In this document: piece after piece, positions 1 to 64,000 of the stretch
How the letters are laid out: every line of letters starts with the position of its first letter
Numbering within the stretch: the stretch's first letter is position 1
Translations under genes and position numbers: made by a program
IMG/VR virus record: IMGVR_UViG_3300045911_000155
Location: 16,561 to 80,560 of that record
Origin: a virus
DNA: 64,000 nt
Strand: one strand, 5' to 3'
Notes under the pieces: model-generated
What the model saw: only the letters and a program-made list of their open reading frames with translations
The model's database searches: none
What the model was told of the DNA's origin: nothing

Positions 1-290
1 CCCACAGTTGGCAGTCCACGCATTTCCCGGCGCTCTTTCTCCGTGAAGGGGAGAGTCAGTTCCGCGTCTGCATCGATGCCGTGCAACACTTTCAGATCCT
101 TCGCCAATTCCATCGTCCACGTTCCCTTTAGCTGACGCGCACGCGGCTTGACCAGCACTTTCGTGACGGTCATCGGAAAATTGAGTGCTTCGCCGCCGGG
201 GAGCGGTCGTATCAGCGGCTTGGCTTTCACCGTTGTGCCCGCGATGGCACCGGCGATCATTCCGAATAGTCCGCGACGTGTGAATTTCAT
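1..290 (-). CDS. Partial ORF (runs off window): Tat-like signal peptide fused to a major-capsid (gp23)-like segment
   Basis: Manual translation from ATG at 290: MKFTRRGLFGMIAGAIAGTTVKA...VTKVLVKPRARQLKGTWTMELAKDLKVLHGIDADAEL... This aligns to IDKVTVTAKTRALKAEYTVELAQDLKALHGMDAETEL in the MCP at 43279-44613. Not in the ORF track because no stop falls in the window. Confidence 0.75.
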   Translation of the reverse strand, partial: MKFTRRGLFGMIAGAIAGTTVKAKPLIRPLPGGEALNFPMTVTKVLVKPRARQLKGTWTMELAKDLKVLHGIDADAELTLPFTEKERREMRGLPTV

Positions 291-319
291 TTGAATGCCT
301 TTGGCTGAATGAGAGAAAT

Positions 320-673
320 CTATTTGGTTTCGACCGGCACATCGGCCAGCAAGTCCAAGTACTTTTGCGGCACCATCGCCGGGTTGAGTACGATGGTCCG
401 GTTCGCAAACATCAACGTGCCTTTGCGCGCCGTCAGCGTGATCGGATGCTTCTTCGCCCATTCCGGGTCGTCATCATAGAAGCCGTCCCAATCGTCGTCC
501 ACGCCTTGCACCGTGATCCGGGCTTCGTCTTTGCGATAGGCGTTTTGTTTGATGCCGACGCGAACTACCTTGCCGATCCGAAGAGCGGCGCACCGGCCTA
601 ATGCGTGACCGTAGACGATGATCGCGCCCGGCTCAATCGGCTGTCCCATCTTGTCTTTGAGTGGTAGTTCCAT
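320..673 (-). CDS. Hypothetical phage protein
   Basis: 117 aa ORF with coding-like composition, downstream of the tRNA operon on the same strand. Confidence 0.7.
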   Translation of the reverse strand: MELPLKDKMGQPIEPGAIIVYGHALGRCAALRIGKVVRVGIKQNAYRKDEARITVQGVDDDWDGFYDDDPEWAKKHPITLTARKGTLMFANRTIVLNPAMVPQKYLDLLADVPVETK

Positions 674-693
674 TGATCCATTCTACGACGAAC

Positions 694-883
694 TGGTGGG
701 ATAGCCGGGACTTGAACCCGGACAATGTTTTAGCATTGCGACTTCAGGATACATTGGATCGGTTTGGCCGATCCCTACCCGCTTCCCTAGCGACCCTTAC
801 TCAGAGCCGGTTGGTGCATCTGGAACCCTACATCGCGCCCACGCTCCGTTTTTCGTGCGCTCTGTCCGTTGAGCTACTATCCC
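694..883 (-). ncRNA. 190-nt tRNA-like RNA with a large structured insert
   Basis: Acceptor GGGATAG/CTATCCC-A-CCA, D arm GCTC/GAGC, T arm CCGGG-TTCAAGT-CCCGG; no canonical anticodon loop and an insert of about 115 nt. Confidence 0.75.
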
Positions 884-891
884 AAATTCTT

Positions 892-980
892 TGGTGGCGG
901 AAAGGGGACTCGAACCCCTACGGTATTGCTACCACATGACTCTCATTCATGCGCGGCTACCAAGATTACGCCATTCCGCC
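892..980 (-). tRNA. tRNA-Leu(GAG)
   Basis: GGCGGAA/TTCCGCC acceptor, CATGA-ATGAGAG-TCATG anticodon arm, long variable arm, encoded CCA. Confidence 0.9.
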
Positions 981-987
981 AAAGTGT

Positions 988-1074
988 TGGTCGCGGGAGT
1001 GGGACTCGAACCCACACGACATTTCTGCCACATGCTTCTGAGACATGCGTGGCTACCAATTACACCATCCCGCG
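988..1074 (-). tRNA. tRNA-Leu(CAG)
   Basis: CATGT-CTCAGAA-GCATG anticodon arm, type II variable arm, CCA. Confidence 0.92.
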
Positions 1075-1167
1075 AAAAAAGACCAGAACTTTCATCATCC
1101 ACCGTCAAGCGGTTTGCCCGCCGCAATTGTTTTGGGCCTTGGAATTAAACCAAGCGCTCTGATCTTT

Positions 1168-1252
1168 TGGTGGCCGAAGAGAGACTTGAACTCTCACGCC
1201 CGAAGGCACCGGGTTTTGAATCCGGGGCGTCTGCCAATTCCGCCATTCGGCC
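1168..1252 (-). tRNA. tRNA-Leu(CAA)
   Basis: CCGGA-TTCAAAA-CCCGG anticodon arm, type II variable arm, CCA. Confidence 0.9.
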
Positions 1253-1352
1253 ATTTGTGGAAGCCTTTCACTTCACTTGACCATTCTGGATCGCCAGTAT
1301 GATTACCCCGCCGATGAACGTTTCACTAGTACCGTGCATCGGAACATCGATT

Positions 1353-1440
1353 TGGTAGCGGGAGTGGGACTCGAACCCACACGACATTTCTGCCACTAAT
1401 TTTTGAGACTAGCGCGGCTACCGGATTACGCCATCCCGCC
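1353..1440 (-). tRNA. tRNA-Leu(CAA), second copy
   Basis: CTAGT-CTCAAAA-ATTAG anticodon arm; variable and T arms nearly identical to the Leu(CAG) gene; CCA. Confidence 0.9.
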
Positions 1441-1444
1441 ATGT

Positions 1445-1660
1445 TCAACGATTTATCACACCCCATGAAGCTCCGCAAGGTGAAGTGGGGAAGCCGCACC
1501 CTTCGAGTTGATCCCGGACCCATTCAGCTTTCTGTTCGTTCGTCATTTTGCTGAAGTGATCTGAGTATTCTTTGCTGGTGACCAGCATCGTGATCTGAAA
1601 ACAGATATCAACCAACTTCTGTTCCCGTCCTTCAGGTGTCAGTTCCGTTCGTGCGGCCAT
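1445..1660 (-). CDS. Small hypothetical protein embedded in the tRNA operon
   Basis: MAARTELTPEGREQKLVDICFQIT... (71 aa) fills the gap between two tRNA-Leu genes. Confidence 0.7.
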   Translation of the reverse strand: MAARTELTPEGREQKLVDICFQITMLVTSKEYSDHFSKMTNEQKAEWVRDQLEGCGFPTSPCGASWGVINR

Positions 1661-1674
1661 GACCCTATTGTAGT

Positions 1675-1758
1675 TGGTGGGCGCGAAGGGATTCGAACCC
1701 TTACGCCGAAAGGCACTAGTTCCTAAGACTAGCGTGTCTGCCGTTCCACCACGCGCCC
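1675..1758 (-). tRNA. tRNA-Leu(TAG)
   Basis: CTAGT-CTTAGGA-ACTAG anticodon arm, type II, CCA. Confidence 0.92.
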
Positions 1759-1759
1759 G

Positions 1760-1837
1760 TGGTCGGATCTGATGGACGCTACCCATCTCCCATGTGTCCC
1801 CGATTTGGACACCGCGACCGCTTGTCGCTAAGACCCG
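1760..1837 (-). ncRNA. Pro-like tRNA mimic with non-canonical T loop and enlarged anticodon loop
   Basis: CGGGTCT/AGATCCG-A-CCA acceptor; GCGAC/GTCGC D stem; GTGTC-CAAATCGGG-GACAC; GATGG-GTAGCGT-CCATC in place of a TTC T loop. Confidence 0.7.
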
Positions 1838-1841
1838 TTAA

Positions 1842-1919
1842 AACCGTAAGCAAATTGAGTAGGCCACGGAATGTTTTTCAACCATAGAAAGATAACCATG
1901 ACCAGTTCGGCTTACAGTT
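1842..1919 (-). ncRNA. Y RNA-like (stem-bulge) RNA 1
   Basis: CTGTAAGC-C-GAA / TTT-GCTTACGG bulged terminal stem (GNCGAA motif); upper stem GGTCATGG/CCGTGGCC; loop starts TTATC. Confidence 0.65.
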
Positions 1920-1997
1920 TGGTCTAGGTGGCGGGAATCGAACCCGCTTGAATGTCCTGTTCCCGAAACAGGCGGCTGACCTTTAGCCCACACCTAG
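1920..1997 (-). tRNA. tRNA-Pro(CGG)
   Basis: CCTGT-TTCGGGA-ACAGG anticodon arm, C1-G72, A73, CCA. Confidence 0.88.
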
Positions 1998-2020
1998 ATG
2001 AATCGTATCACAGCAAATAG

Positions 2021-2109
2021 TGGCAACGGATAGCGGGATTTGAACCCGCAGTGGCTTTTTAGGCCGACTGTTTTTGGACAGTTGTGTTTACCATTTCACG
2101 ATAACCGTT
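2021..2109 (-). tRNA. Atypical type II tRNA-like gene (8-bp acceptor, G73, abnormal anticodon loop)
   Basis: AACGGTTA/TATCCGTT-G-CCA, GCGGG-TTCAAAT-CCCGC T arm, ACTG-TCCAAAAA-CAGT, variable arm GGC/GCC. Confidence 0.65.
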
Positions 2110-2132
2110 ATCCGTCCGGCTGTGACACGATT

Positions 2133-2209
2133 TGGTCGGGAAGGCGGGAATCGAACCCGCTCGATGTCCTGTCCCCCAGACAGGCGGCTCACCTTTAGCC
2201 CACTTCCCG
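2133..2209 (-). tRNA. tRNA-Pro(GGG)
   Basis: CCTGT-CTGGGGG-ACAGG anticodon arm, CCA. Confidence 0.9.
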
Positions 2210-2298
2210 AATGCGCGGACAAACATCGTCCGCAAAACTCGTTTCTCTCATTCAGTTGTCAAATACCAGTTGCTCTCATCGTCTGCACGATGTCGGCT

Positions 2299-2374
2299 TG
2301 GTCGGGGACACGGGACTCGAACCCGCATCTTCCTGTACCCAAAACAGGTGGCTTACCAATTAGCCAAATCCCCG
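2299..2374 (-). tRNA. tRNA-Pro(TGG)
   Basis: CCTGT-TTTGGGT-ACAGG anticodon arm, CCA. Confidence 0.9.
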
Positions 2375-2380
2375 AAAGAT

Positions 2381-2457
2381 TGGTCGGGCATGCAGGATTT
2401 GAACCTGCGACTTCACCGTCCCGAACGGTGCGCTCTACCAAGCTGAGCCAATGCCCG
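2381..2457 (-). tRNA. tRNA-Pro(CGG), second copy
   Basis: CACCG-TTCGGGA-CGGTG anticodon arm, canonical D and T arms, CCA. Confidence 0.93.
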
Positions 2458-2515
2458 AAAAATCGGTCACACTACGGGATTACGCAAAAATGAAAAGGGG
2501 AGTGGAAACGTTACG

Positions 2516-2623
2516 TTACCGCAATCGCGGCGAACGTAACCCGCTAAGGGAAGCGGGGAGAGGCAACGATGGTAGGAGTATTGCGCCGGTGGTGGTCGTC
2601 GTGATGTCGATGATGTTGCGCAT
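2516..2623 (-). CDS. Putative 35-aa leader peptide of the tRNA operon
   Basis: MRNIIDITTTTTGAILLPSLPLPASLSGLRSPRLR*; AAGG upstream; stop lies inside hairpin 2510-2540; sits between the promoter and the first tRNA. Confidence 0.55.
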   Translation of the reverse strand: MRNIIDITTTTTGAILLPSLPLPASLSGLRSPRLR

Positions 2624-2661
2624 GGTCGTTGCCTTTGTGGGTGGTTGTCCGCCCACATTCC

Positions 2662-2692
2662 TATTTATACAGACGTTCAGGCCCGATGTCAA
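2662..2692 (-). promoter_or_regulatory. Dual sigma70 / T4-late promoter of the tRNA operon
   Basis: TTGACA-17nt-TATAAA, with the -10 extending to the exact T4 late consensus TATAAATA; T-tract UP element upstream. Confidence 0.8.
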
Positions 2693-2769
2693 GGTTTCGC
2701 AAAAAAAATTTCGAACCGATAAATACTGGTGTTCGAATGGAGATCAGTAACCACGAACGGAGGAATCGA

Positions 2770-2940
2770 TTGAAGAAACTTCTTTCTGTTGCTGTCCTTG
2801 CTATGGCCTTGGCCGCTAGTGTTTCCCCGGTTGCCGCATTTGGACCGCTTCCGCCACCCCCGGTGGAAGATGTTCATTGTGAGCCGAAGGAAATCTGTTT
2901 CCTTGGCATCTGTGTCATTTGGGGCTGTGCTTCGTACTAG
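2770..2940 (+). CDS. Small secreted Cys-rich peptide
   Basis: GGAGGA RBS, TTG start, signal peptide KKLLSVAVLAMALAASVSPVAA, mature part with PPPP and 4 Cys; ATAAATA upstream. Confidence 0.7.
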   Translation: MKKLLSVAVLAMALAASVSPVAAFGPLPPPPVEDVHCEPKEICFLGICVIWGCASY

Positions 2941-2965
2941 TCCTTCCATTCAACAATAACCAGTC

Positions 2966-2997
2966 GGGCCGGTACCTCACCGGCCCTTCTTCTTTTC
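2966..2997 (+). terminator. Intrinsic terminator
   Basis: GGGCCGGT-ACCTC-ACCGGCCC followed by TTCTTCTTTT. Confidence 0.7.
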
Positions 2998-3017
2998 TGG
3001 TATATAATCACATCACC

Positions 3018-3317
3018 ATGCTCTTCACTGTCACGCACCGACAAGATGTCTTGCACTACCTGAGCCAGGAATTGAATCTGGCATCGATGCTTCTCCGGGT
3101 TGCCAGCAACACACCGAAAAGCCCGATGAATCGTCAGTTGGCGATTCGTTTGCAGACTGTTGGCATGACGATCCGCCTCATCAAAGATGTGCCCGGCGAT
3201 GTCACGCTGGATATGATGCTGAATCGTGTTCCGGTTTCACTTCGGGATGAATTGCAAGGGATCGTCGGTGTTCATCCGGTTGTTGCAACTCCCGTAGCAA
3301 TTCAATCATTCGTATAG
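3018..3317 (+). CDS. Hypothetical protein
   Basis: ATG just downstream of TATAAT; 99 aa. Confidence 0.55.
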   Translation: MLFTVTHRQDVLHYLSQELNLASMLLRVASNTPKSPMNRQLAIRLQTVGMTIRLIKDVPGDVTLDMMLNRVPVSLRDELQGIVGVHPVVATPVAIQSFV

Positions 3318-3530
3318 TTCTTCGCAGTACCCGCCACACCAATCACACACGGCATCGTATCCGGTGCCGTATCCGCTGAACCCACTGCCACCACATTTTC
3401 GGCACGGCATCCGCGCGGGCGGCGACCACGGAAACCACCGGCCATCATCGCGCCAGTCCAACCCAATCGCCACGATGAAAATGAACGCGGCTACTTGCCA
3501 CGGAAAGAATGACAACGCGGCGACCGACAT
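3306..3530 (-). CDS. Membrane protein with DnaJ-type CxxCxGxG zinc finger
   Basis: Hydrophobic N-terminus; CRKCGGSG...CDWCGG. Confidence 0.5.
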   Translation of the reverse strand: MSVAALSFFPWQVAAFIFIVAIGLDWRDDGRWFPWSPPARMPCRKCGGSGFSGYGTGYDAVCDWCGGYCEELYE

Positions 3531-3625
3531 CAGGAATAGCAGGATCTTGGCAATGCCGGTCAGGAACGATCCATAGAGATTGATCTTTTGTGGAGTCGCG
3601 TAAATAGCTTAGACTGGAAAAAATC

Positions 3626-4105
3626 ATGTCTTGGGTTGAATCAGAATACGCAAATTTGATGTCGTTGACGGAGTACAACAGTCAGCGGCGCGTGGTCATC
3701 ATGCGCGGAATCTCCGGGTGTGGAAAAAGCACGTACACGCGCACCCATTTCCCCGGTGCGAAAGTGTACAGCGCCGATCACTACTTCGAGCGAAATGGCA
3801 CGTACCAGTTCGACCCGACGAAACTCAAGAACGCCCATGAAGACTGCTTTCGGAAATTCCAACAAGGATTGATGAAGGGCGAACCGCTGATCGTCATTGA
3901 CAACACCAATACCCGGAAGTGGGAAATGCAGCGCTACTATGACGCGGCGGTCAAGGCTGGCTACGATGTCAGCGTCGTCCGGCTGGTCTGCGACCCGGCG
4001 AAGGCGGCGGCGCGCAACGTGCATCAGGTTCCGGCGGACAAGGTGGAACAGATGGCGTCGCGGTTTGAACCGTGGCCCGGTGAACAATTGGTCCGTACCA
4101 CTTGA
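3626..4105 (+). CDS. AAA_33 / N4BP2-like P-loop (polynucleotide) kinase
   Basis: MRGISGCGKST Walker A, SADHYF, IVIDNTN, RNVH motifs; TAAATA late promoter at 3601; start may be 3659. Confidence 0.85.
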   Translation: MSWVESEYANLMSLTEYNSQRRVVIMRGISGCGKSTYTRTHFPGAKVYSADHYFERNGTYQFDPTKLKNAHEDCFRKFQQGLMKGEPLIVIDNTNTRKWEMQRYYDAAVKAGYDVSVVRLVCDPAKAAARNVHQVPADKVEQMASRFEPWPGEQLVRTT

Positions 4106-4129
4106 CATATAGATCAGAAGTGCTATACT
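4102..4129 (+). promoter_or_regulatory. Early promoter, repeated type
   Basis: TTGACATATAGATC...TATACT. Confidence 0.65.
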
Positions 4130-4528
4130 GAAGCCGTGGCATACTTGCTCAGTTTCATTTTCTTCAAGGCTGTTTCGACACAGCTTCAGGCATGCCACCT
4201 GACCTTGCTCATCGTTCTGATCGTGCTGGCTTGCCAGATTGCGTGTATCACCGTGATGGTGAAGGCACCGAAGGTCGAACGTTGGTACATGGTTCTGTTC
4301 AGTTCGATTTCCGCGATGGCGTATTTGATATGAGAACCATAGACATGACGGGTTATTTCGGCGTGCCGGGCACGTTTCGATCCACGGTTGTCCACGCGGT
4401 CGATGAGAACCGAGTTGCGATTTGTGGATACCGGGCGCACAAGAGCTATGAGTTCCAGTGGTGCGCGCGCGGGCTGAAAGAAGATTACGTGGAATGCCGC
4501 AACTGTTTGCGGCGGATAAGGAAGGAAC

Positions 4529-4747
4529 GTGAACGCACATCGCTGGCGAACGCTGGTCCGCGTCTTGTTGGTCACCAACGAAGGGATATGGTGCGTGTTT
4601 CCGGCATGGGATCACAAAGTCGCCGTGTTGCTCGACTCCGCAATCTTCGAGCGTCCCGTGGAAAGCGGTTACCGCTTCCATGCTGAAGTCACGCTCAACG
4701 CGGTCGATCCAAACGACCTCAAGCCCGACAAGTTCGAGTTCGGATAG
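4529..4747 (+). CDS. Hypothetical protein
   Basis: 72 aa, AAGGAAGG RBS. Confidence 0.6.
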   Translation: MNAHRWRTLVRVLLVTNEGIWCVFPAWDHKVAVLLDSAIFERPVESGYRFHAEVTLNAVDPNDLKPDKFEFG

Positions 4748-4763
4748 GGCATAAATTCATGCC

Positions 4764-4958
4764 GTGGACAAGCAATGGAAAGAAATCCGGCACGGAGAGA
4801 TCATCCGCATCAGCGATGATTTCTCACAGACTGTCAGAACTGAAGACCCGCGCGCTTATGTGGTTTTGCACGGAACCCTTCGAGTTCAAGGCGGTAAAGT
4901 AGGCATGAAGGTTCGAGTTTATTTCAACGGAAAGGACTGGCGCGGGGAATCCCGCTAA
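4764..4958 (+). CDS. Hypothetical protein
   Basis: 64 aa ORF in a co-directional run. Confidence 0.5.
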   Translation: MDKQWKEIRHGEIIRISDDFSQTVRTEDPRAYVVLHGTLRVQGGKVGMKVRVYFNGKDWRGESR

Positions 4959-5065
4959 CACTCAATGTTCGACTCTTACAATGGCGGTCGTCCCGTCAAC
5001 TACTACTACGATTCGCTCGACAAGAGCTTCATCCGTCTTTTGAGCCTAGTGGGTGACGACGACTA

Positions 5066-5446
5066 GTGCGACACATCATCGTCACCACGCCGAAAAGTCA
5101 GATCGCCACCGCCGCTGAAGAGGCACAACAATGCCTCAAAGCCGGTGGCGGTTCGTATTTTCGGACCTTCCGTTCCCGGCCCGCCGGTCTTGGCGAAGGA
5201 AGCCGGATCTACTATGTCCAAGACGGTTACGTGCGCGGCTATGGTGTCGTGTCGGAAATTGCCGTGGGCGGTATGGTTTGCGCCACGACCGGCAAGGATT
5301 GGGGCGAAGGTTACCACGCCGTCATCCCCGCCGATTCGTGGACATGGATCAAGCCTCTTCCGATGAAGGGCTTTCAGGGCTGGCGCTACTTTGCGGAGCC
5401 GACACAGGATCTTGGCGGTTGGCGCGATCCAATGCCTGAAGTATAG
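5066..5446 (+). CDS. Possible ASCH/PUA-like domain protein
   Basis: GSRIYYVQDGYVRGYG and PMKGFQGWRYF resemble ASCH-like motifs. Confidence 0.5.
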   Translation: MRHIIVTTPKSQIATAAEEAQQCLKAGGGSYFRTFRSRPAGLGEGSRIYYVQDGYVRGYGVVSEIAVGGMVCATTGKDWGEGYHAVIPADSWTWIKPLPMKGFQGWRYFAEPTQDLGGWRDPMPEV

Positions 5447-5521
5447 GCCGAATCTCCCGCCACGTCACCCCGCCCGGCTTGCAATCACAGTAGCACCTTC
5501 CACAGTACGGACACGGTGGAA

Positions 5522-5734
5522 TCATTTTTCCAGTCTACCGCGTTTCTCCCACCATTCTGCCCACCGGCGCAACTTCGCTTCCATCGCTTCCAGTTCCACC
5601 GCGTCCTGATACTCCCCGCGATTCTCTTTCACCCACCCGCCACAGCATTCACACTGGCGGGCTTTGTTGTTCTTGGTCTGCCGGACTTCCGCGATCAACG
5701 CGGCGGCGGCAAGCAATCGTTGTGTGTTCGTCAT
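5522..5734 (-). CDS. Small hypothetical protein with CxCC motif
   Basis: GAGG RBS, ATG at 5734. Confidence 0.55.
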   Translation of the reverse strand: MTNTQRLLAAAALIAEVRQTKNNKARQCECCGGWVKENRGEYQDAVELEAMEAKLRRWAEWWEKRGRLEK

Positions 5735-5816
5735 AGTGCCTCTACTAGTGGAATGTACAGGTCGAAGACGATCTGAGCGGCCCGGCCAAACTTTTTTCGA
5801 TTTTTTCAAGAAGGTG

Positions 5817-5862
5817 TTGACATATATGTCAGACTATGAGATTCTAGGTTCAGAGAGACGAC
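5817..5862 (+). promoter_or_regulatory. Early promoter with palindromic operator and conserved GAGAGACGAC leader
   Basis: TTGACATATATGTC-...-GATTCT; the same cassette occurs at 6812, 8104, 8641, 14099, 22719(-), 36769, 37409 and 43157. Confidence 0.8.
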
Positions 5863-6507
5863 ATGACAAACACTAACGAAATGACCACCACCCTGATTCC
5901 GACCGCTGAAGTTCTTGTGAACCTGAACACTGCGATTGCCACCGTGAACGGTGAGCCTGAACCGCTGATCGAAATGCCGATTGAGCCGGTTGTCGAAGCC
6001 GTCGCGGTTCCGGTTGAGCCGGTTGCGAAGAAGAAGAAGCCGACTACGAAGCGTCGCAAGACCGCGAAGAAGCCCGCGCCGGTGGTCGAAGCCGCGCCGA
6101 TCACCTTCGGTGGTGCCTACGCCGTCCCTGAAGAAGAGACGATGGGTGTGATCGAACAGATCCGGGTCGCGATGAAGAACCCGCTGGCCGCGTTCGCTGG
6201 TTTCATCCTTGGCGGTTTCGTGCCGGTCGCTACCTTCAGCGTCAGCCACCTTGACAAGACGCTGAACGAATATGTGCTGTGGACGCTGGTGATCGGTGGT
6301 CTGATCTACTCCGCGCTCACGGTCTTCGGTTGGGCGAAGCTGGCCTTTGGTAACGCTCTCAAGGCTCTTGGCTTCGTGGTTCTGATCGAAGGCGTCATGA
6401 CGCTGAGCGGCCTTCCGATGCTGAGCTACGCGGCGCTGGCCCTTCTGGTCATCATCAACGGCATCGCGACGGGTGCCAACCTGAGCATCAAGGGCAACGC
6501 CCGCTAA
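5863..6507 (+). CDS. Early membrane protein (about 4 TM) with Lys-rich N-terminal linker
   Basis: Several hydrophobic helices in the C-terminal half; strongly biased codons. Confidence 0.8.
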   Translation: MTNTNEMTTTLIPTAEVLVNLNTAIATVNGEPEPLIEMPIEPVVEAVAVPVEPVAKKKKPTTKRRKTAKKPAPVVEAAPITFGGAYAVPEEETMGVIEQIRVAMKNPLAAFAGFILGGFVPVATFSVSHLDKTLNEYVLWTLVIGGLIYSALTVFGWAKLAFGNALKALGFVVLIEGVMTLSGLPMLSYAALALLVIINGIATGANLSIKGNAR

Positions 6508-6538
6508 GCGCGGCCCTTGGCGCTCTTGAAAGGACGAC

Positions 6539-6802
6539 ATGGACTCAACACTATACGCCCGCGTTCTGAACGGCCTGAAGGCCATCTACGCGCAACGGCG
6601 GTCGGCTTGGCACGGAACGCCGGTGTCGTTTGAAATGAAGCCGGACGGCATCTATGGTGTCATCACGGAACAAGGCGGACTCAACAGTCAGAAGACCGCC
6701 GAATTCAGCTTCCGGGATTCGGTCACCGGGTCATGGAAGGCGGGCGGTGACTCCATCAAGATTTTTGGTCAGCGGTACACGTTGGACGGCGAAAAAATTT
6801 GA
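6539..6802 (+). CDS. Hypothetical protein
   Basis: AAGGA RBS, 87 aa. Confidence 0.7.
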   Translation: MDSTLYARVLNGLKAIYAQRRSAWHGTPVSFEMKPDGIYGVITEQGGLNSQKTAEFSFRDSVTGSWKAGGDSIKIFGQRYTLDGEKI

Positions 6803-6857
6803 AAATAGTGCTTGACATATAAGTCGCCGCTTGTTATTCTGACTATGGAGAGACGAC

Positions 6858-7427
6858 ATGAACAACACCAAAACTTACAACGTGCTTTTCGACGGCAAGT
6901 CGAATGAGAATGCGAATTCCGCGAAGTACCCCGTCGCCGAATACGTCCCCGGTTCGGTTGACCTGAACGAAACTGTTGTCCAGTGCGTATCGTGGGACAA
7001 CGACATGCTGGTCCCCAACACCCGCTACGAAGTCCGCACCGTGACGTTGCCCGAATGGTTGTCGCTTGAAGAGTGGTTGCGCTCCACGACTTCGTGGTCC
7101 TACCTGTGGGCCGATGCCCGCACGATGGAGTTGCCCGAAAACTTCCAGCGCGCGCTTCTGAACTTCAGCGGCGGTCTTCGTGAAGCGATGGTCGCGCTCT
7201 TAGTGACCAAGAACTTCCGCTCCAGCTTCCGCCAGTCCTTGCGCGACCAGCTTGTGAAGTGGATCGCGACGCCGGTTGAAGAGCGTCAGTTCAACATGCC
7301 CTTCAGCCGCCGCCAGATCGAAGCGCTGGTGAAGGTCCGGGACGAATGGACCGCGAAGAACCGCTCCACCCGCGTCTACTACGCGAATCGGTATCAGGAA
7401 GCCGCCGGGATGCCGGTCGCGGCCTAA
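6858..7427 (+). CDS. Early hypothetical protein
   Basis: Own promoter at 6812-6840 and GGAGAGACGACATG leader. Confidence 0.8.
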   Translation: MNNTKTYNVLFDGKSNENANSAKYPVAEYVPGSVDLNETVVQCVSWDNDMLVPNTRYEVRTVTLPEWLSLEEWLRSTTSWSYLWADARTMELPENFQRALLNFSGGLREAMVALLVTKNFRSSFRQSLRDQLVKWIATPVEERQFNMPFSRRQIEALVKVRDEWTAKNRSTRVYYANRYQEAAGMPVAA

Positions 7428-8068
7428 CGGTCCATCTTCCCTAGCAAGTCCCACTCATCGTCCGATTCTTCAAGCTGGTCGAAGTCGTCCTCATGGATGC
7501 CTAGACCAGCTTTCACTTCATCGAACATCTTCTTCGCCGCCTTCTCCGGGAAGTTCGGCGGAAGTCCCTTCCTGAACGCCGCCAAGTCGTTAGCCATCAC
7601 CGCGTCGCGCTGTTGTGTTGCGCTCCACATTTCCGCCCCGGCGCGGTCGCCAGCACTCACCACATCGAAGTTCCGAAACTTGTACGTGCCGTCTGCAATC
7701 GCCGCCTTGATTTCGTTGACAAACTTGTCTGTGCGGTCGCCACCAAGCACGACGACCAGATCCGTGTATCCCTTGTCAGAATAGCTCTTCAGCACGTCCG
7801 GCGGGTCCGGCAAGGCCCGGTTGTACTTCACGTCCAACCCCGGTGCCATCATCTTGATGTACTTGATCTTCTCATCCGGGTCCAGCGGATTCTTCGGCAC
7901 ACTCTGTTTGAAGTTGACGTACAGAACAGCATCGCCGTGCCGCTTGCGCGCCTCATCCTTCAGCTTGTTGAAGAGCAACACATGTCCCCGGTGCGGCGGG
8001 TTGAACCGCCCGAAAGAGATCACGACGGTTTTTTTCTTGGGTTCAACGAATTCACGGAACGACAGCAT
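7424..8068 (-). CDS. HIGH-family nucleotidyltransferase (cytidyltransferase-like) with capsid-targeting-like N-terminus
   Basis: FGRFNPPHRGH, KNPL, GGDR, SATQQR motifs; ATAAATA late promoter; starts MLSFREFVE. Confidence 0.85.
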   Translation of the reverse strand: MLSFREFVEPKKKTVVISFGRFNPPHRGHVLLFNKLKDEARKRHGDAVLYVNFKQSVPKNPLDPDEKIKYIKMMAPGLDVKYNRALPDPPDVLKSYSDKGYTDLVVVLGGDRTDKFVNEIKAAIADGTYKFRNFDVVSAGDRAGAEMWSATQQRDAVMANDLAAFRKGLPPNFPEKAAKKMFDEVKAGLGIHEDDFDQLEESDDEWDLLGKMDR

Positions 8069-8149
8069 AACCGTATTTATTGACCAGTCGATTCAACAAC
8101 TCCTTGACATATAGGTCGTGGTTTGCTATTCTAACTATGGAGAGACGAC

Positions 8150-8419
8150 ATGAACAACATTGAACTCATCAAGATTCGCGCCGCCAGCAAGGGTCAACCC
8201 GCTGGTTACATGGTGAAGCTGGCCGGTCGTGTGATCGGTTTCCTCGACAAGTACAACAACACGAAGACCGAAACCCATCCGTGGAAAGCGTTCGCCGCGA
8301 AGTTCAATCCCGCGACCGGCGGTTTCCAGTACGCTGGTGAGATCGCCTTCAAGTGCTTCTACCGCCACGAAGGTGGTCAGGCCGCTGCCATCGAATTCCT
8401 GAAAGGACTGGCGGCGTAA
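8150..8419 (+). CDS. Early hypothetical protein
   Basis: Promoter at 8104-8132 plus conserved leader. Confidence 0.8.
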   Translation: MNNIELIKIRAASKGQPAGYMVKLAGRVIGFLDKYNNTKTETHPWKAFAAKFNPATGGFQYAGEIAFKCFYRHEGGQAAAIEFLKGLAA

Positions 8420-8420
8420 C

Positions 8421-8651
8421 ATGTGGCACACCTTCTCCCTTGACCGCTACGAACGCGCTCACGATTCCTACGCTGACGCCGTGTTTTGGGCACAGTGTTT
8501 GCACGAAACAAATGACCGCCCGGAGCGGTTGTGCGCCGGGCTGTATCAGATCAGCCGGACCTACATCGGGCGCGGGGATGTTGCAAAACGAGAAGGTTTC
8601 GAGTTCCCGGAACTTGACCAGAAAAAAAGCAAAAAGGCTCTTGACATATAA
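8421..8651 (+). CDS. Hypothetical protein
   Basis: Directly follows the previous gene. Confidence 0.6.
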   Translation: MWHTFSLDRYERAHDSYADAVFWAQCLHETNDRPERLCAGLYQISRTYIGRGDVAKREGFEFPELDQKKSKKALDI

Positions 8652-8698
8652 GTCAGTTCCGCGCTATGATGGTGTTGTAAGGGAAAGAGAGAGACGAC

Positions 8699-8986
8699 AT
8701 GACCACGACTTTGACCAACATCCCCAACTTGCCCGCCGCTGTCACCAGCTTGCTGGCCGCGATGAACGCGAACAACGCGAAACATAGCACGCCCTACGTC
8801 GGTTACGAAGTGACCGAAGCCCGGCGGAAGTACTTCCTGCTTAACTCCGTGCTGACCAACGGCCAGCGTTCGGGAGTCTTCCTGATCGACCGCAAAACTC
8901 TGTTGGTCTACGCTTCGAAGGCGTATGGTAAAGCTGGCCGCTTGTTGGCCCACACCGAAGGTCTGGCACTGCACTACGCTGTCTGA
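8699..8986 (+). CDS. Early hypothetical protein
   Basis: Promoter at 8641-8670 plus conserved leader. Confidence 0.8.
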   Translation: MTTTLTNIPNLPAAVTSLLAAMNANNAKHSTPYVGYEVTEARRKYFLLNSVLTNGQRSGVFLIDRKTLLVYASKAYGKAGRLLAHTEGLALHYAV

Positions 8987-9002
8987 AATAGAAAGGAACG
9001 TC

Positions 9003-9353
9003 ATGCCGAAAACCGAAATCCAATCTCTGATGACCCGGATCGGGAGCGAATACATCCGCGCCCACGGGTTCGACCCGAAAACTCAGAAGGTTTCGGACGT
9101 GCCGGAATCGGCATGGGAATTCTTCTGGTCCACTTCCAAGGTGGTCGCCAATCTCCATGTGGCCCGCCGTGAGCGGACGCCCGATCAGCGCATTGTTCGC
9201 AAGGCGACCGCCACCTATCCGGCCACCACCGTCGATAAGATCACGGGTGTCAAATATCATGTCTTCGACAACCCGGTGACTCCTATCGCGGAGATCCGCG
9301 CCGCCGCTCTCTCCCGGCGGCGTGGATGCGGTTCCGTCGATTCGGCGATCTGA
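9003..9353 (+). CDS. Hypothetical protein
   Basis: AAAGGA RBS, ATG at 9003. Confidence 0.7.
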   Translation: MPKTEIQSLMTRIGSEYIRAHGFDPKTQKVSDVPESAWEFFWSTSKVVANLHVARRERTPDQRIVRKATATYPATTVDKITGVKYHVFDNPVTPIAEIRAAALSRRRGCGSVDSAI

Positions 9354-9356
9354 CAT

Positions 9357-9530
9357 ATGATCGTCGCTCTTCTCTCCACGGTGGTGATAGTGCTCATCTA
9401 TCGCCACCGTTTCTCTATTTTCAAACGTTGCCGGGTGTGCGGCAAATGGCCGTGGCAGATGTTTGATGAAATCATCGAAACACCACGCGGCATGATCTGT
9501 CCGACGTGCCGGGAACAAAATGACATATAA
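9357..9530 (+). CDS. Small membrane-anchored zinc-finger protein
   Basis: Manual translation: hydrophobic N-terminus, CRVC...CPTC. Confidence 0.55.
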   Translation: MIVALLSTVVIVLIYRHRFSIFKRCRVCGKWPWQMFDEIIETPRGMICPTCREQNDI

Positions 9531-9539
9531 TGGAGTTCT

Positions 9540-10475
9540 ATGAAAATCACCGATCAAAACAGTCTGGTTCAAGCCATTCATGAAACGCCGGTAAAGTGTG
9601 TTCTCTCCACGACCGGCGGCGGTACGGAAATTTTCCCGATCCTTCTGGCCCGTGGCGGCGGATCGGCCACCTTCATCGGCGGCAATATCCCCTACAGCGG
9701 GTCCATCACGAAAAAGACGATGGGGGGCACACCGGACAAATTGGTCGATGAACCCGTGGCCCGCATTCTGGCGATGTCTGCCTATCAAATGGCGCTCGAA
9801 CATCGCGACAGCAAAGCCGACCCGATCTTCGGTGTGGGCGGCACGTCCATCCTTCAGCGGACGCCGGACGAACGGCCCGGACGCAAGCACGTGATCTATG
9901 CCGCGATTCAGACCCCGGCCAAGACCGTTTCGGTGACGCTGGACATCCCGCCGGACCACCCCGCGCGCGCGGGGAGTTCAGTTGCGGCCCCGTATACGAT
10001 CCGTGCGACGGAAGAGAATGTCAATGCTCTGGTGATGCTCAACCTCATCGCCGAAGCGTGTGGTCTGGATGCCCGTGTCGAACTTCCGCACGGGTTGGAT
10101 GATCTTGCTATCCTAACAGTGGAGATAGACGATATGAGCAAACGCAAAGCTGGTCTGAGACTTTCGGTTCTTCGCCCCGCCAGTGGTTCTGATTGTACGA
10201 ACGGTGGAATTTCCAGCCGTTTCGTTGATGTGGTCGTAGTCGGGCCGGGCATCCCGGAAATCTTCGCCGAACATGAGAATCTTCCGGCGGTCGTGATCGA
10301 CGAACGCATGGGACACAAGTTCCTTCGCCCGGCGGAAGACTGCCCGTCCGACATGATCGGTTACATGTTCGGCGGCAACTACGCCACCACTTCGGATGGT
10401 CGCTGGCCCTTCGGCGCGCTTCCGATCCATGACCGTACCGAAACGGTCGAACTCTACCGGAGTCTGAGCGACTAA
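9540..10475 (+). CDS. CinA-like domain fused in frame to a separate phage protein (internal start at 10134)
   Basis: TGGG...GGSATF...PYS N-terminal motif; internal GGAG RBS and ATG at 10134 starting DCTNGGIS...MFGGNY...IHDR. Confidence 0.65.
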   Translation: MKITDQNSLVQAIHETPVKCVLSTTGGGTEIFPILLARGGGSATFIGGNIPYSGSITKKTMGGTPDKLVDEPVARILAMSAYQMALEHRDSKADPIFGVGGTSILQRTPDERPGRKHVIYAAIQTPAKTVSVTLDIPPDHPARAGSSVAAPYTIRATEENVNALVMLNLIAEACGLDARVELPHGLDDLAILTVEIDDMSKRKAGLRLSVLRPASGSDCTNGGISSRFVDVVVVGPGIPEIFAEHENLPAVVIDERMGHKFLRPAEDCPSDMIGYMFGGNYATTSDGRWPFGALPIHDRTETVELYRSLSD

Positions 10476-10476
10476 G

Positions 10477-11109
10477 ATGCCCTTCGCTGAAACGCTGGCC
10501 GCGAAAAAGGCCGAACACAATTCGTTCTGGAAAACCGCTGAAGAGTATCAAGCCGGACTCCGCGCGGAACAGGAAGCCTACTTCAAACAGAAATTCCCCA
10601 AGCGCAAGAAGTTCGATTTTGATCTGGTGAAGGAAGAGCCTGACTTCAAAGCCATCTTCGACCGCTGGAAGGCCAAGGCCGATGAGGTTTACGCGACCCA
10701 CAAAACGACCGAAGAAGCGTTGGACGCGAAGCTGATCGATGAAGCGCTCGAAGAGATCCCGGCAACCACGTTCTTGGGTCAGGTGTACGTCTCCCATTCG
10801 TCGAACTACCGTTCGCAGGGATTCGGTGCCAGCAACTACGCGGAAAAGGCGGCGGAAGCGAAAGCCGACATCGCCCGGTTCTACGGGTTCCATGCGGAAG
10901 TTCGCCCGGTGGGGACGGAACACCGCACGAATGACGGATGCCGGTTTCAGGACTACGCCGTGTTCGTCAACACCACCGAAGTTGGGTGGGAAATGCTGAT
11001 CCGTCGCCCCGGCCCGACTCTCCGTGAGTGGCTGAAGACGTGCTGGAAGCGTGGTGTGAATCCGCGCGTCTACAATCCCTATCTTCCGCCCGGTCTGGAA
11101 GAGAAGTAA
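10477..11109 (+). CDS. Hypothetical protein
   Basis: 210 aa, coupled to the previous gene. Confidence 0.75.
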   Translation: MPFAETLAAKKAEHNSFWKTAEEYQAGLRAEQEAYFKQKFPKRKKFDFDLVKEEPDFKAIFDRWKAKADEVYATHKTTEEALDAKLIDEALEEIPATTFLGQVYVSHSSNYRSQGFGASNYAEKAAEAKADIARFYGFHAEVRPVGTEHRTNDGCRFQDYAVFVNTTEVGWEMLIRRPGPTLREWLKTCWKRGVNPRVYNPYLPPGLEEK

Positions 11110-11150
11110 CGGGATTGACTACTTCGGCAATGATCTGGTGAAGGCGTAAC

Positions 11151-11717
11151 ATGGCGCGGACGAAGGGAGCATCGCGCCGGGTGTTGAGTTGGACCAGCGT
11201 ACCCGCGCCGGTCCAACGGCCCGGCTTCTCCCGGAGTTACGATCATACTTTGGTGCTCGACTGTGGGCACACGGTTGTCCGGCGGTTCCCACAGCACGCA
11301 CAGTTCAAATTCTCTGATTGCCCGGTGGAAGGATGTGGAAAGACTATGCGGTATGACGAACTACAAGACGCGGCATTGGTGACGGGGAAGCCGGGCCAAT
11401 CCATCGTGGAATGGCAAGGACGGTCGTTCATTTACTTCACAATTGAAGACGACGCCGCCCGGCTGGTCGAAGATGGCGTGACGATCCGCGCGGATTGGAC
11501 CGAAGATGGATGGAAAGATCACATCCCGGCATGCACGGACAGTGAACGGCTTCGCTGGCTTCAAGAAAAACTCATGACGGCGAACAATGGAATCTTTTGG
11601 TTCCACGTCACGAACGCATTGGGTTTCGACGACGACGAATTCACCGCGCCCGGTCATGTGACGATGGGCGAACTCTTCAACACTGCAATTGACAAACGGA
11701 TTCGGGAAGGAAAGTGA
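11151..11717 (+). CDS. Hypothetical protein
   Basis: 188 aa, overlaps the next start. Confidence 0.65.
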   Translation: MARTKGASRRVLSWTSVPAPVQRPGFSRSYDHTLVLDCGHTVVRRFPQHAQFKFSDCPVEGCGKTMRYDELQDAALVTGKPGQSIVEWQGRSFIYFTIEDDAARLVEDGVTIRADWTEDGWKDHIPACTDSERLRWLQEKLMTANNGIFWFHVTNALGFDDDEFTAPGHVTMGELFNTAIDKRIREGK

Positions 11718-12196
11718 TGGAATTGTTAGCCATGATTTTGGTATTGGCTCTGGCGATCAACACGCTGATCGTCTGGAGTGTATTGCGGTACTTTCATCGC
11801 CGGGAAGTGGGAAAAATCAAGGCGGAACTGGAAGCGAAATACCGCGAACTGATCGCCGCGCCTGATCCGAACATACAGTGGGCGATCCATGCGTGGCACC
11901 GGATGAATTTCCCCCACGATGACGCCCGTGATGCCCTGCTAGGCGTCGGGGAAGAGCTAGGTGAAGTGAATCGTGCTCAGATCAAGCAATCGGGCGGGAT
12001 TCGCGGATCATTCGAATACTGGCACCAAGAGAAAGCCAAAGAGATCGGTGATGTGCTGATCGGCCTCATCAACTACTGTGCTTGGAACGACATTGATTGG
12101 CTCGAAGCACTGAAAGATCGGTGGGCTGTCATCAGTCGCCGCGACTACATCCGCTACCCGGAAGACGGTGGGCGGACGATCAACGGGGAAGAGTAG
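11714..12196 (+). CDS. MazG-like nucleotide pyrophosphohydrolase with N-terminal TM helix
   Basis: GVGEELGEV...KEIGDVLI acidic motifs. Confidence 0.75.
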   Translation: MMELLAMILVLALAINTLIVWSVLRYFHRREVGKIKAELEAKYRELIAAPDPNIQWAIHAWHRMNFPHDDARDALLGVGEELGEVNRAQIKQSGGIRGSFEYWHQEKAKEIGDVLIGLINYCAWNDIDWLEALKDRWAVISRRDYIRYPEDGGRTINGEE

Positions 12197-12241
12197 TCTG
12201 TTCCCTGTAACCAACAACCCCCTAAACCATTTGAGGACTTT

Positions 12242-13048
12242 ATGAACATTCTCCATCGCAGTCTCATTCTGAGCCTGTTGGCTTCCGCCACGTTGCTGGC
12301 GCAAGACCTTCCCGATACGACCGACCTGACGGCCCCGGCCATCAATGTGGGACTGAAACCCGCTCACAACGAACCGATTCCCGGCGTGGATTCGACGGCC
12401 CCGGCCACGTCCAAGAAGGACAACGGCACCCGCTCCGCGATCTACAGTGTCGGTGACACGCCGCCTGTGCTGACCGACTTCTATTGGGGCAATCAGGGAA
12501 GCTGTATCGCCAACACCAACGCGGACGGTACGATCACTCTGTTCCACCCCGGCGCGGCTGGCTTGGCGTTCAACTGGTGCGTACTGGTGAAACCGCTTCC
12601 GGTGTCTTCCACCTACACCGTCATCATGGGCTATCGCGGGCACTTGTTCAGCAAGGCATCGTCGCTGGCGACGGTTCTTTTTGACACGGCCACCGGCAAG
12701 TTCGTGGTGAACTCCATCCCCGGTTCTTCCGATTCGGGCGCGACGGCGATGGCGTCGTGGAAGATGAACAACTACACGACCTATGCGGGATCGGCGTACT
12801 TCAACTACAACAACGCCATCACGACCGGCGGTGTGCTTCCGCAATACGTCCGGCTGAAGAGCGACGGCACGACCCGCACGGTCGCGGTCAGTCATTCGAA
12901 GGACGGCCCGTGGTTGACGATCAACGCGGTTCCCGCCGCTGACTTCGTGAACTTGAATCCCGGCGGCTTCTTCGGTTACGCCTTGCGCGGCACCGGCGAC
13001 GGCATGGCTTCGATGATGGTCATCTACCACGAATCTGTTACCCCGTAA
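12242..13048 (+). CDS. Secreted beta-rich protein
   Basis: GAGG RBS, signal peptide LILSLLASATLLA-Q. Confidence 0.75.
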   Translation: MNILHRSLILSLLASATLLAQDLPDTTDLTAPAINVGLKPAHNEPIPGVDSTAPATSKKDNGTRSAIYSVGDTPPVLTDFYWGNQGSCIANTNADGTITLFHPGAAGLAFNWCVLVKPLPVSSTYTVIMGYRGHLFSKASSLATVLFDTATGKFVVNSIPGSSDSGATAMASWKMNNYTTYAGSAYFNYNNAITTGGVLPQYVRLKSDGTTRTVAVSHSKDGPWLTINAVPAADFVNLNPGGFFGYALRGTGDGMASMMVIYHESVTP

Positions 13049-13099
13049 CAAGGCCAGCAACCACAAGGGGCGCGGGCGGAAACGTCCGCGCCAAGGATT

Positions 13100-13399
13100 A
13101 TGAATCTCTCTTCTGCATCTACCTCATCCGTTTCTGATTATCCCTACGAACGTCTACTTGGCGACGGTCGGGCCATCTGGTGCTATGAGCGCATGTTCAA
13201 TTCGATTGTCATGATTGGGACGGTCGGCAGTCTGATGTATGAGTCTCACTGGTGCTACGAAACTCTGGAACAAGCCATCGCCGCCGCTGAAGTGTGGGAC
13301 CCGCTGACACAAAAAGAACCGGAAAGATGGTTCCGACACGCGATGTCTGGTCGCCGCCGCCCCGGTGGTGATCCCGCCAAAGAGTACATCGAACACTGA
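13100..13399 (+). CDS. Hypothetical protein
   Basis: HWCYE...WFRH...GRRRPGGDP. Confidence 0.7.
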   Translation: MNLSSASTSSVSDYPYERLLGDGRAIWCYERMFNSIVMIGTVGSLMYESHWCYETLEQAIAAAEVWDPLTQKEPERWFRHAMSGRRRPGGDPAKEYIEH

Positions 13400-13433
13400 A
13401 ATCCGTTGACATATATGTGAAAGCGATGCTATC

Positions 13434-13838
13434 ATGAAGTTGATGGAACGCCAACGCATTTGCAAATACTGTGGTGAAGATTTCACGCCCGCCCACAATC
13501 ATCCCGGACTGATTACGGTCTGTCTCGAAGATGAATGTCAAGAGCGCATGCGTGCTGACGGCGTGGTCGAACCTGAACTCAAAACAGCTTGCGTGGCGTG
13601 GTCTGGCAAGCATACCGTCGAAATCACAATTGTTGATGATCCGTTCATGTCCGCGCGGTTCAACGCTTCACAGAAGCGGCACGGTGCTGGTGTGGCGATG
13701 GGACTGACGGGCGGATACACTGGCCCTAAAGTCAAAGAAGCGGGCAAGGAATACGAAGTCCCTGAACATCGCCACGGGTTTCAAGCCGGGGATCTGTGGT
13801 TCAACAGCCTTGGCGAATCTCACGCAAAGAAAAGGTAA
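13434..13838 (+). CDS. Hypothetical protein with N-terminal Zn ribbon (probably leaderless from 13443)
   Basis: CKYCGEDF; promoter TTGACA(13406)-TATCAT overlaps the first ATG. Confidence 0.7.
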   Translation: MKLMERQRICKYCGEDFTPAHNHPGLITVCLEDECQERMRADGVVEPELKTACVAWSGKHTVEITIVDDPFMSARFNASQKRHGAGVAMGLTGGYTGPKVKEAGKEYEVPEHRHGFQAGDLWFNSLGESHAKKR

Positions 13839-13841
13839 CCT

Positions 13842-14102
13842 ATGCCCAAACCTGTCGCCGCCAGCGACTTAGGCCATCCGTTGTGGCGCGATGTCTTCGG
13901 CAAATTGACGGCGTTGCTGGACGCCTTCGAAACACTGGACCAGAATTGCGACCGCACCGTGACGCCGGATGATGAGATCGGGTACACGATTGGCCGGTTC
14001 ATGCGGACTATCATCGCGAAACGAGATCCGGCCCGGATTGCCGGTGTTCTGGAAGGATTCAAACGCGGCCTTCAGGAATCGACCGAAAATGAAGGGACTT
14101 GA
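13842..14102 (+). CDS. Hypothetical protein
   Basis: AAGGT RBS, 86 aa. Confidence 0.65.
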   Translation: MPKPVAASDLGHPLWRDVFGKLTALLDAFETLDQNCDRTVTPDDEIGYTIGRFMRTIIAKRDPARIAGVLEGFKRGLQESTENEGT

Positions 14103-14148
14103 CATATAAGTCAGTTCGTGGTATAATGGTTTCAGATAGAGAACCGTT

Positions 14149-14391
14149 ATGCCAACGAAATTGACCGGTAGTAAGCGTGTCGTCCGTGAAACGCTGACGA
14201 CGATTCAGGGACGGAACATCATTGTGACGATGAACTCCCACTTCATCAAGCTGCGTCCGAAGGGGAAGAAGTACAGCTACGACGTGCCGATTGAAGCTGT
14301 GTTCATCTTCGCCGCCCGCAAGGAAGCTGAGCGCAAGATCAAAGAGAAGAGGGAAGCGCGCGCCGCCGCGAAGAAAGCAGGGAAGAAATGA
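14149..14391 (+). CDS. Small basic early protein
   Basis: Consensus promoter TTGACA-17-TATAAT at 14099-14127; Lys-rich. Confidence 0.75.
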   Translation: MPTKLTGSKRVVRETLTTIQGRNIIVTMNSHFIKLRPKGKKYSYDVPIEAVFIFAARKEAERKIKEKREARAAAKKAGKK

Positions 14392-14500
14392 GAATGAACT
14401 TTCGATTCACGTGGGTGTTTCTGAATTTCGGATTCAAGAACACCAAGGGGTTCTGGATCGTCGGCTTGCCGTTCGTGACGATCTGGAAGTGGAAGCCGCT

Positions 14501-15058
14501 TTAGAAGCGGTCGGTCGGTGAACCGACGACCACAGGTTGTCCCCAAACCGGCCACTTCTCCCGTAAGTAGTCGCCGTCCACTTCGTACCCGTAGGAACAC
14601 AAAATGCGTTGGCCGGGCGATTCGACTCTGGTGCATGAGTGCATCTGTTCTGATGGGAAGAAACACAGAAGTGTGCGATCCTTGACCATGTAGGGAACTT
14701 GGTCGATCACCGGAACGCCGCCATACATCACGGTCTGAACGAAGACATTGCACCGGACGTGATGGACATTGTTTTCGATGGCGTCGGTGTGCGCTTTGAC
14801 TTCGCCGCCCGCACCGGTGCTGCTAAGGTACCATCCATAGTTTCGTTCTTTCTGTTCGTCCCGGAACTTGAACAGTGCTTGAATGCGAAGCCGAATGTTG
14901 TGGAAACACTCCGGGACATCCTTCAGTTCTTCGACCAGTTGGAAGTAACACCCGCCGTTTGTTCCGTTGCGGGAAAGATCCGGGCGGATGGTTGCTTCCC
15001 ATTCGATTAGTGCCGCCTGTTCGTCCGGGGTGATGAATTCCGGGATGATGATGGGCAT
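14501..15058 (-). CDS. 2OG-Fe(II) oxygenase
   Basis: HTD...H...RxxxS facial triad pattern. Confidence 0.8.
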   Translation of the reverse strand: MPIIIPEFITPDEQAALIEWEATIRPDLSRNGTNGGCYFQLVEELKDVPECFHNIRLRIQALFKFRDEQKERNYGWYLSSTGAGGEVKAHTDAIENNVHHVRCNVFVQTVMYGGVPVIDQVPYMVKDRTLLCFFPSEQMHSCTRVESPGQRILCSYGYEVDGDYLREKWPVWGQPVVVGSPTDRF

Positions 15059-15063
15059 AGAGC

Positions 15064-15474
15064 CTACTTGCTAGAGTTCTTGACTGACGCGGCCAGCTTG
15101 TTGGTTTCGGCAACAACGAAGTTGTAGTCCCGATAGACGCCGCTCGACAGCGTTTCCCGTTTCCACTTCATCATACCCGGCTGAAGATCGCCCGGCTCAT
15201 TGCAAGCGAAGCCGACCCATTTGCCTTCTTTACCCGGCGCGGCTTCGACGAACTTGACGCCGCCATAGACTTGAGCGCGGATCTGATCCGGGTTCTTGTT
15301 CGCCCACGGATGGCCGGTCGGGAGTTTCACATACCCGCACCAATGCCCAAGGCGGTCGCGTTGCACCACACATTCAAGACCGGATGCTTCGAACTCTTCG
15401 CGGTCATCTTCGTGAATCCACGGACCATCAGAGAACCAGTCAATGCGCGTGATATTGAAATCTGTCAAAGCCAT
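15064..15474 (-). CDS. Conserved hypothetical phage protein
   Basis: GHWCGYV...HP motif; TAAATA late promoter. Confidence 0.75.
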   Translation of the reverse strand: MALTDFNITRIDWFSDGPWIHEDDREEFEASGLECVVQRDRLGHWCGYVKLPTGHPWANKNPDQIRAQVYGGVKFVEAAPGKEGKWVGFACNEPGDLQPGMMKWKRETLSSGVYRDYNFVVAETNKLAASVKNSSK

Positions 15475-15513
15475 TTGATCCTATTTACCACGGCGGGAAC
15501 CGGAGTATAATGT

Positions 15514-16113
15514 ATGGGTATGAAACTATCCCTTCTCTTAGTCACTCTAGGTGCGATGTTCGGCCTGTATGCGCAAAACGCCAACTATCGGTTTCAAGTC
15601 CGCCGGACAACTGACAATCAGATCATCGAATTGCGGGCGACGGATGGCTTGTTCGTGGATGCCGCGACCGGGACACTTCGCACGCTGCGTAACGCCGGGA
15701 TTCAGGGCACACCACTGACGGTGTGGATCAACGGAACAGACGGGAAGGGTGTCGCAGTGCCCATGCAAGGCGCACAGATCATCCTAGTGAACGGCAAGCC
15801 AGTCTTGAACATTCCCGCCCCGCCGCCGGTGCCTCAGTTGAAGATCAAGACGAATATCCACTGCATTCCGTCCGGCGACGGCTCTTCGTGGGTGATCCCG
15901 TTTACGGAAGGGACGATCACGGACATCGTGGTCTATCGGAATGGTGTCCGCCAAAGTCGGGTATCGTCGCCGGACTACGTGGCTGACTACAGCGCCAGTG
16001 CCAATTTCCTGACGCTCACACCCGCTCCGAACTACCCGTGGTCAATCTTGCGGACGGATGTCCAGAATCCACAGAAGCCGGATCTGATCGTCGCGGATGT
16101 GTTCTATTACTGA
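15514..16113 (+). CDS. Secreted protein
   Basis: Signal peptide ...FGLYA-Q; VYRNGVRQ motif; TATAAT just upstream. Confidence 0.75.
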   Translation: MGMKLSLLLVTLGAMFGLYAQNANYRFQVRRTTDNQIIELRATDGLFVDAATGTLRTLRNAGIQGTPLTVWINGTDGKGVAVPMQGAQIILVNGKPVLNIPAPPPVPQLKIKTNIHCIPSGDGSSWVIPFTEGTITDIVVYRNGVRQSRVSSPDYVADYSASANFLTLTPAPNYPWSILRTDVQNPQKPDLIVADVFYY

Positions 16114-16313
16114 TTCTTGGGACAGAACTGACCGGTCTGCATGTTGATGACGTAGGCAGATTCATCGGCCCCGGCATCAGCGAAAGTTTTCTTGACCAGT
16201 TCGCGGAAACGAGATTCAGCATCGGCCACATCGCGTTTCATCAGCGACAATTTCAGGCTGGCGTTTTCCAAAAGAAGAAAGGCTTCCTTCGATAGTTGTG
16301 GTGTCATGCCCAA
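16107..16313 (-). CDS. Small coiled-coil protein
   Basis: Follows the fibre-like gene on the same strand. Confidence 0.6.
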   Translation of the reverse strand: MGMTPQLSKEAFLLLENASLKLSLMKRDVADAESRFRELVKKTFADAGADESAYVINMQTGQFCPKNQ

Positions 16314-16334
16314 CTACTTAGGAAGCCTTTTCCA

Positions 16335-17585
16335 TTAGACCGGCGGGGTGACGCTATCGAACAGAATGCGGCCCCATCCGCCGTCCGCCATCCCAACCCA
16401 AATTCCTGTAGCGTCGCGATAGATGACCGCGCCGGTAGCATTGCCGACCGGGGTGCCATTCAAAACCGTGAATGGATAGGTCGATCCATTCTTGAGAAGG
16501 TTGCCGGTCAGGTTGATGTTGCCATCAACGTCTAGCCGGTGATCGGGTAAGACCGTTCCCAATCCAAGCCGGTGATTCGTTGCGTCCCACCAGAAGTTTG
16601 TGTCCTGTGTGTCATTGACCGTATTGAAAAATCCGTGGCCGGTGGCGTGGATGGTCAATTGATTCTCGACATTGCGAACGACGATCCCGGTGCCGGTAGG
16701 TTGGGTCAAGATATTGTTTGAGACTGCCGGGTAAACGTTGTTGGGTCCACTGAAACTTGGCCCTAGATTGTCGATCCCGCCATTCAGGGAAACGTAGCCA
16801 AGGTACACACCGTAACCGTTCAAAGAGAAGTCGTAGCTGTTTGTATATTGAACGGCGCTGTTCGACAACGGAGCAACAATGACACCAGAATCCGGGGTGG
16901 CAATCATGACAATGTTTCCATTGTCCATATCGGCGATGATGTTAGCCGTGGAAGAGGTTCCAAGATTGCCGCCCATCACAGCGCCGCCGGTGTAGGTCAT
17001 GATGGTTCCATCAATCGGCACACCGCTCAATGAAGCGGTGAAGGTGGTTGCGCTCAGAACGTTCTCAATCGTGATCTTCTGATTCGAGAAGGAAAGATTG
17101 GTGCCGGTTCCACCCAACACTTCCACCCGCATTCCGACGCTCAAATGTTGTGTGCTCGAAACGGTGAACACAGCGGGATTCGCTGTGGATATCGCCGTGA
17201 TCGGGAGCAGGATCAATTGGAATTGCGCCGCATCAAATGTGTTGCTGTATGCTGCAATTGCAGCTTTGCCGCCGCTCACATTCAGGATCGTGGAGTCTTG
17301 TGGGTCCACACTGATGGTGAGCGGCGATTCAGGAGTGTTGCCGGACGGAGTTGTCCATTGCCCCGCACCATTCAAATACACAGCCGCGTCATTCGGTAAC
17401 TTGGGGGCGAAACCGTGCCGGGCGTTTGATACGTTGTTGTTCGTATTGTCGCTCAGCGTCAGGTCGGATTCGATAATGTTGCCGGTGATTGCATGGGTGG
17501 CATTCCAGTTGGAAGGACGAATGAGACTATCGTCATTTCCGTCCGGCTTGGTGGATACGAAACTGTGCGTAATGGTGAGCGGCAT
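16335..17585 (-). CDS. Virion fibre / appendage protein
   Basis: CTAAATA promoter; G/S/T/N-rich; N-terminus shared with the 20997 gene; RLGLGT..P...LDVDG fibre motif. Confidence 0.75.
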   Translation of the reverse strand: MPLTITHSFVSTKPDGNDDSLIRPSNWNATHAITGNIIESDLTLSDNTNNNVSNARHGFAPKLPNDAAVYLNGAGQWTTPSGNTPESPLTISVDPQDSTILNVSGGKAAIAAYSNTFDAAQFQLILLPITAISTANPAVFTVSSTQHLSVGMRVEVLGGTGTNLSFSNQKITIENVLSATTFTASLSGVPIDGTIMTYTGGAVMGGNLGTSSTANIIADMDNGNIVMIATPDSGVIVAPLSNSAVQYTNSYDFSLNGYGVYLGYVSLNGGIDNLGPSFSGPNNVYPAVSNNILTQPTGTGIVVRNVENQLTIHATGHGFFNTVNDTQDTNFWWDATNHRLGLGTVLPDHRLDVDGNINLTGNLLKNGSTYPFTVLNGTPVGNATGAVIYRDATGIWVGMADGGWGRILFDSVTPPV

Positions 17586-17598
17586 GACTAACAGGTAT

Positions 17599-18039
17599 TT
17601 AGGCCGGTGGGTTCTGCATTGCCGCGATTTCCATTCGGGTCTTTGCCAACCATTCGACCAGCATAGCCGGGGTGACCGTCGTGAGCATGCCAGACGTGCC
17701 AAGCCACTGCCAGATACCGACTGTCATGCCGTCGATTTCCGCTTCGGTCAGTTCGTTCTTGACCGCGCCGGATACTTTTCCGATCCGGTAGGTCATATTG
17801 ACGATGAACCGCATCATCAACAAGGACCGTTGCGTCGGTGTGGTGTCTTTGCTGATCTGTAGAATGTTGGGCGGTTGCATGGTCATTTGCATGCCCGCCG
17901 GGAGATCGCAGTACTGGACGACGAAACTATTGTTCTCATCGCCTAGTGTCAAGATGTCAGGGAAGTGAAGTTTAGCGGACGACGGGTCGGGTAACCCATC
18001 GGACAAAACCTTGAATTCGTTCGATGTTTCGGATGTCAT
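17599..18039 (-). CDS. Hypothetical protein
   Basis: ATG at 18039 after TATAAT. Confidence 0.65.
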   Translation of the reverse strand: MTSETSNEFKVLSDGLPDPSSAKLHFPDILTLGDENNSFVVQYCDLPAGMQMTMQPPNILQISKDTTPTQRSLLMMRFIVNMTYRIGKVSGAVKNELTEAEIDGMTVGIWQWLGTSGMLTTVTPAMLVEWLAKTRMEIAAMQNPPA

Positions 18040-18187
18040 CACGATTATATACAACGACCGAAACCCGTTCTTGAACGATTCTCCCGCGCGTGCGCGTGCG
18101 CACGATGTAGAAGGCTTGTACTCCCCGGCGACGCCCGGCAAACGCCACAGGCGCGGCCAGAAGCGTCAAAAAGGCATGTCTGGTCAT
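17972..18187 (-). CDS. Small protein with Tat-like N-terminus
   Basis: MTRHAFLTLLAAPVAFA. Confidence 0.45.
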   Translation of the reverse strand: MTRHAFLTLLAAPVAFAGRRRGVQAFYIVRTRTRGRIVQERVSVVVYNRDDIRNIERIQGFVRWVTRPVVR

Positions 18188-18196
18188 GTGTCCATT

Positions 18197-18460
18197 CTAT
18201 CGCCGGGGTGATTTTCCCGCAAGGAACTCTTCGTAGGTCACACTGACGCCGCGCGGCCCGACGCCGGTGACTAGCAAGGTTCCGGCGGACAGGCTGACGG
18301 TATGGATGCCATCCCGCCGTTTTCGGCCCGTAAACGGCTTGTACGTGATCGTTCCCTTCCCGGTGCCCTGACAGTGCAAGCACACCACGGCGACGCCTTG
18401 TGGCTCCGCAAAACCGCGATAGACGCCGGTTCCTTGACAGGACGGGCACTCAATATTCAA
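18197..18460 (-). CDS. DnaJ-type zinc-finger protein
   Basis: CPSCQGTG...CLHCQGTG. Confidence 0.75.
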   Translation of the reverse strand: MNIECPSCQGTGVYRGFAEPQGVAVVCLHCQGTGKGTITYKPFTGRKRRDGIHTVSLSAGTLLVTGVGPRGVSVTYEEFLAGKSPRR

Positions 18461-18873
18461 TAGTCATCTGTTGCGACATCAAAAGCCTCTACTAACAATT
18501 GTCCACTGTGTTCGAGCAACCACTGTTCCCGATACTCTTCGATGATCGGGAGAACTTCCGCCGCGTATCGGCTGTGAACGTATGCGTGATGCGTCGGGCA
18601 TATCGGAATCAAGTTTTCTGGCCGGTTGTCGTTGTGGTTTCCATTCGCATGGTGAACGGCGACGATCTTCCGTTCACCGCACACGACGCATTTCTTTTCG
18701 TGGTAGGCGAAACAGGTAGACCGATAGGCATCTTCCGACCAGTTTGGATTCCGTTGCTTCGTGCGGAAGAGCCGATTGGCGCACGACCGGGAGCATGTCG
18801 TGTTGCCGGGTTTGACATCTTTGCCACAGATAGGACAGTAGACCACACATCTGTTTAGGTGCGGCAAAAGCAA
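18457..18873 (-). CDS. HNH endonuclease (true start probably slightly downstream)
   Basis: CVVCG...VHHANGNHNDNRPENLIPICPTHH. Confidence 0.85.
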   Translation of the reverse strand: MLLPHLNRCVVYCPICGKDVKPGNTTCSRSCANRLFRTKQRNPNWSEDAYRSTCFAYHEKKCVVCGERKIVAVHHANGNHNDNRPENLIPICPTHHAYVHSRYAAEVLPIIEEYREQWLLEHSGQLLVEAFDVATDDY

Positions 18874-18897
18874 AGCCCGGCATTTCTGCCGGGCCTT
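18867..18897 (-). terminator. Intrinsic terminator downstream of Y RNA-like 2
   Basis: GGCCCGGCA-GAAA-TGCCGGGCT-TTGCTTTT. Confidence 0.75.
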
Positions 18898-18909
18898 GGT
18901 GTGATTTCA

Positions 18910-18973
18910 ATGAGCAAGTGGGTGACTGTCGGCTGGTCTATGTCAAGTAGGTAACCAACAATCTTCGGCTCAT
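18910..18973 (-). ncRNA. Y RNA-like (stem-bulge) RNA 2
   Basis: ATGAGC-CGAAG...CACTT-GCTCAT bulged stem; upper stem GATTGTTGG/CCGACAGTC; loop starts TTACC; TGGTACAAT and CTAAATA upstream. Confidence 0.7.
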
Positions 18974-19004
18974 CTACTACTTCTCCGATTGTACCACGTT
19001 GTAT

Positions 19005-19400
19005 TTAGGCGAACAACTCCATCTGATCGCCGGGTGGCGGTACGGGTTCAGAAGCCTTCTCCGGGAATTTGGCGCGGTATGCGTCCACGGACAAGCTCTT
19101 CCACTTGAGGGGCTTCGCCGGGTTCTGTTGATGGAACGCCTTCAGCTTCGCCGTGAATTCGTTGAACGCCGGGCCGGGCTGAACCGTGTCTTCGGTGAGC
19201 ACGATGACGTTGTTGGAAACGAGATAATCCCATACCGGTACATTGGTCATGGACCAACGTGGTGCCGGTAGGATGCTCAGCATTTCCAAAACGATTTCGG
19301 GCGGGTACACCTTTCCGTCAAGAGTCACGAACCGCAACAAGCGGGGTTGAAAATGGACCTCTTCGACCAAGCTGAAATCAGGCAGTTGCATATTCACCAT
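19005..19400 (-). CDS. Hypothetical protein
   Basis: 131 aa, directly downstream of the fibre gene. Confidence 0.65.
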   Translation of the reverse strand: MVNMQLPDFSLVEEVHFQPRLLRFVTLDGKVYPPEIVLEMLSILPAPRWSMTNVPVWDYLVSNNVIVLTEDTVQPGPAFNEFTAKLKAFHQQNPAKPLKWKSLSVDAYRAKFPEKASEPVPPPGDQMELFA

Positions 19401-19410
19401 TATCCGGTAG

Positions 19411-20997
19411 TTAGGTCAGCTTCAAATACTGAACGTCGATGGACTCTGAGTTTTGGACATAGACGAACAGATTGATGACGTTCAGTCCGCTGATCGTGTG
19501 CGGCTCCACCCATGTGGTGCCATTGATTTGCCAACCACAGGTGATAACAGAACCGGAGCGAACGAACCGCAACTTGAACAGGTTGCCGGGCGGTGGTGAA
19601 CCCGATGGTCCAATGTTGGTGTTGTTGTAGAAGTTCCAATTGAACCATCCAGTGTTATTCCAGTAGTGATCTTGTGTCCACATGGTAGTTTCCGCTGGTG
19701 ATACGAATTCCCCACACCGAAAGCGCTCCCACGCCGCCGCTGTCGTCGCGGAATCCAATGCCGACGAAATTTGCCAACGCTGTATTCGGCACAAATTGCA
19801 CTTCGAAATTGAACGCTCCCGATCCACCCAATCCACCGGGCCGGTACAGACCGATGGGATAGTTCTGCGTTACGCTTCCGGTGTACCCGAAAGTGAAATC
19901 GTTGCCATTGTCGGTCATCGTGTAGTTGGCGTCCGTAGGAGTTACCACGTAAGACGACAGAGCCGATGCCGATGGAATGTTTGGATTGCGGTACGGAATC
20001 GAAGTGCCGTATTGTCCAGTCACATACCAGTTATCACCATCTGATTGAATTTCGCGATAGGCATATTGGGTGTTCAGGTTGACTGTCGTTTCACCGTCGA
20101 TGGTGTCCGGGGCGACGGGTGTGATGTAGACGGTGTTAGTTGTGCCTTTCACCTTGGCAATGTACTTCTTGCCGGTGTAAGAAGCGGCGGGCGGCAAATT
20201 GACAATGACGTGATCCGTTGTTTGGTCGCAGACAATCGTGCCGTCTGTTGGCAGAACAGTGTATGGTGAGTTCGTGTGGTTGATCGTGACGATCTTGGAA
20301 GATTCACCAAGCGACATCAGATCCCAGGGGTCACGTCCGGGGCTTGATTGGTCGTGTTGCCCAAACACACATAGGACGATCCGTTGTAGGAAACCACATC
20401 ATACGGCACATATGCGGTCGCATTTGACCAAACACCAAGCCAAGTGAACCCTTGACCATCGGCACCCGCCGCACCCGCCGGGCCTGTCGCACCGGTTGCA
20501 CCGGTTGCACCAGTCTGCCCCTTGACGGCATAGAGGGTAGTTCCATCCGGCGTCAGGAACTCTTGCATCGTCACGGCATTGGCCGTTGTGTCTACTGCAT
20601 TCCCGCCCACCACGTTGCCCGGCCATGCGAACGTATGCCCGCCCGCATTGTTCTGGACGATGAAGAAGGTGATTCGCTGCCCGGCGGTCAAGTTGCTGAC
20701 CGTGCTCGAAGTCACGTTGCCGGTCAAGACGATGCGGAATTGATTGCCTAGTGCTGCGTCAAATGTCGGAGTGGCGGAAAAGGTGACTGTCGTGACGTTC
20801 CCACTCACCCGCCCATTGAAAGTGTTGTACCCCGTCCACGTGTTGTTCCCCGTCCACGTGTTGTTCCCGGCAAGCTGTTCGGTGCCAAGTGTGCCGGTGA
20901 CGGTGTGCGCTGCATTCCAGTTCGACGGTCGAATCTTCGTCGGGTCCGGGCCGTCCGGTTTGGCGGAAACGAAGGGGTGTGTGATTGACAGTGCCAT
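19411..20997 (-). CDS. Collagen-containing fibre protein split by two apparent frameshifts (near 20327 and 19684)
   Basis: Three overlapping frames join: ...GQTGATGATGATG...APDVTP/WDLMS...SGNY/MWTQDHYW...; CTAAATA promoter. Confidence 0.7.
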
Positions 20998-21038
20998 GAC
21001 TGTCGTATTTAGGGTGGTATAATAGATCAGCTTCTCAT

Positions 21039-21245
21039 ATGAAGATCAAAAACCTCTTGAAAGACATTCTCGAAGGCTCCGTCCAAGTGCCGGACCAAGT
21101 GTGGAGTTTTGCATGGGACCGGGGAAACCGCCAGAACGTCCGGTTCCCCAAGGACGCATACGAAGCGATCCGGCTGAACGATGAATTTATGCTGGTCCGG
21201 GTGCCGAAGCAATCGCGCCCGGCTGAAGAGGCAAAGACCGCGTGA
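21039..21245 (+). CDS. Hypothetical protein
   Basis: TGGTATAAT extended -10 at 21015-21023. Confidence 0.7.
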   Translation: MKIKNLLKDILEGSVQVPDQVWSFAWDRGNRQNVRFPKDAYEAIRLNDEFMLVRVPKQSRPAEEAKTA

Positions 21246-21466
21246 CGCTTCAGGACGCCATCAAGCGCGGCTGGTGTCCGTATCTGTTCCGGGAAGTGGA
21301 ACGGGAGAACAAAGCAAAGCGGCGGCTAGATCCTTTGATGGGTCGAATCAGGGATTTATTGCCCGGACTGATCCATCATCAGATTGCGCCGCCGCAACCT
21401 TTGCTTGGAGAGACTTCGCGAATTTTTAGCCTTCGCGTTCGGCCTTCATCATTTCCTTCAGGCTAG
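21242..21466 (+). CDS. Small protein carrying a Gol-peptide-like copy of the major capsid protein
   Basis: LDPLMGRIRDLLPGLIHHQIAPPQPLLGETSRIFSLR versus MCP WDPIMISMVRRAMPNLVAYDICGVQPMTGPTGLIFAMR; GTGA coupling to the upstream gene. Confidence 0.65.
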   Translation: MTLQDAIKRGWCPYLFREVERENKAKRRLDPLMGRIRDLLPGLIHHQIAPPQPLLGETSRIFSLRVRPSSFPSG

Positions 21467-21752
21467 AGTATCCTTTCCGCCGGGCTTCACGGTGCCGGGC
21501 CTTCATGAGCTTGGAGAGTTTCGCGCGCCCTTCGCTGGTCATGCGTTCGGCGATGGCATTCGGAATTTTCGGTGCCTTGTCGCTTTTCGTGGTGACCTTG
21601 ACGCCGAAGGAACGAAGCGCTTTGTTGATGGCTTTCAATTCGCTCTGCCCGTCTTTGAGTGCGGTCTTTGCATCCGCGACCTGTTTGGCGGCTTGCGTCT
21701 GAGCCTGTTTGAGAAGCGACACCACGTCATTGATTGTTTTTGATTGCTGCAT
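21426..21752 (-). CDS. Basic coiled-coil, nucleoid-associated-like protein
   Basis: N-terminal coiled coil plus MTSEGRAKLSKLMKARH motif. Confidence 0.65.
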   Translation of the reverse strand: MQQSKTINDVVSLLKQAQTQAAKQVADAKTALKDGQSELKAINKALRSFGVKVTTKSDKAPKIPNAIAERMTSEGRAKLSKLMKARHREARRKGYSSLKEMMKAEREG

Positions 21753-21960
21753 TGCGCTTGTCCTGTCTGAGAAATTCCAAGGCGACGCCTTGTCTGTACA
21801 CTTCGCGGGTCGTCGGGCTGATCCACTGAATCCTCCACATGCATCCGACCTTCCGGCGGGAGTACACCCGCCATCCGGCCTTGTGAAGTTTCTGTTGATC
21901 TTTGGACGGGATGAATTTGTTGCCCCGTCCATCATAGATTTGTTCGGTCGGTTGAGACAT
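21727..21960 (-). CDS. Hypothetical protein
   Basis: AAAGGA RBS, ATG at 21960. Confidence 0.65.
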   Translation of the reverse strand: MSQPTEQIYDGRGNKFIPSKDQQKLHKAGWRVYSRRKVGCMWRIQWISPTTREVYRQGVALEFLRQDKRNAAIKNNQ

Positions 21961-21971
21961 CGTGTTTCCTT

Positions 21972-22673
21972 TTAGGCGTACCAAGAGCAGTACTTTGGCT
22001 TGCCGTCCCACTTCGAAGCGTTGCCGTGGTCCATCTTGACGCTGGTCGCGGTGCTCATGCGCTTGGTCAGGACCGGCGCATCGGCAAGGAAGGCATTCGG
22101 CACGGCTTCCATGTTGCAAGCCATGTTGTGCTTCATGTCGTCGTGGGCGGACGGCACCGGGCGGCTGGTGATTTCCCGGATCTTGACACCCTTCGGGGTC
22201 AGGCCGATCACCTGAAAGAAGTCGCAGTTGGTCTGTTCGTATCCCCAAGAGTAGTGGAGAACATCACCGACTGCCAATTCACAGGTGACCGCTTTCCGTT
22301 CGGCCTTGCGCTGTTCGACGCGCTGGACGCGGGCAGTTTCGTCGTTCTTGATGCGGAGCAAGTATCCCGCCCGTTCATGCTCAGTGCGGAACCGGTAGAA
22401 GGCCATCGGCTTGGTCGCCCGGCCCCGGTAAACCTTGAGGATGAAACCGCGTTCGTTCGTGTAGAGGAAGATGAACAGTCCGCCGTGAACTTCGTTCGGG
22501 CGGACAATCGTCATGATCGGGGCGGCACCGCCGCCAAACTGAAGGGTCTGACCGGGCTGGATGCCCTTGATGGCGTTGATAATCTCTTCGTCATCGGCAT
22601 TGGCTTCGAGCAGTTCAGCGGTACGCACCGGCTGACCGTTCAACATCAGGATTTCGGGAAGTTCGTTGTTCAT
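21972..22673 (-). CDS. Early hypothetical protein
   Basis: Promoter at 22719-22691 plus GAGAGACGACATG leader; WGYEQTNCDFFQV motif. Confidence 0.8.
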   Translation of the reverse strand: MNNELPEILMLNGQPVRTAELLEANADDEEIINAIKGIQPGQTLQFGGGAAPIMTIVRPNEVHGGLFIFLYTNERGFILKVYRGRATKPMAFYRFRTEHERAGYLLRIKNDETARVQRVEQRKAERKAVTCELAVGDVLHYSWGYEQTNCDFFQVIGLTPKGVKIREITSRPVPSAHDDMKHNMACNMEAVPNAFLADAPVLTKRMSTATSVKMDHGNASKWDGKPKYCSWYA

Positions 22674-22708
22674 GTCGTCTCTCTGAATCCAGAATACGAC
22701 AACACGAC

Positions 22709-23151
22709 CTATATGTCAAGCACTATTTTTCGGGAACCATCGGGCAAAGGGAGACATCGCCAATTGATCGCGGGTGTTGCGGATCGCGTCGATGAGAGTA
22801 TCGCCGCTCCCGGCCCATTCATCCGATGCCCGGCCAACGTTTGTGCGGCGGCGCGGAAGCGGGTGATTTCATCCGGGATGAACTGTTGCAAACCTTGAAG
22901 GGTCTGAATGAACAGGATCAGCGGGCCGCTGGTCGGATGGACTTTCGCGCGGAGTTCTTTCAACTTCTCCGGGTCGAACGTGATCGCCGGGGCGGTCGGG
23001 AAGATGGTCGTCGGGGCTTGGTACGTGGGATGCCGGTTCCGGTCGGCACAAATGTGGTGCGCGCCGGTGGCGTGGTAGTTCCTTGCGCCGGTGCGGGCGT
23101 GGTCGGATCTTCTTCGATGACAAGTTTCTTGAGGCTGTCGAAAAGGCTCAT
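22709..23151 (-). pseudogene. Frameshifted and probably truncated hypothetical gene
   Basis: The MSLFDSLKKLVIEE frame shifts near 23027 into the TYQAPTTIF...FIQTLQGLQ frame, which then runs into the early promoter cassette. Confidence 0.5.
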
Positions 23152-23570
23152 TCGTTTCCGTCTCCCGCCGTCTTGGTTTGGTTTTCCGGTTCCGCTTCGC
23201 CTTCAGGCGCTTCGCCAGACGCGGGCCAGCCTTCACCGGCGGCTTCGGCGTAGATGCGCGCCGCGTTTTCCCGGATGTACTTCGTGAGTTCGGGCGTGAA
23301 GTCTTTTTCGACGAACCCACGTTCCTTCAGCCGGTCGAATGCGTTCTTCACCGCTTCCTGTTGAGAAGCGTTGCGGCGCATGGACCACTGGATCACTTGG
23401 ATCACCGTCGTCTTCATCGACTTCGACAGGCTCACGTTGATCGTGGGCGCAATCAGCTTGATGATTTCGTGCAGTTTCACGACTTCGGTGCTGAGTTTGC
23501 CGACCGTCGCTTCAAGCGTGGAAATACGCTTCAGCAAGGCGGCTTCGTTCTTCTGTGGCTTGATGCTCAT
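23148..23570 (-). CDS. Hypothetical coiled-coil protein
   Basis: GGAG RBS, 140 aa. Confidence 0.75.
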   Translation of the reverse strand: MSIKPQKNEAALLKRISTLEATVGKLSTEVVKLHEIIKLIAPTINVSLSKSMKTTVIQVIQWSMRRNASQQEAVKNAFDRLKERGFVEKDFTPELTKYIRENAARIYAEAAGEGWPASGEAPEGEAEPENQTKTAGDGNE

Positions 23571-23762
23571 GGGGAAACTCCCGTTTGGTTTGACATAAAA
23601 GTGTGTCCAAGATCAGTATAGCCTGACATAGTATGTCGTGTCAACATCAAAACCGCCAGACATACGGATCATTTCGTTCGACTCGTTTCCCACCGGGCAT
23701 CGCTACAGGACATTATCCTGTTTTGCCACGGTTCCCGGATGACATATAATCGTAGCACGACT

Positions 23763-24179
23763 ATGGCCGATTCCAAACTTGAATTCGATTTGACCATCGC
23801 TATCCCCAAGAAAACATTGACACATGGGTCGTACTACGGTGGAAAGTGTCGGAATGCCTACATTGCGCGATGGGACGCGACGACCGGCGGCTTCGTCCAC
23901 TGGCGTGCAAAATTCAACGCCTTCTTCACCGAAAGCATTCAGCACCCGGAAGACGCGCACAACAACCATTTCGACTACTTCCTTCCTCTTTTTGAGGTTG
24001 ATCCTGTCGTCCCGATCCCACTCCCCGACGAAGACCGCCCGAAAAACGTTCAGGCCGAATACAATTCGTGGGAGAAAAATGTCCGGCTGGCCGTTCGTGA
24101 ACACCTGTCTGTACACGGGAGCGAAGAAGACAAAAGGATGATCGCCATTCATCGCCGGATGGAAGGCTCACCAGAATGA
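23763..24179 (+). CDS. Hypothetical protein
   Basis: YYGGKCRNAYIARWD motif; TATAAT upstream. Confidence 0.7.
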   Translation: MADSKLEFDLTIAIPKKTLTHGSYYGGKCRNAYIARWDATTGGFVHWRAKFNAFFTESIQHPEDAHNNHFDYFLPLFEVDPVVPIPLPDEDRPKNVQAEYNSWEKNVRLAVREHLSVHGSEEDKRMIAIHRRMEGSPE

Positions 24180-24191
24180 GATCATCTAAAC

Positions 24192-24650
24192 ATGGGTATG
24201 CTCTACGGAATTGATGGAAAGCCTCTAGGCCAGCAAGAAGACACCGCCACCCGCCTGTACCATGTCCAGTTGATGAACATGCTGTTGTTCCAGCGGGATA
24301 CGTTGATGGGTGTGGTGCGCACCTGTGAATCCGCACTGGAGAAGATGAACGATCCGAAGCACCAGTTGCACGTTCGGATGATTTCACAGATCGCGGAGAA
24401 GGCGAAGGAAGCGACAGAAAACGAAGCTGTGTCTGGTTTCATCAGCGGCACCCAAGCGCGGCTGGCATATGAAATTTGTGAACGTCTGGTTGCAGAAGCA
24501 AAACTGTTTGATGAAGCGGATTCCGACGAACCGACCACGGAATGTCAGGAATTGATGCAGACGTTGATCGCCCGGATGCTCACCAAGCTGGCACCGGCGG
24601 ACGAATCGGAAGCGAAGGCGAATGTCGAATCGGTAGTGGAAACACCTTAG
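24192..24650 (+). CDS. Hypothetical helical protein
   Basis: 152 aa. Confidence 0.7.
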   Translation: MGMLYGIDGKPLGQQEDTATRLYHVQLMNMLLFQRDTLMGVVRTCESALEKMNDPKHQLHVRMISQIAEKAKEATENEAVSGFISGTQARLAYEICERLVAEAKLFDEADSDEPTTECQELMQTLIARMLTKLAPADESEAKANVESVVETP

Positions 24651-24657
24651 TACTATG

Positions 24658-24708
24658 GTCCTGTATTTCCATTTTTCGTGGTCCCTATGAAAAATAGAAA
24701 TACAGGAC
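24658..24708. repeat. Long AT-rich inverted repeat
   Basis: GTCCTGTATTTC-C-ATTTTTC-GTGG ... CTAT-GAAAAAT-A-GAAATACAGGAC. Confidence 0.8.
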
Positions 24709-24915
24709 GCCAATCTTGCATCTAAGGTGTTTTTTCTCCCCGGAGTGTTTGCTATACTTGGCTATTCTCTGTTGCTGAACGGGAATATACGTGCCTTCGT
24801 TGCGGCCAAACGAACGAAGGATCAGAAAGGAGCACGGCGTCTTATGTAGGTACCAAGTGGACTGCCAGCTAGAACATCTTGCCGACTTGAACCAACACTG
24901 AAGAGGGGTTAACCG

Positions 24916-25293
24916 ATGCCAAGGAAGAAAACACTGCCCCCGACCACCAGTCAGTTGAACGCTGTGGTCACGGCGCTAGCAAAAGAGAATGCGCGTTTGA
25001 AAGCGGAACTCGACGAAGTTCAGCAAGACCTGAGCGACACCGTTGACCGGATGCTTGCAAATGAGCGAAATGAGAAGAAGACTCAAACGGCGGCTCAAAA
25101 GGAACTCGAAGAACTCCATCGGGAGATCGACGGGAAGAACCCGGCCAGCAAGGACCCGCAATGGTACATCACCCGTTTGCGGATCATGAAGTCGCAGTTA
25201 GAGAAGATGCGCACGCAAGTAGCGCGTCTGGAAAGGATCTGTACCGAAAACAACATCAACATTGACGACGACGGAGAAGAACAAGTCGCATGA
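24916..25293 (+). CDS. Coiled-coil protein
   Basis: GAGGGG RBS; ATGA overlap with ligase. Confidence 0.75.
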   Translation: MPRKKTLPPTTSQLNAVVTALAKENARLKAELDEVQQDLSDTVDRMLANERNEKKTQTAAQKELEELHREIDGKNPASKDPQWYITRLRIMKSQLEKMRTQVARLERICTENNINIDDDGEEQVA

Positions 25294-26726
25294 ACCCAAT
25301 CAAGAGAATCTTCGAGTACTTCGAGCGCATCCACGCGGCGAAGGGCCGGAACCTCAAAGTAGCGATCATTGAAGAACTGATCGCTGAAACCGAACTCACG
25401 CAAGTCCTAACGGAAATTCTTCAGCACACCTACGACCCCTACATCACTTTCGGCGTCACGGCAGACAAACCATCCGCCGCAACATCTTTGATCGAATCGG
25501 TTTCGGAAGATGCGTTGCTTGACCACTGGAACGAAACCAAGGATCTTCTCTCGAAGCTGGCAAATCGCACCTTGACCGGGAATGCCGCCCAAGCCGCTGT
25601 CGAAGAGATCATCAGGATGACCCCGGCTCCCTACCGCAAATGGTGGGTCGGAATCATCAACCGGAATCTGCGGATTTCCGGCGTCGCTGCAAGCACATGG
25701 GCCAAATACATCCCCGGCTTGACGACTAACGTCAACCCGCAACTGTGCGACAAGTTCGACAACCGCACCATCGCGGAACCCATGTACGTCGAACCAAAAT
25801 ACGACGGCATCCGTGCTGTGTTCGTTCCTCAAGAGAACGGGACGTTCATCGCATTCAGTCGCGAAGGAAAGCGGCTGTCCAACACCGAACGCCTGTGTGA
25901 ACTCATCGCCAAAGCTGACAACAGCAAAGTCGTTATCGACGGTGAAGTGTTCTATAAGGACTTCCACACCACACAGAGCATCGTCAGCACTCAGTCCGAA
26001 CACCCGCTGGCCGGGAACCTTCAATTGTTCGCGTTCGACGCCATCCCGCTGGATGACTGGAATGCGCAATCGTCTTCCCTGCCCCTGTTCCGGCGCAAGG
26101 ACGTGCTCCGGGCTGTCGTGGACGATATCAATGGATACGTCCGCCCGCCGAAGCCCACACCCGAAGAAGTGAAAGCCAAGCTGGAACAGCTTATCAAACA
26201 GCGCGGCATTCATGGTGTGCAAATCCCGCCGCCGATGGAAGAACCGAAAGACGATCCGTCTTGGCCGGTTCAGTACGTCCCGGCAAAACTGATCGGATCG
26301 AACGCGGCGGCGGAAACGTTCTATCGCGAATGCGTTGCGGCGGGTTTCGAAGGTATCATCCTGAAGGAATACGCGGCTCACTACGAATACAAACGGTCGA
26401 AGACATGGATGAAGATGAAGCCGTCCCATGACACCGACATCACCATTGTCGATGCCATCGAAGGGAATCATCGTCTGGTCGGGTCTTTGGGAGCGCTGAT
26501 CGTGGAAGGCTCCGTGACCTTCAACAATCGTCCCTATAAGGTTCGTAGTGAAGTCGGTAGCGGGTTCACTGACCCGGAGCGGCAAAAACTGTGGGATCTG
26601 CATAAGGCCGGTGAACTGGTGGGCCGGATTGTAGAAGTCCGCTACCAAGAGCCGGACATCGACGGGGCACTTCGCTTCCCTGTCTTCGTCAGGTTGCGGG
26701 ACGACCGGGCCGAAGAAGCTGCGTAG
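25290..26726 (+). CDS. ATP-dependent DNA ligase (gp30-like)
   Basis: EPKYDGIR, DGE, EGIILK, KRSKTWMKMK, VGSGFT, LRFP motifs. Confidence 0.95.
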   Translation: MNPIKRIFEYFERIHAAKGRNLKVAIIEELIAETELTQVLTEILQHTYDPYITFGVTADKPSAATSLIESVSEDALLDHWNETKDLLSKLANRTLTGNAAQAAVEEIIRMTPAPYRKWWVGIINRNLRISGVAASTWAKYIPGLTTNVNPQLCDKFDNRTIAEPMYVEPKYDGIRAVFVPQENGTFIAFSREGKRLSNTERLCELIAKADNSKVVIDGEVFYKDFHTTQSIVSTQSEHPLAGNLQLFAFDAIPLDDWNAQSSSLPLFRRKDVLRAVVDDINGYVRPPKPTPEEVKAKLEQLIKQRGIHGVQIPPPMEEPKDDPSWPVQYVPAKLIGSNAAAETFYRECVAAGFEGIILKEYAAHYEYKRSKTWMKMKPSHDTDITIVDAIEGNHRLVGSLGALIVEGSVTFNNRPYKVRSEVGSGFTDPERQKLWDLHKAGELVGRIVEVRYQEPDIDGALRFPVFVRLRDDRAEEAA

Positions 26727-26776
26727 TAGTCTTCTCCTTTGATTTGATGGGTTCCGTGCCACTCTAAACAGTTGGC

Positions 26777-27079
26777 ATGGAACCCTTTCTTTCTGAAGCC
26801 TACATCTTGCGGGACATGCGGACCAATCGCTTTTTCGGCGGCGGGATCGCATCGGAACTTTTCTCCCATTGGGTAACCGAGTGGCATCAAGCCAAGACGT
26901 ATCCGTCACCGGATCACCTTCGTCCCGTGCTCGAACAGATGATTGCCCGGCGGCAAAAGTACGCCGAATCGAAAAGCGACATCCTTCAGAACATCCCGCT
27001 GTTTGAACCCGGCACGATGATGATCCACAAAGTCTCCATCACCAAACAAGTGGAAGAGACAGGGCTTACCGTCACGTAG
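26777..27079 (+). CDS. Hypothetical protein
   Basis: 100 aa. Confidence 0.6.
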   Translation: MEPFLSEAYILRDMRTNRFFGGGIASELFSHWVTEWHQAKTYPSPDHLRPVLEQMIARRQKYAESKSDILQNIPLFEPGTMMIHKVSITKQVEETGLTVT

Positions 27080-27098
27080 ACCACCCTATATACTCAGC

Positions 27099-27506
27099 GT
27101 GACGTTACTTGAAATTCAAGAGCGGCTATACACTTTCGCGGCACTGCCAGTCAATTGGGACCAACAGAAGGCTACCCCGCCAAACTCCGTAGCCATCGAA
27201 ACCGCGTGGAAAATCGCCAAACTGTCCGTTTCTCGTTTTCAGTTCAATCCGACCGACTGTGTTCCTAGCACTAATGGCGGCGTTGCTCTGGTATGGGTAC
27301 ATCCAACCAATCAAGATCGCTATGCCGACATCGAATGTACCAACGATGTGAATGTGTGCGCGTGCGCTTCGAGCAAGGAACACGAACTATTAGAAGAGTG
27401 GCAGATTCAAGATTTCAGTGTGCCCATCATCGGCCATACACAACGGTCACTTGACGATTCGATGGCCCGTCTCAAGAAGTTCATGCAAACCGGTTTTCTC
27501 GAATAG
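27099..27506 (+). CDS. Hypothetical protein
   Basis: LPVNWD...PP...GGVALVW pattern. Confidence 0.7.
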   Translation: MTLLEIQERLYTFAALPVNWDQQKATPPNSVAIETAWKIAKLSVSRFQFNPTDCVPSTNGGVALVWVHPTNQDRYADIECTNDVNVCACASSKEHELLEEWQIQDFSVPIIGHTQRSLDDSMARLKKFMQTGFLE

Positions 27507-27529
27507 CAACCCACGGTACCGTAAAGATC

Positions 27530-27865
27530 ATGGCACTGTACATTCCTATTGATCCAACATCTGTTTTGCATTGCAAAAACTTGGTCATGGTCGTGACCTA
27601 CTTGTGCGGGTTCACTGCCGACAACATGAAGCCTCAAAACACATTGGAGTATTTGGGCGACATCATCGAACTAGGAATGCATGTGTGGTCAGATTTGCGC
27701 CGGTTCAATGCCAAGATGTTCGGGTTTGACAAAGACCTCATCACTGATATCGCGATCAGCGTTCCCGGCCTAAAATCACAAGATCCACGCTTGCATGCGA
27801 TCCGTGATAAAATTCAGGAGTACATCTTGCTTTTGAATCGAAAGAACAACCCGACTCTCTGTTAA
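27530..27865 (+). CDS. Hypothetical protein
   Basis: 111 aa. Confidence 0.6.
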   Translation: MALYIPIDPTSVLHCKNLVMVVTYLCGFTADNMKPQNTLEYLGDIIELGMHVWSDLRRFNAKMFGFDKDLITDIAISVPGLKSQDPRLHAIRDKIQEYILLLNRKNNPTLC

Positions 27866-27874
27866 AGGATTCCA

Positions 27875-28849
27875 ATGAAACCACACATCATTGCCGGTTC
27901 AGGTGGTGCTCACCTGTTGCCGACAATTCAGCAAGTGATGGGCATCCCGGAAAGCAATCCGGTCGTTTCCAAGAAATTCTCTGACGGAGAAATCTTCGTT
28001 CAGATCACACAGAACATCCGCAACGGCGACGTTTTCATCGTGCAGTCCACCAGTTCTCCGACGAATGATCGTGTCATGGAACTGATCCTGCTGATCGACG
28101 CGGCCCGGCGTGGTTCGGCTGAACGAATCACGTGCGTGATCCCCTACTTCGGATATGCCCGACAGGACCGCAAAGAAATGTCCCGTGTGGCAATCTCCGC
28201 GCGGGCCGTCGCCAACTGTCTCGAAGCTGCCGGTGCCGACCGCATCATCGCCGTGGACCTTCACGCCGCGCCGATTCAAGGGTTCTTCAACATCCCCGTA
28301 GACAATCTCTATGGTGGCCCGGTGATCGCAGACTCCTACACCAACAACTTCCGGTTCGACCCGACGCTATTGACGGTTGTGTCTCCCGACGTGGGCGGCG
28401 TCGCCCGTGCCCGCCGGATGGCGGAAATCTTGAACGGCGCGCCTCTGGCGATCATTGACAAACGCCGCGAACAACACAATGTCGCGGAAGTCATGCACAT
28501 CATCGGCGACGTGAAAGGTCGGCATTGCTTCATGCTGGACGACATGATCGATACCGCCGGGACCGCATGTGAAGGCCGGAAGGCTCTTCTGGACGCGGGC
28601 GCGGCTTCCGTCACCTTCGCCGCGACGCACGGTGTCTTATCCGGCCCGGCACTGGACCGGATTGTGGATAGTGGTCTGGACGTGATTATCACCGACTCCA
28701 TTGACCAGTCCCGTGGACCGCACCGCGCGTGGGCGCGCGGTCAAATCCGCCGCGTGAGCATCGCCCCGCTGTTGGCGCAAGCAATCATGGCGACCCACAA
28801 CGGCGATTCAATCAGTTCTCTCTTCCCAAGCAAAGCGGCTGCTGCCTAA
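27875..28849 (+). CDS. prs: Ribose-phosphate pyrophosphokinase
   Basis: FSDGE, PYFGYARQDRK, DLHA, SPDVGG, DDMIDTAGT, THG motifs. Confidence 0.95.
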   Translation: MKPHIIAGSGGAHLLPTIQQVMGIPESNPVVSKKFSDGEIFVQITQNIRNGDVFIVQSTSSPTNDRVMELILLIDAARRGSAERITCVIPYFGYARQDRKEMSRVAISARAVANCLEAAGADRIIAVDLHAAPIQGFFNIPVDNLYGGPVIADSYTNNFRFDPTLLTVVSPDVGGVARARRMAEILNGAPLAIIDKRREQHNVAEVMHIIGDVKGRHCFMLDDMIDTAGTACEGRKALLDAGAASVTFAATHGVLSGPALDRIVDSGLDVIITDSIDQSRGPHRAWARGQIRRVSIAPLLAQAIMATHNGDSISSLFPSKAAAA

Positions 28850-28850
28850 G

Positions 28851-28879
28851 AAAAGCCGGGCCTTCGGGTCCGGCTTTTT
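28851..28879. terminator. Bidirectional intrinsic terminator
   Basis: AAAAGCCGGGCC-TTCG-GGTCCGGCTTTTT. Confidence 0.85.
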
Positions 28880-28910
28880 GCTGTGTTCGTCAGTGATATA
28901 CTTGAATTCT

Positions 28911-29147
28911 ATGGATCGGGAAACAGCACTTTCAATCGCCCAAGAATACTACCCACAAGAAAACCGCCGGGGACTCTTGGACATCCTTTTCGAACAGACC
29001 TTGTATCCGGCATATGACCCGGATCTGGACGATCATGCGCCGTTGTTGCGGCAAGAATTGGAAGCCTACCTACCGCGCTATGAAGAGAAACAAGCACGCA
29101 AAGCGGCTCAACAGGCTGTCATGGTTGCTGCCACGGAAACCGTATGA
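28911..29147 (+). CDS. Hypothetical protein
   Basis: ATG at 28911 after TATACT. Confidence 0.65.
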   Translation: MDRETALSIAQEYYPQENRRGLLDILFEQTLYPAYDPDLDDHAPLLRQELEAYLPRYEEKQARKAAQQAVMVAATETV

Positions 29148-29641
29148 GTATTGATCGCCCCGGTTGGGATGAACCAAGGGTCACGTGGACGGTCGGGCGG
29201 GTCAGCGCCGGAAACCTCGAAGCCGGGGTGATGCTGCGATCCGAATTCGATCTGGTCATCAACGTGAACGATGCCTACATCGCGGAGAGTTCGCAGTTCT
29301 GGTTCCCCATCAATGAAGTCGCCCCGTGGGGATACGCTCCCTTCTTCTACGTCAAACGCATCATTGACGCGCACCCGGACGCCAACGTATTGATCCATTG
29401 CGCCGCCGGTGCGTGCCGGTCGCCTTTGATGGTGTTCGGCTATACCATGTCTCATGGCATGCCGCCGGAAGAAGTCGAAGCGAAGTATGGCGGGCGATAC
29501 ATGACTCTGTACGCCCGCATGAAACGTGACGGCATCATTCCGCCCAACTTGCCTGAATTCTACGCCATGATGAACAAGTGGCCGGAAAATTCTCTGATGG
29601 GTGTCCTTGCCCGGATCGGGGACCCGCGCACGAATGGATAG
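29144..29641 (+). CDS. Tyrosine/dual-specificity phosphatase-family protein
   Basis: VLIHCAAGACRS (CX5R). Confidence 0.85.
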   Translation: MSIDRPGWDEPRVTWTVGRVSAGNLEAGVMLRSEFDLVINVNDAYIAESSQFWFPINEVAPWGYAPFFYVKRIIDAHPDANVLIHCAAGACRSPLMVFGYTMSHGMPPEEVEAKYGGRYMTLYARMKRDGIIPPNLPEFYAMMNKWPENSLMGVLARIGDPRTNG

Positions 29642-29872
29642 GACCAGATACATCTTTCCTTTCCGGCAAACGTGGTGGTCGGTCTGTAGCCGTCATCGTT
29701 ACTACGACACACAATGTCACATTTTCCAAAACGGAACATGGCAATTCGATCTGGTCCACTGGTTCGATGGTCTAATCCACGACCATGCGTATGTCGTTTG
29801 GTACAAATGGCACAACCGCCGAAACTCACGGTCGCGGCGGTTGTTGGAAAGCTGGTTTCCGAAACTGAAAAG

Positions 29873-30252
29873 CTAGACGTGCCCTTCCGACAGCAAGGTC
29901 AGTTCGTGTTCCCGGTCCAAGAACTTGTACTCAATCTTGGTCGGTTGGAACACTTCTAGTGCGCTCACGACATCGTTCAGTTCCATGCACCCGCACGTGT
30001 ATACGTCCAGTTGCATGATGCCGGGATCAGATTCGTCCCACACGTGCAAAGCGATATGTGCGATGTCTTGATGATACAGACACCGGTTGCGCCGCGATTG
30101 CCCGGTTCATCAAGGTACTTGACGAACGGACCCGCGAACAGTTCCATTCCCAATCTCTTCACCAGATCGGCAAGCCAATCGGTGATAACATCTACATCTT
30201 TCGGTGGCGTCTTCGTCTCAATGCGGAAGATCAGGTGTTTATGTTGAAGCAC
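29873..30252 (-). CDS. speD: S-adenosylmethionine decarboxylase-like, with frameshift near 30055
   Basis: GATGVCIIKTSH then alternate frame IALHVWDE...QLDVYTCG...; TAAATA promoter. Confidence 0.75.
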
Positions 30253-30267
30253 CTTTGTATTTACCGA

Positions 30268-31299
30268 TTAGTAACCTTCCAAGATGCGCTGCTTTTGCAT
30301 GATTTCGAGTTCCATGAACTCCAGATCAATCGTCGTGGCGACCGGCGGCGCGCCGCCCCACGGGTGTTCACGATGCGCGACCCACGCGCCAAGCGGAGTG
30401 TAGTTGACCGTCATTCGTTTCAGAGCACACGTGCTGATCTTGTGGATGAACGGATTCTCTTTTCCGTGGCTAATGAACTTGATGTCGAATTCTGCCGGAT
30501 AAATCCAGAAACGGCCCGCTGTACCGGCGGCGATTTCCGGTGCGCTGTAGAATTTGAACGCACTGATGATGTTCGATACGTTTTCCGCTTCTTTCTCGTT
30601 TTGCGGAGTGAACTTGAACTTGAAGCTGAACTCACGGAACCGAATTCCCCGGAAGATCGCTTCCAAGTGCGGATTGATTGCTAGCCGTCCACGGGTGCTC
30701 AATGCATCCTTCAGCGACAGACCAGTGACGGCAGACATTGCATCCGTCGCATGGATAGCGCCCGAAATGCCAAGGCTCTTGAACACTTCCGTCATGCTTC
30801 CTTCGCCGCCGATGGCATCCAGAATGACCTTCGTGTTCCCCATTTCCGTGTCTTCCCATTCAGCATCGTAGTTGACCACGATGTCTTCAGGCATGTACAG
30901 CACAATCGCGGTGCTCACCCGGCGAATCGGCACATAGGTGCCATTGCCGCGTTGTGCGGGCGACGGAGTGTTCCCGCCTTGTCCCTGTTGGTTTCCCGTA
31001 GGGGCGGCGATTGGAGCGTCCCTTGTGCCTTGTACAGTGTCCGTTTGACTGTTCCGATACAAGGTTGGTTGTTGTGGTGGCGGACCAGCGGCGGTTGAAC
31101 GGGTGCCAAATTGTGTCGTGGCTGTTTCGTTGATATAGAAGATGACGTAGTGATCCAACCCGGCACCCGGCTGTCCAAGGTTGAGCGGATAGATGAAGCT
31201 GTTGTATTTGTAGCTGCTGCCTTCCAATCCCGCCAAGGGACCATCAGACGGGCGCGGTCCAAGCTGAGAAATGTCGTTCGGGTTGTTCGGGTTCGCCAT
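30268..31299 (-). CDS. Baseplate tail-tube cap (T4 gp48-like)
   Basis: LYMP, NPHLEAIFRGIRFREFSFKFKFTPQN...F.ELE; late promoter. Confidence 0.85.
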   Translation of the reverse strand: MANPNNPNDISQLGPRPSDGPLAGLEGSSYKYNSFIYPLNLGQPGAGLDHYVIFYINETATTQFGTRSTAAGPPPQQPTLYRNSQTDTVQGTRDAPIAAPTGNQQGQGGNTPSPAQRGNGTYVPIRRVSTAIVLYMPEDIVVNYDAEWEDTEMGNTKVILDAIGGEGSMTEVFKSLGISGAIHATDAMSAVTGLSLKDALSTRGRLAINPHLEAIFRGIRFREFSFKFKFTPQNEKEAENVSNIISAFKFYSAPEIAAGTAGRFWIYPAEFDIKFISHGKENPFIHKISTCALKRMTVNYTPLGAWVAHREHPWGGAPPVATTIDLEFMELEIMQKQRILEGY

Positions 31300-31347
31300 G
31301 CCCTTCTATTTATTCGGTACCCGGCCAGAAGACGGTAAATAGTAGGT

Positions 31348-31717
31348 ATGCAAACCTTCGGCCAGTTCATCCGGGAGATGGCGGAATTCCCGGTGAAGGA
31401 AACCCCGCATCAAAAACAGATCCGGCTGAGCCGTGGGTACAAGAAGATTGTACGGATCGACGCTGCCAAATTCAAAGCCCGGTTCGAAGCGGAGCAAGGG
31501 CAAAAGCTGGATTGGAATGCGTCCCGTGCCGACCGGCTGAAAGACTTGGAATCGGTTGATGCTTATCCACAAGGTGTTCATGGATTGGGCCGGGCGGGTG
31601 GATGTGTTGGACGGACGACATCGAATCGCAAACGCCGCCGCGAAAGGTATGTCGATCAAAGTTTCTATGCCGAATCGAAAAAAGGAAGGGGACATTCCGT
31701 CAGACTTGGTTGTCTGA
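31348..31717 (+). CDS. ParB/Srx-like small protein with capsid-targeting-like N-terminus (frameshift near 31570)
   Basis: MQTFGQFIRE; alternate frame gives VDVLDGRHRIANA; TAAATA promoter. Confidence 0.55.
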
Positions 31718-31743
31718 CATAGATGTCCCGTGGTATACTCAAG

Positions 31744-33165
31744 ATGATGTCATTTCGACAATTCCTATTTGAAAGCGCGAAGGCCGAAGAAGCCTTGAAC
31801 GCGGTACGCAATGCGCTCATCGGTTCGAAGTATGAGCAAGACGTGTACCTTGTAGGCGGGGCCGTTCGCGATATGCAAATGGGCTTGCCGGTCAAGGACT
31901 TAGACCTTGTGGTGGACAACCACGGTCTTGAGGGTGGCATCGAATGTGCGACTTTCTTGGCGAAGGCGCTTGGCGTTTTCCGCCCGGATTCAAACCCGGT
32001 GATCTTCCCGCGATTCGGCACTGCGAAGCTGACGTTGAAGAGCGGGTTCGACGTGGAGTTCGTCGCGCCGCGCAAAGAGAAGTACGACGCCAACAGCCGG
32101 AAGCCGGTTGTGTCTGCCGGTACGCTCGAAGACGATGCGTTCCGCCGCGACTTCACGATCAATTCCCTGTTCATGCGCCTGTCGAATTCCGAACTCCGGG
32201 ATCTGACCGGGCGCGGTCTGGCCGATTTGAAGCGCAAGACCATCCAAACGACCAGCGACGCCACCTACATCTTCAGCGAAGATCCGTTGCGCATGTTGCG
32301 CGCCGTCCGGTTCGCAATCAAGTACGACTTCGAATTGCCGCTGGCACTCATCAAGGCAATCAAGGTGAATGCCCGGCGGCTTCAGACGATCAGCAAGGAA
32401 CGCATTCAGGACGAACTGAACAAGATCCTTGTGCTGAAGACGCCATCGCGCGCGATCCGCCTGTTCAAGATTACCGGGTTGCTGAAAGAGTTCATGCCGG
32501 AACTGCAAGCGCTGTCCGGCGTCACTCAGAACGCCTATCACAAGCACGACGCTTTCGACCACACGCTTGATGTGCTGGACAATGCGCCGCCGGATCTGAC
32601 TGTCCGGCTTGCCGCGCTGTTCCACGACATCGGCAAGGCCGCGACCCGCACCGACGACGGTGGAAAGGTTCGTTTCCTTGGTCACGCCAATGTCGGTGCC
32701 GAAATCGCTGTCGAAGTCATGAAGCGGTTGAAGTACTCGAACGACGACACGGAGAAGATCCGCAAGATCGTGTTTCATCACATGGACATGAAGTTCGCTG
32801 GTGACGATCTGGCGACGCTGAAGGACAAGAGCCTTCGGAAGCTCATCTTCCGTGTTGCCGACAAACTGGACCCGCTGTTGAGCCTGATGCATGCCGACAA
32901 CATCAGCCATGCGGAGCACGCCAATATGCCGAATCAGATCAACCTCATCCGGCAACGCATCAAGGATTGGGACATCGAATCCATCCTGAACACCACCAGT
33001 GTTCTGGACGGCAACGAAATCGCCGCCTTGGGCGCGAAGGGTCCGCTGATCGGCAAGATCAAAGGTCGCATTCTGGACAAGGTTCTGGAGAATCCCTCTT
33101 TCTCGAAGAAGGACGCCACTCTGATGGCACAGAGCATGATCCGTGATGCCGCCGGAAAGAAGTAA
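31744..33165 (+). CDS. cca: Class II CCA-adding tRNA nucleotidyltransferase with HD domain
   Basis: VGGAVRD..DLD, YDANSRKP loop, RRDFTIN, EDPLRMLR, FHDIGK. Confidence 0.92.
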   Translation: MMSFRQFLFESAKAEEALNAVRNALIGSKYEQDVYLVGGAVRDMQMGLPVKDLDLVVDNHGLEGGIECATFLAKALGVFRPDSNPVIFPRFGTAKLTLKSGFDVEFVAPRKEKYDANSRKPVVSAGTLEDDAFRRDFTINSLFMRLSNSELRDLTGRGLADLKRKTIQTTSDATYIFSEDPLRMLRAVRFAIKYDFELPLALIKAIKVNARRLQTISKERIQDELNKILVLKTPSRAIRLFKITGLLKEFMPELQALSGVTQNAYHKHDAFDHTLDVLDNAPPDLTVRLAALFHDIGKAATRTDDGGKVRFLGHANVGAEIAVEVMKRLKYSNDDTEKIRKIVFHHMDMKFAGDDLATLKDKSLRKLIFRVADKLDPLLSLMHADNISHAEHANMPNQINLIRQRIKDWDIESILNTTSVLDGNEIAALGAKGPLIGKIKGRILDKVLENPSFSKKDATLMAQSMIRDAAGKK

Positions 33166-33168
33166 CGA

Positions 33169-33768
33169 TTGAAAGACTACCCTAGCATCGAAGGCAGTGC
33201 CCGCGCGCCGATTGGCAAGCCGTGCATTGCCTTCTACAAATACGACGGATCGAATCTCCGGTGGGAATGGTCGCCGAAGCAAGGCTGGCACAAGTTCGGC
33301 ACCCGGAACCGACTCTTCGACAAAACTGACGCTGTGTTCGCCCCGGCGATTCCGATCTTCCTCAACACGATGGGCGATGAAATCGTCCGGCGGGTGAAAG
33401 ATCACGACCGGAACTGTCAGCGCATCACTGCGTTTACCGAGTATTTCGGTCCCGGATCTTTCGCCGGTCAACACGTGCCGGGTGCTCCGATGGAACTCCG
33501 GTTGTTCGATACGTTTCTGTTCAAGAAAGGGTTGATCCCTCCCCGGCAATTCCTCAAAATGTTCGGCGACCTTCCGTGGGCGGCGGAAGTGGTCTACGAA
33601 GGCAACCTGACCAAAGAGTTCATCAAGGATGTTCGCGACGGCAAATACCCTGTGTGGGAAGGCGTCATCGCGAAGGGCGACGACTTCATGTGCAAGATCA
33701 AGACCAATGCTTACTTCGCCAAGTTGAACGAAGTTTACGGTACCGACTACCGGAAGTATTGGGAGTAG
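33169..33768 (+). CDS. RNA ligase-like nucleotidyltransferase
   Basis: KYDGSNLR, TEYFG, LFD, EGVIAK, KIKT ligase motifs with no OB domain. Confidence 0.75.
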   Translation: MKDYPSIEGSARAPIGKPCIAFYKYDGSNLRWEWSPKQGWHKFGTRNRLFDKTDAVFAPAIPIFLNTMGDEIVRRVKDHDRNCQRITAFTEYFGPGSFAGQHVPGAPMELRLFDTFLFKKGLIPPRQFLKMFGDLPWAAEVVYEGNLTKEFIKDVRDGKYPVWEGVIAKGDDFMCKIKTNAYFAKLNEVYGTDYRKYWE

Positions 33769-33792
33769 AATAGAAAGACAATATCAGGGCAG

Positions 33793-34344
33793 GTGGCCCG
33801 GAAAGAAAACACTCGAATGTCAGCAACGGCAATAGCCAAATTGAATGAAGCAACAGTGGAAGTAGAATCTTCGCTGTTGGATCAGATCATCCAATCTGAA
33901 CCCCGGTTCGAAATCCCGGTACAGGTGCGGCAACCGTCGTACACCGTCCGTATGTTAGGCCAGCACGCTCACGCCAAATTAGCGGCGAAAAACGTGTGCG
34001 GCAACGACAGCCGCGACGGTACGTTCCGGTATGATTTGAAAGTCACCACGACCGGAGTGAACGAACAGGGCTTCAGCATTGACAGCCGTTTCCCCGACAC
34101 CATCTATAGCCGCTGGTCCAACGACGTGTTCGTCGCGTCCTGTGAGCAATTGGCGGGTGGCATCATCGCGGCGGTGCTGGAAGCCTATCCCGAAGTTACC
34201 AGCGTGCAATGCACCATCTACAACCGCGTCGGCTCCGTGGAGGTCGATTGGGTGGTTGGTCAGGAAATGCCCATCGCTCCCCGCAAGGCGACTTGTAAGG
34301 AAGTTGCCGATGGACTTCAGTACAAAGACAACTACCGCTGCTAA
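33793..34344 (+). CDS. Divergent QueD/PTPS-like (T-fold) protein, paralog A
   Basis: NVCG, EQGFSID, SCEQLAGGI; paralogous to 39897-40322. Confidence 0.45.
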   Translation: MARKENTRMSATAIAKLNEATVEVESSLLDQIIQSEPRFEIPVQVRQPSYTVRMLGQHAHAKLAAKNVCGNDSRDGTFRYDLKVTTTGVNEQGFSIDSRFPDTIYSRWSNDVFVASCEQLAGGIIAAVLEAYPEVTSVQCTIYNRVGSVEVDWVVGQEMPIAPRKATCKEVADGLQYKDNYRC

Positions 34345-34353
34345 GCTAATCGT

Positions 34354-34653
34354 ATGAACAAAATCATGATCGTGTTGGGGTTGGTCACGCTCACTGCATG
34401 TGGGCCGTCATACGTCGAACCCCATCAAATCGGGACAGTTAAGTGCTACCAAGTGAAGGGCGGCAACCAAATTGGTTCGTGGGAGAATGCCACCCTTCAC
34501 TACAGTAACAGTGATGGTCGCGATTCGGTACGGGTGTACCTGACCAGTCGTGAAAACGACAACGGGCTTACCCGCATTCGCGTATCCGACAATTTGATTG
34601 CCCGTTACTACGTGCATGAGGGCGTGTGTACGATTACTCCGTACAAGGAATAG
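34354..34653 (+). CDS. Lipoprotein
   Basis: Lipobox LTA-C. Confidence 0.7.
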   Translation: MNKIMIVLGLVTLTACGPSYVEPHQIGTVKCYQVKGGNQIGSWENATLHYSNSDGRDSVRVYLTSRENDNGLTRIRVSDNLIARYYVHEGVCTITPYKE

Positions 34654-34660
34654 GAAGACC

Positions 34661-34906
34661 ATGCCCGACGAAAAAATACTAATCCGGCTCACCCGCACGG
34701 GCAAAGACTCCTTCGAAGAAGTCTACCCGGCGACGCTGGCCGAATGGACGCGGCTCACGGGACTGACGGAAGAAGAAACGACACTGGCCGTCGATTGTGA
34801 TGATCTGGCGGACGAAGAGTTTCTGGAAGAAATCATGTCCCGTGAGCCGGTGGATGTCAAACTCAGCGAACTGGAAGATATCCCCTACGTCGTCAACATG
34901 TTTTAG
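34661..34906 (+). CDS. Small acidic protein
   Basis: AGGAA RBS; very Asp/Glu-rich. Confidence 0.65.
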   Translation: MPDEKILIRLTRTGKDSFEEVYPATLAEWTRLTGLTEEETTLAVDCDDLADEEFLEEIMSREPVDVKLSELEDIPYVVNMF

Positions 34907-35583
34907 ATCAGCTTGTAGAACTCATCGGCGTCGCGGTATGCGGAGTGTCCGTCGATGAATGGCGTCATATCAATCAACTCCACGTTCGGGACCGGCTTCG
35001 TTGCTGGTCCATCATAACCAAGAGCCGGGCTGGTCCAGTTGTACGGCACCAACCGATAGGACCACTTCAAAACACTGTCCCGGCGGCTGTACATCAGCTT
35101 CCCTTTGTGCCCATCAATGTGAGTCGCATACTTTCCCGTCAGGACGCCGTTGTCAACCGCTGGCGCGGCCATGATGTACTCTTGGATCGTTCCCGGCGGA
35201 ATGTGCATCAGCGCTTCCAGCATGACCTTGTTGCCAAGGCTGTGGGCTTCGAGCACCACGGTGTTTCCCCGTTGGTGGAGCATTCGAACCAGTTGCACCA
35301 GATAGGATGAGGCTTGCGGGGCGCGCCGGTCAGCGGCGATGTATCCAATCGAATACGACCACGATCCCGGCCAGAAGAAACCTACCATTGCGTCGAACTC
35401 CGGGCGCTTTCGCTGTAAGTTGGTTTCGATAGTCTTGTAGGCGATCAACGTCTTCGAATACTCTGATTTGTACCCGTGGACGGCCACAAAGACCTTTTGA
35501 TTGGATGGAAGATCACCGACCAACAGTTTGTCGGAAAACTCAGTGGAAGAGCGGAAATCCTTGCGGCAAGATGCTTCGAACAT
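34903..35583 (-). CDS. Alpha/beta hydrolase (DUF900-like)
   Basis: VHGY, FFWP, AHSLG, APAVD, C-terminal His. Confidence 0.85.
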   Translation of the reverse strand: MFEASCRKDFRSSTEFSDKLLVGDLPSNQKVFVAVHGYKSEYSKTLIAYKTIETNLQRKRPEFDAMVGFFWPGSWSYSIGYIAADRRAPQASSYLVQLVRMLHQRGNTVVLEAHSLGNKVMLEALMHIPPGTIQEYIMAAPAVDNGVLTGKYATHIDGHKGKLMYSRRDSVLKWSYRLVPYNWTSPALGYDGPATKPVPNVELIDMTPFIDGHSAYRDADEFYKLI

Positions 35584-35655
35584 ACTAGTACTTAGTCCTA
35601 AAAAGCAAAACAGGCCGGACCCGAAGGCCCGGCCTGAACTGTTCGAAGATTTCGA

Positions 35656-36672
35656 TTAGTTGGATTCCGCGTAATCGATGCTGTCTTCGTTGCGTGCGCG
35701 GAAGTAACTGCGGATGTCGTCCCGGAGTTTGGTGCTCCGTTCGGTCAATTGATACAGTCCTTGCGTGTCACGCTTCAGATCGTAATGCGGGTTGTAGTTG
35801 TTCTCCACCAGAATCTTACCGCGATCCCGGTATTGCCGATCAGCCTTGCGGCCATGCCAGTGGTGAATAATCATCCCCGGAACGTAGCCAACGTTGCGTT
35901 TGATGTGCTTCACGCAACGGTCGCCCCAAATGCGCATCTGTTCCTTGTAAGGTTCGCCAAGACGCTGGTCGATTGACCGTTCCATCTGGTCCACAAGGCC
36001 CATTGCCATGTTGTGATCGGCGGAACCAAGGATGCACACATCCAGCAATCCGCCGGTCTTGTCCAGCGCCGAACGACGCGCCGCCCATGCATAACCGGGG
36101 TGCGCAAAGTCCGCGCCGTAGCCATACGGCACATAGCCGCCGCTCTTGGCTTGGTTCGGCAAGTCATTGCAGTAAGCGTACAGGAAGCCGACATGCGGCG
36201 ATCCAATCGGCTCGAACTTCGGCCCAACGTCCTGTGCGTGACTGAACATCTGAACGAAGTCATAGTGCTGCAACACTTGGATGGTTTCGTAGGCCCAATC
36301 AGACCGGACGAACGTAATGTCCGCATCAACCCACGCGAAATACTCCGCGTTGGGTTCTTCGGAACAGATATGGTTCATCAGGAGATTCAGCGCGTTTTCT
36401 TTGTGCCAAATCTCATACGGGGTTCGCAGTTGCAGATGGTAGTCATTGTCTTCCTCTGTTACTACGAACGGGCGGTTTCCATAGGCCATTTCGACGGTCC
36501 ACAGCTTGACATGGGGACCGTCGGTTTGCGATTGAAATGCTTCGAAGAGCTTATAGCGGCTGGCATAGCGAACCGGGTTGCTAACCACCGTGCAAACGTG
36601 TAGGGTAGCTTCACCAGACAGTTGCGTTCCATGCGGGCGCTTGAATTGTGGGTTTGTCGGATTGTAGAGCAC
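35656..36672 (-). CDS. Glycosyltransferase-like protein
   Basis: WHKENALN, AWVDADI (DxD), HPGYAWA, HHWHG. Confidence 0.7.
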   Translation of the reverse strand: MLYNPTNPQFKRPHGTQLSGEATLHVCTVVSNPVRYASRYKLFEAFQSQTDGPHVKLWTVEMAYGNRPFVVTEEDNDYHLQLRTPYEIWHKENALNLLMNHICSEEPNAEYFAWVDADITFVRSDWAYETIQVLQHYDFVQMFSHAQDVGPKFEPIGSPHVGFLYAYCNDLPNQAKSGGYVPYGYGADFAHPGYAWAARRSALDKTGGLLDVCILGSADHNMAMGLVDQMERSIDQRLGEPYKEQMRIWGDRCVKHIKRNVGYVPGMIIHHWHGRKADRQYRDRGKILVENNYNPHYDLKRDTQGLYQLTERSTKLRDDIRSYFRARNEDSIDYAESN

Positions 36673-36814
36673 GATGAATATCTAGCACTCTGGAAAACTC
36701 TGGAATCTAGCCCAAGAGAGAAAAATTGAACTTTTTGCACCGCCGGGAACGGAAAACGAGAATCGGGGTTGACATATATGTGTCGCTGTGCGATACTGGT
36801 TTTGGAGAGACACG

Positions 36815-37111
36815 ATGTCAGGAAATCAAATCACCAAGAAATTGACCGCCGCCGGGATCGACCCAAAAAACATCCTCGAAGTCAGCAAAGATGAAGTTGA
36901 AGTGGGAGTCAAGTCCGTCCACGGCGATTACTGCGAATACACTGAATCTGAAGAACTTGCCGACCGTGTACTAGCCATTCTTGGCTGGAAGCAAGGCTTC
37001 AAGACCGGTTACAATTCGTGGATTCTCGAAGGACACAACCGTGGAGCGCAAGCCCGGTTGGTGAACTCGATGGACCAGTTCGGCGCGGGAGCGTTCGATG
37101 TCGATGCTTAA
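36815..37111 (+). CDS. Early hypothetical protein
   Basis: Promoter at 36769 plus GGAGAGACACGATG. Confidence 0.75.
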   Translation: MSGNQITKKLTAAGIDPKNILEVSKDEVEVGVKSVHGDYCEYTESEELADRVLAILGWKQGFKTGYNSWILEGHNRGAQARLVNSMDQFGAGAFDVDA

Positions 37112-37412
37112 CCAGACAGATGGATACAAAGTCGCTCACGAAGTTTACCCTTCCGTGGTCGCCACAGAACACGCCGTCCCGTCAATCCCTGTGGATCGGC
37201 TGGAAAACATCGGTTTCCGGGGCGCGGCCATCCGGCCCGACTCCGGGGACTGCCGGTGCATGTGCTGCCCCAAGGAAATCCCGGCCAACGGATTCGGATT
37301 CGCCGCCCACATGAACATGCATGTGCGCCGGGGCGAAGCGACCAAGACCTACAACGAACAATACGGGTGCTATGACTACCGCCCGGTGAAAAATTCTTCG
37401 ACGAACGCTTGA
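37098..37412 (+). CDS. Hypothetical C2H2-like protein
   Basis: CMCC...HMNMH. Confidence 0.6.
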   Translation: MSMLNQTDGYKVAHEVYPSVVATEHAVPSIPVDRLENIGFRGAAIRPDSGDCRCMCCPKEIPANGFGFAAHMNMHVRRGEATKTYNEQYGCYDYRPVKNSSTNA

Positions 37413-37459
37413 CATATATGTCGTCGTTTGGTACTCTGAGTATGGAGAGACGACACGAT

Positions 37460-38032
37460 ATGAAAAAGACACCGAAAGTTACGACAGCGACCCCGACCGC
37501 CATCAAAGCGATGGCCGTGAAGACCGGTCAGCTTGCTGAGACTCATGAGAGAATGTTCGCCGCCGTTGAAGCGATCATGAAGGCGCACGCCAACCGCGAT
37601 GCGATCCTTGAAGCCGCCAACGAAGATGGCCGTCCGGGTGACGAATCTGACATCACCGCGACCGTATTCCGGTTGAAAGAGGAAGTGGATTTCCTTCGCC
37701 AGCTTGCTGACGGTTTCGACAACTATGCCATCGAAATGGTAATGGACGATTGGACACCACCCACCCGCGTGGTCACGTGGGATCACGTCAGAGCGTTCTT
37801 GCCGACGCTGATGGCGGCGGAAGCACAATTGAGCGTCGATCTGGACGCGGCACAGACTGCGAAAGATGTGGAAGCCGCCTTCGCTAAGCTGAAAGCCGTC
37901 ACCATCGAAGCGATTACAGCTATGTGGAAGGACACCGACGACCGGAATTCCTTGGACAAGCTGATGATTTTTCAGGACTCCATTTCGTTCAGCAAAATCT
38001 TACGCCGGGACTTCATGGGAGAAAAGATATGA
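37460..38032 (+). CDS. Early hypothetical protein
   Basis: Promoter at 37409 plus conserved leader. Confidence 0.8.
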   Translation: MKKTPKVTTATPTAIKAMAVKTGQLAETHERMFAAVEAIMKAHANRDAILEAANEDGRPGDESDITATVFRLKEEVDFLRQLADGFDNYAIEMVMDDWTPPTRVVTWDHVRAFLPTLMAAEAQLSVDLDAAQTAKDVEAAFAKLKAVTIEAITAMWKDTDDRNSLDKLMIFQDSISFSKILRRDFMGEKI

Positions 38033-38565
38033 CACCAGCCGAAATGCCAATCGAACAGCGCCGGGCGAATGCCGCCAAGTTTGGCAAGGCCGTCGCGCGC
38101 AAGTATGGGTTGACCGGGCCGCAAATCGGCATCCTTCGGGACGCCGCCCGCAAGTGGGTGGGATACAGTTCCAAACCCGCATGTGGTCCACCGGAGCCGC
38201 ACGATGGACAGGTAAACACCTTCAATGTCCGTCAGGACAGCATCGACGCCTTGATGCAAAAGGGCTAAATCGCCAAGGTCTATCTGTATTCCGATGAAGA
38301 CCGCGCCGCCCGCGCCAAGCGCGCGGAAGACATCAAGCTGGCCGCGTTCAAACTGGCGCGAAATCACGGTCAGAACGACCTGATCGACGTGGAAACGGAC
38401 ACGGTGACCGCCAAAGGGTTGGTTTGCTGGAAGCTGGTCATGAAGGATCTGCAAGTCGTGGAATCGATCCTGAAGGGCAACGAAGAGAAGGTGATCCGTA
38501 TCACGGAAGCGGGCCGGGCCGTCGCGGTTGAATTCAAGTTCGCCATCGGAGCGGAGGAAGAATGA
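38029..38565 (+). pseudogene. Winged-helix-like gene with in-frame TAA at 38266
   Basis: ...DALMQKG*IAKV...IRITEAGRA; the frame stays open to an ATGA overlap with the next gene. Confidence 0.6.
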
Positions 38566-38948
38566 CGGACGGGCACATCTGTGCCAAATGCAACGAAACC
38601 GGCACGACAGAAAACGAGTATTCGAATTGCCCGCGCGGTGGCATGCATGACTTCCGCACGCCGGAAGAGTGTATGGTCGTTCGTGTGTCCATGCTCAAGC
38701 ACTATCGGAAGTATGGGCCGAAAGCGGACGCCGACTTCCTTGCCACCCTTGTCGGGCCGAAGATCGCGCGCAAGCGTGGCCGCGCCCGCAAGCACACGCG
38801 CGCGGAGATTGAACACATGCGGGATTTGTATTTCCGCAAGGATGAAAACTGGTCCATCGGCGACATCGCCCGGTTCTTCCGAACGTCAAGTTCCCTAGTG
38901 AACAAGGCGGTCGATGGTACACTGAAAGGCAAAGACGACCCGGAATGA
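38562..38948 (+). CDS. HTH-containing protein
   Basis: WSIGDIARFFRTSSSLVNK. Confidence 0.7.
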   Translation: MTDGHICAKCNETGTTENEYSNCPRGGMHDFRTPEECMVVRVSMLKHYRKYGPKADADFLATLVGPKIARKRGRARKHTRAEIEHMRDLYFRKDENWSIGDIARFFRTSSSLVNKAVDGTLKGKDDPE

Positions 38949-39361
38949 GACTCTACTGTTTCGCAAACATGTACACGGCGGGAATACACGCCGGAATCCA
39001 ATCGCTTCACGCTACGTCGGCGATGTGGCGGCGGTACTTCCGCGACCCGGATTCCGAACAGGCGCAAACCCTGTGTGAGTGGGAAGACAACCACAAGACC
39101 GTGGTCGTGCTCAACGGTGGCTATCAGAGTGCCTTGCTCGAACTCGAAGCGCTGTTGCAATCGCCGGACAATCCGTTCCCGTGGTGTTCGTTCAACGAAT
39201 CGATTGAAGCGTTGAATGGCGCGCTGACGGCGGTTTGTATCGTGCTCCCGGAGAAGCTGTACGACCGCGATCTGATGGTCGCCGGGACGAAGCCGGAATC
39301 GTTCACGGATTGGGAATGGGCGATGTACCTGTGGCGGGAGAAATGTCCCCAAGCCCGCTGA
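38945..39361 (+). CDS. Peptidyl-tRNA hydrolase II-like protein
   Basis: AGIQSLHA...W...HKTVVVLNGG...FNE...LTAV. Confidence 0.6.
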   Translation: MRLYCFANMYTAGIHAGIQSLHATSAMWRRYFRDPDSEQAQTLCEWEDNHKTVVVLNGGYQSALLELEALLQSPDNPFPWCSFNESIEALNGALTAVCIVLPEKLYDRDLMVAGTKPESFTDWEWAMYLWREKCPQAR

Positions 39362-39900
39362 TCTTCCCCGGCATCGTTTACTTCGACATGGACATGGTTT
39401 TGGCGGACGCCGAAGGGGAATACTTTCGGATCACCGGTGAAGCCTATGACCACACGAACCCGTGGCCGGATGCAAAGCGGGAAGCCTTCTATCAACAGCA
39501 CGGGACCTTTTTCCGCGATCTGAAGTGGATCAAAGGGTCCCGGCTGTTGCTGGACTACGTGTCCGCCTATCTCCGCACGGGCATCTGTAGTAGCGTGTCC
39601 AAGCACCTTCCCGAACGGTGCAAGGAACACAAGCTGGATTGGTTGTCGGATCACGGAGTATTGGCGCGGCTTGACCCGGTTGTCATCACGCCGCCGCGCG
39701 CCAATAAAGGCGAACATGCCAAGCCGGGCGACATTCTACTTGACGACTACATCGTCAACGTGAATCGCTGGCGTAAGGCGGGCGGTATCGGTATCCAGTT
39801 CCAGAACGCGCTACAAGCGTTCGACGAACTTCATCAACACATCCCGGCGGGACCGAACAAAGAGGAAATTCGCCGCCTGATCGAAAAGGAACTTGTATGA
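39343..39900 (+). CDS. HAD 5'(3')-deoxyribonucleotidase
   Basis: YFDMDMVLAD, FFRDL, ILLDD. Confidence 0.85.
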   Translation: MSPSPLIFPGIVYFDMDMVLADAEGEYFRITGEAYDHTNPWPDAKREAFYQQHGTFFRDLKWIKGSRLLLDYVSAYLRTGICSSVSKHLPERCKEHKLDWLSDHGVLARLDPVVITPPRANKGEHAKPGDILLDDYIVNVNRWRKAGGIGIQFQNALQAFDELHQHIPAGPNKEEIRRLIEKELV

Positions 39901-40322
39901 AGAAAATGCCTCAGTACACATTGGTCTTGGAAGGCCAGCGCGCCTACGCCATCTTGCTGGACAAGAACATCTGTGGCGGTGCGGCGGATGGATCGTTCAA
40001 ATACGATCTGGAAATCACCGCGTCGAAGTTGGATGCCCAAGGGTTCGTCATCGACAACGTGGTTCGTGAATTGATCGCAAAGGAATGGAACGACACCACC
40101 TACATCGCGTCGTGTGAGCAATTGGCCGGTGGGCTGGTGAACTACATTCGGGCCGATATGGGCACGCGGTTGGCGTCCGTGGTCGCGCGGGTCTACAACA
40201 AGACCGGCTACGCCGAAATCGTCTGGACCAAAGGGCAAGAGGCTCCGGTCGGGCCGCGCAAGGCCACTCAGAAGGAAAAGAACGCCGAACGGAACACCTA
40301 CCGGACCAAATCCGCGTGTTAG
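39897..40322 (+). CDS. Divergent QueD/PTPS-like protein, paralog B
   Basis: NICG, AQGFVID, SCEQLAGGL. Confidence 0.45.
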   Translation: MKKMPQYTLVLEGQRAYAILLDKNICGGAADGSFKYDLEITASKLDAQGFVIDNVVRELIAKEWNDTTYIASCEQLAGGLVNYIRADMGTRLASVVARVYNKTGYAEIVWTKGQEAPVGPRKATQKEKNAERNTYRTKSAC

Positions 40323-40368
40323 TATGGGTTCAGGGGTATGGTACAATGCCCCTGAAAGGAACACCCCC

Positions 40369-40620
40369 ATGCAAGACCGTACCTTGGACCTGACCGAAGA
40401 AGCCATCGCCGCCCGTGCCTACGAAATTTGGGAAGAGCGGGGACGCCCCGAAGGTCAGTCCGAAGCCCACTGGTTTGAAGCAATTCAAGACCTGTCCACA
40501 ACCATCGTCATCGATCTGACCAAAGAAACTGAAATGCCGATTGTGCGCGAAGTGGAACGCACGATGGCTGTAGGTCAGACTGACCCGACGTTTTCCGATG
40601 GCACCGTCATCAGCGAATAG
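40369..40620 (+). CDS. DUF2934-domain protein
   Basis: IAARAYEIWEERGRPEG...HWFEA. Confidence 0.85.
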   Translation: MQDRTLDLTEEAIAARAYEIWEERGRPEGQSEAHWFEAIQDLSTTIVIDLTKETEMPIVREVERTMAVGQTDPTFSDGTVISE

Positions 40621-40642
40621 TCGATACCCACCTAAAAAGATC

Positions 40643-40673
40643 CGGCCCGGCTTCGTCGCCGGGCCTTTCTATT
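40643..40673. terminator. Terminator between convergent genes
   Basis: GGCCCGGC-TTCGTC-GCCGGGCC-TTTCTATTT. Confidence 0.7.
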
Positions 40674-41565
40674 TGCCGGACACCGTTTCCAGTGTCCGGG
40701 CAATGACCTTCAGTTCTTTCTTGTTGGCCGTCTTCCGGCGAACCACGATGGGTTCGGCCAGCTTGTCCGGTACGTCGCGATAGCGGATCACGTGACGCAT
40801 GCCGGGTTCCACCAGATTGAAGCGGCGACGGGTCCATTGATCGCTATTCTCATAGGTGTGGACCTTGTACACTTCGTCCGGCGAATGGTACTGATATTCG
40901 ACCACCGTCCAGACGTAGAAGACCGTCAGCGGGTTCCCGTGCTGGCACACCATCGGGGCCGGGCTACGGTACTGCTCATACCGGGGCCGCTCATCCCATT
41001 TCGGATGATTGCACCGGCACGACGATTTCATGCGCTTCTCCCGGACGAAAAACGTGCTCCCGTACCACAGAAGGCGATCCGGGTCCGCCGTCTTCCGGTT
41101 GTCCCGCTTCCGCCACGTCGTCGAAGAATTGTGGTGGTCGAGAATGCCGGTTTCCGGGTTGATGTATAGGCCGTCCACTTCCACCCACCGGCTATAGTTC
41201 CGGTAGTAAGGGACACCGCCCGACATCTCCACGTGGCGCTCGACGTGCTGATAAAGGTGCTGCATGACGTGCAGACCGATAGCGCTACGGGTATCGATGT
41301 TGGCGCGGATTTCGCTGTAAACCTCATCCCACGGGCGACCGGCGGACGCATCCAAATACCGGTACAGCGGGCTGAGATTTTCGTTCAGTTCTTTTGATTC
41401 CCACCCGTACATCCGCCGCCGACCGTTCGGCAAGAATTGGGGACCGGAATCGTAATCATCATCATAGTCAACGTGCGGGTCCAACCGTTTGCCGGTCTTC
41501 ATCGACAGGCTACGGCTCCCGATCCGCTGACGTTCGCAGATCAATTTGTCCATGTCAGGACGCAT
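40669..41565 (-). CDS. Conserved hypothetical protein
   Basis: MRPDMDKLICER...LNENLSPL...GRPWDEVYSEI; AGGAGG RBS. Confidence 0.8.
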   Translation of the reverse strand: MRPDMDKLICERQRIGSRSLSMKTGKRLDPHVDYDDDYDSGPQFLPNGRRRMYGWESKELNENLSPLYRYLDASAGRPWDEVYSEIRANIDTRSAIGLHVMQHLYQHVERHVEMSGGVPYYRNYSRWVEVDGLYINPETGILDHHNSSTTWRKRDNRKTADPDRLLWYGSTFFVREKRMKSSCRCNHPKWDERPRYEQYRSPAPMVCQHGNPLTVFYVWTVVEYQYHSPDEVYKVHTYENSDQWTRRRFNLVEPGMRHVIRYRDVPDKLAEPIVVRRKTANKKELKVIARTLETVSGK

Positions 41566-41690
41566 GTAGTGTTACCTCCTACCTAAACCCTGTTTGCATG
41601 GTGTTACCTCCTGTCATAGAAATGGTGTGCGGTCGGCGCACGTTTGTAATTATACCCTACTCGTTTTCCATTGTCATGTATTCTGAGAGG

Positions 41691-42563
41691 GTGATCGATC
41701 TGAACCGCGCCACAGGCGCATTACTAGGGCTGGCCGTTGGTGACGCTGTGGGAGCCACCAACGAATTCACAATGGCACCGGCACCCATCAATGACATGGT
41801 GGGCGGCGGGCCGTTCGATTTGGCTCCCGGCGAATGGACAGATGACACATCGATGGCATTGTGTTTGGCCGATAGCCTGATCGCCAAGCGGGGATTTGAC
41901 GGCGCGGACCAGATTGCCCGTTACATCCGCTGGTGGAAGGAAGGGTACAACAGCGTTTTAGGGTATTGCTTCGACATCGGCAACACCACCCGCGCGGCCC
42001 TACAGCGGCATTTGGACACCGGGGTAGTGTATGCGGGTAGTAACGACCCGGAAGCGTCCGGGAACGGTTCTCTGATGCGGCTGGCACCCATCCCCATCTT
42101 CTTCGCCAATAGTGTGATGGCGACAACCGGGATGGCTGTAGCGTCGTCGATTGTGACACACGCGGCGAAGGATTGCACCGATTCCTGTTTCCAATACGCT
42201 TTGATGATTCGCCGGGCACTCTTAGGAAAGACCAAAGAAGAGGTATTTGAAAACATCAAGGTCGTGGCGCGGGAAGATGTTGTTCCATCCGGCTATGTTG
42301 TGGAAAGCATGGAAGCCGCGCTATACTGCTTTGCAAACACCGACAATTTCCGGGACGGCTGTCTCATGGCCGCGAACCTTGGCGGCGATTCAGACACCAT
42401 TGCGGCGATCTACGGCCAGCTTGCCGGGGCCTTCTATGGCGAATCCGGCATCCCGGCGGAATGGCTGGCGAAACTGTCGTGGTGTGATGACATCCGGCAA
42501 AAGGCCATTCAATTGGTAGAAGTGGGTCAAACCTATGAAGAAAACAAGAATTCAACAGTATGA
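41691..42563 (+). CDS. ADP-ribosylglycohydrolase (DraG/ARH family)
   Basis: GLAVGDA, WTDDT, GNGSLMR, GGDSDT. Confidence 0.92.
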   Translation: MIDLNRATGALLGLAVGDAVGATNEFTMAPAPINDMVGGGPFDLAPGEWTDDTSMALCLADSLIAKRGFDGADQIARYIRWWKEGYNSVLGYCFDIGNTTRAALQRHLDTGVVYAGSNDPEASGNGSLMRLAPIPIFFANSVMATTGMAVASSIVTHAAKDCTDSCFQYALMIRRALLGKTKEEVFENIKVVAREDVVPSGYVVESMEAALYCFANTDNFRDGCLMAANLGGDSDTIAAIYGQLAGAFYGESGIPAEWLAKLSWCDDIRQKAIQLVEVGQTYEENKNSTV

Positions 42564-43102
42564 TCGTCTCAAGACGTTGACCCTTGAAGAAGGGTTTGCC
42601 TTGATCCGCGCCGGGGAAGAGAACACGCGGGTGATGATCGACGGGGCCTTGGTCAGTCGCCGGTCCACACGATTGCTCACATTCTTGACCTACGGGCCGA
42701 AGTGTTCACACCCGGATTGTGTCTACGTGGGAACGTTCTTTGCCGTCGAGCGCAATGCATCAGACGCGGGGAAAGATCCTGTCGCTAAGCCCTACCACAT
42801 GAACCTGTGGGGCATCACTGAAGACGGCACGGAAGTCTTGTTCACGCACGACCACGTGCGCGCGGAGTCACGGTGGCGGGGATGAGATTGGGAATTGCCG
42901 GACGATGTGTTGCTGGCACAATTGGGGCAAGTCGAAGGAAGAAGCGCGGCTCCTGAACAAGCTGAAGGCAATGGCGGGGATTTCCACCGACCGACCCAAC
43001 GATGGACTGAGCAAGAAACAGCGGCGGCGGTTAAAGCGGGCGGCGGCTCACGCTGAGTTCGTGGCGGCGGTCGCGGAGAAGGTCCAGACGGTCGGCGCTT
43101 AA
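42535..43102 (+). CDS. HNH endonuclease-like, frameshifted near 42864
   Basis: FTHDHV then alternate frame SHGGGDEIGNCRTMCCWHNWGK. Confidence 0.65.
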
Positions 43103-43228
43103 CATGGCCGTGTGAATTCACATGGCCGTGTTAGTCGGAAAAATTTCCGAAAAGTGTTGACATACATGTCGGTGTGTGAGATTCTAGTGGTGGAGAGAGA
43201 CACCGACATGAAACTGATTTCCAAATAG

Positions 43229-43258
43229 AAAAGGCCCGGCGGTTAAGCCAGGCCTGTT
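43229..43258 (-). terminator. Terminator of major capsid gene
   Basis: AGGCCTGGC-TTAACC-GCCGGGCCT-TTTCT on the minus strand. Confidence 0.75.
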
Positions 43259-43278
43259 CACTTCGTCGCCGAACTTGC

Positions 43279-44613
43279 TTAGGTGAGGTTGATGACCTTG
43301 ACCAAGCGGTAGTACGGGTTGCTGGCGCTGATGATGTCGCCCGAAGCGTTCGTGTAGTACGGGTTCGACACAAGGCCGTAACGGGTACGGAACGCAATCT
43401 TCGGCTGGAGGGTGTTTTCACCGACCGCACGAACCATCTGGAGCGGGATGTAGGGGCAGTAGAAGAAGCCCGCGTCGTAGGCATTAGTACCTTTGTACCC
43501 TACCATTAGGAGTTCGGTATTAAGGTCGCCCGTGTTGTCGAAGTACGGATCAACGAAGACCTTGTAGCGACCGTTGATAACGCCCGCGAAGGTGTTGCCC
43601 GTGTCATCGACCGTCAGGTTGGTGTTCAACGCCGGGGCGTAGTTCAGGACACCCGCCATGTGCAACGCGGACGCAACGTCCGAAGAGCACACGATGAAGT
43701 TACCCTTACCACGACGGGTGTCACGACCGATCTGGTTCGCGTCACGCTCGACTTGGAACATCAAGCCCTTGAACTTTTCAGCCAACCAACGACCGTTGGA
43801 GTCCGTGTCAAGGTCAAACACACCAGCGTTAGCGGTGCCCTTCTGAGCGCCCGGCTTCGCGATGTAGTACAAGGTGCGAACAACTTCACGGTTGATTTCG
43901 GCCAAGATTTCCGTGGAGAGAATCGAAGCCAATTCCGTTTCGGCGTCCATACCGTGCAGGGCCTTAAGATCCTGCGCCAGTTCGACAGTGTATTCTGCCT
44001 TCAGTGCGCGGGTCTTCGCCGTGACGGTAACCTTGTCGATGAAGATCGACATTTCGTTGAACGACGGCTGGTTCGTTTCGCCAAGGACTTCACCTTGCAG
44101 CGTGGTCATACCGCGACCAGTTGCGTAACCACCGGCAAACGGGTTGCTACCGCTGTGGGCAGTACCGTTGTGACCGGCGTTCGGTGCGCCCGGCTTCTGA
44201 CCGGCGAAGTCCGTGTCGGATTCCGACATGAAGGCTTCGTTGGTCTGGTTGTAGTTGGTGGACGAAGACTGCGGGCCGTACTTCGAACGCATCGCGAAGA
44301 TGAGTCCAGTCGGACCAGTCATCGGCTGAACACCACAGATGTCGTATGCAACAAGGTTCGGCATCGCGCGACGCACCATCGAAATCATGATGGGGTCCCA
44401 CGCACCGATGTTTCCGCCGCCCATCGTGTTGCTGCCTTCCGACAACAACTGTGCCTTCTGTTCCTTCAGATCACGATATTGATTTTCGAGGATCTGAATG
44501 GTGACATCGCGACGGTGTGCATCGACCTTGCCCTGAAGATCGGTGATCTTCGGCATGTCCGTGTGATCAATGATTTTCTGCCATTTTGAGCGTAGTGCAG
44601 GTGAGAGGTTCAT
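43279..44613 (-). CDS. gp23: Major capsid protein (T4 gp23)
   Basis: MVRRAMPNLVAYDICGVQPMTGPTG, ELAQDLKALHG, FYCPYIPL, RTRYG. Confidence 0.98.
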   Translation of the reverse strand: MNLSPALRSKWQKIIDHTDMPKITDLQGKVDAHRRDVTIQILENQYRDLKEQKAQLLSEGSNTMGGGNIGAWDPIMISMVRRAMPNLVAYDICGVQPMTGPTGLIFAMRSKYGPQSSSTNYNQTNEAFMSESDTDFAGQKPGAPNAGHNGTAHSGSNPFAGGYATGRGMTTLQGEVLGETNQPSFNEMSIFIDKVTVTAKTRALKAEYTVELAQDLKALHGMDAETELASILSTEILAEINREVVRTLYYIAKPGAQKGTANAGVFDLDTDSNGRWLAEKFKGLMFQVERDANQIGRDTRRGKGNFIVCSSDVASALHMAGVLNYAPALNTNLTVDDTGNTFAGVINGRYKVFVDPYFDNTGDLNTELLMVGYKGTNAYDAGFFYCPYIPLQMVRAVGENTLQPKIAFRTRYGLVSNPYYTNASGDIISASNPYYRLVKVINLT

Positions 44614-44647
44614 TTGTTTCTCCTAAAGGACTGTGAGTCAAAACTAT

Positions 44648-46099
44648 TTAGCGCTGGCTCTTGTTCAACGTTTTCACGTAGAGCGCGATGTCTTCCGAAA
44701 GAGGCTCAGCATCAGCGGCCTTCGGCGCGGTCTTCTTCTGATCCTGTTCGGTCAGAGTGCCCTTCGCCTTTTCCTTCGGGAAGTACGATTCCTTGAGCGT
44801 GGTCAGCGCGCTGGCAAACTGAGTGCTGTTCTGGAAGGCGATACCTTCCGCCAACTTGCTCAGACGATCAGCTTGCGTAGCGGTCAAACCGGTGGAAGCC
44901 TTGCGGACCATTTCCGTGCGGCGGTAGCGGGTCAAGGATTCACGCAACTTCATGTTCTCCTTGGCGGATTCGTTGAGACGGCCTTCGAGCTTGGACAACT
45001 TCTTGCCCATGACCTTGAGAACATCGACCTTCGATTGCGGAACTTCGATGTAGTGTTCAACGAACAGCTTCTTCAACCCGGACAGGAAGTCTTCGGCCAA
45101 CTCAGCGCGGATACCGGCTTCAACGGCCAAACGATTTTCCTTCAACCACTGCGAAGAAACGTAGGTCAGGTAGCGGTCAACCTGTTCCGACAACTTCGCT
45201 TCATGTGCGGCAATGCGCGCGTCAGACTTCTTCTTCAACAGCGCATACGCTTCCTTCAACTTCTTCGACGCTTCTTCAGCAACACGCTTGCGGGTCGCAG
45301 CGGCGCGGGTCTTGACAGCGGCTTCGAACACAACGGACGCCTTCTTGCGGAAGTCTTCCGGCAAGCTAGCTTCGCCGAAGATCGCCTTCTCATCGTCGGT
45401 CACTTCGTCGTCGTCGCCTTCGGTGACTTGCAGCTTCGGTTCCGGCGGCTCCGGTTCGGTGATGCCGATTTCGCCCGGCTGAACGTCTTCCTTCACATCA
45501 GGATCGCCGTCGCCGTCCTTGTCCAGCTTCTTCTTCAGGAAGTCAGGCATGTCGTCCTTGTCTTCCTTCACCTTCTTGCCCTTCACCGGCTTCTTGGATT
45601 CCTTGACCTTCTTCTTGGTCTTGGATTCCGCGACAACTTCGTCGTCGTCCTTGTCTTCGTCTTCGGCCACAACGTCGTCTTCGTCGTTGTCGTCATCTTC
45701 CGACAGTTCGCCTTCCGGCTTGTCGGGATCGCCTTCGGCTTCCTTCAAACGAGCGATCATTTCGGAGAACGTCTTGTCAAGGTCGTCGTCTTCGTCGGCA
45801 TCTTCCGATACAACGTCGTCTTCTTCCTTGTCGTCGTCTTCCGTCACGATTTCATCGTCTTCGTCAGCATCGGCGTCTTCGACAACTTCGTCGTCGCTCA
45901 TGTCGTCAACGTCGAAATCATCTTCTGCGACCATCTTGTCAGCGTCATCTTCTTCCGCTTCCATCGGCCACTTCTTGTCGATTGCGTTTGCTTGCGGAAC
46001 GTCGGCTTGTTTCACGTCCGCTGAGAAGTCAGCGGGGTAGTTACCAGCCGCCGTAGCTTCCTTGAGCATTTCGAGAATTTTGCTTTCAAAAGCACCCAT
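44648..46099 (-). CDS. gp22: Prohead core scaffold (gp22) with long acidic N-terminus
   Basis: EDFRKKASVVFEAAV, VDRYLTYV..WLKEN, LFVEHYIEVP, LKESYF; position. Confidence 0.9.
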   Translation of the reverse strand: MGAFESKILEMLKEATAAGNYPADFSADVKQADVPQANAIDKKWPMEAEEDDADKMVAEDDFDVDDMSDDEVVEDADADEDDEIVTEDDDKEEDDVVSEDADEDDDLDKTFSEMIARLKEAEGDPDKPEGELSEDDDNDEDDVVAEDEDKDDDEVVAESKTKKKVKESKKPVKGKKVKEDKDDMPDFLKKKLDKDGDGDPDVKEDVQPGEIGITEPEPPEPKLQVTEGDDDEVTDDEKAIFGEASLPEDFRKKASVVFEAAVKTRAAATRKRVAEEASKKLKEAYALLKKKSDARIAAHEAKLSEQVDRYLTYVSSQWLKENRLAVEAGIRAELAEDFLSGLKKLFVEHYIEVPQSKVDVLKVMGKKLSKLEGRLNESAKENMKLRESLTRYRRTEMVRKASTGLTATQADRLSKLAEGIAFQNSTQFASALTTLKESYFPKEKAKGTLTEQDQKKTAPKAADAEPLSEDIALYVKTLNKSQR

Positions 46100-46136
46100 T
46101 TGTTTGTTCTCCTAAAAAGGTTTGGCTGTTCGGTAT

Positions 46137-46799
46137 TTAGTGTTTCCGCGAAAGTTCAGAAAGGAAACGGCTGAAGGCTTCGACCATCTTGTCGGTGTCG
46201 CGGAAGTCTTTTTCAACAATCCGCTTGTACTTAGCAACTTGACGTTCGACCAAAATGCCGTTGTTCCAGACCCATTCCCGGCCTTCCATCACGCCCCGGA
46301 CAAAGGCTTGCGGCGCGGAGGGATCGGCCACAATGTCCGCCGCCGTGTTCAACTGGAAATCGTCCTGAACGACTTGAGTGCCATCGGCCTCTTCGCTCAG
46401 CGAACCCATACCACGGCTCGAAACTCCCAATTTGGCTTCTTCATCCATCAAGGACTTCACGATCTTTCCCATCGGGGTTTCGGTCATGATCTTCGCCTTG
46501 CCGATGAAATTCGTGCCTTCCTTGCGAAGTTCCTTGATGATGTGGGACACACGGTCCAGATTGATCGACGGGCTGTCCGGGTGGTTGAGTTCGCCGAATG
46601 CACGATTGTGCTTGACGTACTCATTCACGTACCGGGTGACTTCCGGTTCCATGACTTCCATCGGGTAGATGCGTCCGTTTCGGTTCTTCAGTGCCGCTTG
46701 CAGAAAGATGCCTTCGATGAAATAGCCCTTCGATGGCGACTTCGCAACGGTGATATTCTCGTTTACCTCAGTGATGAGGCGTAGTGGTTTTTGTGGCAT
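46137..46799 (-). CDS. gp21: Prohead protease (gp21)
   Basis: NRNGRIYP, GELNHP, GVSSRGMGS, DIVADPSAP. Confidence 0.97.
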   Translation of the reverse strand: MPQKPLRLITEVNENITVAKSPSKGYFIEGIFLQAALKNRNGRIYPMEVMEPEVTRYVNEYVKHNRAFGELNHPDSPSINLDRVSHIIKELRKEGTNFIGKAKIMTETPMGKIVKSLMDEEAKLGVSSRGMGSLSEEADGTQVVQDDFQLNTAADIVADPSAPQAFVRGVMEGREWVWNNGILVERQVAKYKRIVEKDFRDTDKMVEAFSRFLSELSRKH

Positions 46800-46804
46800 G
46801 GTTA

Positions 46805-47809
46805 TTAGTCGTCTCCGTATGGATCTTCGTCGCCCGTGTAGTTGACCTTCTCTTTGTTCTTCAGCAACTTGTCCGCCAGCAACCCAACAATCACTTTCAT
46901 CAGCGGGTTTCCGTCTGAAAGCGTGTCCACCAAGGTATTGATCCGATCCTTGCGGCGCTCTTGTTTCTTGTTGTGATCGTCGATGTCTTTGTTGTGGACC
47001 TTTTGCAAAGACCGAAGAACATTCTGGATGGCCTTGATCTTGTTCTGATAGCCGGACTGCCGTTCCCGGAAATTGTTTAACTTGTCCCGGTCGTCGGTTC
47101 GCGGCGGCGTCAATTCCCGCGACGTGTGTTGAGCATTTGCCAGCTTCGCTTTCAATTCCGCCGGGCCGAACTTCTCACGCTCTAACCACTGTTGGAACCA
47201 CTGCGAAGGAATTGCCTTGATTTCAAATTCACCGGGTTTCTTCCCGGCAATCTTGTAGGTGACTTCGCCCTTCTTGATGTCGTCGTCGGCTGTGCCGTCT
47301 TTAGGCATCGGTGGCGCATCTTCATCGTCGTCATCGTAGTTATTGAAGCCGGTGTAGTCGTCTTGGTCTTCATCATCGGCTTTGTCTGCTACGCCACCAA
47401 CCGCCGTTTTCTTCGGTTCCGGTTCGTCTTCATCGTCCCCATCGCCATCCTTCGGCTCTGGTTCCTCTTCGTCGTCCGGTTCGGGCTTAGGAGTCGGCTT
47501 CACCTTGGCTTTGATGTCGTTCAACTTCAGACCATTGGCCTTCGCCAAATCTTCTGCCCGCTTCAAGAGCTTTTCGTTGGTCTTTTCGTCGCCTTCGTCA
47601 CCGGCGTCTTCGGCCTGTTGAATCAGATCACGGATCTGTTGCTTGATGGCTTTCAGCTTGGCTTTCTTTTCGTCGTCTTCGCCACCATCATCTTCCGGGC
47701 CTTTCTCAATCAACAGGTGTTCAGCCAAGGTGATGCGGCGCGCCTCAACTAGAATTGCGGCGCGCCGAAATAGTTCTTGCTCAATGAGCCGATTTACCTT
47801 GGGTTTCAC
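46805..47809 (-). CDS. Probable prohead core / internal protein
   Basis: Located between gp20 and gp21; highly charged. Confidence 0.7.
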   Translation of the reverse strand: MKPKVNRLIEQELFRRAAILVEARRITLAEHLLIEKGPEDDGGEDDEKKAKLKAIKQQIRDLIQQAEDAGDEGDEKTNEKLLKRAEDLAKANGLKLNDIKAKVKPTPKPEPDDEEEPEPKDGDGDDEDEPEPKKTAVGGVADKADDEDQDDYTGFNNYDDDDEDAPPMPKDGTADDDIKKGEVTYKIAGKKPGEFEIKAIPSQWFQQWLEREKFGPAELKAKLANAQHTSRELTPPRTDDRDKLNNFRERQSGYQNKIKAIQNVLRSLQKVHNKDIDDHNKKQERRKDRINTLVDTLSDGNPLMKVIVGLLADKLLKNKEKVNYTGDEDPYGDD

Positions 47810-47824
47810 TGGACTCCTGTCCTG

Positions 47825-48754
47825 TTACTTCTTGACTGTGGTGGGCTTCTTCGCGGCGGTCTTGCGGGCCTTTGCTGCCTTTTCACGGGCCTTCTTTGCC
47901 TTTTCCGCTTCCTTCTTCAGCCATTCCTGATACTTCTTCTGTGCTTCGGCAACGCGCTTCTTCAAATTGCCCAAACCGGCTTGCTTCTTCGCAATGGCTT
48001 CATTCGCCTTGGCGATGCTTTCCGGCTTGGCCTTCTTGCGGCGCAAGTCAGCGACGCGCTGGCGGGCACCGGCGATCTGGTGTTGCTTCTCAACGACGGA
48101 TGCGTTCAGGCGACCGATGTATGCTTGCCACCCGGCCTTGTCACGTGCTTCATCTAGCTGGATGGATTCATTCACAGGCTTGACCCACGTCTTACCCTGT
48201 GACTTGCGGGCATCGGCCCACTGTTGAGCATCACTCTTGTCAGAGAACACGCGCGAATAAGTCTTGGTCGTTCCGTACTTGCCTTGAGAGGGATTATCGT
48301 GTCGTTTGTCTAGGACTCCTTGAAAACCCTCTGCGACAATATCATCATCATCCGTCTCCACATCATCGGAGATTTCACCAGCGGGAATCACCCACGCAGA
48401 TCCTTCCGACTTGTGGTCATTGACCCACTTTTCAGCTTCCGACTTAGTGTCGAAAAAAGGGGAGTAGGTTTTGATCTTTCCGTTCTTGCTCCCCTTACCC
48501 TTACCGGGCTTTTCAAGAACTCCCTTAAAACCGTGCTTGACACCTTCGGCAACGTCGTCCATGTCGTCGCATTCTTCGACGTACTCAATTTCGTCTTCGG
48601 GAATGACGCCAGCGCCCGGCCCGCCGTAGGCTTCCTTCATGACCGTGGGGCAGTTTGAATAGATCGCGGAAAGCATAGAACGGTTCAATCCTTCGCGGAT
48701 CAATTCGTTCGCGTCAAAGAGCCGTCCTTCTCGAATGGCAGTGATGATGTTCAT
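47825..48754 (-). CDS. Probable prohead core protein with duplicated internal domain
   Basis: Located between gp20 and gp21; two GFxGVL...KTYS..F..KSxAxxW repeats; late promoter. Confidence 0.7.
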   Translation of the reverse strand: MNIITAIREGRLFDANELIREGLNRSMLSAIYSNCPTVMKEAYGGPGAGVIPEDEIEYVEECDDMDDVAEGVKHGFKGVLEKPGKGKGSKNGKIKTYSPFFDTKSEAEKWVNDHKSEGSAWVIPAGEISDDVETDDDDIVAEGFQGVLDKRHDNPSQGKYGTTKTYSRVFSDKSDAQQWADARKSQGKTWVKPVNESIQLDEARDKAGWQAYIGRLNASVVEKQHQIAGARQRVADLRRKKAKPESIAKANEAIAKKQAGLGNLKKRVAEAQKKYQEWLKKEAEKAKKAREKAAKARKTAAKKPTTVKK

Positions 48755-48799
48755 TGTGGTGAAATCCTCTTGCTAATGCAGTATTTAGCCGTGAACCGC

Positions 48800-49180
48800 T
48801 TAGCGGCGCTTTTTGTTCTTTCCGTGGAAGTGCTTAGAGTCATTCGGGATGTGCTCATCTTCCACGTGATGAAGAACATCGAAACCTTCGACATCTTCAC
48901 CTTCTTCGGGTTGGAAAATTTCTTCCACAGCCGGTTCCGGCTCTGGTTCAACCACCGGTTCCGGCAGTGTCTCCACTTCCGTGCCGATATTCGGCAAAAC
49001 TGCCGGTTGGACAAAATCCTCAACTTTCGGTTCTTCCACCGGCGGCGCATAGATGGCCGCAAGGGTGCCGCCAAATCGTCCATCTGCCGGATCGGGCGTC
49101 GGTGTGCCCGATGGTGTATGTTGCGACTCTTCAGTCCGATAGGGTGCGACTAGAGAGCCGCCAAAACGTTCGTTGCTCAT
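48800..49180 (-). CDS. Acidic Pro/Glu-rich hypothetical protein
   Basis: Two RFGGxLxAxY repeats; follows portal. Confidence 0.65.
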   Translation of the reverse strand: MSNERFGGSLVAPYRTEESQHTPSGTPTPDPADGRFGGTLAAIYAPPVEEPKVEDFVQPAVLPNIGTEVETLPEPVVEPEPEPAVEEIFQPEEGEDVEGFDVLHHVEDEHIPNDSKHFHGKNKKRR

Positions 49181-49188
49181 ATGTGTGT

Positions 49189-51123
49189 TTATTCCCACAG
49201 CTTTTCTAATTGGGTCCGAAACCGAATCCGCGATTCTGCCGTGGGTTCTTCGTCCTCTTCTTCGGTGTCGCCGCCCAAATCATTGAGCGTCTTCATAACC
49301 GTCTTCACATCGACGCCAGCTTCCTTTGCTGCCTTTTCGATGTTTTCCTTCTCTTCGTCACTGAGTTCGCCGATGTCACCATCGCCGCTCAGAATGTCAG
49401 TGAATGTGCCCATCACTTCTTTCGGATCTAACCCGGATTGGCGCGCGGCCTTGGTGATAGCGGCACGTTCCTTGTCAGTGAATTCGACCGTATCTTCTTC
49501 GTCTTCTTCCGGCTCAGTGCCGTCACCTTCGTCGTCTTCATCGGGCGGAAGATCACCACCTTCATCACCAGTCAGGTCAGCATCGCCACCCATGTCTGCG
49601 TCGCCCATATCACCACCGGACATATCGTCTCCCATACCGGGCTGTCCTTCGCCTTTAGCTTTCTCTTCAGCGATCTGACGATCTTCGTTTTTGATGACAT
49701 CTTCGGTCTGTTGCAAGATGTTCTGCCGAATCCACATGTTCGACACATAGGTACCGACGAACTCCTGAACCCCCAAATCACGGGCGAAATTGAAGCGTTC
49801 CCGCATGATTTCCATTTCCTTCAATTCGCTGAAGTACGTGTCTTTGAGGAACGAGTAAAAGATTTTTTGCTTGATGTAGTCCCAATCTTCATAGGCGATG
49901 ATGCCCTTCAGCATCAATTGACGGCTCAGCAACGTGTCCATCAACATCGTGAACTTGTTGCGCATTGCCGCCACGAATTTGCCGAACGAAATTTCGTCAC
50001 GGGTCACTTCAGCCGACCGGCCCAAACTGAAACCGGTGTCGGGCTTCAAACGGCTCACCGGCACATTGAGCGCCTGATAGAGCTTCATTTGGAAGTACTC
50101 CACGTCCGCCAGTTCCGACAGATTCGCGCCGCCTTGTAGCGTCTGGATTTCCGTTCCCCGGCTACCGTCACGGCGGGGAAGCCAGAAGTCTTCCATCATC
50201 GAAAGGAACTTCTTGTCATCCCGAATTTCACCGGTCTGAGCGTCGTAAACGATCTTGTTCCGGTACTGGTTCATGATGTCGCGAAGATACTGTTCGGCCT
50301 TCGTCTTCGGCAAGTTACCAACGTCGATATAGAAGGCCCGACGTTCCGGCGCGCGGCTCATACGATAGATGACCGTGGCGTCTTCCATCATGCGAAGCTG
50401 GTTCAGCGGCTTGATGGCCTTATGCAGATGGCTCAGAATGATCTGTGAGTTGTGGTCAATGATCCCGGAGTGAGCATACGCAATCGCGTCCGGCGCAATA
50501 ATTGCTCCACCTTGCCCCGCGTTGGTGTAGTCAATCCCCATTTCGTTAAAGATGTAGTACTCTTGCATGTCCGTGATGACTTCCACGTTCGTGCTGGTCA
50601 TCGCGCGCTCAATGGTATTGACTTTGTGGATCTTGCGCGGGTCAATGTACCGGAGTTCTTTGATACCTTCGCGCGGATTCTTCGGGTCGATGAGGATGTG
50701 ATAGTGCAACCGTCCATCGATGTACCAACGACGGAAAATGTCTTGACCTTCATTGTTGAAGTTCAACAGATTCATGATCGTTTCGTATTCTTCACGAATC
50801 TGATCTTTGACGTTTTCGGCGTAGTCCAGCTTGTCCAGCACCAGCGACATACTGCTCTGGTTCTCTTCGACCACGATGGCTTCATTGACGATGTGTCGAA
50901 TAGCCGTGTCAATCTCCGGTTGAATCGACATGTCGCGATATCGAGTGATGAGTTCGGCTTCGTTGCGGACAGATCCGTCCATGTCAACGAATGTGCCGAA
51001 CATGCCGCCGGATTCAACAAGAATCGCGCCGTCCTGATTCTCAGGCGGAACGAAAGACCGGCGTTCTTGCGTCTTGTTGCGCCGGTCGCGCCCGATCCTG
51101 AATCCAAACAATTTCAATGCCAT
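49189..51123 (-). CDS. gp20: Portal vertex protein (gp20) with C-terminal extension
   Basis: WYIDGR, YRMSRAPERRAFYIDVGNLP, EDFWLPRR. Confidence 0.97.
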   Translation of the reverse strand: MALKLFGFRIGRDRRNKTQERRSFVPPENQDGAILVESGGMFGTFVDMDGSVRNEAELITRYRDMSIQPEIDTAIRHIVNEAIVVEENQSSMSLVLDKLDYAENVKDQIREEYETIMNLLNFNNEGQDIFRRWYIDGRLHYHILIDPKNPREGIKELRYIDPRKIHKVNTIERAMTSTNVEVITDMQEYYIFNEMGIDYTNAGQGGAIIAPDAIAYAHSGIIDHNSQIILSHLHKAIKPLNQLRMMEDATVIYRMSRAPERRAFYIDVGNLPKTKAEQYLRDIMNQYRNKIVYDAQTGEIRDDKKFLSMMEDFWLPRRDGSRGTEIQTLQGGANLSELADVEYFQMKLYQALNVPVSRLKPDTGFSLGRSAEVTRDEISFGKFVAAMRNKFTMLMDTLLSRQLMLKGIIAYEDWDYIKQKIFYSFLKDTYFSELKEMEIMRERFNFARDLGVQEFVGTYVSNMWIRQNILQQTEDVIKNEDRQIAEEKAKGEGQPGMGDDMSGGDMGDADMGGDADLTGDEGGDLPPDEDDEGDGTEPEEDEEDTVEFTDKERAAITKAARQSGLDPKEVMGTFTDILSGDGDIGELSDEEKENIEKAAKEAGVDVKTVMKTLNDLGGDTEEEDEEPTAESRIRFRTQLEKLWE

Positions 51124-51209
51124 ATCGCAATTTATTTAGGACGACGTTTTGCAAGGTCCCATAAATGCTGGTGTTTGACATACAAGTCGGCATCGTGGTA
51201 TGATGAGCC

Positions 51210-52049
51210 ATGCTTGTTGCGATCTTTGCGCGCCCCAACATCACAGATCCGTCTGTGAGGACTGTGATATCGTCGTTGCTCGAACAACTGGACGCCGATG
51301 GTGTCGAATACCGATTGGATGAATATGCCGCCGGATACGTCGGTGGTCGTCAATTCCCGATTCCCTACGACATCTGTACCGGGGCGAATGCGGCCATCGT
51401 GTTGGGCGGCGACGGCACGCTGTTGACGAACGCACAGAAGATCCCCGCCAATGTGCCCGTGCTGGCCGTGAACCTTGGCAATCTAGGCTTCCTGACGACC
51501 ACGACATCCGACAAGATGATCCAGACGGTCCAGCGGGTCCTGAAAGACGACTACGACACGCTGGAACGCACCTTCATGGGTGCCCGGATCAAACGCTTCG
51601 GCGTTGAAGCGATGTCCTTCGAAGCGATGAATGATGTGGTCATCAAGGCGGCGGATTCCGGTCGCACCCTGTCGTTCAATCTGAGCATTGACCGACAACC
51701 GGTTGCGCAATACCGGGCGGACGGCATCATCATTTCCACTCCCACAGGATCAACAGCATATTCATTGGCGGCGGGCGGGCCAATCATCTATCCCACGCTC
51801 AAGGCAATGACCATCACGCCGATCTGTCCCCACACGCTCACGTTCCGTCCCGTGGTCGTCCCGGATACCGTCGAAATCGTCATCGTATCGGATCAGTCGA
51901 AACTGTACGTGGATGGCCGGGATGTCGCGGAAATCGACCGCAACAACGAAGTCGTCTGCCAGATCAGTTCCAAGATCATCAACCTCATTCAGCCACGCCA
52001 CATGCCCTACTTCGACGTGCTCAGAGAGAAGTTAGGATGGGGAGAATAG
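51210..52049 (+). CDS. nadK: NAD kinase
   Basis: LGGDGT, GNLGFL, ND, DGIIISTPTGSTAYSLAAGG; promoter at 51175-51204. Confidence 0.95.
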   Translation: MLVAIFARPNITDPSVRTVISSLLEQLDADGVEYRLDEYAAGYVGGRQFPIPYDICTGANAAIVLGGDGTLLTNAQKIPANVPVLAVNLGNLGFLTTTTSDKMIQTVQRVLKDDYDTLERTFMGARIKRFGVEAMSFEAMNDVVIKAADSGRTLSFNLSIDRQPVAQYRADGIIISTPTGSTAYSLAAGGPIIYPTLKAMTITPICPHTLTFRPVVVPDTVEIVIVSDQSKLYVDGRDVAEIDRNNEVVCQISSKIINLIQPRHMPYFDVLREKLGWGE

Positions 52050-52312
52050 ACACGATCCGATATCGGTTCTGGTGGGTCCTGATGGTCATTGCAATGCGCA
52101 TGCGGTGGCATCGCCCGATGAATCATGCATGGCACCGGAAAATGGATATCTTCCTGCGAAATGCTGGTCCCCAATCCGATTACGGATGGTGAAAAGAAAA
52201 CGGCCCGGCTAGGCCGGGCCATCTTCGCTGGTACCGCCCATGCTCTACAGACGGAACCGTCACTGTTCGTACACGTGGTACGTCAGCTAAAACTGTTGAG
52301 TTGTCACGCCGA

Positions 52313-52855
52313 TTAGTCGGTCGTGTCGGACTGCCACCACTGGTACTGAAGCGTTACCGGCGTTTCCGAAATGTTGTCGTTGTCTTCCCATCCTAGATCG
52401 ATGGAATTGACTTGCGACGGCCAAACACCGACGAACTTGTATCGCTTGTTTTCCTGACCAGTCTTGTCATAGTGAACCAAGGTCAAGTCCGACTGGTAGC
52501 TGTTGGTTTCGAGCGCATCCTGACGACGAACGTTCAAGATGTGAGCGTTTAGACCATTCGACCACTCTTCGAACGCCTTGCGGATCAAAAAGTCTTCATC
52601 ATTGATGATCGTGATCGACAACTCTTCGAACGTGCGGTCGCCCGGCACCTTCAACTTCCGACCAAAGTACCCGACTTCAATGCTGCCAATCTGCTGGCCG
52701 GGCATCTGTGCTGCTTTGCACATGAATTCGGCCTTCGATCCCGCCGCCGTACCACCGGGCACAAATGCGGGGAAGGTGATGAGGCATTTGAAGAGATTCT
52801 TGCGTGCGCCGCCATACTGAAATTGCGCGCGAAATTCTTGAACGTTAAAAGCCAT
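52313..52855 (-). CDS. gp19: Tail tube protein (gp19)
   Basis: GGARKNLF, CKAAQMPG, GDRTF, NDEDF; AGGAG RBS; late promoter. Confidence 0.95.
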   Translation of the reverse strand: MAFNVQEFRAQFQYGGARKNLFKCLITFPAFVPGGTAAGSKAEFMCKAAQMPGQQIGSIEVGYFGRKLKVPGDRTFEELSITIINDEDFLIRKAFEEWSNGLNAHILNVRRQDALETNSYQSDLTLVHYDKTGQENKRYKFVGVWPSQVNSIDLGWEDNDNISETPVTLQYQWWQSDTTD

Positions 52856-52925
52856 GGTGTTTATCCTTCTCCTGAAAGAGATTCTTCGCTTTGTATTTAG
52901 CAACGCACCGCTGACTTTCGTGACC

Positions 52926-53258
52926 CTATCCCTTCCCCACTCCCTGTTCGGCTTCCTGTTGCACTTCCAAATCGAACCGAATGGCGTAATTGAGCACGAC
53001 TGGCACGGGAACATGAAGGTCCGCCGCGATCTTCGTCGCGCCTTTCGCGGCAAGCTGATCCTTCAACCACACTTTCGATAACAGCTTTTCGCGAATTTCT
53101 TTTTGGATCGGCTCAGCGACGGGGATGTGTTCAGATTGGGTTTTGATACATGCTCGTTCGCCGCACGTCGCCGCATACCCAACCTTTCGGAAAGGGACCG
53201 GGCGAATCTGACAAACTGGACAACGTATTGCCTTCCACTGGTCGGGAGCATTTTTCAA
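52926..53258 (-). CDS. Zn-binding hypothetical protein (possible homing-endonuclease remnant)
   Basis: CPVC...GYAATCG...C. Confidence 0.45.
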   Translation of the reverse strand: MKNAPDQWKAIRCPVCQIRPVPFRKVGYAATCGERACIKTQSEHIPVAEPIQKEIREKLLSKVWLKDQLAAKGATKIAADLHVPVPVVLNYAIRFDLEVQQEAEQGVGKG

Positions 53259-53344
53259 GAGCCATTTTGGATTGCACCGGCTAGAAACCAGTTTTCCGTC
53301 TTTGATGAGTGTACAACTTATTCATCGAAGAACTAGTCAAAAAG

Positions 53345-53376
53345 AAAACCGCCGGGGAGTAACCCCGGCGGTTTTC
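53345..53376. terminator. Bidirectional terminator after sheath gene
   Basis: GAAAACCGCCGGGG-AGTAA-CCCCGGCGGTTTTC. Confidence 0.85.
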
Positions 53377-53398
53377 GTCTCTCTTTCAGGTTTAGGGC

Positions 53399-55729
53399 TT
53401 AGAACTTGCCGACAACTTCGGAGAAGTCAACACCCGTGCGCACCGCGATGAAGTTCAACTGAATGTAGTTGATCGACCGGGCGGGCTTGATGTAGATATC
53501 GCCAACGAAGCGGTTGCTGTCGATGACTTCCGGTGTGTTGTTCGTGCCGTCGCAGACCACGCGGAAGGCGTAGATACCACGGCGTCCCTGAACGTCGCGC
53601 AAGTACGGTTCCACCATCGCCACGAACTGTGCGCGGGTGAAGTCGTCGTTGAACTCGAACAGGGTGTACTTTGCAGCGCGTGTGATCGCCTTGCGGAGCA
53701 CAATGAACAAGCGGCGGACATTGATACGGTCGAACGCGGACGGCTTCGTCAACATCGTCTTGTCGCCGAACAACAGCGTACCCTGACCACGCTCAGTCAT
53801 GACACTGTTGATGCCGTTCTGATAAAGTTGATCGCGGTAAGCCTTCTTCGGGTTGAACGCCAAGCGAACGACGTTCTTCATGATGCCCCGGTTGTAACCG
53901 GCGGGCGACCACCAAGCGTCGCGTTCGTCGTCGGTGCGGGCGCAAAGGCCAGCCACGTCGCCGTTCAACGGGACCCAACGGTACACGTCGTTGTACACGT
54001 CATACATTTCCTTCCATCCGCTGTCGATCACGCCGTAAGACGTGGACGGCAACAGGTTGCGGAATGCAATGATGTCATCGACTTCGTGACCGAAGTTGTT
54101 GACAACTGCCACACGCGGCGGGCTGAGCAACACGATACAATCCTTGCGGAATTCGCAGATGTCAATCAGCTTCATCGCCACCGTGGAGTTCGCCGGGCCA
54201 CCAAGGACCAAGCTGATGTCCACTTCTTCGACCGACCGGAACTCTTCGTAACCCAAGATGTACTCTTGAGTCGTCACGTTCGCATTGTCGTCCACACCAC
54301 CGGCCAAGTTGTAGGTAAGCACGCCACCGGTCACAGCCGAAACCGTGCCAGTCGCAGTCGAAGTCAAACCAACCGGAACTGATCCGTTCACGAATGCCTT
54401 CTTGGTCGGCTTGATCTTCAGGGTCGGAGTGGTCCAGTTCAGCACCTTACCTTCAACCGGCAAGTAGTTCGATCCACCGTTCGTCACAGCGACAGCCGTA
54501 ACCGCGCCGGTCGAAATCGTGGCCGTAGCCGTAGCGCCGGTACCGGGTCCCGTGATAACAATGTTCGGCGCGCCCGTGTAACCAGAACCGCCCGACGTGA
54601 CCGCAATCGACAAGATCGCGCCCGTGTCAGCGTCCAGCACCGGCGAAACCGTTGCACCCGAACCAGCCGGGGTGATCGTCACCGTAGCGTTCGTGTAACC
54701 GGAACCGCCCGAAGTGACCGCAATCGCAGTGACGCCGCCACCAGAAACCGTAGCCGTCGCCGTAGCGCCGGTACCGTCACCAGTGATCGTAACAATCGGA
54801 GCGCCGCTGTAGAGCGTACCCGGAGCGGTCACCGTGATCGTGTCAACCGCGCCCGCGTTCAAGTTGGCAGTGGCCGTTGCACCGGAACCCGGCGAAACCA
54901 CCGTCACATTGATGGCGTAGCGAACAGTCTCCCCGACTTGGAACGTGCCAGACGGAGTGTTCAGCGTCAACACTGTGTCCAAAGTCGTGAATGCGTTGCT
55001 CAGAGGACCGCCCCAATTCGAGGAAGTCGGGTGATCCATCCACCAGATCCAGCGGCTCTTGCGGTTGATGACTTCAGCGTAGTACTGCGAAGAACCGTCT
55101 TCAGTCTTAGCCAGCGCCGCCTTGCTCAAGAACGGATACCGTTCAAGAACCGTACCAGCCACGCCAGTCAGCTTGCCGTCCTTGTCCACGACAACAACGT
55201 GAACTTCATCGTTCGTGCCGCCGTTGTCAGCGACCGACTTGGAAGTGCCGGGGATGCCGTCAAAATTGTCTTTGTATGCCCATGTATCGAAGCTGTTTAC
55301 GTCAGCGACCGACACACGAATGCTGTTGCCAAGCGTACCGGGGTAGCGCGCGGCCCACATACCAACCGCGCCCTGACCAGAAGCATACTGCCCAAGGTAG
55401 TGATCGCGATTCTTGATGAGGATACCGGCTCCATCCGCCGTCGAATTCTTGTGGGGAGTCAATCCCGTCGTCGAAATTGCACGGACGACATACAGAGAAT
55501 TCGTGTATGCAAGGAAGCTAGATGCTGTAAACCACGTTTCAGCGCACAGATTGTCGGGGGTGCCAAAGTAATCACGCAACGTCAGTTCACTGTCAACCAA
55601 CGTGCGCTCTTGAACCGGACCCCACCGAAACGGACCCGCAATCGCGCCGGTCGATGTGGATACCGCCGGGATGATTGTCGTCAGGTCGATTTCTGTAGCG
55701 TTAATACCGGGTGAGAGGAATTGTGCCAT
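53399..55729 (-). CDS. gp18: Tail sheath protein (gp18) with repeat-domain insertion
   Basis: SPG..EIDLT, WGP, WSPAGYNRG, AFDRINVRRLF, IKPARSINYI. Confidence 0.97.
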   Translation of the reverse strand: MAQFLSPGINATEIDLTTIIPAVSTSTGAIAGPFRWGPVQERTLVDSELTLRDYFGTPDNLCAETWFTASSFLAYTNSLYVVRAISTTGLTPHKNSTADGAGILIKNRDHYLGQYASGQGAVGMWAARYPGTLGNSIRVSVADVNSFDTWAYKDNFDGIPGTSKSVADNGGTNDEVHVVVVDKDGKLTGVAGTVLERYPFLSKAALAKTEDGSSQYYAEVINRKSRWIWWMDHPTSSNWGGPLSNAFTTLDTVLTLNTPSGTFQVGETVRYAINVTVVSPGSGATATANLNAGAVDTITVTAPGTLYSGAPIVTITGDGTGATATATVSGGGVTAIAVTSGGSGYTNATVTITPAGSGATVSPVLDADTGAILSIAVTSGGSGYTGAPNIVITGPGTGATATATISTGAVTAVAVTNGGSNYLPVEGKVLNWTTPTLKIKPTKKAFVNGSVPVGLTSTATGTVSAVTGGVLTYNLAGGVDDNANVTTQEYILGYEEFRSVEEVDISLVLGGPANSTVAMKLIDICEFRKDCIVLLSPPRVAVVNNFGHEVDDIIAFRNLLPSTSYGVIDSGWKEMYDVYNDVYRWVPLNGDVAGLCARTDDERDAWWSPAGYNRGIMKNVVRLAFNPKKAYRDQLYQNGINSVMTERGQGTLLFGDKTMLTKPSAFDRINVRRLFIVLRKAITRAAKYTLFEFNDDFTRAQFVAMVEPYLRDVQGRRGIYAFRVVCDGTNNTPEVIDSNRFVGDIYIKPARSINYIQLNFIAVRTGVDFSEVVGKF

Positions 55730-55806
55730 TGCCTTTTTCTCCTAGAACTTGAAGAGACTTGTTCGTCAATTGATATTTAGGTTTCCCGCCGCTTTTGCCG
55801 GTCTAC

Positions 55807-58353
55807 TTAGACGACAAACCGTTCCACGGGCGGCGGTTGGGGCCGTCCGTCGTCGTAAAACCCAAACGGCATCACATCCTCTTCGATCAACTGATCTTGT
55901 TCGGCTCGAAGGGCGGCTTGAATATCCTGATCCATCAGGTCCTTGAAGTACCGCTGATTGATGAGCCATGCGAACGAAACCAAACACATGACCAAATCGT
56001 CATGCGATCCCGGTTCCGCCTGATAGGAACTCTTGACCGACACGAACCGGCGCAATTCATCAATCGTGTCTTTGTCACAGATCAACAACTTGTCAGATTC
56101 GATCAACGCTTTCAGGTTCGAGCACCCGACCGCCTTGACCTTCCGGTCCATTTCGACGCCCAACTTGACGGACGTACCGAATCCGCCACCGATGATCTGA
56201 CCCAAACCGGCCCGGCGGGTGGTCATCAGGATGTTTTCATACTCCAGATCGTCGCGGAGTGCCCGCGCCACGTCGCCGCCATTGTTGTTCGATTCGATCA
56301 ACACGAAGGCTTCGTTATAGGCATTCGCCAGCAACAGGATCATGTCCGGCACCCGAAGGGGTGACATCATGTTCGTCCGCCACTTGGCGACCATCTTGTA
56401 TGGATAAGCTGTCACGTCCACGACGACCGCCGCATGGTAGTCCCCGCCATCGCCTTTCGACACGTCCACACAGATGATGTACGTGTGGTCCTTCTCCGGT
56501 CCATAGAAGACATCCACACCTTCCCGGCTCGAAATCGGACTCATATCCGTCAACGTCGCCAATTTCCAATCAGCGATCAGCGTGTTTGTGGAACCGAGAA
56601 ATTCGCATTCATATTCTTGCTGGAATTTCTTCTCTCCATCCGCGCCCATGTTCGCGATGGTCTTTTCCCGCCAAGCGTCATCGTGTCCCGGCCAGTCTGA
56701 CCAGTGGACCCCGAACGGAACATATTGGTTCTGCCCCGTCGCGGCTTTCTGCCAGATCGAATGAAACAGGTTCATCCCTTTCGGCGTGCTGACGATGAAA
56801 ATCTTGGTGTTCTCACCGGACGAAATTGTCGGATACACTGAAGTGAAGAACTCATCGGCGATGTTGTTTGGCAAGAAAGCGAACTCATCCAACAACAACA
56901 TGTTGATCGACAGACCACGGATAGCACTGGACGACGTGGCAGATGCGATCACCTTGCTGTTGTTCTCCAGAAGGATCGAACTCTTGTTCCATTCGACGAC
57001 CCCTTGCTGAAGCCACTTGGGAAGATGTTCATAGGCCAGCTTTAACCGGCTCAAAAGTTCGCGGGCAGTCGTTTGCTTGTTTGCCAAGATCGCGACCGAC
57101 AGTTCCGGTGTGAAGAGGATTTGGTGAAGAAGAAAAGCGATCAGTGTGGTAGATTTACCGCACTGACGCGGGCAATTGTGTGTGACGATGCCAGTGTTAC
57201 CACACAAGAACAAATGGTCTTTCGTATCGATCATGAGACATCGGACCATTAGCGGATCAATACGCTCTACCGATTTGATGTAGTGGTATGGGTAAGAAAC
57301 CGAAAAATCCTGTTTTGCTTGCTTGCGCGCAAGTCTAAAAACGGGCAACGATGTTTTGAAATTGATCTTCCAGCTATTCGTTTCAGGACAATCGTTCACA
57401 AAAGATTGAATCCCCAAACTAGTCAGTAGCAAGCGAACTTGCTCAACGATATGCTTCTTCGATTGAGAGAATGAACAATTACTCGACGATACCGTTCCGT
57501 CCGAATCCATCAATCCTTGCAATAGAGCTAACCGCTGTTCGACTGAACCGAACAAGTATTCGTGAGGAATGTGTTTGTTTTCTAGCACGCCTAGCGCCCG
57601 CAGAGACGTGCGAATACCTTGAACAGTAACGCGGGTCGTATTTGAGTTGGTCGAATGTGGTGCGACTGTATATTCCATCCCATGTAGGTTTTGGATGAAT
57701 GCCGACAAATCATCTTGATGAACCGTGAAGCGACCACCACCAGAATCCCCATCCCCAAGCCAATAACCGAAGAGATACGGGTCCAAGACTTGACTTTGCT
57801 TCGGCAGATTCCAAGGCTTACTTAATGGAATCCGTAGTGTTTTGCCGCCAGAAACAACATGATCGTAGATTTCGGTTGTGGTACATTCTCTTGCTTCAGG
57901 CCATGTATTTTGTTCAACGGCCCATAGATGATCGCCGTCAGCATCGATAAATTCACCGTTGTCGAAATGGATACGATAGGCGGTTTCAGACAGACGTGGC
58001 TCCGTCACTTCACTAACCAGCGCAAGGTTTCCATCGGGCGTTAGCACGTAATCACCGGGCACGATATCGCCCATCGTTTTCATCCCATTCGCGGTCGGAA
58101 CAGGAGTATTGGTAGACAACGGCTTGGCAACCACGAATCGATTCTTGACCAGTGTTTCGATCAGGCGTTGCTGATACGGGAAAGGTTCAAATGGCACCAA
58201 ACCCTTGTCAAGATTGATGATCTTCACGTAGTTGGCGATGAAGTAGATCGGGTCCTTCGCACACCGAACGTACTCCTGAATCTGCTGTGGTGTGTACTCG
58301 ACCTCTACTCCGCGCGCCTTCAAATTTGCGTTTGCGTTGTATGTAATTGACAC
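55807..58353 (-). CDS. gp17: Terminase large subunit (gp17), intein-containing
   Basis: GTG start after CTAAATA; RQCGKST, LDEFAF, STPKG, QEYECEF, HDDLVM. Confidence 0.96.
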   Translation of the reverse strand: MSITYNANANLKARGVEVEYTPQQIQEYVRCAKDPIYFIANYVKIINLDKGLVPFEPFPYQQRLIETLVKNRFVVAKPLSTNTPVPTANGMKTMGDIVPGDYVLTPDGNLALVSEVTEPRLSETAYRIHFDNGEFIDADGDHLWAVEQNTWPEARECTTTEIYDHVVSGGKTLRIPLSKPWNLPKQSQVLDPYLFGYWLGDGDSGGGRFTVHQDDLSAFIQNLHGMEYTVAPHSTNSNTTRVTVQGIRTSLRALGVLENKHIPHEYLFGSVEQRLALLQGLMDSDGTVSSSNCSFSQSKKHIVEQVRLLLTSLGIQSFVNDCPETNSWKINFKTSLPVFRLARKQAKQDFSVSYPYHYIKSVERIDPLMVRCLMIDTKDHLFLCGNTGIVTHNCPRQCGKSTTLIAFLLHQILFTPELSVAILANKQTTARELLSRLKLAYEHLPKWLQQGVVEWNKSSILLENNSKVIASATSSSAIRGLSINMLLLDEFAFLPNNIADEFFTSVYPTISSGENTKIFIVSTPKGMNLFHSIWQKAATGQNQYVPFGVHWSDWPGHDDAWREKTIANMGADGEKKFQQEYECEFLGSTNTLIADWKLATLTDMSPISSREGVDVFYGPEKDHTYIICVDVSKGDGGDYHAAVVVDVTAYPYKMVAKWRTNMMSPLRVPDMILLLANAYNEAFVLIESNNNGGDVARALRDDLEYENILMTTRRAGLGQIIGGGFGTSVKLGVEMDRKVKAVGCSNLKALIESDKLLICDKDTIDELRRFVSVKSSYQAEPGSHDDLVMCLVSFAWLINQRYFKDLMDQDIQAALRAEQDQLIEEDVMPFGFYDDGRPQPPPVERFVV
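57175..58122 (-). mobile_element. Class 3 (Pro1, WCT) intein with LAGLIDADG homing endonuclease, 316 aa
   Basis: K|PLSTNTPVPT...DGDHLW...YWLGDG...GLMDSDG...VRCLMID...VTHN|C; lower GC than flanks. Confidence 0.9.
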
Positions 58354-58660
58354 GCCGTTATTTAGCGTTTGTAAGGTGTTCCAGATCCCCACACCACCGG
58401 CGAAGTATGCTAAATTAGATAGACAGACCAGACCTACCATCAGGAAAAGGAGACACGAACGCAACGATGAAACGTTAATGGATGGCCGGAAGAAGCCACG
58501 GAAGCACGACGGCTGAAATGGCATAAGAACGGCTTGACAAAACACGGCAGAGTCGCCAAGTTGGTTGCCTTAACCACACGGGTCAATTCCCTAGACCACA
58601 TCCCACACAAAGGCACCCGGCAAAAAGGCTCAAAAACTTTTTGAACGGAGGTTCTGAACC

Positions 58661-59149
58661 ATGAAGCTATTTCGGCTTCTGTTGGCTATTTGTGTTTTCA
58701 GTTGGTTCTTGAATGCACAAAATGCAGACGCGCGCATCGTGCGTCTGGAAGAGTACTTGCGCGCATACCATAGCCCGGTGGCACATCTTGCGCCGGTTTT
58801 CATTGACATCGCAGATCAGAAAGGATTGGACTGGCGGCTTCTTCCGGCGTTGGCGATTGTAGAGTCCAGCGCGGGCAAATCCATGCGCCATAACAATCTG
58901 TTCGGATGGGCATCCAGGAACAAAAAGTTCACCAGCGCGGAGCAATCTATCCAAATCGTCGGAGATGCTTTAGGGACCGCCCGGTGGTACAAGTCAAAAA
59001 CATTCGTCGCGGCGATGCGGACATATAATCCGGCCAACCGATCCTACCCGGAGAAAGTGCGGCACGCCATGTTGCAAATCGACAACGCTCCGGTCGGAAC
59101 AATGCTCGTTCAACCCAATCAAGTCGCTGACGCAAAGATGCCTGAATAA
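58661..59149 (+). CDS. Secreted lysozyme-superfamily (glucosaminidase/SLT-like) hydrolase
   Basis: Signal peptide; DWRLLPALAIVESS, NNLFGW, YNP; GGAGG RBS. Confidence 0.8.
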   Translation: MKLFRLLLAICVFSWFLNAQNADARIVRLEEYLRAYHSPVAHLAPVFIDIADQKGLDWRLLPALAIVESSAGKSMRHNNLFGWASRNKKFTSAEQSIQIVGDALGTARWYKSKTFVAAMRTYNPANRSYPEKVRHAMLQIDNAPVGTMLVQPNQVADAKMPE

Positions 59150-59191
59150 AATCTTTCGCATTTCACGGAACCTAGGGTATGATTGTGACAT

Positions 59192-60232
59192 ATGAAGGCT
59201 GGTTCCGCCACCGCACCCTACACAGATGCCGTTTCTGCAATTCGACACATCGAAAATGCAACGACGGCATCTTTTCTCTTTGGTGCTGACCCTGAAAAAA
59301 CATACCGGATATTGGCACAATTGGTCCACCCGGACAAATTGGCGACGCAACCCGCCGCGATGCAAAAACGGGGAAATGATGCATTCGCCAAACTCAGTCA
59401 AATGTACGCGGCACTCAACGGCAAGACCGCACCAGTCGCGCCCGTTGTCTTCGGAAAGTGGATCGTCGAAAATCCCATCACCAGCGGAGACATCGCAGAC
59501 CTTTACCAGATCACGGCCAGCACCCACAAACGCGCCGTCCTGAAGATCGCCCGATCCCACGGCGACAACGATCTGATGGACCGGGAAATCGCCGCTCTCA
59601 AGACACTGCAAAGTGACACCCGCTCCGACAAATTCAAGCACTACATTCCCCAAGCCATCGACAGCTTCAAAGCATCCAATCGCCGCGCGGTCGTTCTCAG
59701 TATGGCTGAAGCGGAACTCCGGGAAGGCGGATTCGAACCGATGGTGTCGCTCGAACAGATCACATCGATCAAAGGGAAGCTGGACATGCGGCATGTTGTC
59801 TGGATGACAAACCGGCTCCTGTCGGCTTTAGGATTCGTCCACAACAACGGAATCGTTCATGGTGCCATTGTGCCGCCACACCTGATGTACGGGCCGCTCT
59901 CACACACTTTAATGCTGGTAGATTGGTGCTATTCTATTGATGTGACGGCACCGACACACATTCCAGCTATCGTAAAGAACTACAAAGCGTGGTACCCACG
60001 GGAAGTATTGCGAAAAGAAAAACCGACTCCCGCGACCGACATTTTCATGTGGGCCATGATGGTACGGAACACGGCGGAAACCATTCCAACCCGGTTCAAA
60101 GGGTTGCTTGATTGGTGTTTGGCCGATTCTGCAAAAACACGTCCACAAAACGCTTGGGACGTACAAGATAAATGGGGTAAATTGGCACAAGAAGAATTCA
60201 GAAAGCCACGTTACCTCAAACTCACTCTCTAA
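59192..60232 (+). CDS. J-like domain plus Ser/Thr kinase-fold protein (pseudokinase)
   Basis: YRILAQLVHPD; LKIA, VHGAIVP, LVDWCYS, DIF. Confidence 0.8.
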   Translation: MKAGSATAPYTDAVSAIRHIENATTASFLFGADPEKTYRILAQLVHPDKLATQPAAMQKRGNDAFAKLSQMYAALNGKTAPVAPVVFGKWIVENPITSGDIADLYQITASTHKRAVLKIARSHGDNDLMDREIAALKTLQSDTRSDKFKHYIPQAIDSFKASNRRAVVLSMAEAELREGGFEPMVSLEQITSIKGKLDMRHVVWMTNRLLSALGFVHNNGIVHGAIVPPHLMYGPLSHTLMLVDWCYSIDVTAPTHIPAIVKNYKAWYPREVLRKEKPTPATDIFMWAMMVRNTAETIPTRFKGLLDWCLADSAKTRPQNAWDVQDKWGKLAQEEFRKPRYLKLTL

Positions 60233-60253
60233 CCAACAAGGAAAATCAAACAT

Positions 60254-61258
60254 ATGGGCGGAACATCATTCTCCCGCGACGATTACGATGCACGCGAAGA
60301 CTACCGTAGCAGCACCGGCACAACGGCATTCACTTACGATGCCGATGTGCGGGCCGGAAAAGCCATCGGCGTACACGATCAAATGAACCCCTTCGGGGTG
60401 AAGTATCGCGAATCCCGCGACTCCCCGGAACACCCGATCACCATCCCTATTGGCGTGTCGATGGATCTGACCGGCTCCATGTCCACGGTGCCGAAGATTT
60501 TCCAGAAGGCCCTTGCGAAGTTGATGGGTCACTTTCTCGAAGACAAGGCCAGCGGCAAGCGCTACCTTGGCGAAGGATACCCGGCCATCTGTATCGCGGG
60601 GCACGACGACTACGCGGCGATGGGCGGCGTGCAAGGCACCGTTCAGGTGGGTCAGTTTGAATCCGGCCTTGAAATCGACGACGATCTTGGGCGGCTGTGG
60701 TTCACTGGCAATGGCGGCGGCGGCGAACCCCGTGAAAGCTACGAACTGATGCTATACTTCTTCGCCCGGCACACGGCAACTGACCATTGGGAGAAGCGCG
60801 GTCGCAAAGGCTTCCTGTTCCTCTTCGGGGATGAAAAGGCTTACGCCCCGGTGAAAGCCGAACAAGTCCGGGCGCTCTTCGGCGACCAAATCGACAAGGA
60901 CATTCCGATTAAAGACATTGTGCGGGAATGCTCCGAACGCTGGCACATTTTCTATGTACAGCCAAACATGACTTCCCACTGGCAGGAAGAACGCATCCTC
61001 AATTTCTGGCGCGAAACCATCAACCCGGAACACGTTCTCTTGCTGGACGACCCGAACAAGATTTGCGAACTCATCGTCTCTACGGTCGCGCTGTTCGAAG
61101 AGAACGCGGATCTGGCTGACCTGACCGCCGATGGTATCGCCACCGGGCTGGACAAGGCTCTTGTGCCGCTCTCCCGCAAGGTTGGCGACATCAGTAAGTA
61201 CGATGCGTCCGGTCTTCCGGCGACAACTTCGACCAGCGGTGGTACCGAACGCCTGTGA
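60254..61258 (+). CDS. vWA-domain protein
   Basis: DLTGSM MIDAS, QFES, GGGG..ESY, FGDE. Confidence 0.85.
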   Translation: MGGTSFSRDDYDAREDYRSSTGTTAFTYDADVRAGKAIGVHDQMNPFGVKYRESRDSPEHPITIPIGVSMDLTGSMSTVPKIFQKALAKLMGHFLEDKASGKRYLGEGYPAICIAGHDDYAAMGGVQGTVQVGQFESGLEIDDDLGRLWFTGNGGGGEPRESYELMLYFFARHTATDHWEKRGRKGFLFLFGDEKAYAPVKAEQVRALFGDQIDKDIPIKDIVRECSERWHIFYVQPNMTSHWQEERILNFWRETINPEHVLLLDDPNKICELIVSTVALFEENADLADLTADGIATGLDKALVPLSRKVGDISKYDASGLPATTSTSGGTERL

Positions 61259-62532
61259 TTCCACACGCACACATTGTAGCCGGGCTGACCTTCGGCGACG
61301 AAGGCAAGGGAACGTCGGTGGACTACCTTGCCCGGCTACATGGTGCGAATCTTGTTGTACGATACAACGGCGGGCCGCAATGCGCTCACAATGTCGTATT
61401 GCCTGACGGACGCCACCATACGTTCGCTCAGTTCGGGTCCGCCTATTTTGTGGTCGGGGTGAAGACCTACCTGTCCCGTCACATGCTTGTAGAACCATTC
61501 GCCTTACTCAATGAGGCCAAGACTCTACAGTCGGTGAACGGCGATAATCCTTTCGACAGGATCATCATTGATGAGGACTGTCTAGTCATCACTCCGTTCC
61601 ACTGGCTCATGAATCGTTGCCGGGAATCCCTTCGCGGTGATAATCGGCACGGTTCATGCGGCCACGGCGTCGGAGAAGCCCGCGCCGATCTATTGTCCGG
61701 CAAAACATCCCTCTTCGTCCGCGATCTCAAAAACCCCGCAATCACCGAAACCAAACTACAGTTGATCCGTAGCGAAAAAATTGATGCAATCCGCCGCTAC
61801 GACATCGATCCAGAAACTCTTGACAATCGATCCGTCGAGGCCATCTACAACGAAAACGTCCGCGCGCTGTGCCACATCTACCGGGACTTCCGCTCCCGTT
61901 TCGAGTTTGGCACCACCGACCGGCTGAAAGAAATGCTCACCAAGTCGGTGTCGATCTTCGAAGGGGCACAAGGCGTCCTTCTGGACGAACGGTATGGGTT
62001 TGCTCCCTACTACACATGGACCGATACAACCTTCGGTAACGCCCATGAACTTCTGAACGACACCGGCGTCGAATCCACACGTATCGGTGTGTTGCGTACC
62101 ATCTTGACCCGCCACGGTGCCGGGCCGTTCCCTACCGAATCAGAACAGGTCCGCTATGACGGCGACCACAATACAACGAACGAATGGCAGGGACGCTTCC
62201 GTTTCGGACACATGGACATGCTGATGCTGAAATATGCTATGCGCGCCGCCGGGCCGGTCGATTCACTCTTCCTGACCCATCTGGACAAGATCCCCGGTAT
62301 GATGACGCGGTACTGTGTGTCCTATCAAGACATGGACGCTATTCCCTTTGGTGTGTCTACGAATCGGCTCATGAACGCGGAACCGAAACAATACGACTAC
62401 ACCAAAAACATAACGCGCACCCTAGAGGATCATCTAGGAGTGCGCGTCGGGTATACTTCGTCTGGTCCGACCTATCAGGAGAAGACTAATCTTCTCCCAT
62501 CAATGTTCCAATCCGCAAAACCTCTGCTTTAA
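61255..62532 (+). CDS. Adenylosuccinate synthetase-like protein
   Basis: FGDEGKG, RYNGG, FEGAQG, TRHGAGPFPTE. Confidence 0.88.
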   Translation: MIPHAHIVAGLTFGDEGKGTSVDYLARLHGANLVVRYNGGPQCAHNVVLPDGRHHTFAQFGSAYFVVGVKTYLSRHMLVEPFALLNEAKTLQSVNGDNPFDRIIIDEDCLVITPFHWLMNRCRESLRGDNRHGSCGHGVGEARADLLSGKTSLFVRDLKNPAITETKLQLIRSEKIDAIRRYDIDPETLDNRSVEAIYNENVRALCHIYRDFRSRFEFGTTDRLKEMLTKSVSIFEGAQGVLLDERYGFAPYYTWTDTTFGNAHELLNDTGVESTRIGVLRTILTRHGAGPFPTESEQVRYDGDHNTTNEWQGRFRFGHMDMLMLKYAMRAAGPVDSLFLTHLDKIPGMMTRYCVSYQDMDAIPFGVSTNRLMNAEPKQYDYTKNITRTLEDHLGVRVGYTSSGPTYQEKTNLLPSMFQSAKPLL

Positions 62533-63805
62533 CAGCGCGGGTAACGTCTTTGCCTTTCTTGGTCGCAGTCGCCTTTCCATCTTTGAAAGCGTGGAAGATG
62601 CTGGAGAATCTATAGGACTCTCCCTTCACGTCACCTTGAACCGGATGGTTGCGGAATTCGACCCGCAACTTACCTTCCCTGTACTCCATGAAAGAGCCAG
62701 CCATCGGAATGACCGTCACATCTTTGATTTTATGGTCGAACAGGTCACTCTTTATAAGGAACTCAACTCCCGCAAACTTTGAAGCGAAGTTCTTCAGGAT
62801 CAACCCCATTTGATCCGGGCTAACCGATTCCATGATATCTTCGCCAGCACATGCCTCTTCGGTTGGGTGATTGCTGTCACACTTATCACAGAACGGCGGC
62901 GCATCTTCCTTCACCACTTTGACCTTCTTCGGTTTTACTGATTCATTCCGAAGCTGGTACAGATCCCGGATGTCGCTGATCGCGTTCCGTCCCTTCGGTG
63001 TGATCGCACCACTCGAATTCACGTATTGCTTCACCTTAAGGTTGGCGACAATCGTGTCGTACTCAGTCGTGCTGATACCGGCATGACGCGCTTCGTCGCG
63101 GCGGTATGCGGGCTTGTATGCGCGCAACAGCAACAGGACGATCTTCTCTTTCTTGTCAAGGTTAATGCCAGTGTCCGGGAGCAACTGAGCGGCATTCTTG
63201 TCGCTGATGATGAAGGTCAGACCCATGTCCTTGCCCATGAAGATGCTGTGCTGAACGACGCAAATGTTTTCATGGATCTTCACCGGCGCGATGCGCTTCG
63301 TGTTCGGATCACCGTTTTGCGGTACGGGAATTGACTTCAGCGTGACCAAATTCATGACCACGAAGTATTCACGCGACCCACCGTCCCAATAGCTTGTTAC
63401 GTCAACGCTGGCACCTTCTGGCATCACCTGAACCTTGAACTTCCGACCGGTGTAGTCGGGAAACGAGGCGTGCGCCAGCTTCTTCGCCATCGGATCGTTC
63501 GGTTCGAGCACGATGGTCTTGCCCTCATTGAGCAACTTTTCTTTGAGCTTGGTGGAGAAGACACCGGCTTCCGACACATTGACCATTTCGGCCAACTTGG
63601 TCGCCCCGGCAATGGTCTTGGCCCATTCCCGAAGTCGATTGATTCCCTTGTCGGTCATCGGCGCGGTCGCACCTTTGACTTTACCGTCAGCAAACACACT
63701 GGCCCGAATGCGCGGGCCAGATGCGCTCATCAAATTGGAGAAAACAACCAAGGCTTCTTTCACAGCCTTCGGTTTCTTGGTGGTGTCTTTCGGTTTGGTT
63801 GCCAT
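62486..63805 (-). CDS. Late hypothetical protein, probable internal virion protein
   Basis: TAAATA promoter; multiple hydrophobic-x-E sites. Confidence 0.7.
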   Translation of the reverse strand: MATKPKDTTKKPKAVKEALVVFSNLMSASGPRIRASVFADGKVKGATAPMTDKGINRLREWAKTIAGATKLAEMVNVSEAGVFSTKLKEKLLNEGKTIVLEPNDPMAKKLAHASFPDYTGRKFKVQVMPEGASVDVTSYWDGGSREYFVVMNLVTLKSIPVPQNGDPNTKRIAPVKIHENICVVQHSIFMGKDMGLTFIISDKNAAQLLPDTGINLDKKEKIVLLLLRAYKPAYRRDEARHAGISTTEYDTIVANLKVKQYVNSSGAITPKGRNAISDIRDLYQLRNESVKPKKVKVVKEDAPPFCDKCDSNHPTEEACAGEDIMESVSPDQMGLILKNFASKFAGVEFLIKSDLFDHKIKDVTVIPMAGSFMEYREGKLRVEFRNHPVQGDVKGESYRFSSIFHAFKDGKATATKKGKDVTRAVKAEVLRIGTLMGED

Positions 63806-63829
63806 TATAAGTTTCCCGGAAGACAGTAT

Positions 63830-64000
63830 TTACCTTTCGGCACTATGCTTTGGATTTCGTGATCGCCTTTTTTCCGGTGTCCGTTTCCGGGGTTTCTTGG
63901 CTGGCTCATCCTCTTGCGCGGGCGCGGGCGCGCTCACGGGTGCCGGGGCAGGTGCGCTCACGGGCGCGGGCGGGAGAAGATCCGGGAAAGCTGCGCGCAC
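63830..64000 (-). CDS. C-terminal end of a gene entering from the right
   Basis: VRAAFPDLL followed by a Pro/Ala-rich tail. Confidence 0.5.
   Translation of the reverse strand: MRAAFPDLLPPAPVSAPAPAPVSAPAPAQEDEPAKKPRKRTPEKRRSRNPKHSAER

What the first reader, a model, noticed from the sequence alone, without database searches (positions are those of the whole stretch)
1..290. Second capsid fragment, fused to a twin-arginine export signal
Seen: an unlisted ORF starts MKFTRRGLFGMIAGAIAGTTVKA (RR motif, hydrophobic stretch, VKA cleavage-like site). It then carries VTKVLVKPRARQLKGTWTMELAKDLKVLHGIDADAEL, matching gp23 IDKVTVTAKTRALKAEYTVELAQDLKALHGMDAETEL, and similarity stops right after this motif. 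Inference: together with 21242-21466, the phage keeps two of the most conserved gp23 motifs as separate mini-proteins, one membrane- or export-targeted. This suggests a capsid-epitope decoy set, or tethering of capsid or sensor proteins to the membrane. The C-terminus lies outside the window.
Basis: partly seen in the sequence, partly recalled or inferred. Interest (0 to 1): 0.85.

Follow-up and report, generated by a model that had tools for sequence, protein, structure and literature searches.

The report
Export-tagged mini-protein made from capsid piece
An uncultured T4-like phage carries a small, intact, selected gene, set inside its tRNA operon, that joins a bacterial twin-arginine (Tat) export-type leader to a copy of one of the most conserved stretches of its head-shell protein; it belongs to an undescribed family whose job is still unknown.

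Summary
Observation confirmed. The ORF is on the minus strand, from window 290 off the window start. In the full record it ends two codons beyond the edge, so the protein has 98 aa and is not a gp23/gp24 paralogue. Residues 39-79 match Pfam Gp23 above its cut-off. As a family, the match to gp23 covers 64 columns (hhalign 99.5%), equal to T4 gp23 246-308: I-domain linker 2 (E-loop equivalent), P-domain strand, short helix and start of the spine helix. The N-terminus has the Tat hallmarks: TRRGLF, a 15-residue Gly/Ala-rich core and a basic VKA/KP end. 13 of 14 family clusters keep them.

The gene is not decaying. dN/dS is 0.19 against the syntenic copy in a 224-kb sister phage. A third relative shows 18 synonymous and 12 replacement changes. 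Sequence conservation begins exactly at Met1.

The gene is patchy: ten other large T4-like records have only the full gp23. The sister phage also joins a homologous leader, with a lipobox, to a portal (gp20) fragment. The second gp23 fragment (window 21242-21466) is conserved there too.

Function is untested. My best reading is an exported head-protein mimic used in a conflict, not a building block. The decoy or tether idea is neither shown nor excluded. This scan has noted the same architecture in at least seven other genomes. I found no paper on it.

The parts
1..290 (-). Mini-gene CDS (98 codons). Codons 1-96 lie in the window; the last 2 codons and the stop lie 9 nt beyond the window start (L001:1494-1790, minus).
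   Evidence: dN/dS 0.19 against the G001 copy
222..290 (-). Tat-type leader, residues 1-23: n-region MKFTRR, Gly/Ala-rich h-region of 15 uncharged residues, c-region VKA followed by KP.
   Evidence: DNA conservation with G001 starts exactly at the ATG; modelled as a helix over residues 5-20
168..221 (-). Pro-rich linker, residues 24-41. Its length varies across the family.
57..167 (-). gp23-derived segment, residues 42-78. It corresponds to own gp23 192-228 and T4 gp23 about 254-290: E-loop-equivalent return strand, P-domain strand and short helix.
   Evidence: domain names from PMC9546572
1..56 (-). Variable C-terminal tail, residues 79-98. It is absent in P0003 and P0004. Its last ~10 nt overlap a tRNA-like gene (L001:1429-1503, minus).
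298..302 (-). Shine-Dalgarno-like AAAGG, 7 nt upstream of the ATG.
   Evidence: read from the sequence; G001 has AGGAA at similar spacing
320..673 (-). Upstream 117-aa ORF of unknown function, syntenic in G001 (93% identity, omega 0.07). It is largely missing in a third relative.
892..2457 (-). tRNA array (Leu x5, Pro x4 and one odd tRNA) upstream on the same strand. The mini-gene lies between this array and further tRNA genes.
2662..2692 (-). Promoter-like TTGACA-17-TATAAATA ahead of the tRNA array. It fits both the sigma-70 and the T4 late-promoter consensus and is the likely source of the transcript that includes the mini-gene.
   Evidence: sequence; no promoter-like site directly upstream of the mini-gene
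43279..44613 (-). The phage's full-length major capsid protein gp23 (444 aa), the homologue of the mini-gene's segment.
21242..21466 (+). Second mini-gene (74 aa) resembling gp23 motif 1 (the Gol-equivalent region). It has no Tat leader and is conserved in G001.

Best explanation
This is an intact, expressed-type gene for a 98-aa pre-protein. It is neither a pseudogene fragment nor a capsid building block. A twin-arginine (Tat)-type leader carries a short capsid-derived module out of the cytoplasm, to the periplasm or the outer face of the inner membrane. The module is the strand and short helix that, in gp23, follow the E-loop-equivalent linker and lie at the capsomer periphery. It cannot fold alone, so it must act by binding something, as a mimic of that conserved gp23 surface or strand. 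The gene is accessory: it is patchy among T4-like phages, sits in the tRNA/accessory region rather than the head module, and evolves faster than gp23. The same leader is also used for a portal fragment. I therefore read it as one member of a modular set of export-tagged head-protein mimics used in phage-host or phage-phage conflict, such as exclusion or interference with a factor that recognises conserved head-protein segments. Shown: the gene is real, it is under purifying selection, it is homologous to a defined gp23 segment, the leader features are conserved, and the distribution is patchy. Inferred: actual Tat export, action by mimicry, and a role in conflict. Unknown: the target.
For: The gene ends 2 codons past the window. 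The Pfam Gp23 match is above cut-off, and hhalign of the family against gp23 gives 99.5% over 64 columns. The equivalent T4 stretch is 246-308; per PMC9546572, I-domain linker 2 takes part in inter-capsomer contacts, the P-domain short helix lies at the capsomer periphery, and the I-domain linkers contribute to the Soc binding site. Purifying selection: omega 0.19, dS 0.75, binomial p 2e-6; 18 synonymous and 12 non-synonymous changes against a third relative. The upstream DNA is unalignable, yet identity is near-perfect from the ATG onward. Leader hallmarks are present in 13 of 14 clusters: [ST]RRx[FL], an uncharged h-region of 11-21 residues (after the consensus +5 basic residue in P0011 and P0098), and basic residues just after it. 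Such a leader is rare by chance. The leader of one family member aligns to the leader of a bacterial oxidoreductase that itself carries a Tat-type RR leader. Two relatives carry a lipobox after the leader, P0054 and the G001 portal mini, which points to real export. Models show no independent fold: pTM 0.26 and 0.31, with a leader helix, an extended strand and a short helix, plus the spine helix in the second model, which is of family member P0006. Accessory nature: 0 of 10 other large T4-like records have a mini-gene, and tblastn against cultured phages hits only gp23. The minis sit on one side of a branch from gp23 (SH-aLRT 89), have long branches, and share Y to W and E to T/N changes. The context is a tRNA operon here and in G001, and the replication-gene region in G002. 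A homologous leader is fused to a gp20 fragment in G001.
Against: No dedicated Tat or signal-peptide predictor could be run, and NCBIfam and Pfam returned no Tat-signal model. Export, cleavage and location are untested, and the host and its Tat system are unknown. Capsid and portal proteins are cytoplasmic, so no periplasmic target is obvious. One member (P0009) lacks the RR pair. Evidence for transcription is weak: the only contig from a firmly RNA-labelled library that covers the gene is one in which DNA carry-over cannot be excluded.
Confidence: 0.45

Rival explanations
1. Membrane tether or initiator for the phage's own head assembly. The hydrophobic leader stays in the inner membrane as an anchor, and the capsid (and portal) fragments dock onto nascent gp23/gp20. 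They would hold the prohead initiation complex at the membrane, as gp40/gp20 do in T4.
For: Both an MCP fragment and a portal fragment carry the leader, and portal plus MCP form the initiation complex. T4 proheads assemble on the membrane (established T4 knowledge, not tested here). The retained gp23 segment is a contact element.
Against: A Tat-type leader places the C-terminal part outside the cytoplasm. The h-region is short (13-16 residues), Gly/Ala-rich and flanked by basic residues on both sides, which suits a signal better than a stable anchor. Lipobox-bearing relatives imply periplasmic products. The gene is absent from 10 of 10 other large T4-like records, is not in the head module, and evolves fast.
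Confidence: 0.15
2. Cytoplasmic decoy for a host defence that senses conserved head-protein segments. The precursor binds the sensor, and the leader either sequesters it at the Tat machinery or membrane or carries it out as a 'hitchhiker'.
For: T4-type MCPs are proven defence triggers: CmdTAC binds gp23 (PMC11618068), and Lit/Gol is established knowledge. The fragments are the most conserved parts of MCP and portal. The gene is patchy and accessory. Tat is the one export route that carries folded complexes (established knowledge).
Against: In the known cases, binding of the capsid segment activates the defence rather than blocking it. No sensor is known for this gp23 segment: the Gol region is T4 93-122, not 246-308. 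No partner has been identified.
Confidence: 0.15
3. Two-piece mini E-loop. The Tat mini-protein pairs with the leaderless Gol-like mini-protein (window 21242-21466), as their parent strands are expected from the HK97 fold to pair in gp23. The complex is then exported together by Tat hitchhiking.
For: The two parent segments flank the I domain (I-domain linkers described in PMC9546572). From general knowledge of the HK97 fold, not checked on a gp23 structure, they should form the two strands at the base of the E-loop equivalent. Both genes are conserved together in G000 and G001. Tat rather than Sec is strictly conserved, although the cargo is small and has no fold of its own.
Against: Co-occurrence is known from only one lineage. 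The Gol-like mini has no detectable homologues elsewhere and is absent from the G002 fragment, although that record is only 27% complete.
Confidence: 0.07
4. Non-functional remnant of a gp23 duplication or of a homing/recombination event, with a leader that looks Tat-like by chance.
For: The gene is short, lies in a hyperplastic tRNA region, and has a variable C-terminal tail.
Against: omega is 0.19 with dS 0.75. The frame is intact in all three relatives for which DNA was examined. The family has 14 diverged clusters that all keep both leader and motif. The segment is no closer to the phage's own gp23 than to others: 54% amino-acid and 60% nucleotide identity.
Confidence: 0.03

Closest known systems
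T4 gp23 major capsid protein and its vertex paralogue gp24 (Pfam PF07068; PDB 5VF3, 6UZC, 7VS5, 1YUE)
   Same: Clear homology over the segment equal to T4 gp23 246-308. The conserved R, L, E, D-L, H and L positions are kept.
   Different: Only about 40-64 of about 450 residues are present. There is no A domain, no I domain, no N-arm and no C-terminal P-domain strands, so it cannot form an HK97 fold or a shell. It carries an export leader that gp23 never has. It also shows family-specific Y to W and E to T/N changes.
Bacterial twin-arginine (Tat) signal peptides (e.g. TorA, CueO; consensus S/T-R-R-x-F-L-K)
   Same: T-R-R-G-L-F, a weakly hydrophobic Gly/Ala-rich h-region, a basic 'Sec-avoidance' c-region and a V-K-A site. 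The leader of family member P0054 aligns to that of a bacterial oxidoreductase carrying a Tat-type RR leader.
   Different: It is encoded by a lytic-type phage and fused to a cofactor-less, unfoldable 55-75-residue cargo. Export has not been demonstrated.
Gol peptide of T4 gp23 with the Lit protease of prophage e14
   Same: A short piece of gp23 with biological activity of its own. The companion mini-gene at window 21242-21466 resembles that region.
   Different: The segment in this finding is a different part of gp23 (T4 246-308, not 93-122). No Lit homologue or EF-Tu link was examined.
T4 superinfection-exclusion proteins Imm and Sp
   Same: They are small, early, envelope-located accessory proteins of T4-type phages. 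In G002 the mini-gene lies a few genes from the DNA polymerase gene, as imm does in T4 (from memory). Imm acts by binding a virion protein of the incoming phage (bioRxiv 10.64898/2026.03.06.709160).
   Different: There is no sequence similarity. Imm and Sp are not derived from head proteins and are not Tat substrates.
Capsid-sensing defences (CmdTAC, CapRel, Lit)
   Same: They show that conserved MCP segments are recognised by host proteins, which gives a rationale for a mimic.
   Different: These sensors are cytoplasmic, and they are activated rather than blocked by capsid binding.

Membership tests
T4-type major capsid protein (Pfam PF07068 Gp23) | Sequence match to the family profile above the curated cut-off | tested here: met
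   36.3 bits against a cut-off of 24.4, but only profile positions 135-175 of 376; hhalign 99.5% over 64 columns
T4-type major capsid protein (Pfam PF07068 Gp23) | Complete HK97 fold (N-arm, E-loop/I domain, P domain, spine helix, A domain; about 400-520 aa) able to form capsomers | tested here: not met
   98 aa in total, ending 2 codons past the window. No match outside the one segment. No independent fold in the models.
Tat (twin-arginine) export substrates | Twin-arginine motif close to S/T-R-R-x-F-L-K near the N-terminus | tested here: met
   T-R-R-G-L-F at residues 4-9; RR is conserved in 13 of 14 family clusters, and two have RRGFLK/R
Tat (twin-arginine) export substrates | Moderately hydrophobic h-region of about 12-20 uncharged residues, followed by a c-region with basic residue(s) and an A-x-A-type site | tested here: met
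   15 uncharged residues with mean Kyte-Doolittle 1.6, then V-K-A/K-P
Tat (twin-arginine) export substrates | Recognition by a curated Tat-signal model or predictor (TIGR01409, PF10518, TatP, SignalP 6) | tested here: inconclusive
   No hit in NCBIfam or Pfam at lax E-values, but HMMER filters drop such short models. TatP and SignalP were not available.
Tat (twin-arginine) export substrates | TatABC-dependent translocation | not testable with these tools
   Needs reporter fusions in wild-type and tat-mutant cells, with an RR to KK control
Gol peptide / Lit exclusion system | The segment corresponds to the gp23 Gol region (T4 residues about 93-122) | tested here: not met
   The segment aligns to T4 246-308 and own gp23 192-228
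Bacterial lipoproteins | Lipobox [LVI][ASTVI][GAS]-C at the end of the signal | tested here: not met
   P0001 has no cysteine. A lipobox is present in P0054 (V-S-A-C) and in the G001 portal mini (T-T-G-C).
T4 Imm / Sp superinfection exclusion proteins | Sequence homology to Imm or Sp families | tested here: not met
   Only Gp23 / PHROG 138 matched

The most novel reading that the evidence does not exclude
Uncultured T4-like phages use a modular, mobile Tat leader to send the most conserved segments of their own head proteins out of the cytoplasm. These segments are a capsid strand, the capsid Gol-like region and a portal motif. They would form an envelope-located 'head-protein mimic' set with a function that has no precedent. 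Examples would be sensing or blocking a factor that recognises head proteins, removing a cytoplasmic sensor by Tat hitchhiking, or coupling head-assembly state to envelope events such as lysis or exclusion.
Probability: 0.3. Interest if true: 0.9.

Novelty: categorically new. Interest (0 to 1): 0.72.

Why it matters
Conserved head proteins are the phage parts that bacterial immunity most often recognises, and they were thought to act only in the cytoplasm. This family joins fragments of the capsid protein, and in the sister phage the portal protein, to an export leader that normally carries folded proteins or complexes across the membrane. It is conserved under purifying selection. That implies a biological use of capsid sequence outside capsid building. 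If the family is a mimic or decoy, it opens a new class of phage counter-measures or exclusion factors, and it offers a handle to find whatever recognises this gp23 segment. If it is an assembly tether, it would explain how T4-like phages without gp40 anchor proheads. Either way, simple export and plaque assays can test it.

Tried and rejected
1. Complex prediction of the mature mini-protein with the Gol-like mini-protein gave no verdict (score 0.00, controls not run). This counts neither for nor against binding.

2. I tested whether the 'Tat leader' is a diverged copy of gp23 motif 1 (MVRRxxPxLIA...). hhalign aligns only the 64-column C-terminal block and finds no N-terminal homology, so I dropped the idea.

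4. Scans of viral contigs with the family alignment or with single distant members returned almost only full-length gp23 genes. Only G001 and G002 gave mini-gene loci. Metagenome contigs and genome contigs gave none. The two metagenome hits were the leaders of a bacterial oxidoreductase that carries a Tat-type RR leader.

5. tblastn against 50,697 cultured-phage records found gp23 only, so no cultured carrier was identified.

6. The ESM Atlas gave only clusters of gp23 fragments.

7. In the RNA-labelled runs, the gene is covered by one contig of a metatranscriptome library and partly by a short contig of a run labelled RNA-Seq but probably DNA. Contigs cannot show transcription, and DNA carry-over is possible.

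8. No late-promoter box or sigma-70 site lies directly upstream of the gene.

9. Searches of the held full-text library (twin-arginine + capsid/gp23/portal; capsid decoy/mimic/fragment) found no description of such proteins.

10. The T4 capsid paper does not discuss the conserved residues individually.

11. The word-index search for homologues of the Gol-like mini found nothing.

Full report
WHAT IS THERE. The window is G000:C1:16561-80560 of an 80.5-kb IMG/VR virus record estimated to be 47% complete. Its ATG is at window 288-290, and it runs off the window start. In the full record it ends two codons further on, so the product (P0001) is 98 aa. It therefore does not continue as a gp23/gp24 paralogue. 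An AAAGG Shine-Dalgarno-like element lies 7 nt upstream of the ATG.

THE CAPSID SIMILARITY IS REAL. Pfam Gp23 (PF07068) matches residues 39-79 to profile positions 135-175 at 36.3 bits, above the 24.4-bit cut-off. PHROG 138, major head protein, matches the same stretch. The phage's true gp23 is a 444-aa gene at window 43279-44613 on the minus strand. The mini-protein matches its residues 192-228 with 20/37 identities, E 3e-11. Nucleotide identity over that stretch is only 60%, with 16 of 37 third positions identical. This is therefore an old, diverged copy, not a recent duplication or gene conversion.

A FAMILY, NOT A ONE-OFF.
- A word-index search found three close homologues of 83-97 aa.
- An exhaustive HMMER search of 1.84 billion representatives found further small proteins that match over the whole length. 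P0005-P0011, P0017, P0054 and P0098 each have an N-terminal RR leader, a variable Pro-rich linker and the gp23 motif. In most of them the match continues into the spine helix.
- Profile-profile comparison of the 14-member alignment with 16 full gp23 sequences gives 99.5% probability over 64 columns, gp23 190-253. It finds no homology for the leader.
- Against solved structures the block equals T4 gp23 246-308.
- According to the T4 head structures (PMC9546572), the I-domain linkers are the functional equivalent of the HK97 E-loop. Linker 2 takes part in inter-capsomer contacts. The short P-domain helix lies at the capsomer periphery. The linkers contribute to the Soc binding site. The segment kept by the family is thus the return linker/strand, the P-domain strand, the short helix and, in most members, the spine helix.
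- AlphaFold models of P0001 and P0006 show a leader helix, an extended stretch and a short helix. P0006 also has a confident long helix. Neither model is globular (pTM 0.26 and 0.31).

THE LEADER.
- P0001 has T-R-R-G-L-F, then 15 uncharged Gly/Ala-rich residues (mean Kyte-Doolittle 1.6), then V-K-A followed by K-P.
- 13 of 14 clusters keep RR followed by F/L/I. P0098 and P0011 have the textbook RRGFLK/R.
- In nearly all members a basic residue follows the h-region directly. From established knowledge of Tat signals, the RR consensus, the weakly hydrophobic core and the basic 'Sec-avoidance' c-region are the three hallmarks.
- My simplified rule hits 0.27% of six-frame ORFs in the loci held. 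Two of those hits are a bacterial oxidoreductase that itself starts with a Tat-type RR leader and that surfaced because its leader resembles that of P0054.
- In the whole 80-kb record, the mini-gene is the only credible hit.
- P0054 has a lipobox (V-S-A-C) at the end of its leader.
- I could not run TatP or SignalP, and no curated Tat HMM reported a hit. Export itself remains an inference.

SELECTION AND START SITE.
- A syntenic copy lies in G001, a 224-kb record that is 96% complete.
- Between the two copies, Nei-Gojobori gives dN 0.139, dS 0.745 and omega 0.19. That is 29.8 synonymous against 23.2 non-synonymous differences, where neutrality predicts about 1:2.9 (p 2e-6).
- For comparison, the neighbouring 117-aa ORF has omega 0.07 and gp23 has omega 0.05.
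- A third relative, a 2.5-kb contig in a biofilm metatranscriptome library that encodes P0002, differs by 18 synonymous and 12 non-synonymous listed changes and one in-frame codon deletion.
- The DNA upstream of the ATG cannot be aligned between G000 and G001, while the first 30 coding nucleotides differ at one synonymous site. This fixes Met1, not Met11, as the start and shows that the leader is constrained.
- The C-terminal tail (residues 83-98) is dispensable. G001 and P0004 stop after ...ELTLP/L.
- The last bases of the window phage's CDS are conserved only because they overlap a tRNA-like gene (Rfam tRNA, 34.6 bits) that directly follows in both phages.

CONTEXT AND DISTRIBUTION.
- The gene lies inside a tRNA operon. 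Ten tRNA genes and the 117-aa ORF lie upstream on the same strand, and a tRNA-like gene and tRNA-Ile lie downstream.
- A TTGACA-17-TATAAATA element precedes the array. No promoter-like site lies directly before the gene.
- Flanking ORFs are uncharacterised.
- In G002, the lower-GC phage that encodes P0006, the gene lies among replication genes: DNA polymerase, UvsX-like protein and gp41-like helicase.
- Ten other large T4-like viral records, four of them at least 87% complete, have only the full MCP.
- tblastn of 50,697 cultured-phage records hits gp23 genes only.
- The phage's nearest cultured relatives by gp23 are below 60% identity: Pelagibacter, Methylophilales, Stenotrophomonas DLP6 and cyanophages.
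- Near-identical DNA occurs in hot-spring and microbial-mat metagenomes. The near-identical runs may be the source sample; the lower-share drinking-water, sludge, wastewater and biofilm runs may hold relatives.
- On a 56-column tree, the 14 minis and the 16 gp23s fall on opposite sides of one branch (SH-aLRT 89; not proof). The minis have much longer branches. They share Y to W (13 of 14) and the loss of the preceding Glu. This fits a single origin and a changed constraint.

THE SAME LEADER ON OTHER HEAD-PROTEIN PIECES.
- Searching the sister phage with the leader alone found a second small gene (L151:1270-1557, minus; 95 aa). Its leader is 58% identical to this one and ends in a PROSITE-type lipobox (T-T-G-C).
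- The rest of that protein matches the T4-type portal: PHROG 213 at E 0.0025 and Pfam Portal_T4 at E 0.015, which is below cut-off.
- It also matches residues 255-317 of the window phage's own 644-aa gp20 at E 4e-9. A tRNA-Met gene lies about 390 nt away.
- Notes from this scan report Tat-type leaders on capsid, Gol-like and portal fragments in at least seven other genomes. Those notes are unchecked leads. The portal case in G001 is my own confirmation of the pattern in this lineage.

HOW IT MOST LIKELY WORKS. Shown: this is a real, selected, accessory gene whose product is an export-type leader plus a non-autonomous contact element of gp23. Inferred: the leader takes the element out of the cytoplasm, where it acts by mimicry and binding. 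The choice of Tat, the route for folded proteins and complexes, for a tiny cargo is conserved across the family. That hints the cargo leaves in a bound or oligomeric state. The patchy distribution, fast evolution and non-structural context favour a conflict role over a morphogenetic one.

The rivals are set out in the Rival explanations section: a membrane tether for prohead initiation, a cytoplasmic decoy with hitchhiker removal of a sensor, a two-piece mini E-loop with the Gol-like mini, and a dead remnant. CmdTAC shows that T4 gp23 is bound by a host defence chaperone (PMC11618068). There, however, binding activates the defence, so a simple decoy model is not straightforward. The target of the mini-protein remains unknown.

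COMPARISON AND NOVELTY. The protein is related to gp23 but fails the defining feature of a capsid protein, a complete HK97 fold. It has the sequence hallmarks of Tat substrates, but export is untested. It is not the Gol segment and has no similarity to Imm or Sp. I found no paper describing Tat-tagged head-protein fragments. I rate it a new kind of phage accessory protein with unknown function.

Noticed in passing
L151:1270-1557 (minus) = G001:C1 about 35.3-35.6 kb: The sister phage encodes a 95-aa protein with a leader 58% identical to this one, ending in a lipobox (T-T-G-C). It is fused to a segment homologous to portal gp20 (window phage portal residues 255-317, E 4e-9). A tRNA-Met gene lies about 390 nt away. 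No orthologue lies in the 80-kb G000 fragment.
   Followed up: partly
window 21242-21466 (+): A 74-aa GTG-start ORF resembles gp23 motif 1 (the Gol-equivalent region; Pfam E 0.15). It is conserved in G001 (78% identity, two in-frame indels, omega 0.35) and has no Tat leader. No homologues were found by the word-index search.
   Followed up: partly
L001:1429-1503 (minus), overlapping window 1-3; L004:6261-6335 (+): Rfam tRNA hit (34.6 bits, above gathering) directly after the mini-gene in both phages. ARAGORN missed it. In the window phage it overlaps the last ~10 nt of the CDS.
   Followed up: no
window 2021-2109 (minus); L004:4078-4166: ARAGORN calls a tRNA of unknown identity with a two-base 'anticodon (aa)' inside the Pro/Leu array. 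It is conserved in the sister phage.
   Followed up: no
window 2662-2692 (minus): TTGACA-17-TATAAATA ahead of the tRNA array. One element fits both the sigma-70 and the T4 late-promoter consensus.
   Followed up: partly
L001:1791-2194 (window 291-694): In a related phage (2.5-kb contig of run X19), most of the 117-aa ORF is replaced or skipped (joints 1791>1892 and 1936>2194), while the mini-gene is kept next to the tRNA genes.
   Followed up: no
protein P0107 (87 aa): A small gp23-like ORF in which true gp23 motif 1 (MVRRxFPxLIA...QPM) is joined almost directly to motif 2, without the I domain and without a Tat leader. It may be a different kind of minimal capsid derivative or a truncated gene call.
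   Followed up: no
proteins P0126, P0168, P0143, P0166, P0171, P0200: gp23-domain proteins of 156-275 aa on contigs of 71-212 kb. They may be split, interrupted or end-truncated capsid genes.
   Followed up: no
L131:7254-8780, L132:6849-8375: A 508-aa bacterial oxidoreductase-like protein that starts with a Tat-type RR leader 65% identical over 23 residues to the leader of mini-protein P0054. This is likeness between signals, not homology of the proteins.
   Followed up: partly

What the first reader, a model, noticed from the sequence alone, without database searches (positions are those of the whole stretch)
694..883. 190-nt tRNA scaffold carrying a large structured cargo domain
Seen: the acceptor, D and T arms and CCA are perfect, but the anticodon arm is CACG-AAAAACGGAG-CGTG (no U33, 10-nt loop). 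The variable region is about 115 nt, with helices GCGAT-G-TAGGGT/ATCCTG-AA-GTCGC, GGATCGG/CCGATCC and AATG/CATT. It has no G3-U70 (so not tmRNA) and is short for a group I intron. Inference: a natural tRNA-scaffolded ncRNA (decoy, aptamer or processed small RNA) rather than a decayed tRNA.
Basis: seen in the sequence. Interest (0 to 1): 0.75.

Follow-up and report, generated by a model that had tools for sequence, protein, structure and literature searches.

The report
Oversized tRNA-shaped RNA gene in phage
A T4-like phage ends one of its tRNA operons with a 190-base gene that keeps a tRNA's ends and elbow but has no working anticodon loop and carries about 100 extra, almost unchanging bases, so it is probably a non-decoding tRNA-like RNA like those long known, and never explained, in phages T4 and T5.

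Summary
Window 883..694 (minus strand) has a perfect 7-bp acceptor stem, D arm, T arm, all the tRNA core nucleotides and an encoded ACCA. It lies 8 nt after tRNA-Leu(GAG), as the last RNA gene of a Pro/Leu tRNA operon in a T4-like phage contig.

Standard ARAGORN and Rfam do not call it. It is not a tmRNA, a group I intron or a Y RNA. No single internal deletion restores a canonical anticodon arm, so a simple intron is unlikely.

The only relative in IMG/VR is 97.4% identical. The adjacent gene has dS of about 0.59, yet the 89-nt insert core differs at only 2 positions. The insert is therefore under strong purifying selection and is not decay.

Its helices are not supported beyond that: the fold z-score is -1.2, there is no covariation, and 2 of 5 substitutions break proposed pairs.

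Best reading: a tRNA-derived, non-decoding stable RNA that is processed like a tRNA, with the insert as the working part. Its function is unknown; a decoy or binder for a tRNA-recognising factor is inference.

The kind is already known: T5 RNA1/RNA2, T4 RNAC, and the Lak megaphage tRNA "introns". Earlier notes of this scan describe similar tRNA-framed RNAs in other phages. This one shares no insert or frame sequence with anything I could search. I class it as a new member of a known, uncharacterised kind.

The parts
694..883 (-). Whole 190-nt tRNA-shaped RNA gene (RNA position p = 884 - window coordinate)
   Evidence: Full-length covariance-model matches occur only here and in G001/L002.
877..883 (-). 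Acceptor stem, 5' strand (RNA 1-7, GGGAUAG)
   Evidence: 7 of 7 Watson-Crick pairs with RNA 180-186.
859..874 (-). D arm (RNA 10-25): GCUC, loop AACGGACA, GAGC
   Evidence: In IMG/VR this D-arm sequence type occurs mostly in tRNA-Arg genes.
840..857 (-). Hairpin A (RNA 27-44): 4-bp stem CACG/CGUG, 10-nt loop AAAAACGGAG, no U33. This is an anticodon-arm relic.
   Evidence: It aligns to the anticodon arm of the phage's tRNA-Ile(UAU) and resembles the arm of its tRNA-Pro(CGG).
738..836 (-). 99-nt inserted domain (RNA 48-146), closed by helix 48-59/134-146
   Evidence: It has 2 substitutions in the 89-nt core versus L002. G56>A breaks pair 56-137.
791..809 (-). Hairpin B (RNA 75-93), loop GAGUA; predicted only
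   Evidence: Pair probabilities 0.8-0.9; no variation to test it.
773..796 (-). G-tract run GGG-N6-GGG-N4-GGG-N2-GGG (RNA 88-111); overlaps hairpins B and C
   Evidence: One of only 3 such motifs on both strands of the 80.5-kb record. It is invariant in all three haplotypes.
756..774 (-). Hairpin C (RNA 110-128): GGAUCGG, loop CCAAA, CCGAUCC
   Evidence: Pair probability near 1.0. In the X11 haplotype A125>G turns U113-A125 into U-G, so pairing is kept.
723..738 (-). Hairpin V (RNA 146-161): CAAUG, loop CUAAAA, CAUUG, then U before the T stem. Resembles a class II variable arm.
   Evidence: U160>G in L002 breaks pair 147-160.
705..721 (-). T arm (RNA 163-179): CCGGG, loop UUCAAGU, CCCGG
   Evidence: The loop reads UUCGAUU in L002.
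694..704 (-). Acceptor 3' strand CUAUCCC, discriminator A, encoded CCA
   Evidence: The discriminator is G in the wastewater haplotype X11.
892..980 (-). tRNA-Leu(GAG), immediately upstream with an 8-nt spacer; same operon
   Evidence: No promoter-like site was found between it and the element.
320..673 (-). 117-aa gene starting 20 nt after the CCA; no terminator lies between
   Evidence: Its homologs in other phages also sit just after a tRNA.

Best explanation
This is a tRNA-derived RNA gene that no longer decodes. It is co-transcribed as the last RNA of the phage's Pro/Leu tRNA operon.

Its intact acceptor stem, D arm, T arm, elbow nucleotides and encoded CCA should let the cell's tRNA-processing enzymes (RNase P, 3' trimming, CCA repair) cut it out and keep it stable, as they do a tRNA. 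It cannot read codons. The only anticodon-arm-like hairpin has a 4-bp stem and a 10-nt loop without U33, and about 100 extra nucleotides are grafted into the core next to a class II-type variable hairpin.

The grafted domain is the selected, working part. Most likely it is a sequence-specific binding surface for a protein or RNA partner, presented on a tRNA body. This could be a decoy or inhibitor for a host factor that recognises tRNAs, in a phage that also carries other tRNA mimics and its own CCA-adding enzyme.

Shown: the anatomy, the operon position, the strong sequence conservation, and the absence of a canonical spliced product. Inferred: processing, stability, non-decoding in vivo, and the binding or decoy role.
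For: - Anatomy and tRNA core nucleotides are all present. ARAGORN in default mode and Rfam tRNA do not accept it.
- Operon context: it lies 8 nt after tRNA-Leu(GAG)-CCA, with no promoter or terminator around it.
- Conservation against the only homolog, L002: element 5/190 differences (97.4%), insert core 2/89. The adjacent gene is 86.7% identical with pS 0.41 and dS 0.59, and spacers over 20 nt are 82-85% identical. P(at most 2 of 89) is about 5e-5 at the spacer rate and far smaller at the synonymous rate. Such uniform conservation also excludes protein-coding constraint on either strand.
- A third haplotype (X11, wastewater) differs only at A125>G, which keeps the pair as U-G, and at the discriminator A>G.
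- No single internal deletion of 20 nt or more yields a 5-bp stem with a 7-nt loop carrying U33 and R37: 0 solutions, against 0.1 to 1.5 expected by chance.
- Two other non-decoding tRNA-like genes in the same operon are conserved to a similar degree, at 98.9% and 98.7%.
- The phage encodes a CCA-adding enzyme with an HD domain.
- Precedent for the kind: T5 RNA1/RNA2 are annotated 'tRNA-like stable RNA with unknown functions' and T4 RNAC/RNAD lie at the end of the T4 tRNA cluster. T4 RNAC and RNAD are expressed, with unknown roles (PMC3014915, PMC9697503).
- Phage tRNAs can counter defences that cut tRNA variable loops (PMC13096335).
Against: - There is no RNA-level evidence that the 190-nt species exists, is processed or is stable.
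- Only three near-identical haplotypes are known, so no covariation supports any insert helix, and two substitutions break proposed pairs.
- The insert's predicted folding energy is ordinary.
- No partner is known. I found no antisense target in the 80.5-kb record (longest match 12 nt, E = 0.7).
- The high local identity spans a block of RNA genes (window 674-1074), so a recent recombination patch cannot be fully excluded. Divergence does resume 14 nt into the next gene.
- The decoy role is analogy only.
Confidence: 0.6

Rival explanations
1. It is an intron-containing tRNA. The extra 96-118 nt are removed after transcription, by an unknown self-splicing or protein-dependent route such as a nuclease plus the phage's RNA ligase or kinase, to give a working tRNA. 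This is how Lak megaphage oversized tRNAs were read.
For:
- Lak megaphage tRNAs carry highly conserved 'enigmatic introns' (PMC6784885).
- The phage has a P-loop kinase-like gene and a CCA/HD enzyme.
Against: - ARAGORN's product has a C-C mismatch in the anticodon stem, A33 and U37.
- An exhaustive search of single excisions finds no canonical anticodon arm.
- There is no group I or other ribozyme match in Rfam at E up to 10, and the insert is too short for group I.
- An intron need not be invariant along its whole length, as this insert is.
Confidence: 0.12
2. It is a cis-acting leader for the downstream 117-aa gene. The tRNA-like body serves as a processing signal that defines the mRNA 5' end, and the insert regulates that gene's expression.
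For: - The gene starts 20 nt after the CCA with no terminator between.
- Homologs of this gene in many phages sit 20-60 nt after an ordinary tRNA: Arg in L018, Trp in L079/L078/L081, Pro in L064, Ser in L052/L055.
Against: - In the relatives an ordinary tRNA does the same job, so the 100-nt insert is not needed for it.
- The insert is far more conserved than the gene it would regulate.
Confidence: 0.1
3. It is a dead tRNA gene disrupted by an insertion. It looks conserved only because the two phages exchanged this patch recently.
For: - Only close haplotypes exist.
- Flanking tRNA-Leu(GAG) and the short spacers are 100% identical too.
- 2 of 5 substitutions break predicted pairs.
Against: - All tRNA core nucleotides and all 16 scaffold base pairs are intact.
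- Divergence resumes within 14-24 nt on the gene side (659, 649) and in the next larger spacer (84%), so the patch would have to coincide exactly with the RNA genes.
- Three haplotypes from mat, lake and wastewater samples all keep it.
Confidence: 0.06
4. It is a chargeable RNA that acts on the ribosome, as a minimal tmRNA-like or otherwise non-canonical translation factor. It has a short frame GCA CCA ACC GGC UCU GAG UAA (RNA 67-87) whose stop codon lies in a hairpin loop.
For: - It has an intact acceptor, T arm, elbow and CCA, plus A73 and A15-U48, which I recall as tRNA-Leu identity features.
- The mini-frame begins with GCA and ends in the loop of hairpin B.
Against: - There is G3-C70 rather than G3-U70. 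ARAGORN's tmRNA search finds nothing even at a lowered threshold, and the Rfam tmRNA hits lie on the neighbouring tRNA.
- It has a full D arm and no pseudoknots.
- The discriminator varies between A and G among haplotypes, which argues against a fixed aminoacylation identity.
- A 6-codon frame is expected by chance.
Confidence: 0.04

Closest known systems
Phage T5 RNA1 (144 nt) and RNA2 (125 nt), annotated 'tRNA-like stable RNA with unknown functions' (NC_005859 30501-30644 and 32959-33083)
   Same: They are genes inside a phage tRNA cluster. RNA1 keeps the acceptor stem, D arm, a variable-arm-type hairpin followed by GU, and the T arm, and carries a long helix with extra sequence where the anticodon arm should be. 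Function is unknown.
   Different: I saw no sequence similarity, though I ran no formal search or alignment against T5. T5 RNA1 has a Leu-type D arm, no separate anticodon-like hairpin, a smaller insert (about 55 nt) and no encoded CCA. The element here has six helices around the core, a 99-nt insert and an encoded CCA.
Phage T4 RNAC (species 1, 139 nt) and RNAD (species 2, 119 nt)
   Same: Both come from a T4-type phage (gp23 capsid) and occupy the last positions of a tRNA cluster. RNAC has the same T stem CCGGG/CCCGG, an acceptor-like stem, a long central hairpin and a second hairpin just before the T arm. They are expressed RNAs of unknown role.
   Different: The covariance model of this element scores RNAC at 14.7 bits, no better than ordinary T4 tRNAs at 13.5-22.7. 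RNAC lacks a D arm, and its acceptor has U-U mismatches. A shared 10-mer with RNAD (CUGAGUAAGG) is not collinear and is weakly significant (16 of 500 shuffles).
'Enigmatic introns' in tRNAs of Lak megaphages (Devoto et al. 2019, PMC6784885)
   Same: They are oversized phage tRNA genes whose inserted sequence is almost identical across cohorts. They match no Rfam family, and no splicing has been shown.
   Different: Those were called as tRNAs with an assignable anticodon once the insert is removed. Here no excision gives a canonical anticodon arm. The phage group and host are unrelated.
tmRNA (tRNA-like domain plus a large insert)
   Same: Acceptor, T arm and CCA frame a large internal domain.
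   Different: It has no G3-U70, no tag frame of the usual kind, no pseudoknots and a full D arm. It is not detected by ARAGORN or Rfam.
Engineered 'tRNA scaffold' for recombinant RNA
   Same: The logic is the same: a tRNA body gives processing and nuclease resistance to a foreign RNA domain.
   Different: That design is artificial and replaces the anticodon stem. This element is natural and keeps an anticodon-like hairpin as well.

Membership tests
Canonical tRNA (Rfam RF00005 / ARAGORN) | Cloverleaf with a 5-bp anticodon stem, a 7-nt loop with U33 and R37, and total length of about 72-95 nt | tested here: not met
   There is no RF00005 match at the gathering score or at E up to 10, and no default ARAGORN call. 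The hairpin has 4 bp and a 10-nt loop without U33.
Intron-containing tRNA | Removing one internal segment gives a canonical anticodon arm and a normal variable region | tested here: not met
   0 solutions over all excisions of 20 nt or more, even allowing 4 of 5 stem pairs. ARAGORN -i's His(AUG) product has a stem mismatch, A33 and U37.
Intron-containing tRNA | A spliced form is present in RNA | tested here: inconclusive
   The runs laid are contigs of DNA or probably DNA. None shows a joint inside the element, which says nothing about RNA.
Group I intron in a tRNA | Group I core (P3-P9) detectable, with length of about 200 nt or more | tested here: not met
   No Rfam intron match at E up to 10 in window 600-950. 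The insert is only 96-118 nt.
tmRNA | G3-U70 pair, no anticodon or D stem, tag reading frame, pseudoknots | tested here: not met
   It has G3-C70 and a full D arm. ARAGORN's tmRNA search is empty at 80% threshold. The Rfam tmRNA hits fall on the neighbouring tRNA-Leu or are sub-threshold.
YrlA / Y RNA | Ro-binding end helix with a tRNA-like module at the distal end | tested here: not met
   The only YrlA hit (14.6 bits against a gathering score of 69, E = 3) straddles two genes. Here the RNA ends form the acceptor stem.
T4 RNAC family | Sequence and structure homology to T4 rnaC | tested here: not met
   Model R1 scores rnaC at 14.7 bits, within the range of ordinary T4 tRNAs. Local alignment matches only the T arm. 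No RNAC-derived model was built, so the reciprocal test was not run.
T4 RNAC family | tRNA-like RNA gene at the 3' end of a T4-type phage tRNA cluster | tested here: met
   It is the last RNA gene of the Pro/Leu array. The phage has a gp23 capsid at 473 bits. In T4, rnaD and rnaC follow tRNA-Arg.
Phage tRNA-like stable RNAs with an insert (T5 RNA1 type; a kind, not a homology family) | Acceptor, D and T arms are kept, extra helical domain(s) are grafted into the core, and a variable-arm hairpin precedes the T stem | tested here: met
   Compared by folding and inspection.
Phage tRNA-like stable RNAs with an insert (T5 RNA1 type) | Accumulates as a stable, processed small RNA | not testable with these tools
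   No raw RNA reads of an infected host are available.

The most novel reading that the evidence does not exclude
The operon encodes a set of at least three conserved, non-decoding tRNA mimics: this element, the 8-bp-acceptor cloverleaf with a 6-nt loop, and a Pro-type mimic. They would serve as an anti-defence or translation-control module.

In this element the invariant 99-nt domain would be a dedicated effector displayed on a tRNA body. It might be an inhibitor or sponge of a host tRNA-targeting immune nuclease. It might also be a switch, given that it contains one of only three G-quadruplex-type motifs in the record. If so, it would give a first functional handle on the class of phage tRNA-like stable RNAs, which has been unexplained since T4 species 1 RNA.
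Probability: 0.15. Interest if true: 0.8.

Novelty: new member of a known kind. Interest (0 to 1): 0.45.

Why it matters
Phage tRNA clusters have been known since the 1970s to encode tRNA-like stable RNAs (T4 RNAC/RNAD, T5 RNA1/RNA2) whose roles are still unknown. Phage tRNA loci are now recognised as counter-defence loci. This element is a clear case for that class: a complete tRNA frame, a demonstrably non-canonical decoding arm, and an insert under very strong purifying selection in an environmental T4-like phage found in mat, lake and wastewater samples. That adds evidence that such RNAs are functional rather than junk or simple introns. It also shows that tRNA finders and Rfam miss them. 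On its own it does not reveal the function.

Tried and rejected
- **Rfam.** Searched at gathering score over the whole window and at E up to 10 on 600-950. Only weak or spurious hits appeared: a mascRNA T arm, YrlA straddling two genes, and tmRNA on the neighbouring tRNA.
- **ARAGORN tmRNA mode** at lowered threshold found nothing.
- **Homolog hunts.**
  - The neighbour protein retrieved 21 loci in IMG/VR and 47 in JGI metagenomes. blastn, ARAGORN and my own scan of these found the element only in L002.
  - A gapped D-arm-to-T-arm pattern returned only tandem tRNA pairs plus L026, which is the L002 contig.
  - One 25-mer of the window's 3' frame (T loop to CCA) found nothing in IMG/VR; L002 differs in that T loop. 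Four 19-23-mers of frame and insert found only the L002 contig.
  - Two insert 20-mers found nothing in 185,579 prokaryote genomes.
  - Model R1, searched over 22 related phage records, gave full-length hits only in the window's own record and G001.
- **Laying public runs.**
  - All four runs are contigs and probably DNA. They bridge the element unspliced and show no joint inside it. This says nothing about RNA splicing.
  - In the RNA-labelled wastewater run X16, the only near-identical pieces cover 631-904. The lack of cover elsewhere is not evidence of anything.
- **Antisense targets** in the 80.5-kb record: longest match 12 nt, E = 0.7.
- **Homology of the insert to T4 rnaD.** The shared motifs CUGAGUAAGG and GGGUCGCUA are not collinear, and 16 of 500 shuffles score as well. 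I treat this as probable chance.
- **Origin as a fusion of two tRNA genes.** The 5' part is closest to tRNA-Ile(UAU) and tRNA-Pro(CGG), the 3' part to the 8-bp-acceptor tRNA-like gene. This is suggestive, but the short shared words are within chance expectation, so I do not claim it.
- **Downstream 117-aa protein.** No Pfam family; PHROG 2596, of unknown function. The AlphaFold model is confident (pLDDT 88) and is a small beta-barrel, with no PDB match at E of 0.001 or better. It gives no functional link to the RNA.

Full report
**What is there.** On the minus strand, window 883..694 reads as a 190-nt RNA. RNA position p equals 884 minus the window coordinate.
- The acceptor stem has 7 Watson-Crick pairs (1-7/180-186, with G3-C70).
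- U8-A9 is followed by a 4-bp D stem with loop AACGGACA, which contains G18 G19.
- The T arm is CCGGG-UUCAAGU-CCCGG, followed by A73 and an encoded CCA.
- The nucleotides that build the tRNA elbow and core are all present: U8, A14, A15 with U48, U54 U55 C56, A58, G53-C61.

Between the D arm and the T arm lie 137 nt instead of about 22-45:
- hairpin A (27-44): CACG/CGUG with the 10-nt loop AAAAACGGAG and no U33;
- a long-range helix, 48-59 with 134-146, closing a 99-nt domain that holds hairpin B (75-93) and hairpin C (110-128);
- hairpin V (146-161, loop CUAAAA), which ends one nucleotide before the T stem.

**Context.**
- The window is part of an 80.5-kb IMG/VR virus record, about 47% complete.
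- It encodes a T4-type major capsid protein (Pfam Gp23, 473 bits) and a CCA-adding enzyme with an HD domain.
- In transcription order the array is Pro(CGG), Pro(UGG), Pro(GGG), an odd cloverleaf with an 8-bp acceptor and a 6-nt loop, Pro(CGG), Leu(UAG), Leu(CAA) twice, Leu(CAG), Leu(GAG), then this element. All encode CCA.
- The element starts 8 nt after the CCA of Leu(GAG). A 117-aa gene starts 20 nt after the element's own CCA.
- No promoter-like or terminator-like site separates them on that strand, so co-transcription is the simplest reading.

**It is not one of the known things.**
- Default ARAGORN and Rfam (gathering score, and E up to 10 on 600-950) give no tRNA, tmRNA, intron, ribozyme, riboswitch or Y-RNA call for it. 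ARAGORN's tmRNA mode is empty even at a lowered threshold.
- With introns allowed, ARAGORN proposes tRNA-His(AUG) with a 96-nt intron. That product has a C-C mismatch in the anticodon stem, A33 and U37.
- I enumerated every single internal excision of 20 nt or more. I asked for an anticodon arm directly after position 26 with at least 4 of 5 stem pairs, a 7-nt loop with U33 and R37, and a normal or class II variable length. There were no solutions. Shuffled inserts give 0.1 (strict) to 1.5 (relaxed) on average.
- A simple intron in an otherwise normal tRNA is therefore unlikely.

**Relatives.**
- The neighbouring protein retrieved 21 IMG/VR loci and 47 metagenome loci. Only one, L002 from a 224-kb phage contig, carries the element, at 97.4% identity.
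- Exact 19-25-mers from frame and insert found only that contig in IMG/VR. Two insert 20-mers found nothing in 185,579 prokaryote genomes.
- A covariance model of the element (R1), searched over the 22 related phage records, gave full-length hits only in the two carriers. Ordinary tRNAs matched the frame with the insert deleted.
- Public runs show the stretch in hot-spring or microbial-mat, lake and wastewater samples.
- Laying four runs gave a third haplotype, X11. It has A125>G, which converts U113-A125 to U-G in hairpin C, and A187>G, the discriminator. The lake contig carries the L002 haplotype.

**Selection.** Between the window and L002:

| Region | Identity or differences |
|---|---|
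| Element | 5 of 190 differ |
| 89-nt insert core | 2 differ |
| Spacers over 20 nt | 82-85% identical |
| Downstream gene | 86.7% identical, pS 0.41, dS 0.59, dN/dS 0.07 |

At the spacer rate the chance of at most 2 differences in 89 nt is about 5e-5. At the synonymous rate it is vanishingly small. Divergence resumes 14-24 nt into the downstream gene. The insert is thus under purifying selection about as strong as on the best-kept tRNAs of the array, at nearly every position. That also rules out a protein-coding constraint on either strand.

**What is not supported.**
- The insert's secondary structure is not supported. Its folding energy is ordinary (z = -1.18, with 21 of 200 shuffles as good; whole RNA z = -1.70).
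- With so little variation there is no covariation at all. Two of the five L002 substitutions break proposed pairs (G56>A in 56-137, U160>G in 147-160).
- The placement of the insert is ambiguous.
- The phage's own class II-like tRNA-Ile(UAU) aligns its anticodon arm to hairpin A and its variable-arm stem to the long helix.
  - tRNA-Leu bodies from T4 and from L018 align their variable arm to hairpin V and their anticodon stem to the long helix. The insert then replaces the anticodon loop, and hairpin A is an extra.
- The frame looks chimeric. The 5' part is closest to tRNA-Ile(UAU) and tRNA-Pro(CGG), and hairpin A's loop keeps CGG. The 3' part is closest to the 8-bp-acceptor tRNA-like gene, including its CUAAAA(A) loop. 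It is clearly tRNA-derived, but I cannot reconstruct how.

**Comparison with what is known.**
- T4 ends its tRNA cluster with tRNA-Arg, rnaD and rnaC. rnaC folds into an acceptor-like stem, a long central hairpin, a second hairpin and a T arm with the same CCGGG/CCCGG stem. Both are expressed RNAs whose roles remain unknown (PMC3014915, PMC9697503).
- T5 annotates RNA1 and RNA2 as 'tRNA-like stable RNA with unknown functions' within its tRNA region. RNA1 has an acceptor, a D arm, a long helix with extra sequence, a variable-arm hairpin, GU and a T arm. This is the closest architecture to the element.
- Lak megaphages have tRNAs with 'enigmatic', nearly invariant introns (PMC6784885).
- None of these shows specific homology. 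R1 scores T4 rnaC at 14.7 bits, no better than ordinary T4 tRNAs.
- Earlier notes of this scan (unchecked AI notes) report many phages with tRNA-framed RNAs carrying variable inserts. I found no shared frame or insert with anything I could search, and this phage has a single copy.

**Most likely mechanism.**
- The intact tRNA frame and CCA recruit tRNA processing and give stability (inferred).
- The decoding arm is disabled (shown by anatomy).
- The invariant insert is the functional surface (shown to be selected; its function is inferred).
- Three observations bear on the role. The same operon holds two other conserved non-decoding tRNA mimics. The phage carries a CCA/HD enzyme. Host defences are known that cut tRNAs, including variable loops, and that phage tRNAs counteract (PMC13096335).
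- From these, a decoy or inhibitor for a tRNA-recognising factor is my leading guess. It is analogy only.
- One unexplained detail: RNA 88-111 is a GGG-N6-GGG-N4-GGG-N2-GGG run. It is one of three such motifs on both strands of the record and is invariant in all haplotypes. It would compete with hairpins B and C.

**Verdict.** This is a real, selected, non-canonical tRNA-shaped RNA gene. It is a new, lineage-restricted member of a known but uncharacterised kind. Its function is unproven.

Noticed in passing
window 2021-2109 (-): tRNA-like gene with an 8-bp acceptor stem (one U-U), a long variable arm with loop CUAAAAA and a 6-nt anticodon loop CCAAAA. ARAGORN calls it 'tRNA-??? (aa)'. It is 98.9% identical in L002, and its 3' half is the closest match to the 3' part of the element.
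   Followed up: partly
G000:C1:15910-16001 (-), just left of the window (L023); also L079:1361-1451: tRNA-Ile(UAU) genes of 91-92 nt with a paired long variable arm, a class II-like body that is unusual for Ile. They occur in this phage, in L002 and in a distant relative. This is the best ordinary-tRNA match to the element's frame (32.5 bits).
   Followed up: partly
window 320-673 (-); L018, L052, L055, L064, L078, L079, L081: The 117-aa gene family downstream of the element almost always sits 20-60 nt after a tRNA in other phages: Arg(UCU), Ser, Pro, Trp. It has no Pfam family and falls in PHROG 2596, of unknown function. The AlphaFold model is confident (pLDDT 88) and is a small beta-barrel with no PDB match.
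   Followed up: partly
window 773-796 (-): Canonical G-quadruplex-type motif inside the insert. It is one of only three on both strands of the 80.5-kb record and overlaps two predicted hairpins.
   Followed up: partly
L041 (T4) 2054-2172 (-) versus window 788-805 (-): T4 rnaD shares CUGAGUAAGG (in a hairpin loop in both) and GGGUCGCUA with the insert, but in a different order. 16 of 500 shuffles score as well, so this is probably chance.
   Followed up: yes
window 31723-33165 (+) and 3626-4105 (+): A CCA-adding enzyme (PolyA_pol head, RNA-binding domain and HD domain) and a P-loop AAA_33 kinase-like protein. This points to a tRNA-repair capacity in a phage whose tRNA genes all encode CCA.
   Followed up: partly
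window 1253-1352 and 2458-2760 versus L002: One inter-tRNA spacer (31% identity) and the operon leader (56%) are essentially unalignable between the two phages, while the tRNA genes stay at 89-100%. This gives a useful internal measure of how fast unconstrained sequence turns over here.
   Followed up: no

Follow-up and report, generated by a model that had tools for sequence, protein, structure and literature searches.

Multivalent attenuators of enterobacteria, in which a single leader peptide answers to one or more amino acids, include thrL (Thr and Ile), ilvL of the ilvGMEDA operon (Ile, Val and Leu), leuL, hisL and trpL. T-box riboswitches, by comparison, read uncharged tRNA by RNA-RNA contact and with no ribosome. 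The tRNA genes of phages are usually viewed as constitutive patches for codon usage or as spares against the loss of host tRNA and, to our knowledge, their regulation is essentially undescribed. A further group of leader ORFs works through Rho-dependent switches, among them tnaC and the mgtL and mgtP leaders of Salmonella mgtA and mgtCBR, of which mgtP senses the decoding of Pro codons (PMC3641672; reviewed in PMC12360218). A full-text literature search, covering both phages and cells, retrieved no account of a leader peptide or attenuator located upstream of tRNA genes; PMC3082878 mentions a tRNA operon, in another context only.

The window analysed here is a stretch of 64,000 nt of viral DNA, positions 16,561 to 80,560 of IMG/VR record IMGVR_UViG_3300045911_000155, from a contig of 80.5 kb (G000). 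PHROG matches to the large terminase, tail sheath, portal and scaffold proteins indicate a large myovirus-like phage. Codon content and comparison with relatives suggest, with a probability that we put at roughly 60%, that a 35-codon ORF at the head of its tRNA operon is a cis-acting, ribosome-read sensor of Leu, Pro and Ile decoding which sets the output of the Pro/Leu/Ile tRNA operon. Like thrL, ilvL, leuL, hisL and trpL, the leader has a short promoter-proximal ORF with codons for several cognate amino acids, an otherwise unconstrained sequence and hairpins over the 3' end of the ORF. It is unlike the thrL/ilvL type in that the regulated genes are tRNAs and not biosynthetic enzymes, the sensed quantity being in that case the tRNA itself; in addition, the window's lineage is without a terminator/antiterminator pair, the ribosome-binding site (RBS) is sequestered by the interior of the ORF in the predicted fold, and the leader falls into no Rfam family. 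It recalls tnaC, mgtL and mgtP in that the leader ORF precedes a C-rich tract, predicted to have little structure, where a terminator might be expected, and mgtP and mgtL in the putative use of Pro codons for sensing; the tRNA genes downstream and the multivalent codon set distinguish it from these switches. As with T-boxes, genes for translation supply would be coupled to the state of specific tRNA. Unlike that of T-boxes, the signal of the window leader is specific to a reading frame, and a search of positions 600-3100 with the T-box Rfam model (cmscan, E values up to 5) gave no match.

On the minus strand the order of elements is promoter, ORF with its stop in a hairpin, C/U-rich spacer and ten tRNA genes. 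The promoter and the 35-codon ORF ahead of the first tRNA, both named in the original prediction, were recovered, all on the minus strand, as follows.

2692-2687, minus strand: -35 hexamer TTGACA of the tRNA-operon promoter, read in the sequence.
2669-2662, minus strand: -10 element TATAAATA with TG immediately 5', read in the sequence.
2692-2662, minus strand: whole promoter, with a spacer of 17 nt between the hexamers.
2657-2636, minus strand: 5'-terminal stem-loop of the transcript, from the MFE fold.
2636-2632, minus strand: Shine-Dalgarno-like AAAGG, a weak match.
2633-2626 (within 2636-2625), minus strand: 5' strand of the RBS-sequestering stem (stem B), predicted fold.
2623-2516, minus strand: leader ORF of 35 sense codons plus TAA (ATG 2623-2621, TAA 2518-2516).
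2569-2562, minus strand: 3' strand of stem B, codons 19-21 in the Leu/Pro-rich part of the ORF, predicted fold.
2556-2541, minus strand: hairpin C (CCGCU / AGCGG), codons 23-28, predicted fold.
2540-2510, minus strand: hairpin D, abutting hairpin C, with the stop (2518-2516) in its 3' arm, predicted fold.
2509-2497, minus strand: post-stop motif GUUUC...UCCCC, GUUUCCACUCCCC, single-stranded and C-rich.
2496-2458, minus strand: variable U-rich spacer to the first tRNA, with a conserved CCCG at 2478-2475.
2457-2381, minus strand: tRNA-Pro(CGG), first gene of the operon (ARAGORN; Rfam 64.6 bits).
2374-892, minus strand: remaining array of Pro(UGG), Pro(GGG), an odd tRNA, Pro(CGG), Leu(UAG), a 71-codon ORF, two Leu(CAA), Leu(CAG) and Leu(GAG).

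A relative, G001, was found through a neighbouring protein of 88% identity. It is an IMG/VR contig of 224 kb, 96% complete, which carries its own copy of the window's leader region (L001; these two leaders are referred to as B). The -35 and -10 hexamers are invariant between the window and this copy, as opposed to the spacer, in which 9 of 17 bases have changed. A single match to the composite promoter TTGACA-N14/15-TGTATAAATAG was found in G000 and exactly three in G001, where all three sit directly 5' of a tRNA cluster, one at each. The -10 element TATAAATA by itself has one occurrence in G000 and four in G001, where three of them belong to the tRNA promoters. These occurrences show a strong and conserved promoter that is dedicated to the tRNA clusters. 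The transcript starts with a stem-loop some 7 nt past the -10 element. Comparison of positions 600-3100 with Rfam (cmscan, at gathering cut-offs and at E values up to 5) returned only tRNAs, in addition to sub-threshold noise, and no leader family; a match to anti-hemB at 2489-2559 was discarded as noise at 19.8 bits against a cut-off of 49.5. Distant-mode searching of a GenBank phage collection detected similarity at the level of the tRNAs only and no relative of the leader.

The ten tRNA genes downstream of the leader lie between 2457 and 892 on the minus strand (ARAGORN, Rfam) and comprise four Pro, five Leu and one odd tRNA with an abnormal anticodon loop of 6 nt. The canonical tRNAs after the leader are thus Leu or Pro within the window, as had been noticed originally, to which the 80.5-kb contig adds Ile(UAU) just past the window's edge. 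A Leu(UAA) tRNA was found only in G001, and there only under relaxed ARAGORN settings. Genes for a tRNA nucleotidyltransferase and a polynucleotide-kinase-like ATPase adjoin the tRNA operon in the window; as a pointer to the cleavage of host tRNA by defence nucleases, the trigger put forward in the original prediction, these two genes are suggestive at most.

After the start codon, the 34 codons of the window's leader ORF include 7 Leu, 4 Pro and 4 Ile, one of the last being the rare ATA. Together these make up 15 of 34 codons, where the background share is 0.18 (binomial p = 4e-4). The lists of Leu codons (CTC, CTA, TTG, CTC, CTT, TTA, TTG) and Pro codons (CCA, CCT, CCC, CCG) given in the original prediction were correct. 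Attention had also been drawn there to a run of five Thr, a complete set of Arg codons (CGC, CGT, CGA, CGG) and the single use of each Pro codon; these are present in the window and absent from the G001 copy, and judging from the two sequences they are probably incidental. The most-used Leu codon, CTG, is missing from the leader though tRNA-Leu(CAG) is encoded. The rare codons CTA, TTA and ATA are present in both B leaders. All Leu and Pro codons of the leader, together with ATA, have a phage tRNA, given that Gly(UCC) and Leu(UAA) were also found in the clusters with relaxed ARAGORN settings; the ATC Ile codons of the leader are without one.

In G001, 41 tRNA matches are grouped into three clusters (A, B and C), and at each cluster the promoter is followed by an ATG-to-TAA ORF, of 35, 38 or 40 codons. 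In each leader we counted the codons for amino acids that the tRNAs of its own cluster carry, with the following results (binomial p values).

Cluster A (Arg, Gly, Val, Asn, Lys, Cys, Met, His, Trp, Phe): leader 30 of 37 codons, background 0.43, p = 2e-6.
Cluster B (Pro, Leu, Ile): leader 15 of 34 codons, background 0.18, p = 4e-4.
Cluster C (three Ala, Cys, two Asp, three Thr, Met): leader 24 of 39 codons (11 Ala, 10 Thr, 2 Asp, 1 Met), background 0.245, p = 1e-6.

All six mismatched pairings of leader and cluster gave p>0.6. Among the 1,871 open segments of 30-45 amino acids in G001, two reached the matched fraction of B, one that of A and none that of C. Matched hits numbered 15 (B), 31 (A) and 25 (C) in frame 0; the shifted sense frames scored 5-16 and the antisense frames 2-23. 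This tying of the enrichment to one start-to-stop frame favours translation over either composition or a codon-like pairing between RNAs. Leaders A and C are quite different in base composition, and the three paralogous peptides are unrelated in sequence. The search for similar leaders before other tRNA clusters, with codons that track tRNA content, had been proposed as a check on the sensor; carried out on G001, it succeeded at all three clusters. In the window, L001, A and C alike, a short ORF enriched in cognate codons lies between the promoter and the first tRNA, as in a leader attenuator. Synonymous codons are also sampled with greater evenness than expected from genome usage (combined P = 0.014): each of the four Ala and four Thr codons occurs in leader C, as does each of the four Gly and four CGN codons in leader A.

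Comparison of the two B leaders revealed the same order of tRNA genes and the same ATG, 35 codons and TAA with no indel, set between flanks that do contain indels. Thirteen codons change the amino acid and three changes are silent; despite these 13 replacements the total of Leu, Pro and Ile is 15 of 34 in both. The reading frame, whose loss in relatives would by the terms of the original prediction have told against the sensor, was found in G001 and also in the strain variants described below. The 19 nucleotide differences within the ORF are split 7:8:4 among the codon positions and do not favour the third, and when the same number of random changes was simulated the ORF survived in 23% of cases and the Leu, Pro and Ile total stayed at 15 or above in 12%. 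By itself, the comparison of the B leaders is weak evidence. Moreover, the half of the ORF that is conserved also forms part of stem B and hairpins C and D, such that RNA structure could be the cause of its conservation.

These last observations are those expected if the region were an untranslated, structured 5' leader of the pre-tRNA, with protective and processing hairpins and a pyrimidine spacer, in which the Leu/Pro frame is a by-product of C/U-rich sequence. Other reading frames of the leader region are also open, and its C/U-rich sequence does account for part of the Leu/Pro richness, with frames 1 and 2 still scoring 5-9 hits. Furthermore, both the Shine-Dalgarno-like site and the AUG are paired in the predicted mature fold, and there is no terminator in the region to be switched. 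An untranslated leader leaves unexplained, however, why leaders A and C carry the amino acids of their own clusters in one frame (p = 2e-6 and 1e-6, respectively), and why the ORF is free of indels while every flank has them. It is considered a rather unlikely explanation.

Near-identical strains were available as contigs from wastewater and freshwater sequencing runs. In X12, which covers the whole region, the ORF is unchanged; of three changes in the 5' stem-loop two make up a compensatory pair, the promoter spacer is changed too, and the tRNA-proximal spacer has one substitution and a 3-nt deletion. The single change to the ORF in X15 is synonymous (CCT to CCA in codon 21) and is accompanied by deletions in the spacer. 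In a third strain the spacer differs by five substitutions and two indels, and the end of the ORF that the strain covers is unchanged. For the A leader, none of 117 nt of the ORF is changed in three relatives, compared with 18 of 215 nt after the stop, where the changes include a covarying hairpin. The ORF is shown by these comparisons to be conserved more strongly than the flanking spacer. The ORF is conserved like the tRNAs in close relatives and its amino acids are free to change further away, which suggests that the composition of the leader, not its sequence, is under constraint. Pattern searches for the B leader and the first tRNA found G001 only. The B leader is absent from records G002-G005, which are fragments, and scans of metagenomes and genome collections with the promoter pattern yielded other lineages and unrelated repeats but no further member of this lineage.

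The leader RNA of 203 nt is predicted to fold with -63.3 kcal/mol (z = -4.5 against shuffled sequences). Its 5' stem-loop is maintained in L001 by a compensatory G-C to A-U exchange (GUGGG/CCCAC to GUAGG/CCUAC), together with a loop insertion of 27 nt, and a second, independent compensatory G-C to A-U pair is that of X12 (2652 C>T with 2641 G>A). Stem B consists of 8 bp that are invariant in both B leaders. The duplex between the RBS and the ORF interior has a predicted energy of -18.9 kcal/mol in the window (P = 0.016 against shuffles) and -17.6 kcal/mol in G001, with P about 0.01 for the B leaders. An RBS stem formed with codons 19-24 or thereabouts is seen in leaders B and A; since it is marginal in A (P = 0.04) and not significant in C (0.35), sequestration of the RBS is not a rule of the lineage as a whole. 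In the predicted fold the last third of the ORF is made up of hairpins C and D. All five pairs of hairpin C are retained in L001, and hairpin D is present there despite three substitutions and a 1-nt insertion that shifts its register. A stop codon inside one hairpin that abuts a second had been anticipated, as had the C/U-rich tract 3' of them: the RNA fold places the two hairpins at 2540-2510 and 2556-2541, and the tract that follows includes GUUUCCACUCCCC. The location of the stop in, or directly 3' of, a GC-rich hairpin is common to the leaders of the lineage. The exact pattern of hairpin D had no match among viral contigs.

A covarying hairpin at the 5' end and stable hairpins at the 3' end would also make an excised leader long-lived, as might be expected of a leader that acts in trans, whether through a small protein or as an attenuator-derived sRNA. 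The rnTrpL and peTrpL products of the Sinorhizobium attenuator act in this way (PMC6614838, PMC7298713). The peptide is not conserved, with 13 of 35 residues differing and no Pfam-like constraint, and the lack of any relatedness between the three paralogous peptides also argues against a function of this type, making it very unlikely.

Each of the four leaders of the lineage has a UUUC..CCCC-like motif 3' of the stop, unpaired or looped in the predicted fold. The CCCC at 2500-2497 is unchanged in the strain variants, with variation in the adjoining bases. A loose regular expression for the motif also retrieved four unrelated matches (one in G000 and three in G001) and is hence not specific. 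By eye the motif resembles the boxA of rrn operons, at 10 of 14 bases in one leader, from which no claim is made. UCCCC was considered as an anti-Shine-Dalgarno partner and rejected: by eye it fits the window and leader C, and does not fit G001 B or A. The U-rich spacer beyond has accumulated many substitutions and indels in X12, X14, X15 and L001.

A scan of the sense strand from the ORF to the first tRNA flagged no intrinsic terminator in the window or in leaders A and C. The caution expressed in the original prediction, that a classic terminator is not evident, was therefore borne out by the scanner for the sense strand of the window. A classical attenuator of the trp type, in which hairpin D or a later hairpin and the U-rich tract would act as an intrinsic terminator, could draw on the tract at 2496-2486 in the window and on a weak 5-bp hairpin with U7 directly before tRNA-Pro in the B leader of G001. 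The design is moreover the one used by other phages with the same promoter. The tract of the window nevertheless begins 13 nt past hairpin D and is replaced in G001, the small hairpin of G001 is missing from the window, and a hairpin with a U-run is conserved in none of the four leaders of the lineage. In combination with the lack of a flagged terminator in the window and leaders A and C, these differences render a trp-type attenuator highly improbable here. Folding with the ribosome constrained to successive positions shifted the pairing of the RBS strand and gave no conserved alternative that reaches a terminator. A pairing of the freed RBS strand with the post-stop spacer on stalling was tried and rejected, being no better than in shuffled sequences (P = 0.49-0.69). 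These sequence data fit the view that Rho-type control is no less likely than classic attenuation. As the output step we infer either Rho-type termination or RNA processing.

The same promoter and a short ORF precede the tRNA array in a number of other phages, represented by viral and metagenomic contigs L096, L116, L118/L231, the L094 group, L064 and L267. The ORFs are of 23-38 codons and use 16-19 different amino acids, yielding near-pangram peptides; that of L118 has 19 different amino acids in 24 residues (P = 7.5e-5). In these leaders the stop lies in a small hairpin, the 3' arm of which covaries with the use of UAA or UGA, and a canonical GC-rich terminator with a U-run follows the ORF. 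A canonical terminator with a 5' arm able to pair with the 3' end of the ORF belongs to L096, L118, L094 and L064 and is lacking in the window and in G001 A, B and C. For four leaders the nascent RNA up to the terminator loop was folded with the ribosome footprint masked. In three of them a ribosome in mid-ORF led to a long antiterminator between the G-rich 3' end of the ORF and the C-rich 5' arm of the terminator; a ribosome at the stop left the terminator arm free in all four. One of the leaders shows a trp-like 1:2 pairing without a ribosome. These ribosome-masked folds suggest that slow decoding would lead to read-through in these phages, according to the classical logic. The window's lineage resembles them in its consensus promoter, its codon-sampling ORF, the stop at a hairpin and its place at the head of a tRNA array. 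It differs from them in having neither a canonical terminator nor an antiterminator overlapping the ORF, and in the division of its tRNAs into three operons sorted by amino acid, each with its own leader, as seen in G001. The lineage is thus an atypical member in which the terminator is missing.

The manner in which the leader might operate is envisaged as follows. A pioneer ribosome would load co-transcriptionally, before the RBS pairs with codons 19-21. Where charged cognate tRNAs are plentiful, the ribosome would reach the stop in hairpin D and leave, exposing the C-rich leader, and the transcript would then be shortened, most likely by Rho or alternatively by RNA processing or decay. A ribosome that is slow on Leu, Pro and Ile codons would instead keep the leader covered and open, and RNA polymerase would continue into the tRNA genes. 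The polarity of this switch is inferred by analogy with the terminator/antiterminator leaders of the other phages. From the original prediction of a ribosome-mediated sensor, the matched in-frame leaders at three G001 clusters and the conserved frame stand; a switchable terminator, Rho dependence, the direction of the switch and a trigger by defence nucleases do not emerge from the analysis.

In the opposite, non-homeostatic logic RNA polymerase would need translation of the leader to get beyond a Rho or pause site, or the transcript would need it for stability, with the result that slow decoding gives less tRNA. Coupling of the pyrBI type is a precedent for translation that carries RNA polymerase past a pause. 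The B leader is indeed rich in C and poor in G: its ORF has C/G counts of 25/8, rising to 29/8, per 60 nt, and the 58 nt past the stop have 16/9. The counts of leaders A and C are 16-23/12-18, a modest C-richness compared with the marked one of B. The polarity is likewise not fixed by any antiterminator/terminator pair in the window's lineage. Positive feedback, on the other hand, needs no codons matched to the cluster, and the related architecture of the other phages is predicted by folding to read through on stalling. The leader peptides with cognate codons known to us (thrL, ilvL, hisL) are moreover all homeostatic. On these grounds an inverted switch appears unlikely.

If the sensor proposed for the 35-codon ORF is real, the phage gauges decoding capacity for each codon family and makes only those sets of tRNA that are in short supply, and textbook leader-peptide attenuation would be widened from the supply of amino acids to the supply of tRNA. 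A further use of such leaders could be as small programmable devices that report how much of a given tRNA is available. The missing terminator in the window's lineage points to a second route, by Rho or RNA processing. A more far-reaching version, which is offered tentatively and has the odds against it, is that the lineage possesses three operon-resolved homeostats of tRNA supply with a terminator-free gate, the pioneer ribosome timing the exposure of the C-rich leader to Rho or a nuclease. This would constitute a new output mechanism for control by leader peptides, and tRNA genes would for the first time be seen to be regulated through the direct measurement of their own decoding activity. 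The layout of G001 in three operons provides a built-in control for specificity. Distal tRNAs of the same contig, Arg-CCG, Arg-CCT, Leu-UAA and Ile-UAU, are located behind protein genes, without a leader of their own.

The tRNA operon of the window and the DNA around it hold several further features, as follows.

Further features of the window (position, strand, description)
694-883 (-): tRNA-like gene, directly 3' of tRNA-Leu(GAG)
1445-1660 (-): ORF of 71 codons between tRNA-Leu(UAG) and tRNA-Leu(CAA)
2021-2109 (-): odd tRNA of 89 nt, reported by ARAGORN as 'tRNA-???'
2768-2940 (+): small gene transcribed divergently from the tRNA promoter
2966-2986: canonical terminator of the small divergent gene
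3626-4105 (+): polynucleotide-kinase-like ATPase, adjoining the tRNA operon
25290-26726 (+): ATP-dependent DNA ligase
31723-33165 (+): tRNA nucleotidyltransferase (CCA-adding enzyme)

The odd tRNA has a long variable arm and an anticodon loop of 6 nt, and is kept at the same place in the related phage contig G001 (209412-209500). If Ser is its amino acid, the match would extend to the leader ORF's four Ser codons. In the tRNA-like gene the acceptor, D and T arms are recognisable, with approximately 130 nt occupying the expected place of the anticodon and variable region; neither ARAGORN nor Rfam yielded a call for it. The spacing of the embedded ORF is the same in G001, and a PHROG search with this ORF returned no match. 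The nucleotidyltransferase, the polynucleotide-kinase-like ATPase and the ligase could possibly constitute a tRNA-repair toolkit. The small divergent gene has a strong ribosome-binding site (GGAGGA), an N-terminus resembling a signal peptide and four Cys residues.

A further classical example of a leader and terminator preceding tRNAs is L267, a contig binned with a Robiginitomaculum MAG. Here the promoter is followed by a leader of 23 codons in which those for Phe, Tyr, Lys, Met, Thr and Cys are abundant; after it come a canonical terminator and tRNAs in the order Met, Phe, Tyr, Lys, Lys and Cys.

RNA features were also noted in G001.

Features of G001 (position, strand, description)
L004 1640-1865: leader-to-tRNA stretch of cluster A
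G001 44855-45219 (-): tmRNA gene, flagged as permuted by ARAGORN

The gap of approximately 210 nt separating the cluster A leader ORF from the first tRNA contains a hairpin with compensatory changes across relatives, as well as a tRNA-like element that has a T-arm-like GGUUCGACUCC loop and is closed by a stem of 7 bp.

In further viral contigs (L246, L247 and L255-L258) and at many metagenome loci, e.g. L140, L143 and L149, the consensus promoter drives another conserved RNA. This RNA is probably a permuted two-piece tmRNA, since it begins with the 3' half of a tRNA-like structure, which has CCA as its end, and further on holds a short reading frame that resembles a tag and closes with ..ALAA. 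The promoter-like string in approximately 50 soil metagenome contigs (L138-L242) lies inside a highly repeated element, identical over a 50-nt end, that has no relation to tRNAs. Inverted copies of the repeated element in L138 and L222 indicate that it probably forms the terminal inverted repeats by which a mobile element is bounded.
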